Source of the DNA: Escherichia coli | Lineage (GTDB): Bacteria > Pseudomonadota > Gammaproteobacteria > Enterobacterales > Enterobacteriaceae | Length of the DNA stretch: 7,641 nucleotides | NCBI RefSeq assembly: GCF_003334255.1 | Contig: NZ_QOWU01000095.1 | Reading direction: 5' to 3' (one strand) | In this document: in pieces, positions 1 through 7,641 of the stretch | How the letters are laid out: each line of letters opens with the position of its first letter | Position numbering within the stretch: the stretch's first letter is position 1 | Made by a program: the position numbers and the translations under genes | Notes under the pieces: generated by a model | What the model was told of the DNA's origin: nothing | The model's database searches: none | Seen by the model: only the letters and a program-made list of their open reading frames with translations

Positions 1-157
1 TTACAATCCTCTTTTTTCGGTACATATTTCCAGTCACCAGACCACTACTTCCCCTGAAAGTCCGTAACGCCTTTTTTTTCACGTAGCGATATCGCCATGC
101 CACTGTTTTTGCTTGCCCCGCCGTTTCATGCCCTTCCTGATAATTAACCTCGCTCAT
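1..157 (-). CDS. hypothetical small basic protein, N-terminal 52 codons only (continues past left edge)
   Basis: My own reverse-strand translation from ATG at 157-155 gives MSEVNYQEGHETAGQAKTVAWRYRYVKKKALRTFRGSSGLVTGNMYRKKRIV... It stays open to position 1. The start overlaps the stop of the upstream 58-aa ORF as ATGA (translational coupling). It is not in the ORF track because it is partial. I recognise no homology. Confidence 0.4.
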   Translation of the reverse strand, partial: MSEVNYQEGHETAGQAKTVAWRYRYVKKKALRTFRGSSGLVTGNMYRKKRIV

Positions 158-330
158 TCATCGCCCCACTCATCACAATATGCTTCGACCGGAGTTTTTC
201 CTGCTTCATAATCATCACGCCATGCTTCAGCATCAGCAGCACTGCCACCACGTAACTCTGCATAGTCCATTAACAGTTCATGCCATTCTTCAAAACTGAC
301 GTTGTATTTAGTTGAACCAAAATCAGCCAT
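154..330 (-). CDS. hypothetical acidic mini-protein (58 aa)
   Basis: Hand translation gives MADFGSTKYNVSFEEWHELLMDYAELRGGSAADAEAWRDDYEAGKTPVEAYCDEWGDE*. The ATG at 330-328 lies inside the end of the upstream ORF (ATGGCTGA overlap), and GAGGAAG sits 8 nt upstream. At 58 aa it is below the track's size cutoff. It has 16 acidic versus 4 basic residues. Confidence 0.5.
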   Translation of the reverse strand: MADFGSTKYNVSFEEWHELLMDYAELRGGSAADAEAWRDDYEAGKTPVEAYCDEWGDE

Positions 331-505
331 TTTGTTCTTCCTCTTCGTCTTTTATTTCGTGATATGAGTAATTGCAGTAGTTAAAGAAAATATCTTTTGC
401 TTCGTCATGTATTTCATCAGGCGTCGCATCATCATCCACTTCGAATTCATCCTCGAAATCTCCACCGGCTATTCCCGTTTCAATAATTATTTTAAACTTT
501 CGCAT
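323..505 (-). CDS. hypothetical highly acidic mini-protein (60 aa)
   Basis: This is the track ORF MRKFKIIIETGIAGGDFEDEFEVDDDATPDEIHDEAKDIFFNYCNYSYHEIKDEEEEQNG. It has 20 D/E in 60 residues. It has the same orientation as the neighbouring genes and is coupled to the next ORF. An AGGAGG plus hairpin lies upstream. Confidence 0.6.
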   Translation of the reverse strand: MRKFKIIIETGIAGGDFEDEFEVDDDATPDEIHDEAKDIFFNYCNYSYHEIKDEEEEQNG

Positions 506-512
506 TTAACTA

Positions 513-534
513 CCGCCCTTTCGGGCGGCCTCCT
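513..534 (-). promoter_or_regulatory. hairpin-bridged Shine-Dalgarno (AGGAGG + GAAA-loop hairpin) ahead of the 60-aa ORF
   Basis: The minus strand reads AGGAGG(534-529)-CCGCCC-GAAA-GGGCGG(528-513)-TAGTTAA-ATG(505). SD-to-ATG spacing is 23 nt linear, or 7 nt if the 6-bp GC hairpin forms. Confidence 0.45.
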
Positions 535-598
535 GATGTTCTGAGGGTGCAGAAATCCCTCCGGTTAAGGATTAAATTTTTAACAGAGCTAAATTTAA

Positions 599-955
599 TT
601 ATTCAGTTCTGGATTTTGTCGCCCTGCGTATCCGCGCTTTCGCGTTACGCTCAATCTGAATTAGCTTTTCTATATTTTTTCGCCTTTCCCGCTCCTCCTG
701 ACGCAAGAGCCTTACATCATCTGCCAGTCTGGTTTCTCTTTTCGCCACAGAGAGCATCCAGTCAAATGGCTCCACAACTGCACCGCAGATTTTACAGCGG
801 ACCTGACGCTCTTTTTCGTCAACCCGGACAGAGGCGTGATGACAATATGGTCTTTCCGATGGCTCATAAAGAAAATTAACCTGATTACGAGGGTCATCCT
901 CTTTTACCGGAAATAAAACGATATTGCTTAACTCATCCTCTGGTTTTATTTCCAT
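599..955 (-). CDS. hypothetical protein with C-H-H...CxxC zinc-ribbon-like motif and basic coiled-coil tail (118 aa)
   Basis: This is track ORF 599..1012. I prefer the ATG at 955 (MEIKPEDEL...), which is preceded by AAGGAGAGGAGC. The motif is YCHH-x14-CKIC, followed by the heptad-like, Arg/Glu-rich segment RLADDVRLLRQEERERRKNIEKLIQIERNAKARIRR. An alternative in-frame GTG at 1012 (137 aa) lies 11 nt after a conserved AGGAGG and cannot be excluded. Confidence 0.6.
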   Translation of the reverse strand: MEIKPEDELSNIVLFPVKEDDPRNQVNFLYEPSERPYCHHASVRVDEKERQVRCKICGAVVEPFDWMLSVAKRETRLADDVRLLRQEERERRKNIEKLIQIERNAKARIRRATKSRTE

Positions 956-1070
956 GCTCCTCTCCTTTGATGCGAATGCCAGCGGTAATTGAAGCCTGAT
1001 AGCTAATTTCACTCACAGTACCGCCTCCTGAAAATTACCCTGATAGAAAGCCAGTACACGCTGCATAGCT

Positions 1071-1442
1071 TCACTCTTCACTCTTCCGGCACTCGCGACA
1101 GATTATGTTTAGGCGACTGTCGTAGCGACGTATTTCTCCGTCAGGTAACGACCAGATAAGGTCCGGATCAACCACAACCGGTTTCTTCAGCTTTGCCCTC
1201 GATAATTTTTTGCGGGCATTTTGCCAGTCTTTACGAGCCTGTTCAGACGGGAATAACCCGTAGCCAGAATTGTATACATCGCCACTGGCAACCAGCTCTC
1301 TGGCCAGAACGCTCATCAGATATCTTGTTGCCCCAGTTTTAGCTTCCAGTTGTCGTAACGTCTCGCGCCCACTCTGGCGTACGAGTTCAAGAACCTGTCC
1401 TTTAATTTTTTCCCGCTCTTCTTGTGTAAAAACTTTTGCCAC
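1071..1442 (-). CDS. hypothetical protein, possible N-terminal winged-helix DNA-binding fold (123 aa)
   Basis: This is track ORF MAKVFTQEEREKIKGQVLELVRQSGRETLRQLEAKTGATRYLMSVLARELVASGDVY... It has a GTG start at 1442, 3-4 nt after AGGAGGG. It lies directly downstream of the replication gene on the same strand. The wHTH call is pattern-based only. Confidence 0.6.
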   Translation of the reverse strand: MAKVFTQEEREKIKGQVLELVRQSGRETLRQLEAKTGATRYLMSVLARELVASGDVYNSGYGLFPSEQARKDWQNARKKLSRAKLKKPVVVDPDLIWSLPDGEIRRYDSRLNIICRECRKSEE

Positions 1443-1482
1443 AAGCCCTCCTGAAAATTACCTCATGACCAGAAATTAACAC

Positions 1483-2553
1483 TTACCCCCTGAAGCCCGG
1501 CGGAATTTCGTTATCCGGTTCAGAAATATGATTCACACAACGCTGGTTGTTCGTGCCGCTTACCGGGAGCAGCCAGGGGTTTTCAAAATTCCGGTCCGGT
1601 CCAAAAAACGTCGTCGCTCGCTGAACAAATTCCGTTCCCGTTTTCCCGGTAGCCGCAAGGTATCTTGCGTAACGCCTCACGCCATCCAGCATGGCCTCTG
1701 GTGGCACCCCCTCGCGTAATCTGGCTTTCCAGGCACTGAAAGCGGATTTCTTCGGGTTTGCCCCGGCACGCAACGGGTATTCCCGCCAGACCTGTTCGAA
1801 CACATCAGGATAATCCACTCGTCCCACAGGCTGCCCGGTGTTTTCCGGGACTACCCGATCGGCTTCCCGCTGAATGGCGGAATCGGCTTCAGGCTGCTGA
1901 AGTTGGTGTGATTGCTCCTGCCTTGCGGTCATCACCTGCTGCACAGCGCCCGAATCGGCTTTCAGCGCATACGCTGAATCGGCTTCCGGTGTCGTGCCTG
2001 CGGGCTGGCCAGGAGTGACGGTCTGAACATCCCCTGCCTGGTTCGTGGCGTTTTTTACGCCATGGACCATAGTGTTTTGATCTTCTTGATCTGTATCTTT
2101 ATCTGTATCTTTATCTGTCGTGACTCGTCGTGACATGTGCGTGACATTTCGTGACTCGCCGTGACAATCGCCATTTTGTTCCCGCTTTCTTTCCCTCTCT
2201 CGCTGCGCCCTCTTGCGCTCTGCCGGAGATTTTGCGGTTTGCGAAATATTGCCGTTGTCCTCTTTCAGCACCTGGCGTTTTTCCCATCCAGTGATTAAAT
2301 CACCATCAAGTACCCGCCCCTGCATCGTCTGCAAAATTGAATCAATTACCTCTTCTGTCACGTCGAGCGCACTTGCCAAATCTTCTGTCGTGACATCAAT
2401 GTGACCTCGCGTGACATTTCGTGACGCGCTCACCAGGAGGTGGATATACACTGCCATCACTGTTGCAATTGGCTGCCCTGACACCCTGGCAATTGTTCGC
2501 CACTTAGGGTCATTTGGCATGTCATGCCATAATCTGAGCCAGGCGTTAGCCAT
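1483..2553 (-). CDS. phage replication initiation / replisome-organiser protein (O-like), 356 aa
   Basis: This is track ORF 1483..2559. I prefer the ATG at 2553 (MANAWLRLWHDMPNDPKWR...), with GAGG 5 nt upstream. It sits immediately after the cro/cII-analogue pair, as O does in lambda. The N-terminal domain is HTH-like, the linker is a low-complexity acidic/Gln stretch, and the C-terminal segment FEQVWREYPLRAGANPKKSAFSAWKARL resembles the conserved C-terminus of phage replication proteins. Iteron arrays lie inside the gene. Confidence 0.75.
   Translation of the reverse strand: MANAWLRLWHDMPNDPKWRTIARVSGQPIATVMAVYIHLLVSASRNVTRGHIDVTTEDLASALDVTEEVIDSILQTMQGRVLDGDLITGWEKRQVLKEDNGNISQTAKSPAERKRAQRERERKREQNGDCHGESRNVTHMSRRVTTDKDTDKDTDQEDQNTMVHGVKNATNQAGDVQTVTPGQPAGTTPEADSAYALKADSGAVQQVMTARQEQSHQLQQPEADSAIQREADRVVPENTGQPVGRVDYPDVFEQVWREYPLRAGANPKKSAFSAWKARLREGVPPEAMLDGVRRYARYLAATGKTGTEFVQRATTFFGPDRNFENPWLLPVSGTNNQRCVNHISEPDNEIPPGFRG
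2079..2124. repeat. AT-rich tandem repeat with two GATC sites (candidate DNA-unwinding element)
   Basis: The sequence is GATCTTCTT-GATCTGTATCTTT-ATCTGTATCTTT-ATCTGTCGTGAC, a 12-bp unit repeated about 3 times. Positions 2079-2118 are about 70% A+T, and GATC occurs at 2079 and 2088. GATCTGTATCTTT resembles the oriC 13-mer GATCTnTTnTTTT. The repeat abuts iteron cluster 1. Confidence 0.55.
2119..2165. repeat. iteron cluster 1: five CGTGAC repeats at 10-11 bp spacing (putative ori)
   Basis: CGTGAC starts at 2119, 2129, 2140, 2150 and 2160, so the spacings are 10, 11, 10 and 10 bp. The cluster lies inside the replication gene, as ori-lambda lies inside O. Confidence 0.65.
2357..2425. repeat. iteron cluster 2: (C/T)GTGAC x4 at 10-11 bp spacing plus one inverted copy
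   Basis: CGTGAC is at 2389, TGTGAC at 2400, and CGTGAC at 2410 and 2420. An inverted GTCACG is at 2357-2362. The 17-mer GCGTGACATTTCGTGAC is identical at 2139-2155 and 2409-2425. Confidence 0.6.
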
Positions 2554-2624
2554 ACTCACCTCTTCTGATACCGAATCTTTTTACTCACGAGTTGCCGGAA
2601 GCGATTCGATATGGCTATTGTCAG

Positions 2625-3050
2625 TCAATGTACTGCCACAGCATTTCCTGCCGGGCCACCACGGTTCATCTGATTGAAACCGGCGATTGCCACTGCGACA
2701 AAATCATCAGCGTCTCTCACCAGTCGCTCCCGCGTCTCCACCAGCTCCCGAAAATAAGCTGAACTGTGGCTGCGCATTCTGGCCACCAGCAAAGGTGGCA
2801 TTGCCTTTTCGATCGCTGGTAACAACGCCTGAATTTTTTCAACTGCATCAGGGGTGTCTTTCTCTACCCAGCGGAAAATTTTCTGGGTATTGCGAGCCAG
2901 GGCTTCCGGATGGCTGTCGTCATACAGTTCCGGGAACGTCATTCCCAGCTCGAAATACGCTTTGGTAATTTTCGCAGCCGGTACTTTTTCGCCGTCCGGA
3001 TGCGCCCAGGCATTCATCGCCATGCGGATGTGTTCATGCTTGATTTTCAT
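2625..3050 (-). CDS. ydaT: YdaT-family protein (functional CII analogue of CP-933P/Rac-type prophages), 141 aa
   Basis: This is track ORF 2625..3122. The true start is the ATG at 3050 (MKIKHEHIRMAMNAWAHPDGEKVPAAKITKAYFELGMTFPELYDD...), preceded by AAGGGGGG. I recognise the sequence as YdaT family. It lies directly after the Cro-like gene and overlaps it by 17 nt. Confidence 0.85.
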   Translation of the reverse strand: MKIKHEHIRMAMNAWAHPDGEKVPAAKITKAYFELGMTFPELYDDSHPEALARNTQKIFRWVEKDTPDAVEKIQALLPAIEKAMPPLLVARMRSHSSAYFRELVETRERLVRDADDFVAVAIAGFNQMNRGGPAGNAVAVH

Positions 3051-3276
3051 GAATCCCCCCTTGGTTAGAAGGCGGATTATGATCAGAACCGGGAATGACA
3101 ACCGTCGGTATGTGTAACTCATATTTGAGCGCCCCGGCAGTGACTGCCTGAATTAGCAACGCCCATTTCCACGGAACCTCTTCCCCCCACATGCTGACTG
3201 TGGTTTTTGACGTTCCTAGAGCTGCGGCTGTTTTAACAACTCCGCCAAAATAGCCTAATACTTCTGATTTTTTCAT
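3034..3276 (-). CDS. Cro-like HTH regulator of the DicC/YdaS family, 80 aa
   Basis: This is track ORF 3034..3324. I prefer the ATG at 3276 (MKKSEVLGYFGGVVKTAAALGTSKTTVSMWGEEVPWKWALLIQAVTAGALKYE...), with GGAG 6 nt upstream. The YFGG..K.A..LG......S.W pattern matches my recollection of DicC/YdaS. The gene is divergent from the repressor gene. Confidence 0.8.
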   Translation of the reverse strand: MKKSEVLGYFGGVVKTAAALGTSKTTVSMWGEEVPWKWALLIQAVTAGALKYELHIPTVVIPGSDHNPPSNQGGIHENQA

Positions 3277-3305
3277 GAGTCGCTCCATAAAACTGAACGT
3301 CAAAA

Positions 3306-3367
3306 GTTTAATAATCAAAACCAAAGAAAGTCAAGAAACAAAACCATCTGTGTTTTAAAATCAAAAC
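3306..3367. promoter_or_regulatory. tripartite operator (three 16-bp sites, 23-bp period) with divergent promoters
   Basis: O1 is 3306-3321 GTTTAATAATCAAAAC, O2 is 3329-3344 AGTCAAGAAACAAAAC, and O3 is 3352-3367 GTTTTAAAATCAAAAC. O1 and O3 match at 14/16 positions, and the arms GTTT(T)/(A)AAAC are inverted. CAAAAC ends at 3321, 3344 and 3367. The leftward candidate promoter is TTGACT (3334-3329) with TATTAA (3313-3308). The rightward candidate -10 is TAAAAT (3356-3361). Confidence 0.6.
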
Positions 3368-4006
3368 ATGAGCAAGCAAACTATATCTGAACGCATAACC
3401 CAACGTATGCATGCGCTAAACCTGAAAGGCAAAGACCTTGTCAATGGCACTGGCGCATCAAAAGGCTCCGTAAGTCAATGGATGAACGGTGGAGGAGCGC
3501 CGTCCTCGCGTTACATAAGTTCACTGGCAAAAATATTGAAAGTAAACGAAAATTGGCTTCTTAATGGAGGAGAGTTAAATACAGGTGATTCGCTTGATCT
3601 ATCTTTACCGCCGATAAAAACGGTTCCGCTACTATCACTTCAGCAGGCAGCAAGCTGGAGTGATTATATGAAAAATTCCTCAATAACCTCTTGTGTGCAG
3701 CTTGTCGGAGAAATCCCGGTCAATACCTTTGCAGTTGTTCTAGAGAGTGACAGTATGTCAACATCTGGTGGGGGAGTTTCCATCCCAAATGGTTCAACAG
3801 TTTTTGTTGATCCCGATCGAACCGTACAACCAGGAAATATTGTCCTTGCCTTACCCAAAGGGACCACAACACCTGTCATTCGTAAACTGGAGATAGAAGG
3901 GCCGGATATTCTTTTAGTCCCCACGAATCCTCGCTACCCTTCAATTATGCTGGATGATCTATCTTGCATATTGGGCGTATGCTTTAAAATTCAACAAGAT
4001 ATTTAA
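3368..4006 (+). CDS. CI/LexA-like prophage repressor: N-terminal XRE-type HTH + C-terminal S24 peptidase domain, 212 aa
   Basis: This is the track ORF. The HTH is ISERITQRMHALNLKGKDLVNGTGASKGSVSQWMNG. The C-terminal half aligns by eye with lambda CI: FAVVLESDSM is similar to FWLEVEGNSM (Ser129), and PVIRKL is similar to FTFKKL (Lys173). VFVDPD and PTNPRYPSI are similar to LVDPE and PLNPQYPMI. There is no SD before the ATG. Confidence 0.9.
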   Translation: MSKQTISERITQRMHALNLKGKDLVNGTGASKGSVSQWMNGGGAPSSRYISSLAKILKVNENWLLNGGELNTGDSLDLSLPPIKTVPLLSLQQAASWSDYMKNSSITSCVQLVGEIPVNTFAVVLESDSMSTSGGGVSIPNGSTVFVDPDRTVQPGNIVLALPKGTTTPVIRKLEIEGPDILLVPTNPRYPSIMLDDLSCILGVCFKIQQDI

Positions 4007-4073
4007 CCAACCTCATCTATTTGATTAACTGTATGCCATCGTGGTGATGGCTTAACAGCTGCCTGCTTAAAAT

Positions 4074-4119
4074 GTTTTGATAAAAAAACATTGACCTGGA
4101 AAGTTCGTTTTTCTAAACT
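4074..4119 (+). promoter_or_regulatory. promoter of the ydfABC-dicF-dicB operon (PL/dicBp analogue) with adjacent operator-like site
   Basis: TTGACC (4091-4096), a 17-bp spacer, then TAAACT (4114-4119). The 16-mer GTTTTGATAAAAAAAC (4074-4089) matches the minus-strand reading of O3 (GTTTTGATTTTAAAAC) at 13/16 positions and ends 1 bp before the -35. Confidence 0.6.
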
Positions 4120-4298
4120 TCATTCATTCCCTCACCCCATCCTACAGAATGCAGGACAATACTTCGAGTTACCAGGCAGTGGTCAGGGGTTAAGTAGCCA
4201 GCCCGAGGCGTAAGAACATGACGGCAGGGTTCAACTTTAATAACTATGCAGCAGGTTTTTGTTCCGCTACCCCGGCGTTAAGGGGAAATGAGGTCAGC

Positions 4299-4454
4299 AT
4301 GGATACTATCGATCTTGGCAACAACGAATCTCTGGTGTACGGCGTGTTTCCAAACCAGGACGGCACCTTCACCGCAATGACGTATACAAAAAGCAAAACG
4401 TTTAAAACCGAAAATGGTGCCCGTCGCTGGCTGGAAAGAAACTCAGGTGAGTGA
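4299..4454 (+). CDS. ydfA: YdfA (DUF1391) small prophage protein, 51 aa
   Basis: MDTIDLGNNESLVYGVFPNQDGTFTAMTYTKSKTFKTENGARRWLERNSGE matches my recollection of Qin YdfA. GAGG lies 5 nt upstream of the ATG at 4299. The track ORF 4218..4454 carries a 27-codon extension with no RBS. Confidence 0.85.
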   Translation: MDTIDLGNNESLVYGVFPNQDGTFTAMTYTKSKTFKTENGARRWLERNSGE

Positions 4455-4455
4455 T

Positions 4456-4584
4456 ATGGATTTTGACACAATCATGGAAAAGGCTTACGAAGAATACTTC
4501 GAAGGCCTTGCCGAAGGCGAAGAAGCTCACAGCTTCAACGAATTTAAACAGGCGCTTTCCAGTTCGGCAAAATCTAACGGCTGA
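4456..4584 (+). CDS. ydfB: YdfB small prophage protein, 42 aa
   Basis: Hand translation gives MDFDTIMEKAYEEYFEGLAEGEEAHSFNEFKQALSSSAKSNG*. AGGTGA lies 5 nt upstream. The ORF starts 1 nt after the ydfA stop. It is too short for the ORF track, and I recognise it as Qin YdfB. Confidence 0.8.
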   Translation: MDFDTIMEKAYEEYFEGLAEGEEAHSFNEFKQALSSSAKSNG

Positions 4585-4613
4585 TAAGCGAAACAGCACC
4601 GCGAGGAATCAGT

Positions 4614-4832
4614 ATGCAGAAACGAGAACCCGTCATCATCGCGCCAGACTATACCGATGATGAACTTTATGAGTGGATGCGCCAGAAAATTAATGCAGCG
4701 CAGGATCTGAAATGGGCTAATGAAGCCAGAGCTAAGCAGGCTGAAAATCTGTCCGCTCTGGAGCAGGATATCACCAGGCTGGAAAAAGCAGCGGCATTAA
4801 GCATTGCCAGAATGATTACATACCCGCGTTAA
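4614..4832 (+). CDS. ydfC: YdfC prophage protein, 72 aa
   Basis: This is track ORF MQKREPVIIAPDYTDDELYEWMRQKINAAQDLKWANEARAKQAENLSALEQDITRLEKAAALSIARMITYPR. GAGGA lies 6 nt upstream. I recognise it as Qin YdfC. Confidence 0.85.
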   Translation: MQKREPVIIAPDYTDDELYEWMRQKINAAQDLKWANEARAKQAENLSALEQDITRLEKAAALSIARMITYPR

Positions 4833-5172
4833 TAGATAACCAACGAAGCTAAGGTTGGTAATTAAGGAGTTCTCCACGGGTGAGGTGGAGTGCGTGCGCC
4901 GGACACGGGTGAGCATCCGGCACTGACAGTTTACTGAAAGGATATTTCCCTGAAAAGTCAGACCATAACGCGAAAGCGCACGGCGAGGTAGCTGGTTCAT
5001 AGATAGCCTGTCGTTAAATTTTCGTCGACCGTGCGCTTCCGGTTGTGGCAACCCGCGAAATGGCGCGGCGGTAAGTATGGCGGGGTTATTCCTTCCCCGT
5101 TGAGGACACCGGGTTGTCAGGTTGACCATACGCTTAAGTGACAACCCCGCTGCAACGCCCTCTGTTATCAAT
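4833..5172 (+). other. structured non-coding spacer of the dicB-operon transcript (DicF precursor leader)
   Basis: There is no credible ORF on either strand. The region is GC-rich relative to its flanks and contains at least 9 local stem-loops, including the 9-bp stem GGGTTGTCA/TGACAACCC (5111-5119/5139-5147). Confidence 0.5.
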
Positions 5173-5225
5173 TTTCTGGTGACGTTTGGCGGTATCAGTT
5201 TTACTCCGTGACTGCTCTGCCGCCC
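5173..5225 (+). ncRNA. dicF: DicF small regulatory RNA (53 nt; antisense regulator of ftsZ and other mRNAs)
   Basis: TTTCTGGTGACGTTTGGCGGTATCAGTTTTACTCCGTGACTGCTCTGCCGCCC matches, as far as I can recall, the K-12 DicF sequence base for base. It has the correct context, between ydfC and dicB, and is followed by TTTTT. Confidence 0.9.
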
Positions 5226-5230
5226 TTTTT
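5188..5230 (+). terminator. DicF intrinsic terminator
   Basis: GGCGG (5188-5192) pairs with CCGCC (5220-5224), and an inner CAG/CTG pair is possible. The stem is followed by the T5 run at 5226-5230. Confidence 0.7.
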
Positions 5231-5238
5231 AAAGTGAA

Positions 5239-5378
5239 TTTTGTGATGCGGTGAATGCGGCTAAGCGCACGCGGAACAGTTAAAACCAAAAACAGTGTTA
5301 TGGGTGGATTCTCTGTATCCGGCGTTAATTGTTAACTGGTTAACGTCACCTGGAGGCACCAGGCACCGCATCACAAAA
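5239..5378 (+). promoter_or_regulatory. long-range perfect 15-bp RNA duplex between dicF and dicB (candidate RNase III processing stem)
   Basis: TTTTGTGATGCGGTG (5239-5253) is the exact reverse complement of CACCGCATCACAAAA (5364-5378). The pairing extends imperfectly to about 5233/5384. The stem encloses 110 nt and ends 10 nt before the dicB SD. Confidence 0.6.
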
Positions 5379-5399
5379 CTCATTGTTGAGGGCGCGATA

Positions 5400-5588
5400 A
5401 TGAAAACGTTATTACCAAACGTTAATACGTCTGAAGGTTGTTTTGAAATTGGTGTCACTATCAGTAATCCTGTATTTACTGAAGATGCCATTAACAAAAG
5501 AAAACACGAACGGGAGTTATTAAATAAAGTATGCATTGTTTCAATGCTGGCCCGTTTACGTCTGATGCCAAAAGGATGTGCACAATGA
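5400..5588 (+). CDS. dicB: DicB cell-division inhibitor (MinC-dependent FtsZ-ring inhibitor), 62 aa
   Basis: MKTLLPNVNTSEGCFEIGVTISNPVFTEDAINKRKHERELLNKVCIVSMLARLRLMPKGCAQ is recognised as DicB. GAGGG lies 7 nt upstream of the ATG at 5400. The track ORF 5295..5588 has a spurious 35-codon extension that lies inside the RNA stem region. Confidence 0.92.
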   Translation: MKTLLPNVNTSEGCFEIGVTISNPVFTEDAINKRKHERELLNKVCIVSMLARLRLMPKGCAQ

Positions 5589-5776
5589 ATCCAGTATTTG
5601 CACTTATTCTGACGGTTTTTCTTGTTTCCGGAGAGCCAGTTGATATTGCAGTCAGTGTTCACAGAACAATGCAGGAATGTATGGCAGCAGCAACCGAACA
5701 GAAAATTCCAGGCAACTGTTATCCGGTCGATAAAGTTATTCACCAGGATAATAACGAAATCCCGGCAGGATTTTAA
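5585..5776 (+). CDS. ydfD: YdfD small membrane/lysis protein, 63 aa
   Basis: MNPVFALILTVFLVSGEPVDIAVSVHRTMQECMAAATEQKIPGNCYPVDKVIHQDNNEIPAGF is recognised as Qin YdfD. The ATG overlaps the dicB stop (ATGA), and AAGGA lies 8 nt upstream. The N-terminus is hydrophobic. The track ORF 5531..5776 starts too early. Confidence 0.85.
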   Translation: MNPVFALILTVFLVSGEPVDIAVSVHRTMQECMAAATEQKIPGNCYPVDKVIHQDNNEIPAGF

Positions 5777-5869
5777 AACAGCACCGTAATAAATATCCAG
5801 TTTCATTCTTATATGTCAGCAATGGCAGAGATTTGTTCACCCTTAAATCTGTGATGAGGTTTACCAATA

Positions 5870-7641
5870 ATGAGCACTGATAAAGAAGAATTTGCACTAT
5901 ATTGCGAAGCAAAAAATGACAAAGTAAGAAAACGCCTAGGAATTAAAGGTGGTTTTTACTGGACTACAGCAAAAAAATTATCTGTTGCAATCTCCCGCTG
6001 CATTACCGCAATGGATGACAACGATTATGATGAAGACGACTTTAAAAAACCCGTCCGCGTCAATTTGCCCGTTGTTGACGACCTTCCGCCAGAAGGCGTG
6101 TTTGATACTGAATTCTGCAACCGCTATGAAAAAGGCGGGAAAGATGGCATCACAATGACATTTATCGGCCCTTCCCCCTCTGTTCAGGACAAACCAGCCA
6201 GCACTGACAATACCAACATCAACGGCGAAGCCATGACTGAGATTGAGGAGAGCATGCTTCTGCCTGTCTCCGGTCAGGAACTGCCCATTCGTTGGCTTGC
6301 TCAACACGGCAGCGAAAAACCAGTAACGCACGTTTCACGCGACGAACTCCAGGCATTACACATTGCACGGGCTGAAGAACTACCGGCTGTTACTGCCCTG
6401 GCTATTTCGCATAAAACCAGTCTGCTCGACTCGCTGGAGATTCGCGACCTCCACAAACTGGTTCGTGACACTGACAAAGTTTTCCCTAATCCTGGTAATT
6501 CAGACCTGGGACTAATAACTGCTTTTTTCGAAGCATACCTAGACGCTGACTACACTGATCGGGGTCTGCTGACAAAAGAGTGGATGAAAGGAAATCGTGT
6601 TTCACGCATCACCCGCACGGCTTCCGGTGCTAATGCTGGCGGTGGGAACAAAACCGATCGCAATCCGAATTTAGTACACACCCTCGACACACTGGATGTG
6701 GAGATTGCAGCAGCCACACTTCCGATGGATTTTAATATTTATGAAATTCCGGGCAGCGTTTATCGTCGCGCAAAAGAAGTAGTCCTGAACAAAGAAAGTC
6801 CGTTCAAAGAATGGTCCGCAGCACTTCGTGCAACCCCGGGTATTCTGGACTATTCCCGCGCCGCTATTTTTGCACTTATCCGAAGCGCACACCCTGAATT
6901 TTATCACTACCCGGGACGCCTTCAGGGGTATATCAACGCCTATTTGACGGAAACTGATCACGAGAACCCCAGCAAGGAAACTCTCACAGCTGCCCGGCAT
7001 ACGCCGGAAAAAGATATCCTGGAAGAAATTAACCGCGAGGTGGTTACTGAGCGTGAAACAGAAGAAGAAAAACCACAACCATCTGACGCAATGGCAGGTG
7101 AACAGGCAACAACTGAAACAATGGAACCGGATACAACTGAACATGGCCAGAACGCGCAGTCGCTGGATGCTCAGTCGCAGGTGAGTTCCGCTAACCAAGT
7201 AAAAGTCACCGCTGACGAAGTAAACAAAATTATGCAGGCAGCCAATATCAGCCAGCCTGACGCCGATAAGTTGCTTGCTGCATCACGTGGTGAATTTGTT
7301 GAAGGGATTAGTGACCCGAATGATCCGAAATGGGTTAAGGGGCTCCAGACCCGCGATTCTGTGAACCAGAACCAGCATGAATCGGAACGGAACTACCAAA
7401 AAGCGGAACAAAACAGTCCAAATGCGTTACAAAACGAGCCAGAAACGAAACAGCCTGAACCAGTAGCGCAACAGGAAGTGGAAAAAGTCTGCACCGCCTG
7501 CGGTCAGACCGGCGGCGGCAACTGCCCTGATTGTGGCGCGGTGATGGGCGACGCAACATACCAAGAAACATTCGATGAAGAGTATCAGGTTGAAGTTCAG
7601 GAAGATGATCCGGAGGAAATGGAAGGCGCTGAACATCCACA
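5870..7641 (+). CDS. recE: RecE-family exodeoxyribonuclease VIII (YdfE-like), N-terminal 590 codons; 3' end beyond window
   Basis: I translated the frame by hand from the ATG at 5870 to the window end and found no stop: [24 protein letters not shown]...[56 protein letters not shown]...[24 protein letters not shown]...[31 protein letters not shown]...EEMEGAEHP. Long blocks match my recollection of Rac RecE. The ORF is absent from the track because it is open-ended. Confidence 0.9.

Follow-up and report, generated by a model that had tools for sequence, protein, structure and literature searches.

Genes coupled by overlapping stop and start codons (ATGA or GTGA), with the SD of the second gene inside the ORF of the first, are common in phage early operons, and A/U-rich leaders enhance translation. 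The modular theory of Susskind and Botstein places 'linkers', short conserved sequences, at the edges of exchangeable lambdoid modules with variable genes around them. In T4-type phages, PeSL cassettes bring repeated short expression signals to small non-essential ORFs of a hyperplastic region; PeSLs are units of a promoter and a stem-loop terminator, they are present in many copies, and their recombination and mini-circles have been demonstrated (Arbiol et al. 2010, PMC2839356). Homologous exchange in conserved blocks is a known route to lambdoid mosaics, whose traces have been described together with the relaxed recombination of Rad52-like enzymes (De Paepe et al. 2014, PMC3945230).

Here we describe a 16-nt repeat, GGTAATTTTCAGGAGG, at the two ends of the prophage gene lygF. 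Like a linker, it is a short conserved sequence at the edges of an exchangeable module with variable genes around it; unlike a linker, it belongs to lygF only, is absent from other modules, and yielded no recombinants between its copies. The resemblance to PeSLs lies in the repetition of short expression signals around a small ORF, but lygF has two RBS copies without promoter or stem-loop, and no recombination products were found. A PeSL-type cassette was rejected, as positions 400-1700 contain neither a sigma-70 promoter nor a stem-loop terminator of the kind required (fold z ~0). The conserved end blocks, divergent middle and variable neighbours of lygF recall the homologous recombination traces of De Paepe et al. 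(2014); in contrast to these, the relevant blocks are ~30-120 nt of lygF and the 16-mer is merely their outer edge. We consider it likely that the 16-mers are translation-initiation regions at the two ends of a lygF module and that their identity reflects history, not shared regulation.

The window, that is, the whole stretch of 7,641 nt of Escherichia coli DNA that we analysed, belongs to an Escherichia prophage of the Rac-like lambdoid type and covers its immunity and early region. Across 2.6 kb it is 99.7% identical to phages vB_EcoS-640R1 (640R1) and 813R8. The early-right operon runs on the minus strand and comprises a Cro/DicC-like gene, a YdaT/cII-like gene, a ydaU-like gene, lygF, a zinc-ribbon-like gene, a DUF7167 gene and small ORFs (Table 1). 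The ydaU-like gene has a conserved C-terminal end (...EIPPGFRG*) that always stands ahead of the exact 5' copy of the 16-mer. Its interior carries iteron-like GTCACG repeats at ~10-nt spacing and a tandem GATAAAGATACA x2 (2085-2165 and 2387-2425), which probably constitute the prophage origin of replication. Farther downstream on the minus strand, at ~503-540, a GC-rich hairpin (GCCGCCC-GAAA-GGGCGGT) separates an upstream CAGGAGG from ATG 505 of the DUF7167 gene; the hairpin may split the RBS and draw the SD near the start, or may be a processing or stability element.

Table 1. Positions of the repeat copies and of the genes and elements discussed, in window coordinates
Feature	Position	Strand	Description
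5' copy of the 16-mer	1447..1462	minus	non-coding lygF leader: U-rich stretch and SD AGGAGG
3' copy of the 16-mer	1024..1039	minus	natively lygF codons G-N-F-Q-E(+G) and SD of the next gene; from alignment with 640R1 and PhiR42_1
13/16 near-match	133..148	minus	coding (E-V-N-Y-Q-E-G), near the N-terminus of the Ea22-like ORF from ATG 157
Ea22-like ORF	1-157	minus	start ATG 157; ATGA overlap with the preceding stop (157-154)
Zinc-ribbon-like gene, 118 aa	599..955	minus	ATG 955 with its own SD AAGGAG; PGAP annotates 357 nt
27-codon ORF	933..1016	minus	fused Ea22-like remnant: N-terminal MSEISYQA and C-terminal AGIRIKGE
lygF (DUF977) without the duplication	1013..1442	minus	140 aa, GTG 1442 to TGA 1015-1013
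7-bp tandem duplication	1085-1072	minus	AAGAGTG/AAGAGTG; from alignment with 640R1 and PhiR42_1
ydaU-like replication (replisome-organiser, O-like) gene	1483..2559	minus	contains internal iterons
cI-like repressor	3368-4006	plus	
DicF sRNA	5174-5225	plus	opposite the lygF operon, downstream of the cI-like gene; Rfam, full-length, 76.7 bits, E = 4e-16

A search of the window confirmed the two exact minus-strand copies reported in the earlier note. No dinucleotide shuffle of the window (0/200) contained at least three matches at up to three mismatches, and an analytic estimate from window size and composition gives 0.007 expected exact same-strand 16-nt repeats in 7.6 kb. Iteron arrays aside, the 16-mer is the longest exact dispersed direct repeat of the window. 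The repeat is genuine, and chance is excluded. Its edges are sharp: identity between the copies stops at the 16-mer, and local alignment of the 40-nt flanks detected no similarity on either side (p = 0.75 and 0.98). The 16-mer has no dyad symmetry, and no inverted copy is present in the window at up to three mismatches. Both copies end in SD AGGAGG, preceded by the 9-nt part GGTAATTTT; the SD lies 4 nt from GTG 1442 and 7 nt from GTG 1016, at both copies within 4-9 nt of a start codon. The near-match lies in Ea22-like N-terminal coding sequence and is not an RBS. Compared with its homologue in phage 689R5, this Ea22-like ORF has an apparent frameshift in an A-run near 85-78, and PGAP treats its E. 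coli homologue as a frameshifted pseudogene.

The earlier note placed each copy just behind a stop codon, in a short gap. For the 3' copy this is literally so in the window, but only through the 7-bp duplication; in intact relatives the same nucleotides are coding. lygF starts at GTG 1442, as annotated in 640R1 and by PGAP, and an intact homologue matches Pfam DUF977 from end to end (E = 2.9e-29). The duplication shifts the frame and cuts lygF to 123 aa (ORF 1071-1442, stop at 1073-1071), so that the 3' copy looks intergenic while being natively coding. Read in the native frame, the copy is GGT AAT TTT CAG GAG G, or G N F Q E, from the intact C-terminus ...FYQGNFQEAVL* (AMQRVLAFYQGNFQEAVL*). 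The extra 7 nt are missing from every one of the best full-length matches obtained with 5,426 complete E. coli genomes; the frameshift may be a private mutation of this sequence or possibly an assembly error. DUF977 is a small family (104 representatives at 50% identity), conserved as far as ...C.ECR.S..MQRVLAFY(Q/R)G, with tails that differ in distant members. A scan of genome contigs for DUF977 loci gave close Escherichia and Shigella relatives only, and literature searches found no functional study of lygF, DUF977 or ydaW.

The IMG/VR scan returned at least 141 exact occurrences of the 16-mer (120 loci). Among the matches listed, 88 of 141 have the lygF leader context (...TCATGA-16mer-RCTTGTGGCAAAAG, where RCTTGTGGCAAAAG is the lygF start), 50 of 141 have the lygF 3'-end context (...TTYTATCRG-16mer-N7-GTGA), and 3 of 141 lie in unrelated contexts. 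Fuzzy searching added two contexts only, Ea22-like N-terminal coding sequence and the tail of a DUF4406 gene, GTTATTTTYCAGGAGG-N6/7-GTGA, where V-I-F is part of the DUF4406 domain. With 138 of the 141 listed occurrences at lygF ends and only two fuzzy additions, the motif is a property of lygF ends and no general linker. Across 217 related loci (1.53 Mb), the motif was found at the homologous junctions of relatives and was nearly restricted to the two lygF ends; the 16-mer is among just two 16-mers ending in an SD-like hexamer that repeat within a locus with unrelated flanks.

The only other such repeat, ATTCGCATCAAAGGAG, is related to AAAGGAGAKTGAYRTG, which forms a second recurrent junction in phage 689R5 (L002; 3895-3912, 5055-5071 and 5497-5513). 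There, Ea22-like genes end ..KGE*/KGD* on AAAGGAGAKTGAYRTG, their last codons furnish the SD of the next gene, and the neighbouring ..KGE* AAAGGAGAGTGAYRTG junctions are built alike.

Four gene families stand directly before lygF: the ydaU-like replication (replisome-organiser) gene in class A, the window type; a DnaC/IstB-like loader in class B; DUF1627 in class C; and a lambda-P-like gene in class D. The lygF leaders form one family, (A/G)GT(A/G)ATTT(T)CAGGAGG-RCTT-RTG, with at least six classes in which the SD and the start position (spacing to ATG/GTG) are kept and the upstream part is variable (variants AAGTAATTTCAGGAGG, AAGTGATTGCCGGAGG, GGTGATTTTTCAGGAGG, AAGTTATTTTCTCAGGAGAG and AAGTAATTTTACCGGGAGGG). 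In class B, the loader stop TAA is inside the motif (GTG AAG TAA TTT CAGGAGG). Because class B reads the core nucleotides in a different frame from the lygF tail, the core is a nucleotide-level junction and not a protein motif. One substitution and one extra T separate the window-type leader from the class B leader (AAGTAATTT-CAGGAGG), and these two changes yield the 16/16 identity with the lygF tail.

We propose that the two copies are variants of a single junction core, GTAATTT(T)CAGGAGG, which in relatives appears as the stop-codon junction between the DnaC-like gene and lygF (AAG TAA TTT CAGGAGG). This core probably became duplicated as lygF was built into the operon. The upstream copy is lygF's own leader, a U-rich stretch with a perfect SD ahead of the GTG, and each copy would have been kept by ordinary constraint, on SD function in both and on coding in the tail. 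The short 4-nt spacing between SD and GTG at lygF argues against this explanation. The proposed duplication also has to contend with flanks that share nothing between the two copies and with a class A spacer that is weakly similar to the DnaC-like 3' end (6/10 and 9-11/20 matches, p = 0.01 to 0.2); these matches hint weakly that the spacer may be a relic of the 3' end of a DnaC-like gene.

As pure chance would hardly produce a match of 8-10 nt outside the SD, convergence on an A/U-rich enhancer and a sequence-specific factor are left as further readings. In the first of these, the two sites would have independently reached an A/U-rich S1-binding enhancer and a perfect SD serving weak GTG starts, and their identity would have no genealogy. 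Consistent with convergence, a GTG follows both copies, the flanks are unrelated, and only the two changes relative to class B, the very ones that produce the identity with the tail, had to occur in the window-type leader. However, the first 9 nt of the tail are fixed by the codons G-N-F, with drift at synonymous sites, and leaders elsewhere make do with another upstream sequence. That 10 identical non-SD bases should arise twice independently is improbable as well, at ~1e-5 to 1e-4 per junction pair. We regard convergence as unlikely and retain the duplicated junction core as the preferred explanation.

At the other end of the gene, at least six different genes follow lygF, each from a GTG that overlaps the lygF TGA (GTGA). 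They include the Ea22 remnant of the window type, DUF4406, a methyltransferase, a full Ea22-like gene (MSKINYQA...) and others; annotation in relatives begins the DUF4406 and methyltransferase genes at the GTG within this overlap. Among 34 unique tails, identity is codon-like through the 16-mer, with the third base of GGT equal to the reference in 56%, and drops to 3-12% directly after it. Those lygF alleles that have diverged, SD-less tails (GGGGATGTTCGGTATT...) end TGAcgagattaa and lack the GTGA overlap, which fits selection on CAGGAGG as the SD of the downstream gene.

The downstream copy comprises the last lygF codons (Gly-Asn-Phe-Gln-Glu) and would also serve as the SD of the next gene, whose translation from the GTG within GTGA would proceed by termination-reinitiation coupling. 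Such an arrangement resembles other coupled stop/start genes in the position of the SD and in the overlap, and the neighbouring ATGA (157-154) and Ea22 ..KGE* junctions are similar. It differs from them in that the SD-bearing tail of lygF shares 16 identical nt with the leader of lygF itself. In the present window, moreover, the coupling would be broken by the frameshift 58 nt upstream, and the lygF stop lies 55 nt before GTG 1016, whereas in intact alleles it overlaps the next start. Ribosome binding at the 16-mers, the use of their SDs, the choice of GTG starts and the coupling are predicted from sequence and annotation, as is the duplication origin from the sequence comparisons.

The 16-mer might instead travel as a portable leader of downstream cassettes, but DUF4406 and methyltransferase genes in other contexts rule this out. 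Of 80 loci in a DUF4406 set collected without bias, 25 have a different gene ahead of DUF4406 and carry the leader tacgtttatttcgacAGGAGG / tacgtttatttcgacAGGAGGgttcaggcGTGA, without the first 10 nt of the motif; the L032 methyltransferase, also behind another gene, has the leader agcaaAGGAGGcaaccaGTGA, again without these 10 nt.

The earlier note argued that conservation of 10 nt upstream of the SD exceeds what ribosome binding needs and suggested a shared regulatory site, a target of a translational repressor or sRNA. Comparison of relatives does not support this. The 10 nt are variable in both copies: the tail shows no non-SD conservation above its codon background, and the leaders fall into at least six classes. 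Exact leaders pair with no fewer than 10 different tails, leaders of at least five classes stand before exact tails, and no co-variation of leader and tail was seen among relatives. In a DUF4406-selected set, the exact tail is present in 20/20 exact-leader loci vs 22/35 others by a hand count in which kinship is uncontrolled; this association is probably due to relatedness of the loci.

A protein, possibly LygF itself (winged-helix and CxxC), or an sRNA could in principle bind both 16-mers and co-regulate lygF and the downstream gene. The identity does reach past the SD over 16/16 positions, both sites are on one transcript, and the window encodes DicF. Against such an operator stand the free mixing of leader and tail variants, the ordinary conservation of the non-SD positions, and the lack of dyad symmetry and of an inverted motif copy at up to three mismatches. 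No hairpin or stable RNA structure was detected around either copy (folding z = 0.1 to 0.3). We found no promoter-like site in 400-1700, and the single terminator-like match there is on the opposite strand and distant from both copies. Rfam has no element at the 16-mer sites, DicF being its sole match and located elsewhere in the window. The only sRNA tried was DicF, as the one encoded in the window; judged by z-scores alone, with odd duplex structures set aside, its complementarity to the sites gave unremarkable duplex energies (z = 0.4 and -1.1). Together, these observations make a shared operator extremely unlikely.

The other suggestion of the earlier note, a recombination or mosaic joint between gene cassettes, holds in part. 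The copies mark both edges of the lygF module, with variable genes on either side, as a search of related prophages bore out; the motif is no general linker, however, and no recombinants were found. Measured against the modular theory, the 16-mer has the position at a module boundary, but it does not recur at the junctions of different modules and does not come with recombinant junctions. Hybrid junctions, with leader-type upstream and tail-type downstream sequence or the reverse, were absent from 120 loci. Pattern scans for the predicted lygF-deletion junction (TCATGA-16mer-CGGTACTGTGA) gave zero matches in IMG/VR and JGI metagenomes, and those for the predicted tandem-lygF junction gave zero matches in IMG/VR.

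The lygF alleles themselves are mosaics. We compared lygF of L032, L050, L059, L061 and L101 with that of L001, the 640R1 locus. In divergent alleles (50-56% aa identity), the middle of the gene is 50-65% identical at the nt level, and the first 30 nt are 70-90% identical. Over the last ~120 nt identity reaches 80-100%, irrespective of which gene comes next. The 16-mers form the outer edges of these two conserved end blocks, and the 3' end block could be an anchor for homologous exchange.

A pair of 16-mers might also target homologous or short-homology recombination, for example of the RecET or Red type, and thereby shuffle lygF and its neighbours. Both copies do lie at mosaic breakpoints, with four upstream families, at least six downstream genes and a collapse of identity after the 3' copy; the alleles combine divergent middles with conserved ends; and this region contains another shared junction in which a tail carries an SD (Ea22 ..IRIKGE*). 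Phage Rad52-like recombinases accept short, diverged homologies (PMC3945230), and shuffling in T4-type phages is driven by repeated regulatory cassettes (PMC2839356). Yet 16 bp is a short substrate, other junctions are without the motif (lygF ends account for all but 3/141 among the matches listed), and DUF4406 and methyltransferase genes dispense with its first 10 nt behind other genes. The missing deletion and tandem junctions, in the 120 loci or IMG/VR, and the missing deletion junctions in JGI metagenomes, weigh in the same direction. Selection on random recombinants would likewise leave breakpoints at gene edges. Cassette exchange at the 16-mers is therefore unlikely. That the lygF unit between them is a mobile gene cassette, with its terminal RBS repeats as the substrate of a phage recombinase for insertion, excision or swapping, we regard as highly doubtful. 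A target-site duplication was rejected as well: the repeat belongs to a coding tail and a leader, the 416-423 bp between the copies are lygF alone, and an element with terminal inverted repeats and a transposase or integrase is missing, as is any inverted 16-mer. It is unlikely that the 16-mers are a dedicated site of regulation or recombination, and two initiation regions sharing a history remain our preferred explanation.

The earlier note described the ORFs behind the 3' copy correctly: GTG 1016 opens a 27-codon ORF that runs to 933 across ATG 955, and the 118-aa ORF shares its frame with GTG 1012. The note considered the true start of the latter ambiguous. The Ea22 gene of 689R5 ends ..VAGIRIKGE* on equivalent DNA and in the frame of the GTG-1016 ORF, and other Ea22-like N-termini (MSKINYQA..) begin at the equivalent GTGA. 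Of the arrangements behind lygF in the loci that the 16-mer retrieved, the GTG-1016 remnant is the most frequent; its stop codon falls in the region where the 118-aa gene starts. In 689R5, the zinc-ribbon homologue starts at the equivalent of ATG 955 behind a different gene. GenBank annotation of 640R1 (L001, 3082-3495) and 813R8 uses the equivalent of GTG 1012 and gives 137 aa. In this version, positions 1012-956 are Ea22-derived DNA read in the wrong frame; it is probably over-extended in both phages, since PGAP and 689R5 have the 118-aa start. The PGAP annotation, the 689R5 homologue and the Ea22 remnant all point to ATG 955, which on these comparisons is the start of the downstream gene.

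The main value of these findings is for annotation. The frameshift in lygF gives rise to the apparent 'intergenic cassette', ATG 955 is the start of the downstream gene in place of the GTG 1012 annotated in 640R1, and the GTG-1016 ORF is a gene remnant. Were the 16-mer pair to mediate cassette exchange, it would give the old lambdoid 'linker' idea a concrete sequence, though the evidence argues against this; a mobile lygF cassette in a hypervariable region behind the replication genes would be a lambdoid counterpart of the T4-type PeSL cassettes. As we read it, the locus offers a clean example of a C-terminal tail that would double as the next SD, placed exactly at the mosaic joints of Rac-like prophages.

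Follow-up and report, generated by a model that had tools for sequence, protein, structure and literature searches.

In the stretch of Escherichia coli DNA analyzed here (7,641 nucleotides, hereafter the window), a lambdoid prophage most likely has its vegetative replication origin, of the theta type, within the gene for its own initiator. An initial annotation had proposed a putative origin made of phased iterons and an A+T-rich tract within this gene, built on a lambda-like logic with different, short iterons in a bipartite arrangement. Comparison of homologous loci supports this reading. Along the direction of transcription, four direct iterons (array A) are followed by one inverted iteron, about 190 bp of further sequence, five direct iterons (array B), a 45-bp A+T-rich tract and a hairpin. 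The distance from array A to array B is 220 bp. The features are listed below.

1483-2553, minus strand: initiator gene of 356 aa, from the list of open reading frames, matching phrog_3729
2389-2425, minus strand: iteron array A in the initiator gene, four GTCACR cores on the coding strand, spaced 10, 10 and 11 bp
2357-2362, plus strand: lone inverted iteron core, GTCACG, 28 bp beyond array A
2179-2235, minus strand: region coding for a basic helix, aa 107-125 (AKSPAERKRAQRERERKRE), with an AF2 helix at 110-127 and co-variation at K114/Q117
2119-2165, minus strand: iteron array B, five GTCACG cores, spaced 10, 10, 11 and 10 bp
2074-2118, minus strand: A+T-rich tandem tract AGATAAAGATACAGATAAAGATACAGATCAAGAAGATCAAAAC, purine-rich on the coding strand, a putative DNA-unwinding element
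2039-2069, no strand assigned: inverted repeat (hairpin), core TGGCGT-AAAAA-ACGCCA with extended 13-nt arms, directly after the A+T-rich tract
1486-1557, minus strand: C-terminal tail, aa 333-356, ending in EIPPGFRG and resembling the final ~24 residues of DnaT from E. coli

Phased iterons inside the initiator gene

The nine YGTGAC copies start where they had been annotated, at 2119, 2129, 2140, 2150 and 2160 and at 2389, 2400, 2410 and 2420, and that strand has only two further copies in 7.6 kb. The 17-mer GCGTGACATTTCGTGAC is indeed present twice, at 2139-2155 and 2409-2425, 270 bp apart, and no such repeat is expected in shuffled sequence. GTGAC shows seven successive 10/11-bp spacings in the window; when the sequence was shuffled 300 times with dinucleotides preserved, the best 5-mer reached at most 3 (mean 1.15). 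Phage Evi has an initiator gene 98.5% identical to that of the window, and in its complete genome of 40 kb GTCAC clusters and 10/11-bp links on either strand are confined to these two arrays. Given the shuffle results and the uniqueness of the arrays in the Evi genome, the repeats are not a product of chance. In a position matrix of 202 phased copies, nothing stands out but an asymmetric core of 6 bp, GTCACG, the flanks being weak; the iterons are thus unlike the dyad-symmetric ones of about 19 bp of the lambda O type.

The inverted core recurs in 21 of 24 loci of the GTCACG class and, over all classes, in 30 of 44 loci compared with 3 of 44 in an upstream control. It pins the codon of Val67 to GTG, as seen in 20/20 homologues. 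The arrays are out of helical phase with each other, since the spacing from the last core of A to the last core of B is 249, 258, 267 or 270 bp, values that follow the codon length of 3 and not the helical repeat of 10.5. Array A is also missing from some distant homologues, so that the earlier idea of looping or handcuffing between the clusters is unsupported and stays speculation. For the same reason array A would not belong to the core origin; a regulatory role for this array alone is plausible.

Conservation of the layout as DNA

The comparison set comprises about 80 homologous loci with a G+C content of 0.33-0.70. A scan of viral contigs with the N-terminal domain returned only 99%-identical sequences, useless for divergence, and divergent homologues were obtained by a species-level genome scan with alignment. 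Some 60 homologous loci have the arrays at the same positions and with the same phasing, with iteron copy numbers of 3 to 5. Third-codon-position entropy, computed on 24 homologues with G+C contents of 0.34 to 0.70, is 0.08 bit in the cores (9 columns) and 1.28 bit outside them (75 columns; p = 2.7e-6). The homologue alignment that the initial annotation had suggested as a check, made at 57-87% protein identity and over hosts of 34-70% G+C, bore it out: at synonymous positions both the phasing and the cores persist, with drift in the codons next to them.

These results bear on whether the pattern could be a by-product of repeats or low complexity in the protein (SRNVT, RVTT, DKDTDK) and have no role at the DNA level. 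The protein alignment does show strong conservation of these peptide motifs, as this explanation would have it, but the explanation deserves practically no credence. Array A lies over the part coding for the end of helix 3 and a loop (aa 43-56, SASRNVTRGHIDVT), and array B and the A+T-rich tract lie over the part coding for a disordered linker. Because a period of 10/11 bp is out of step with the codons, the copies are spread over the three reading frames, and the same core yields different peptides (CH, ESR, NVT, MSR and RVT in array B). Four-fold degenerate sites within the cores are invariant in hosts of 34% to 70% G+C, and flanking codons vary, which contradicts a protein-level origin. The earlier remark that the iterons force SRNVT/RVTT motifs on the protein agrees with the three frames and with copy numbers that shift by whole DNA units. 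In the E. albertii homologue, a 21-bp insertion corresponds to exactly two extra iterons and 7 extra amino acids, much as two extra iterons in Stx phages add 13 amino acids to O (PMC7466680).

The tract at 2074-2118 is 70% A+T and abuts array B, and the G+C content of 0.30 at 2080-2119 is the lowest 40-bp value of the gene. The tandem 12-mers TCTTGATCTGT / TCTTTATCTGT are found at 2084, 2096 and 2108, as annotated, and so are the two GATC sites, at 2079 and 2088. The proposed relation to the oriC 13-mer held in part: GATCTGTATCTTT agrees with GATCTnTTnTTTT at 9 of the 11 positions that are specified, but a specific kinship is not borne out, GATC being absent in non-enteric homologues. An unwinding element of the oriC 13-mer type is not supported, the conserved unit consisting of purine-rich AGATAA/AGATAC hexamer repeats. 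A low-G+C tract of the (AGATAA)n type follows immediately after array B in 60/60 loci scored, with a G+C content of 0.33 against 0.56 for the whole locus (p = 1.6e-11) and 75% purine. It is retained even where the reading frame or the peptide differs, and it holds GAT/AAA-type codons even in genomes of 60-70% G+C, a further point against a mere protein repeat.

The hairpin in the window has a DNA folding z score of -4.2, and a compensatory T/A to A/T change in its stem occurs in Shigella phage 75/02 Stx. Hairpins are enriched after the A+T-rich tract across homologous loci (p = 1e-7), where one is usually present. The type common in the family, ..CC-TAAC-GG.., differs from the window hairpin in loop and position, and the equivalence of the two is therefore assumed. 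Every element of the region is transcribed, and the compensatory change would fit RNA as well as single-stranded DNA. An action of these elements in mRNA, through stability, translational pausing or attenuation, is nevertheless highly improbable, given that the phasing of one B-DNA turn, the inverted copy and the co-variation with a basic helix described below point to recognition of duplex DNA. A search of the iteron, tract and hairpin region against Rfam gave no family matches, which likewise speaks against a role in mRNA. Taken over the homologous sequences, these comparisons show that the layout of iterons, tract and hairpin is under selection as DNA.

The arrays could also be regulatory binding sites of the initiator, serving autorepression, a roadblock or copy control by handcuffing, with the true origin elsewhere. 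Purely regulatory iteron arrays exist in plasmids, P1 incA being an example, and here array A and the inverted copy lie ~220 bp from the A+T-rich tract in a region coding for a folded domain, array A being dispensable in some homologues. However, array B adjoins the A+T-rich, purine-rich tract (60/60 loci) and the hairpin, the signature of an origin and not of an operator, and the 40-kb Evi genome has no further iteron cluster. We consider this explanation unlikely and favour an origin within the gene.

The initiator and its proposed iteron reader

The start codon is the ATG at 2553, which gives a protein of 356 aa and agrees with the annotation in phages Evi and Tritos. The protein matches the phrog_3729 profile, 'replication initiation protein', with 852 bits, its N-terminal domain has a weak winged-helix fold in the AF2 model, and near-identical proteins are named 'phage replisome organizer' at NCBI. 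On these grounds we identify it as a replication initiator. It is composed of an N-terminal module (~aa 1-128), which is the putative origin-binding module, the disordered linker, whose coding sequence holds array B together with the A+T-rich tract, and, at the C-terminus, a further module. When the modelled N-domain was compared with the PDB by Foldseek, winged-helix proteins such as MarR, CAP and ArsR came up as weak matches only, all with E > 0.2. The matches to PF09681 (Phage_rep_org_N; 12.8 bits, cut-off 23.3) and TIGR01714 (15.4 bits, cut-off 49.8) are under threshold; since the alignment covers the entire model, at aa 7-124, a distant kinship with the N-domain of phage replisome organizers is possible.

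At the other end of the protein, the tail was the sole match in PDB sequence and profile searches, to the DnaT chains 6aep, 2ru8 and 9zbt. The DnaT model NF002770 aligns locally at its positions 156-179 of 179, scoring 19.3 bits where the cut-off is 201, and only over aa 335-358 (GTG numbering). The DnaT single-stranded DNA-binding domain PF17948 has no match in the window protein and is present in some of its close homologues. The likeness to DnaT is thus confined to the last ~24 residues, and DnaT has no domain comparable to the putative origin-binding N-domain of the window protein. DnaT forms filaments on single-stranded DNA and is thought to recruit DnaB-DnaC (PMC13377028). The DnaT-like tail recurs in homologues with other C-domains and is a candidate motif for recruitment of the host replisome. 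Helicase, loader and primase genes are not annotated in the complete Evi genome, and a P or DnaC-like partner gene is absent from the window, Evi and Tritos.

In distant homologues, including those of Beta- and Alphaproteobacteria, arrays of other hexamers (GTGACG, GTAACG, GCAACG or CGAACG(C)) occupy the same two positions with a 10-bp phase. The iteron class tracks two residues of the basic helix (K114/Q117 in the window) in every one of 55 loci. GTCAC is paired with K..Q, GTGAC with T..Y/W, GTAAC with V..Y/F/H, GCAAC with S..H/R, and GAACG with A/S/K..W (in one case A..H). The pattern match gave E..Q for two of the GTCAC loci; direct reading of their sequence, RKREQRQRE, shows the K..Q form displaced by one register. 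The mutual information between helix and iteron is 1.85 bit, compared with a maximum of 0.93 in 5000 permutations, a statistic that ignores phylogeny, the tree being broken by a handful of apparent recombinants only. In three loci (L144, L150 and L151), the winged-helix part resembles that of other classes and the helix matches the locus's own iteron. We propose the basic helix at aa 107-125 as the iteron reader, because K114 and Q117 co-vary with the hexamer. The loop encoded by array A (SRNVTRGH) had been considered as the main recognition element, in the sense of a 'self-encoding' iteron, and was rejected because L150 has no array A or loop motif and yet possesses a GTCACG array B and a K..Q helix.

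It might be argued that another factor, a host or phage protein, binds the repeats, and indeed no class-specific residues were found in the winged-helix part of the N-domain. This is very unlikely, as the hexamer co-varies perfectly with two helix residues over five classes and 55 loci, the apparent recombinants included, and the arrays travel with the N-domain from Enterobacteria to Sphingomonads across differing C-domains and neighbour genes.

With the initiator as the binding protein, its monomers would bind head-to-tail on one face of the DNA, each placing the basic helix, with K114 and Q117 giving specificity, into the major groove of one core. The oligomer on array B would strain and open the adjoining A+T-rich tract, and the C-terminal module with its DnaT-like tail would recruit the host DnaB-DnaC helicase complex, the hairpin marking or aiding the site of loading or priming. 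Array A and the inverted copy may form an auxiliary initiator-binding site that acts as an enhancer, autoregulator or copy-control element. A more specific joint reading, which we put forward tentatively and regard as somewhat doubtful, is that a two-residue helix code sets specificity and that the (AGATAA)n tract, the hairpin and the DnaT-like tail together load the host helicase with no phage loader. Residues 114 and 117 of a non-AAA+ initiator would then read a 6-bp core once per helical turn, K..Q reading GTCACG, T..Y GTGACG, V..Y GTAACG, S..H GCAACG and A..W CGAACG.

Relation to known origins and significance

Origins within a gene have been proven experimentally for lambda, in O (PMC7466680), and for SPP1, whose oriL lies in gene 38 (PMC5737612). 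As in the window, the origins of lambdoid phages (lambda, P27, 933W and, by sequence, SfV and cdtI) are placed in the initiator gene, with iterons and then an A+T-rich tract along transcription. The lambda origin also has an inverted repeat after its A+T-rich tract, in the same order as the window hairpin. Extra iterons lengthen the protein in Stx-phage O (two iterons, 13 aa) as in the E. albertii homologue (two, 7 aa). Another likeness to lambdoid O is that the N-domain and the iterons are swapped as a unit relative to the C-terminal recruitment domain; the C-terminal module of the window protein is common to the O proteins of SfV, cdtI and Stx phages. In contrast to lambda O, the window initiator has no Phage_rep_O N-terminal domain (PF04492, no Pfam match even at E = 10). 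The iterons of SfV and cdtI are dyad-symmetric, ~19 bp long and placed every ~21-24 bp, whereas those of the window are asymmetric, 6 bp long and direct, with one per helical turn. The window further differs from lambdoid origins in its two arrays 220 bp apart with one inverted copy and in the conserved (AGATAA)n repeat that makes up its A+T-rich tract, and from lambdoid phages in the missing P/DnaC-like partner gene.

SPP1 oriL combines AB-box iterons with an adjoining A+T-rich unwinding element in the gene of the replisome organizer G38P, which is not AAA+ (PMC5737612). Iterons and an A+T-rich element within the replisome-organizer gene are thus shared by the window with SPP1 and related Firmicute phages, as are the family name 'phage replisome organizer' and an initiator that is not AAA+, and the weak Phage_rep_org_N match, far below cut-offs, would add to this likeness. 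G38P has a second binding site, oriR, distant in the genome, whereas both arrays of the window lie in the gene. SPP1 encodes a helicase and a loader of its own, and none are annotated in phage Evi. The host ranges also differ, the window-type origin occurring in Proteobacteria and the SPP1-related origins in Firmicute phages.

In the oriV of IncQ plasmids (RSF1010), direct iterons and an A+T-rich region are followed by hairpin-forming single-strand initiation signals, and iteron/initiator pairs of iteron plasmids form specificity classes. Plasmid iterons, including those of IncQ, measure 17-22 bp in contrast to the 6-bp cores here, the plasmid origin is intergenic and not in-gene, and a plasmid primase recognizes the hairpins of the initiation signals. 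The window initiator showed no protein homology to initiators of IncQ or iteron plasmids. A literature search on GTCACG/CGTGAC iterons and replisome-organizer origins in proteobacterial phages yielded nothing relevant, and a paper on the replication region of Stx phages does not mention iterons or origins (PMC8044961). The design, an origin within a gene, is already known; the present version of it has not been described before.

Of 5426 complete E. coli genomes, 2036 contain the element, a single genome having as many as four copies, and it is also found among prophages of Gamma-, Beta- and Alphaproteobacteria. A homologue is carried by two P. aeruginosa records of 50.9 kb that are filed as plasmids, a hint of autonomous replication. 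The N-domain is found in 26 phage records, with no familiar model phage among them. The element is unannotated, and the gene is often labelled just 'hypothetical protein'.

With the origin and the specificity classes known, the replication compatibility or incompatibility of co-resident prophages could be accounted for, and automatic annotation of origins in this initiator family would become possible. The family offers a clean example of overlapping DNA signals that dictate protein sequence, and a testable model for the recruitment of the host helicase by a single phage protein. It would also constitute a natural set of orthogonal, compact replicons (one gene and about 400 bp), and it may be possible to reprogram their specificity. 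If the helix code is true, a few substitutions with matching changes of the in-gene iterons would create new, mutually orthogonal pairs of origin and initiator.

Prophage context of the initiator gene

The window corresponds to the immunity and replication region of a lambdoid E. coli prophage and contains, among other features, a gene for a 356-aa initiator:

5174-5225, + strand: DicF sRNA
3368-4006, + strand: cI-like repressor gene
3034-3276, - strand: P22-Cro-like gene
2625-3053, - strand: YdaT/cII-like gene
1483-2553, - strand: initiator gene, 356 aa
2389-2425: array A, four iteron cores
2179-2235: coding region of a basic helix with K114 and Q117 (aa 107-125)
2119-2165: array B, five iteron cores
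2074-2118: A+T-rich (AGATAA)n tract
2039-2069: hairpin TGGCGT-AAAAA-ACGCCA in 13-nt arms
1486-1557: C-terminal tail of the initiator (aa 333-356), ending EIPPGFRG
1071-1442, - strand: DUF977/Ren-like gene

The antisense sRNA DicF (Rfam RF00039, 76.7 bits against a gathering score of 48) marks the prophage as Qin/DicF-type; in phage Tritos, dicB and ydfD lie beside this sRNA. The initiator matches phrog_3729, 'replication initiation protein', at 852 bits. No Pfam domain scored above threshold in its 356 residues; Phage_rep_org_N aligned over its full length at sub-threshold level only, and the last 24 residues gave a local match to the DnaT C-terminus. Escherichia phage vB_EcoS-640R1 carries an identical gene (100%), and phages Evi and Tritos have one at 98.5% identity. 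The records of these phages label it 'DNA replication protein O', 'Primosomal protein I' or 'replisome organiser' and carry no origin annotation. The 26 phage records with this N-domain include no familiar model phage.

Conservation of the arrays and flanking elements as DNA

The initial annotation had placed a putative origin inside this gene, and all its coordinates proved correct: YGTGAC starts at 2119/2129/2140/2150/2160 and at 2389/2400/2410/2420, and a 17-mer common to both arrays lies at 2139 and 2409. Only two further YGTGAC copies occur on the same strand of the window, and one more, at 2357, is inverted. The 10/11-bp links of GTGAC run to seven in succession; in 300 dinucleotide-preserving shuffles, no 5-mer surpassed three. 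On both strands of the 40-kb Evi genome, such clusters are the two arrays and no others.

Since the cores (GTCACG on the coding strand) recur every 10-11 bp, successive copies fall in different frames, those of array B being read as C-H, E-S-R, N-V-T, M-S-R and R-V-T. Scanning an N-domain alignment against one genome per species yielded 80 gamma-, beta- and alphaproteobacterial loci, local G+C 0.33-0.70, to which Pseudomonas, Aeromonas and Ralstonia phages were added from phage records. At or above ~57% identity, every homologue except L106 (58% identity, with GTAACG) carries four GTCAC copies at gene nt ~117-166, spaced 10/10/11, and three to five at nt ~370-460. When 24 of these homologues were aligned by codon, third-position entropy at conserved residues was 0.08 bit inside cores versus 1.28 bit elsewhere (Mann-Whitney p = 2.7e-6). 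The core codons for Ala (GCG), Ser (TCA), Val (GTC), Gly (GGT) and His (CAC) are essentially invariant from Entomomonas (34% G+C) to Pseudothauera (70% G+C), and the spacer Arg codon between cores occurs in all four CGN forms. The DNA-level reading, for which this comparison had been named as the critical test, is thus supported, with both core phasing and synonymous sites kept in homologues.

Iteron copy number varies by whole DNA units. Array A of Escherichia albertii (L086) has an in-frame 21-bp insertion of exactly two cores (gene nt ~155-176), adding seven residues, and that of Pseudomonas sp. JAI111 (L111) has a longer in-frame insertion of whole iteron units, which indicates that the encoded loop tolerates origin expansion. 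Stx-phage O proteins likewise gain residues through added iterons, two extra lambda-type copies contributing 13 (PMC7466680). An AF2 model (52-sequence alignment, mean pLDDT 71) has helices at 4-14, 16-25, 29-45, 56-63 and 67-77, a beta wing at 78-88, the basic helix at 110-127 and disorder from 129 on. By this map array A encodes the end of helix 3 and a loop, and array B with the A+T-rich tract encodes the disordered linker; the array A loop and array B linker are places that can tolerate DNA constraints.

The tract was confirmed as a tandem 12-mer repeat and, at 30% G+C, is the gene's minimum. A low-G+C tract lies directly 3' of array B in all 60 loci scored (mean G+C 0.33 vs 0.56 for the locus; Wilcoxon p = 1.6e-11), with 75% purine on the coding strand and the consensus CAGATAAAGATA(A/C)AGA. 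Because it is kept in genomes of 60-70% G+C and in other frames, where the peptide is LDKIREE or DRLDKRR rather than DKDKDK, the tract too is a DNA element. Specific kinship of one unit to the oriC 13-mer is not supported: GATC sites in the tract are confined to enteric members, so the resemblance is best seen as generic.

Directly after the tract, and outside the region initially delimited, lies the hairpin, with a fold z of -4.2 as single-stranded DNA. Across the family, perfect-stem hairpins are enriched past the tract, with a mean best stem, chosen per locus, of 5.8 bp vs 4.8 bp in controls that were random windows only (p = 1e-7). A common form is ..CC-T(A/G)AC-GG.., whose stems are unrelated to one another and reach 11 bp. 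Shigella phage 75/02 Stx (L168), which has an unrelated N-domain and only the C-terminal module in common with the window, keeps the hairpin at the equivalent position (gene nt ~515-545) as TGGCGA-AAAAA-TCGCCA, a compensatory double change (T/A to A/T); the purine tract that precedes it there is (GAACAG)n. Of 24 GTCACG-class loci, 21 have an inverted core 28 bp past array A, which fixes Val67 as GTG. In several other classes such a core adjoins array A, and overall it occurs in 30/44 loci vs 3/44 in an upstream control.

Seven loci (L001, L091, L095, L097, L100, L126 and L151) carry C-runs and G-runs (for example CCCCCCTTACCCCCC...GGGGG) ~40-60 nt past array B, which form G+C-rich hairpins after the A+T-rich tract and encode PPYPP- or PLTP-like peptides. 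In the window, GAATCGGCTT occurs in three exact copies (1880-1889, 1952-1961 and 1976-1985), spaced 72 and 24 bp, multiples of 3, and encodes an EADSA peptide that recurs along the linker of the initiator's C-terminal half. Three such matches were reached in only 6/200 shuffles; unlike the iterons, these copies seem to be a repeat at the peptide level or the result of duplication.

Co-variation of iteron class and basic helix

More distant homologues lack GTCAC and carry GTGACG, GTAACG, GCAACG or (C)GAACG(C) instead, at the same two positions, in 10-bp phase and followed by an A+T-rich tract of like kind. Outside the iteron-encoded segments, the winged helix holds no class-specific residues, and between-class identity reaches 80%. 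Comparison of loci L086-L164 revealed that the basic helix motif R-x1-x-x-x4-R follows iteron class. Positions x1..x4 are K..Q in the GTCAC class (26/28 as scored, the other two, scored E..Q, being a register shift in the pattern match), T..Y/W in GTGAC (6/6), V..Y/F/H in GTAAC (4/4), S..H/R in GCAAC (3/3) and A/S/K..W in GAACG (13/14, with one A..H). Helix-iteron mutual information was 1.85 bit vs at most 0.93 in 5000 permutations (55 loci), a statistic that ignores shared ancestry. The residues equivalent to K114 and Q117 track the hexamer without exception in these 55 loci, a pattern suggestive of a recognition code. Natural swaps are apparent at three loci: L150 and L151 combine a K..Q helix and GTCACG with an other-class backbone, and L144 has T..Y and GTGACG on a backbone of GTCACG or GAACGC type. 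The initiator, and this helix in particular, is the most likely reader of the cores.

The loop encoded by array A was also considered as the specificity determinant and is ruled out, because L150 lacks both array A and its loop motif.

Modular organization, proposed mechanism and relation to known origins

The C-terminal module is exchangeable, the window's version being common to the O proteins of SfV, cdtI and Stx phages, whose N-domains are lambda-O-like and have their own ~21-24-bp dyad iterons in the gene. This pattern is the classical lambdoid rule, in which N-domain and iterons move together and the C-domain recruits. The in-gene dyad iterons TAGTGCA..TTCACTA lie at nt 260-440 in SfV (L169) and nt 260-500 in cdtI (L170); cdtI has nine GTGCA cores vs six in SfV, and an extra DSLGGSANNSLSGAANSPGSAG peptide segment.

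The EIPPGFRG tail is similar to the final ~24 residues of E. coli DnaT and is found again on homologues whose C-domains otherwise differ. DnaT forms filaments on ssDNA and is presumed to recruit DnaB-DnaC (PMC13377028), which makes the tail a candidate docking motif, although the similarity is short. The tail may act in recruiting host proteins, since the Evi annotation lists neither a helicase nor a loader nor a primase gene. In relatives whose C-domain is of another type, the gene that follows is annotated as DnaC-like (75/02), dnaB (Hennie) or 'replicative helicase' (Aeromonas phage pAEv1818).

From sequence comparison, through anatomy, conservation and co-variation, we infer a scheme of binding, unwinding and recruitment. 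Initiator monomers, each taking up one helical turn, would bind arrays B and A head-to-tail; the (AGATAA)n tract beside array B would open; and the C-terminal module would recruit host DnaB-DnaC. The hairpin could serve as a loading or priming signal, or as a boundary. Array A and the inverted copy are probably auxiliary, given that array A is absent in some distant members and lies out of helical phase with array B.

The proposed layout, an origin within the initiator gene whose iterons lead into an unwinding element and an inverted repeat, has established precedents in lambda and Stx phages (PMC7466680) and in SPP1 oriL in gene 38 (PMC5737612). The element falls outside the lambda O family and, judged by curated thresholds, outside the replisome-organizer and DnaT families as well. 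It is distinguished by its 6-bp asymmetric cores at one-turn spacing, its bipartite layout with an inverted copy, its conserved hexamer-repeat unwinding tract, its apparent two-residue specificity code and its single-gene replication module. Given the established design, the family comparisons and these five differences, we rate the element as a variant of a known design, apparently a distinct version, of which we found no published description in the searchable literature.

Two 50.9-kb P. aeruginosa records filed as plasmids in PLSDB (CP137943.1 and CP124671.1) carry a 70%-identical initiator and may be episomal or excised phage genomes using this origin type. Of 5426 complete E. coli genomes, 2036 contain the proposed 401-bp origin region, with up to four copies per genome, and this multiplicity raises the question of origin-initiator cross-talk among co-resident prophages.

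Follow-up and report, generated by a model that had tools for sequence, protein, structure and literature searches.

The 7,641-nt stretch of Escherichia coli DNA analysed here (the window) contains, by gene calls and Pfam matches, the immunity region of a lambdoid E. coli prophage (Table 1). The gene order is cI, cro, ydaT and replication, with a gene of the YdaT family lying directly after the cro-like gene and divergent from the repressor. The C-terminal tail of the cro-like protein (residues 54-80) is encoded across the candidate YdaT-box and the –10 hexamer, the latter falling within the cro coding sequence (codons Asp-His). Positions 2400-4100 are 100% identical in many E. coli chromosomes, and at least 80% of this segment is matched in 1035 of 5426 complete E. 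coli genomes, while the ydaT DNA of the window is matched in 3036 of the 5426. Two deposited phages, vB_EcoS-640R1 and vB_EcoS-813R8, show 100% identity over window positions 2900-4100. In a considerable proportion of E. coli prophages, a YdaT-type regulator takes the place of CII.

The YdaT protein of the window matches Pfam YdaT_toxin (E 7e-10), is 97% identical to PDB entry 3c4r (E 2e-90) and about 88% identical to 8bt1, the crystallised YdaT of CP-933P (E 1e-81). Its recognition-helix stretch, ALARNTQKIFRW, which includes Arg53 and Arg60, is the same as that of CP-933P YdaT. Rac YdaT is only 33% identical to it overall, yet the first 8 codons of the Rac and window ydaT genes are common almost base for base, a contrast which indicates a constraint at the DNA level.

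Table 1. Features of the immunity region, with positions in the window
Feature	Position	Strand	Description
Replication gene	2559 to 1483	–	No Pfam match
CP-933P OL equivalent	2997..3022	+	CCGGATGCGCCCAGGCATTCATCGCC, inside ydaT; 1 mismatch to the published oligo (Table S5, PMC9986795)
ydaT, proposed activator (141 aa)	3050 to 2625	–	Pfam YdaT_toxin
cro-like gene (80 aa)	3276 to 3034	–	Pfam P22_Cro, residues 2-53
Candidate YdaT-box	3040..3057	+	TTGATT-TTCATG-AATCCC; equivalent of CP-933P OM and the Rac YdaT-box
Promoter-proximal half-site	3052..3057	+	AATCCC; C at 3056; position 3057 free in the family
–35 position	3055..3060	+	CCCCCC; antisense of the ydaT Shine-Dalgarno run GGGGGG
–10 hexamer	3078..3083	+	TATGAT; 20 nt past the box, 17 nt past the –35 position
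Predicted transcription start	3088..3091	+	5-8 nt past the –10; deduced from sigma-70 geometry
Distal promoter-like site	3233..3262	+	TTAACA-18-AATACT, inside cro; 9/12; positional analogue of Rac PracR4
cI-like repressor	3368-4006	+	HTH_3 and Peptidase_S24 (LexA-like); proposed target of the promoter

The candidate YdaT-box and its promoter elements

The initial annotation proposed that an inverted repeat at the ydaT start forms, together with an activator-type promoter, a PRE-like arrangement pointing toward the repressor gene. The elements that it described are present as described. TTGATT occupies 3040-3045 and AATCCC 3052-3057, separated by the spacer TTCATG (3046-3051), and the site straddles the ydaT start codon at 3050, CAT at 3048-3050 being the antisense of ATG. 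The CP-933P consensus against which the site had been scored, TTGATT-N6-AATCAA, is indeed the published one (PMC9986795), and the score of 10/12 stands. On the + strand, TATGAT is a 5/6 match as a –10 hexamer and the CCCCCC at the –35 position is non-consensus, with 1/6 identity to TTGACA.

The 10/12 match is not significant by itself, since sites of this quality are expected by chance in 7.6 kb: the 18-mer TTGATT-N6-AATCAA with at most two mismatches matches the window once, where 0.77 matches are expected, and one or more matches turned up in 106 of 200 shuffled windows. The significance of the site comes instead from its position, orthologous to two footprinted sites, from its being the sole core match and from the conserved spacing to the –10. 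Across the YdaT loci described below, the consensus is YTGATT-N6-AATCAN, in which the outermost positions are free and the core TGATT/AATCA is otherwise almost invariant, so that the effective core is TGATT-N6-AATCA. The window box matches this core at 9/10 positions and is the only site in the window with at most one mismatch to it. Judged against the family core, the box has one meaningful mismatch, the C at 3056, and not two. For a box followed by TAnnnT at 20 or 21 nt, the expectation is about 0.015 per window (0.77 x 0.02).

We saw no analogue of PI or PaQ in the window and found there no further YdaT box with at most one mismatch, whether of the PI or PaQ kind or intergenic, as in Rac. 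AATCAA motifs in the intergenic region were considered as YdaT boxes and rejected, as they are isolated half-sites inside repressor operators.

Read as its reverse complement, the Rac box, ATGATTCATGAAAATCAA (PMC11879457), agrees with the window box at 16 of 18 positions, and an ATG lies in the spacer of the window box, of the CP-933P OM site (TCATGCTTGATTTTCATGAATCAACTCCAT) and of the Rac box alike. The G:C pair that the published model puts in contact with Arg60 is retained in both half-sites of the window. The genomic part of the mBio primer F-PRE is an exact match to window positions 3022-3041. An equivalent of CP-933P OR is absent from the window because the cro module differs. From these orthologues we infer that YdaT binds the variant box of the window.

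With the centre of the box at 3048.5 and the end of the –10 at 3083, transcription is predicted to start at about 3090, some 7 nt past the hexamer, which would place the box centre at –41.5 (–42.5 in those family members with 21-nt spacing). The window thus carries the feature by which this analysis defines the family promoter: a –10 located 20-21 bp past the box, on the strand directed to the repressor, with a non-consensus –35. Just two TAnnnT hexamers occur between 3022 and 3300. From the predicted start to the cI ATG (3368) there are 278 nt, and no significant terminator was found between them. A hairpin that the transcript would pass, at 3187-3203, was considered as a terminator and rejected, being no better than shuffles (z –0.59). 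The cI ATG has no Shine-Dalgarno sequence ahead of it, and translation from a long leader may therefore be inefficient.

Conservation at YdaT loci and the variant half-site

The comparison covers 298 YdaT loci, drawn from IMG/VR, phage records and genomes with E. coli, Klebsiella and Stenotrophomonas homologues as seeds. These comprise 96 unique junctions, which fall into 19 clusters less than 60% identical over the 45 nt past the box. The diversity derives from the IMG/VR scans; scanning genomes across the species with an alignment of two YdaT sequences yielded only 9 loci. The CII-like proteins of mEp237 and HK639 (L173 and L174) were left out as a different subfamily: they match YdaT only partially (residues 4-85, about 37% identity), carry an N-terminal extension and show no visible TGATT-N6-AATCA box at the start of their genes. 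They probably represent a sister subfamily with another operator.

A TAnnnT hexamer starts 20 nt past the box in 11 of the 19 clusters and 21 nt past it in 7, and in the one left over CAAAAT stands at offset 20. The 53 remaining offsets of the 0-54 profile together hold 11 matches, and the background is 11 matches in 1102 positions (offsets 0-59 minus 20-21), or about 0.01 per position. The binomial probability of the matches at offsets 20-21 is 4e-30 for 19 clusters and 5e-20 if only 13 lineages are independent. The –35 position at 17-nt spacing scores 0-3/6 in all 19 clusters. A TGn extension of the –10 stands immediately before the hexamer in 9/19 clusters (P 8e-7), most of them with a hexamer of only 3/6; by this pattern, TGn beside weak hexamers is compensation among the promoters of the family. 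Other E. coli types have TGC-TATCCT, TGT-TAGCCT or TGT-TAACGT as their –10, Klebsiella types TAGCAT, TACGAT or TATCAT, and the Stenotrophomonas type TGT-TAAGCT. Phages of the Stenotrophomonas type have the box between genes, with 38-52 bp separating it from the start codon, and both its core and the spacing are unchanged; neither box nor spacing is therefore a mere consequence of the MKIK codons. The Stenotrophomonas clusters, which are mutually related, have a –10 that overlaps the stop codon of cro. The TATGAT singled out by the initial annotation therefore lies at what is the –10 position of the family, offset 20-21 in 18 of 19 types.

What distinguishes the window is its promoter-proximal half-site. 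C at 3056 occurs only in the window type (23/298 loci), A being found in the 18 other junction types (275/298 loci). About 2000 other E. coli genomes, along with Tritos, Evi and other phages, are homologous to the window only as far as 3055/3056 and carry different cro-like modules past that point, which locates a module joint inside the proximal half-site. The C at 3056 may reduce the affinity of YdaT; in CP-933P, the incomplete repeats OL and OR are bound only weakly (PMC9986795). The –10 hexamer that accompanies the variant box, at 5/6, ranks among the best of the family. If this reading is true, the combination of a weakened proximal half-site (AATCC) with a strong –10 could set another YdaT threshold for lysogeny. 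As a test of co-adaptation of the –10, we sought the cro module of the window next to a non-YdaT cII; in E. coli its neighbour was ydaT every time and no such combination was found.

The C-run at 3055-3060 varies in length, with 6 or 7 C in otherwise identical loci (L002 vs L006). With 7 C, the spacing from box to –10 is 21 rather than 20, both spacings being used elsewhere in the family, and the cro-like protein ends in ...GGDS*, not in ...GGIHENQA*, with stop and start codons overlapping as ATGA.

A proposed YdaT-dependent promoter and its alternatives

Two orthologues of this element have been studied, and YdaT-dependent PRE-like promoters have thus already been published, for CP-933P (PMC8630535) and for Rac (PMC11879457). 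In CP-933P, PRE933P lies between ydaS and ydaT, and the report describes a PRE933P-gfp fusion that is silent without YdaT and active with it (PMC8630535). The YdaT footprint there is a 25-bp zone around TTGATT-N6-AATCAA (OM), with the weak sites OL and OR flanking it, and OM was placed downstream of PRE933P, covering an alternative transcription start (PMC9986795). The CP-933P reporter fragment is 120 bp long (18 bp, the box and 84 bp), and its only TAnnnT is TACAAT, 21 bp past the box, from which it follows that the YdaT-responsive promoter of CP-933P must be box-proximal. PRE933P and OM share with the window an identical distal half-site and flank, the OL equivalent, a box that straddles the ydaT ATG, a –10 at 20/21 bp past the box and a promoter aimed at the repressor operon. 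They differ in the proximal half and the –10 (AATCAA and TACAAT at 21 nt in CP-933P, AATCCC and TATGAT at 20 nt in the window), in the neighbour of the box (ydaS in CP-933P, a P22_Cro-type cro with a 17-nt overlap in the window) and in the repressor, which is PaaR2 with a toxin-antitoxin pair in CP-933P and a LexA-like S24 protein in the window.

In Rac, according to the published text, the footprinted YdaT-box has the ydaT ATG within its spacer, and leftward transcription and racR are activated 29-fold by YdaT, an effect that is lost when the box is mutated, the YdaT dependence of leftward transcription having been followed with lacZ and mKate reporters; the activation was assigned to PracR4, about 190 bp from the box (PMC11879457). 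The same text describes binding of YdaT to the racR-ydaS intergenic region as well (PMC11879457), whereas the intergenic region of the window has no box-like site. Rac resembles the window in its box, in the ATG within the spacer and in having TATGAT exactly 20 nt past the box. The published function of the Rac site is activation of the repressor gene racR, and the window promoter is proposed to target the cI repressor. The authors of the Rac study place the activated promoter 190 bp away; the comparative data obtained here favour the proximal –10. Two observations on the K-12 copy of Rac (L001) may be added: the TATGAT, at 1357-1352, had not been reported, and the PracR4 hexamers, TTGACG and TACGCT (1188-1156), are 21 nt apart, outside the usual sigma-70 spacer range.

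A unifying interpretation of these data is that 3040-3083 is the PRE equivalent of the prophage, an activator-dependent sigma-70 promoter on the + strand, a reading to which we give a probability of roughly 0.7. YdaT would be made from the rightward PR transcript, after cro, and a YdaT tetramer would bind the inverted repeat over its own start codon. Centred about 41.5 bp upstream of the predicted start, the site would have its proximal half in place of the missing –35, and YdaT would recruit RNA polymerase to TATGAT as a class II activator. Transcription from there, antisense to cro, would cross that gene and the operator region and enter the LexA-like cI, raising repressor synthesis and opposing cro expression during the establishment of lysogeny. 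What we infer, then, is where transcription starts, that YdaT makes a class II contact and that cI is affected.

Class II activators are positioned at about –41.5, as CRP and FNR are, and as lambda cI is on OR2 at PRM. Promoters of this class resemble the window in having a dimer-type palindromic site about 41.5 bp from the (here predicted) start, overlapping a poor –35, together with a good or extended –10. Lambda CII, for its part, recognises direct repeats, TTGC-N6-TTGC, that flank the –35. Such repeats were not found at 3040-3083, and the protein of the window is of the YdaT family, a POU-like HTH tetramer unrelated to lambda CII that recognises an inverted repeat. Lambda PRE has its regulatory logic and location in common with the arrangement proposed for the window: PR supplies the activator once cro has been transcribed, the promoter at the cro/cII junction is silent and has a poor –35, and its transcript reads antisense to cro into the repressor gene. 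The element would work like lambda PRE and is not a member of the CII/PRE family. The PRE-like logic of the initial annotation is thus supported as far as function is concerned, by the published orthologues (PMC8630535, PMC11879457) and the conserved –10; the geometry, with an inverted repeat near –41.5, is unlike that of lambda CII.

A different possibility is that YdaT bound at 3040-3057 activates the distal promoter-like site, which lies 176 bp from the box within the 5' portion of cro, and that TATGAT is not a start. This would agree with the attribution in Rac of the 29-fold, YdaT-box-dependent activation to PracR4 (PMC11879457), and a 9/12 site at a similar distance did come out of the promoter scan of the window. 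The text of that study, however, describes no PracR4 mutant under YdaT induction (PMC11879457), the Rac reporter contains the box-proximal TATGAT too, and the 21-nt separation of the published PracR4 hexamers in K-12 also speaks against it. The YdaT-responsive fragment of CP-933P, moreover, stops 84 bp past the box. Across the family, distal sigma-70-like sites are missing in 12/19 types and have no common position, compared with a proximal –10 in 18/19, and we consider activation at a distance unlikely.

It is rather improbable, in our view, that the site has decayed to a remnant at a mosaic joint, recombination at 3055/3056 having replaced the end of its proximal half, so that YdaT no longer binds it usefully and the TATGAT in the cro tail is silent and there by coincidence. 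The chance-level score of the 10/12 match, the end of homology to about 2000 other genomes at 3055 and the restriction of C at 3056 to the window type speak for such a remnant. However, the cro module supplies a 5/6 –10 at the exact family spacing, and the same hexamer and spacing recur in Rac, whose YdaS is unrelated. The type is also common and stable, as its presence in 1035/5426 complete E. coli genomes and in deposited phages attests, and only one core position is changed, the modelled G:C contact pair being kept. Rac YdaT is described as binding fairly degenerate sites, with micromolar Kd (PMC11879457). Very improbable, finally, is a role of the box mainly as a negative autoregulatory operator, at which YdaT, sitting on its own ribosome-binding site and ATG, would block readthrough transcription or, by occupying the DNA, limit ydaT expression, leftward transcription being secondary. 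The box does overlie the Shine-Dalgarno sequence and start codon of ydaT, and the CP-933P authors term YdaT a repressor (PMC9986795), but ydaT expression in Rac is described as changing little whether or not the box can be bound by YdaT (PMC11879457), and a pure operator needs no leftward –10 fixed 20-21 bp away in 18/19 types.

Activation of the proximal TATGAT is the reading that we extend to the family. We judge it fairly probable that all YdaT-family phages, Rac and CP-933P included, use a box-proximal class II promoter (box centre at –41.5/–42.5) with TAnnnT or TGnTAnnnT 20-21 bp past the box and no usable –35, neither distant from the box nor upstream of OM, and that the window type is a variant with a weakened half-site and a strong –10. 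A box-proximal start, as predicted from these alignments, would be at odds with the placements in PMC11879457 and PMC9986795. What would be mildly new here is a box-proximal –10 across the family, rather than a promoter 190 bp away, and a variant proximal half-site in a very common prophage type. The location of the YdaT-dependent start decides how the lysis-lysogeny switch is modelled and how published reporter data are read, and the comparison of proximal –10 hexamers bears on the disagreement among three papers over where the promoter lies. As regards the window, the outcome is mainly one of annotation: the element is real and of a kind already described.

Other features of the immunity region and the replication gene

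The intergenic region between cI and cro (3306-3367) contains three operator-like copies of 14-16 nt with 23-nt spacing, GTTTAATAATCAAAAC, AAGAAACAAAACCA and GTTTTAAAATCAAAAC, which look like a tripartite OR. A PR-like promoter, TTGACT-18-TAAACT, is found on the minus strand at 3334-3305. On the cI side there is a TAAAAT (3356-3361) whose end is 7 nt upstream of the A of the cI start codon, and its closeness to the ATG, together with the absence of a Shine-Dalgarno sequence, suggests that the cI maintenance transcript is probably leaderless. A leaderless maintenance transcript has been published for lambda cI and for CP-933P paaR2.

The replication gene contains CGTGAC repeats with a spacing of about 10-11 bp at 2118-2166 and 2400-2430, as well as a 12-nt tandem repeat in three copies (TCTTKATCTGTA, 2084-2119). 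By their arrangement, these repeats look like origin iterons within an O-like gene.

What the first reader, a model, noticed from the sequence alone, without database searches (positions are those of the whole stretch)
3306..3370. Lambda-like tripartite operator with exact 23-bp periodicity and an apparently leaderless repressor mRNA
Three 16-bp sites (3306-3321, 3329-3344, 3352-3367) are separated by 7-bp spacers, and each ends in CAAAAC. The outer two match at 14/16 positions and have inverted GTTT/AAAC arms; the middle site is degenerate (10/16). This geometry mirrors OR1-OR2-OR3. O1 and O2 cover the leftward candidate promoter (-10 TATTAA, -35 TTGACT), and O3 covers the rightward candidate -10 TAAAAT (3356-3361). 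That hexamer ends 6 nt before the A of the repressor ATG (3368), and there is no Shine-Dalgarno upstream. A transcript from it would therefore begin at or next to the start codon, as lambda cI does from PRM. The -35 for this promoter is poor, which fits a need for activation by repressor bound at O2.
Basis: partly seen in the sequence, partly recalled or inferred. Interest (0 to 1): 0.55.

Follow-up and report, generated by a model that had tools for sequence, protein, structure and literature searches.

The report
P22-type prophage operator, probably leaderless repressor
This is the on/off switch of a common E. coli prophage: three repressor-binding sites lie between the repressor and cro genes and a fourth lies at the next promoter, which is the textbook design (closest to phage P22) with a new recognition sequence.

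Summary
The three 16-mers lie at 3306-3321, 3329-3344 and 3352-3367, each ends in CAAAAC, and they are exactly 23 bp apart. This is not chance: 1 of 5000 shuffles reaches the observed triple score. In variants whose repressor is only 84% identical, 1 of 48 site positions varies against 14 of 43 other intergenic positions (p=7e-5).

A fourth copy (4074-4089) abuts the -35 of the promoter downstream of the repressor gene. In a 40-kb phage record the motif occurs only at these places. The strong sites are cores of 20-bp palindromes, ATGTTTTG-N4-CAAAACAT.

ATG 3368 has no Shine-Dalgarno (+0.9 kcal/mol) and follows TAAAAT by 6 nt. Codons 2-13 change almost only synonymously. A leaderless or nearly leaderless mRNA is therefore likely, but unproven.

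Three corrections:
- The phasing is that of P22, not lambda. O3 abuts the start codon and O2 covers the PRM -35 position.
- The PR -10 is more likely TAAACT (18-nt spacer) than TATTAA (15 nt).
- O2 is only a half-site.

This is a new immunity specificity within a known architecture. It is ordinary biology, present in 1042 of 5426 complete E. coli genomes.

The parts
3306..3321 (.). O1, an operator site (GTTTAATAATCAAAAC). It overlaps the PR -10.
   Evidence: Invariant in all variants.
3329..3344 (.). O2, a degenerate site (AGTCAAGAAACAAAAC). Only the right half-site CAAAAC is kept. The left half is the PR -35. The site also covers the expected PRM -35 position (3333-3338, AAGAAA).
   Evidence: family D5. 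Invariant in variants.
3350..3369 (.). O3, a 20-bp palindrome GTGTTTTAAAATCAAAACAT (16-bp core at 3352-3367). It covers the PRM -10 and the expected transcription start, and it includes the A and T of the start codon.
   Evidence: 2 mismatches to ATGTTTTGNNNNCAAAACAT; one variant change, A3363G.
4072..4091 (.). OL-type site, a 20-bp palindrome ATGTTTTGATAAAAAAACAT (16-bp core at 4074-4089). It abuts the -35 of the PL-like promoter.
   Evidence: It forms a conserved block flanked by diverged sequence in variants.
3305..3334 (-). PR-like promoter for cro-ydaT-replication genes: -35 TTGACT (3334-3329), 18-nt spacer, -10 TAAACT (3310-3305).
   Evidence: The PL-like promoter of the variants has the same hexamers.
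3356..3361 (+). Candidate PRM -10, TAAAAT, 6 nt before the A of ATG 3368. The -35 is poor.
   Evidence: Invariant in variants. It is not reported by the consensus scan, consistent with a -35 that matches TTGACA at only 3 of 6 positions.
3368..4006 (+). Repressor of 212 aa with an HTH N-terminal domain and a Peptidase_S24 C-terminal domain. No Shine-Dalgarno precedes the start.
   Evidence: anti-SD pairing +0.9 kcal/mol; codons 5 and 10-13 change only synonymously.
3034..3276 (-). Cro-like protein of 80 aa (Pfam P22_Cro). Its SD GGAG lies at 3286-3283.
   Evidence: (47% identical to P22 Cro).
2625..3050 (-). YdaT family protein, the cII analogue in this type of prophage.
   Evidence: Function taken from PMC9986795.
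4091..4119 (+). PL-like promoter (TTGACC, 17-nt spacer, TAAACT) of the ydfA-ydfB-ydfC-dicF-dicB operon.
4103..4118 (.). Possible weak site over the PL -10 (GTTCGTTTTTCTAAAC). It matches O1 at 10/16 when both are read in the direction of transcription, and it lies 29 bp, not 23 bp, from the strong OL site.
   Evidence: Read. Conserved, but that conservation cannot be separated from the -10 hexamer itself. Doubtful.

Best explanation
The region is the right operator of a P22-type lambdoid immunity module in a Rac/Qin-like E. coli prophage.

Inferred mechanism:
- Dimers of the 212-aa HTH-S24 repressor, and of the P22-Cro-family Cro protein, recognise pseudo-palindromes whose ideal form is ATGTTTTG-N4-CAAAACAT.
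- Repressor at O1, together with the half-site O2 23 bp away (probably bound cooperatively), blocks the -10 and -35 of PR. This silences cro, ydaT and the replication genes.
- A site abutting the -35 of the PL-like promoter controls the ydfABC-dicF-dicB operon.
- O3 lies on the -10, the start point and the first two bases of the start codon of the repressor gene. This gives negative autoregulation by repressor and shut-off by Cro.
- The maintenance transcript most likely starts at or within about 2 nt of the A of ATG 3368 and is translated without a Shine-Dalgarno.

Shown here: the sequence anatomy, its non-randomness, its conservation, its restriction to the two ends of the repressor gene, the absence of an SD, and the reality of the N-terminal coding sequence.
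Inferred: which protein binds where, the order of site filling, cooperativity, positive autoregulation, and the exact 5' end.
For: Gene content: HTH + Peptidase_S24 repressor, P22_Cro family Cro and YdaT. The repressor N-terminal domain aligns from residue 1 with the P22 C2 and 434 repressor DNA-binding domains. Cro aligns with P22 Cro over residues 1-53.

Non-randomness of the sites.

Phylogenetic footprint: across the variants, in three of the four variant haplotypes (repressors P0002, P0004 and P0005, 84-90% identical), 1 of 48 positions inside the 16-mers varies against 14 of 43 other intergenic positions, Fisher p=7e-5. The intergenic length is always 91 bp.

Fourth site: a palindrome with 1 mismatch at 4072-4091, next to TTGACC-N17-TAAACT. 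It is a conserved block flanked by diverged sequence.

Specificity: in a 40,475-bp phage record the motif occurs only at these three strong sites, with 0.23 expected by chance.

Geometry matches the annotated P22 record. There the OR operators start immediately after the c2 start codon, the 5' nucleotide of the PRM transcript is 4 nt upstream of the ATG, and the PRM -35 lies inside OR2.

No SD: +0.9 kcal/mol at ATG 3368, against -5.6 for cro, -11.0 for ydaT and -8.1 for ydfA. An in-frame stop at 3356-3358 excludes any start further upstream.

Leaderless repressor transcripts have been mapped experimentally in analogous prophage switches: paaR2 in CP-933P (PMC8630535) and racR in Rac (PMC9638921).
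Against: There are no binding data and no 5'-end data for this element. O2 matches the other sites only in its right half, and its conservation could be due to the PR -35 and promoter spacer alone.

In Qin, two of three operators predicted from sequence were not bound by DicA in vivo (PMC3441716).

Only one convincing site exists at the PL-like promoter, and it lies upstream of the -35 (positions -52 to -37 for a start near 4126), not over it.

No relatives with 30-84% identity were found. Covariation between the recognition helix and the operator therefore could not be tested.

The PRM candidate has a poor -35 and fails the consensus promoter scan. An upstream start with an SD-less, A-rich leader cannot be excluded.
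Confidence: 0.8

Rival explanations
1. The operators are real, but the lysogenic repressor mRNA is not leaderless. It would start at an upstream promoter, for example a PRE-like promoter inside or beyond cro, or AATAAT at 3310-3315. It would then be translated from an SD-less, A-rich leader.
For: The PRM candidate has a poor -35 (AAGAAA) and is not reported by the scan. A 9/12 promoter-like site on the + strand lies at 3233-3262 inside cro. In Rac, racR has three promoters, only one of which gives a leaderless transcript (PMC9638921). Systems with cII analogues, such as YdaT, have a PRE that gives a leadered transcript (PMC8630535; PMC9986795).
Against: TAAAAT with the A of ATG as the 7th downstream base is the canonical geometry, and it is invariant in all variants. 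The scan found 3 promoter-like sites in this region against 2.1 expected in shuffles, so the site at 3233-3262 is not above chance. The closest architectures have mapped starts at 0 to 4 nt from the ATG. A PRE transcript would exist in addition to a PRM transcript, not in place of it.
Confidence: 0.2
2. Only the good palindromes are true operators (O3, the OL site and perhaps O1). O2 is not a binding site: it is just the PR -35 plus a fortuitous CAAAAC. The operator would then be bipartite.
For: The left half of O2 (AAAGTCAA) matches the half-site consensus ATGTTTTG at 2 of the first 7 positions (read). O2 matches the other sites at 10-11 of 16 in a region that is 48% A. In Qin, the predicted sites Om and Oa were not bound by DicA in vivo.
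Against: The right half plus flank of O2 (AAGAAACAAAACCA) matches that of O1 (AATAATCAAAACCA) at 12/14, at exactly 23 bp (family D5). Three equally spaced copies of an exact 6-mer occur in 0.5% of shuffles. Weak middle sites filled cooperatively are the rule in lambda and P22 (established knowledge).
Confidence: 0.3
3. The periodic A-rich motif is not a repressor operator. It would be a composition effect, an UP-element or bent-DNA feature, or the site of another protein such as IHF or YdaT.
For: The intergenic region has 29-31% G+C. ATCAA within the sites resembles the IHF core WATCAA (from memory). AATCAA is half of the YdaT box TTGATT-N6-AATCAA (PMC9986795).
Against: The motif exceeds dinucleotide-preserving shuffles. 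The same palindrome recurs on the opposite strand at the other end of the repressor gene and nowhere else in 40 kb. A 23-bp spacing is out of phase for A-tract bending. The YdaT box pattern gives no match better than chance within the operator. None of the sites carries the TTR part of the IHF consensus (read).
Confidence: 0.04

Closest known systems
Phage P22 immC (c2 - OR3/OR2/OR1 - cro)
   Same: Cro belongs to the same Pfam family and is 47% identical to P22 Cro. The repressor is HTH + S24 and aligns from residue 1. There are three sites 23-25 bp apart. The third site abuts the repressor start codon, and the centres lie 8.5/31.5/54.5 bp from the ATG here against 9.5/34.5/57.5 in P22. The PR -35 TTGACT lies on the edge of O2, and the PRM -35 position lies inside O2. 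The P22 PRM transcript has only a 4-nt leader.
   Different: The repressor is only 27% identical to C2. The half-site is ATGTTTTG, not ATTTAAG. O2 is only a half-site. The intergenic region is 91 bp against 80 bp. One strong OL-type site is seen instead of three. The Ala-Gly cleavage bond is Ala-Ala. The cII analogue is YdaT, not C1.
Phage lambda OR (OR1-OR2-OR3, PR/PRM, leaderless cI)
   Same: Divergent cI and cro genes, three sites 23-24 bp apart, sites over the PR -10 and -35, a weak PRM -35, no SD on the repressor, and an S24 C-terminal domain.
   Different: In lambda, OR3 ends 10 bp from the cI ATG and OR2 is centred at -42, just upstream of the PRM -35. Here every site lies about 10.5 bp closer to the start, so O2 covers the -35 position. 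Cro belongs to a different fold family (P22_Cro).
CP-933P paaR2 / ydaS / ydaT switch of E. coli O157:H7 (PMC8630535, PMC9986795)
   Same: A short intergenic region (97 bp), equally spaced inverted repeats with half-site GTTTAGTAA, a repressor start shown to be leaderless by 5' RACE and N-terminal sequencing, a PL with the same hexamers as PR, and YdaT as the cII analogue.
   Different: PaaR2 is a short repressor (expected mass of His-tagged PaaR2 15,081 Da) followed by the paaA2-parE2 toxin-antitoxin genes; the text read does not mention an S24 domain. YdaS is an HTH_XRE protein, not P22_Cro. Four 18-bp repeats are reported there, against three sites here. I could not retrieve the CP-933P sequence, so homology of the operators was not tested.
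Qin dicA-dicC-dicBF and Rac racR-ydaS-ydaT
   Same: The same prophage backbone: the ydfABC-dicF-dicB operon as the PL operon and ydaT. In Qin, a 20-bp inverted-repeat operator Oc is bound by DicA, and a predicted site abuts an SD-less dicA ATG. The racR PracR3 transcript is leaderless.
   Different: DicA and RacR are short repressors unrelated in specificity. DicA lacks the Ala-Gly cleavage bond; I did not check either for an S24 domain. The promoter regions are not alignable with this window.

Membership tests
Lambdoid immunity region with tripartite right operator | Divergent repressor (HTH + S24) and Cro genes separated by a short intergenic region of about 80-100 bp | tested here: met
   The intergenic region is 91 bp, between 3276 and 3368. 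Pfam domains.
Lambdoid immunity region with tripartite right operator | Three pseudo-symmetric sites of 14-20 bp, 23-25 bp apart, sharing a consensus | tested here: inconclusive
   O1 and O3 have inverted arms and the spacing is exactly 23 bp. O2 keeps only one half-site.
Lambdoid immunity region with tripartite right operator | The sites overlap the PR -10 and -35 and the PRM -10 | tested here: met
   (TTGACT-N18-TAAACT lies inside O2 and O1). TAAAAT lies inside O3.
Lambdoid immunity region with tripartite right operator | The same operator sequence recurs at the PL promoter on the other side of the repressor gene | tested here: met
   A palindrome at 4072-4091 abuts TTGACC. Only one strong site is seen, not three.
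Lambdoid immunity region with tripartite right operator | Repressor and Cro physically bind the sites with opposite order of preference | not testable with these tools
   Needs EMSA or footprinting.
P22-type immC | Cro of the P22_Cro fold family | tested here: met
   PF14549 at 57.6 bits against a cut-off of 30.2. PDB 1rzs at E=2.5e-8.
P22-type immC | The third operator abuts the repressor start codon, and O2 covers the PRM -35 position | tested here: met
   Window centres lie at 8.5 and 31.5 bp from the ATG. The P22 record gives 9.5 and 34.5.
Leaderless mRNA | No Shine-Dalgarno, an AUG start codon, and a -10 hexamer ending about 6-7 nt upstream of the A | tested here: met
Leaderless mRNA | The transcript 5' end is mapped at the A of the AUG | not testable with these tools
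   I searched the paper library once and found no 5'-end data for this locus; I did not search sequence-read archives.
SOS-cleavable LexA/cI-type repressor | S24 domain with a Ser/Lys catalytic dyad | tested here: met
   PF00717 at 49.4 bits. Ser129 in DSM and Lys173 in RKL align with the lambda and P22 residues.
SOS-cleavable LexA/cI-type repressor | An Ala-Gly (or Cys-Gly) scissile bond in the linker | tested here: not met
   The aligned position reads QAASW (A94-A95) against VQAGMF in lambda and SAGQW in P22. It is invariant in every variant that retains the linker; P0008 lacks residues 67-100. Whether this bond can be cleaved is unknown.

The most novel reading that the evidence does not exclude
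The site hierarchy may be inverted relative to lambda. The two near-perfect palindromes sit on the repressor's own -10, start point and start codon (O3) and just upstream of the PL -35. PR, in contrast, is covered only by an imperfect site and a half-site. If affinity follows symmetry, the switch would be dominated by negative autoregulation, possibly with O3-OL looping, and PR silencing would depend wholly on cooperativity. The Ala-Ala bond in place of Ala-Gly adds a further possibility: induction might need an antirepressor rather than RecA-mediated cleavage.
Probability: 0.15. Interest if true: 0.4.

Novelty: new member of a known kind. Interest (0 to 1): 0.2.

Why it matters
The element defines the operator sequence of an uncharacterised immunity type. 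Its repressor is no more than 30% identical to any other repressor in the phage collection. The immunity type is carried by 1042 of 5426 complete E. coli genomes, including O157:H7 strains, and the identical protein is also recorded from Shigella and Salmonella. In the complete prophages examined it controls the dicF-dicB cell-division inhibitor operon; the O157:H7 copy examined has lost that promoter region.

There is also a practical annotation point. Probably because the start lacks a ribosome-binding site, current RefSeq records annotate only a 112-aa C-terminal fragment of the repressor. Other records start the protein at 199 or 174 aa. The operator and promoter anatomy argues for the 212-aa form.

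Biologically this is one more instance of a textbook design. It adds no new principle.

Tried and rejected
- Searches for relatives of intermediate divergence, to test covariation between operator and recognition helix. The GTDB genome scan found none. The phage collection holds nothing between 30% and 95% identity. The protein search returned only variants with at least 72% identity. The viral-contig scans gave variants at 83-100% identity.
- Anchoring the PL start point on the K-12 Qin dicB promoter. The regions are not alignable upstream of ydfA.
- Retrieving the CP-933P operator sequence from the paper's supplements. The promoter table and strain/plasmid list I opened hold no sequence; Table S3 was not opened.
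- Literature search for this phage or its protein accessions. Nothing relevant was found.
- Tandem Repeats Finder gave no array.
- The perfect 11-nt inverted repeat at 3205-3215 / 3295-3305 bracketing the cro start (pair I8). I rejected it as a structure because the majority allele breaks it without a compensating change.
- Reading the sites as YdaT boxes. The matches are not above chance.
- Reading the sites as IHF sites. The TTR part of the consensus is missing.
- A second 23-bp-phased site at PL. None is present. The only candidate (4103-4118) is 29 bp away and cannot be separated from the -10 hexamer.

Full report
WHAT THE WINDOW IS. The window is 100% identical to an E. coli chromosome (strain G1/2) and 99.8% identical to two induced E. 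coli phages. The immunity region occurs in 1042 of 5426 complete E. coli genomes, including O157:H7 strains. The identical repressor protein is also recorded from Shigella and Salmonella.

The genes are as follows:
- a 212-aa repressor at 3368-4006 (+), with an HTH N-terminal domain and a Peptidase_S24 C-terminal domain;
- an 80-aa Cro of the P22_Cro family at 3276-3034 (-);
- a YdaT protein, the cII analogue, at 3050-2625 (-), followed by replication genes;
- to the right of the repressor, a promoter-like site (TTGACC-N17-TAAACT, 4091-4119) followed by ydfA, ydfB, ydfC, DicF RNA (5174-5225, 76.7 bits), dicB, exonuclease, xis and int.

This is therefore a Rac/Qin-like lambdoid prophage, and the finding lies in its cI-cro intergenic region.

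THE OBSERVATION. The coordinates and sequences are as stated. O1 is GTTTAATAATCAAAAC (3306-3321), O2 is AGTCAAGAAACAAAAC (3329-3344), and O3 is GTTTTAAAATCAAAAC (3352-3367). The spacers are 7 bp. O1 and O3 match at 14/16.

I tested this against 5000 dinucleotide-preserving shuffles of the A-rich 91-bp intergenic region. Three equally spaced copies of an exact 6-mer arose in 27 shuffles. A 16-mer pair matching at 14/16 or better arose in 69. The combined identity of three equally spaced 16-mers (35) was reached once. Tandem Repeats Finder sees no array, so these are dispersed sites and not a duplication.

INDEPENDENT SUPPORT FOR AN OPERATOR.

(a) A fourth copy, GTTTTTTTATCAAAAC, lies on the opposite strand at 4074-4089, one base from the -35 of the PL-like promoter.

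(b) The strong sites extend to 20-bp palindromes. The OL site is ATGTTTTGATAAAAAAACAT (4072-4091), with perfect 7-bp arms. O3 is GTGTTTTAAAATCAAAACAT (3350-3369). The pattern ATGTTTTGNNNNCAAAACAT with up to 3 mismatches hits only these two places in the window, against 0.08 expected.

(c) In a 40,475-bp phage record containing this prophage, the 16-mer consensus hits only O1, O3 and the OL site, against 0.23 expected. The palindrome pattern hits only O3 and the OL site.

(d) There is a phylogenetic footprint. Variants whose repressor is 84-90% identical, and whose DNA over 3030-4220 is 82-83% identical, keep a 91-bp intergenic region. Fifteen intergenic columns vary. One of these falls in the 48 bp of the three 16-mers and fourteen fall in the other 43 bp (Fisher p=7e-5). 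The variable columns cluster just left of O1 (3299-3302), at 3322, and in the O2-O3 spacer (3346-3349). At PL, the block ATGTTT(T/A)G(A/C)TAAAAAAACATTGAC is conserved between diverged flanks.

The DNA-recognition segments of both proteins are nearly invariant in these variants: GSVSQW(M/I)NGG in the repressor and TTVSMW in Cro. Conserved operators are therefore expected. For the same reason, no covariation test is possible. No relatives between 30% and 84% identity were found.

THE START CODON AND THE LEADERLESS QUESTION. An in-frame stop at 3356-3358 leaves ATG 3368 as the first possible start. Among the variants, codons 5, 10, 11, 12 and 13 change only synonymously and codon 2 changes S/T/N. 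The N-terminus aligns from residue 1 with P22 C2 and from residue 6 with the 434 repressor DNA-binding domain. The first 13 codons are therefore coding. The shorter annotated starts at 3407 in the phage record and at 3668 in RefSeq would remove helix 1 or the entire HTH domain.

Pairing of the 20 nt upstream with the anti-SD gives +0.9 kcal/mol at ATG 3368. The corresponding values are -5.6 for cro, -11.0 for ydaT and -8.1 for ydfA. TAAAAT (3356-3361) places the A of the ATG as the 7th downstream base, which is the usual start distance (established promoter knowledge), and the hexamer is invariant in the variants. A 0-2 nt leader is the most economical reading.

There is experimental precedent in the same class of switch. 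In CP-933P, paaR2 was shown to be leaderless by 5' RACE and N-terminal sequencing (PMC8630535). In Rac, the racR PracR3 transcript is leaderless (PMC9638921). The P22 record annotates the PRM 5' end 4 nt before the c2 ATG. Lambda cI is also leaderless. The 5' end of this element itself remains unmeasured.

(1) Phasing. In lambda, the operators are centred 19, 42 and 66 bp from the A of the cI ATG. Here the centres lie at 8.5, 31.5 and 54.5 bp. Reading the annotated P22 record and its sequence gives OR3 at 1165-1182, OR2 at 1190-1207 and OR1 at 1213-1230 in locus L093, with the c2 ATG at 1164. These centres lie at 9.5, 34.5 and 57.5 bp, and the annotated PRM -35 lies inside OR2.

The element is therefore P22-phased. 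O3 abuts the start codon and, in its 20-bp form, includes its first two bases. O2 covers the position where a -35 for TAAAAT would lie (3333-3338, AAGAAA), instead of sitting just upstream of it.

From memory (Poteete and Ptashne 1982, not checked here), P22 C2 at OR2 does stimulate PRM, so activation is not excluded. Because the PR -35 (3334-3329) and the PRM -35 position lie back to back, relief of promoter interference is an equally plausible route. From memory, this mechanism has been described for phage 434.

(2) The PR -10. TATTAA (3313-3308) lies 15 nt from TTGACT. TAAACT (3310-3305) lies 18 nt away, is the site chosen by the scan, and is the same hexamer as at the PL-like promoter. In the variants that promoter also reads TTGACT. 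In CP-933P likewise, PL and PR share identical hexamers. Either choice of -10 lies under O1.

(3) O2. Its left half is simply the PR -35. Only its right half with flank (AACAAAACCA, against ATCAAAACCA in O1) is operator-like (family D5). In Qin, the operators Om and Oa, predicted from sequence alone, were not bound by DicA in vivo, whereas the 20-bp inverted repeat Oc was (PMC3441716). O2 should therefore be treated as a probable cooperative half-site that has not been established.

(4) PL. Only one convincing site is present, and it lies at about -52 to -37. A second candidate over the -10 (4103-4118) is 29 bp away and cannot be separated from the -10 hexamer.

HOW IT MOST LIKELY WORKS. Repressor dimers bound at O1 and O2 occlude PR. 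Repressor at the OL site, next to the -35, controls the dicBF operon. O3 gives negative autoregulation and is the likely first target of Cro. The maintenance mRNA starts at or next to the AUG. I put about 0.8 on the operator assignment for O1, O3 and the OL site, about 0.6 on O2, and about 0.7 on a 0-2 nt leader.

NOVELTY. The architecture is textbook. The recognition sequence and immunity specificity are new: the repressor is no more than 30% identical to any other in the phage collection and 27% identical to P22 C2. I found no paper describing this operator. The verdict is a new member of a known kind, of low general interest.

Noticed in passing
window 3368-4006 (annotated starts at 3368, 3407 and 3668): The annotated start of the repressor is inconsistent across databases. 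Both RefSeq records whose annotation I opened give only a 112-aa 'LexA family protein' starting at 3668, and 39 of 40 sampled RefSeq genomes annotate nothing over the first 53 nt of the ORF. The phage records start at 3407, giving 199 aa. The collection also holds 174-aa and 212-aa versions. The full 212-aa ORF is intact even in O157:H7.
   Followed up: partly
window 3657-3670: A good internal ribosome-binding site (GGAG, 7 nt, ATG; -5.9 kcal/mol) precedes the invariant Met101, just after the presumed cleavage region. It could merely explain the truncated annotations, or it could yield a separate C-terminal-domain protein.
   Followed up: no
window 3647-3652 (residues A94-A95): The Ala-Gly scissile bond of lambda cI and P22 C2 aligns with Ala-Ala (QAASW) in every variant that retains the linker (P0008 lacks residues 67-100). 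Ser129 and Lys173 are present. Whether the repressor can be cleaved in the SOS response is uncertain.
   Followed up: partly
L007 3001-3537 and L008 1794-2330 (equivalent to window 3566-3667 deleted): A natural in-frame deletion variant of 178 aa lacks residues 67-100, that is, the whole linker up to Met101. Its operators are otherwise identical.
   Followed up: no
window 3363 and 4078 (variants L004-L006, L096, L097): In one variant lineage, O3 carries A3363G and the OL site carries T4078A. Both changes fall at the same position of a half-site (position 7 of ATGTTTTG). The Cro of that lineage has G31E next to its recognition helix. This may be a tolerated position or co-evolution.
   Followed up: no
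window 5174-5225 (+): DicF sRNA (Rfam RF00039, 76.7 bits). The operon downstream of the PL-like promoter is ydfA-ydfB-ydfC-dicF-dicB, as in the Qin prophage.
   Followed up: yes
window 3040-3057: TTGATTTTCATGAATCCC has 2 mismatches to the YdaT box TTGATT-N6-AATCAA. It lies at the end of cro and the start of ydaT, the same relative place as the main YdaT operator in CP-933P. The match count in the window is not above chance.
   Followed up: partly
window 4035-4066: A hairpin GCCATC-N5-GATGGC lies downstream of the repressor stop. Its stems are conserved and its loop is changed in the variants. It is followed by an invariant TTAACAGCTGCCTGC (fold z = -2.9 for 4020-4095). There is no U-tract, so it is not a canonical terminator. 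Positions 4058-4070 are also 92% complementary to 3639-3651 inside the repressor gene (pair I6).
   Followed up: partly
L089 (E. coli O157:H7 DEC4E), locus 3258-6133: In this O157:H7 strain the cro-operator-repressor module is intact, but the PL/dicBF side is replaced by a truncated tail gene J. This copy therefore has OR without the OL site.
   Followed up: no
L092 919-937 (K-12 Qin): In K-12 Qin, an inverted repeat TTAGC-N4-GCTAA ends 2 nt before the dicA ATG, and no Shine-Dalgarno is visible. dicA may also be leaderless, with the same P22-type phasing.
   Followed up: no
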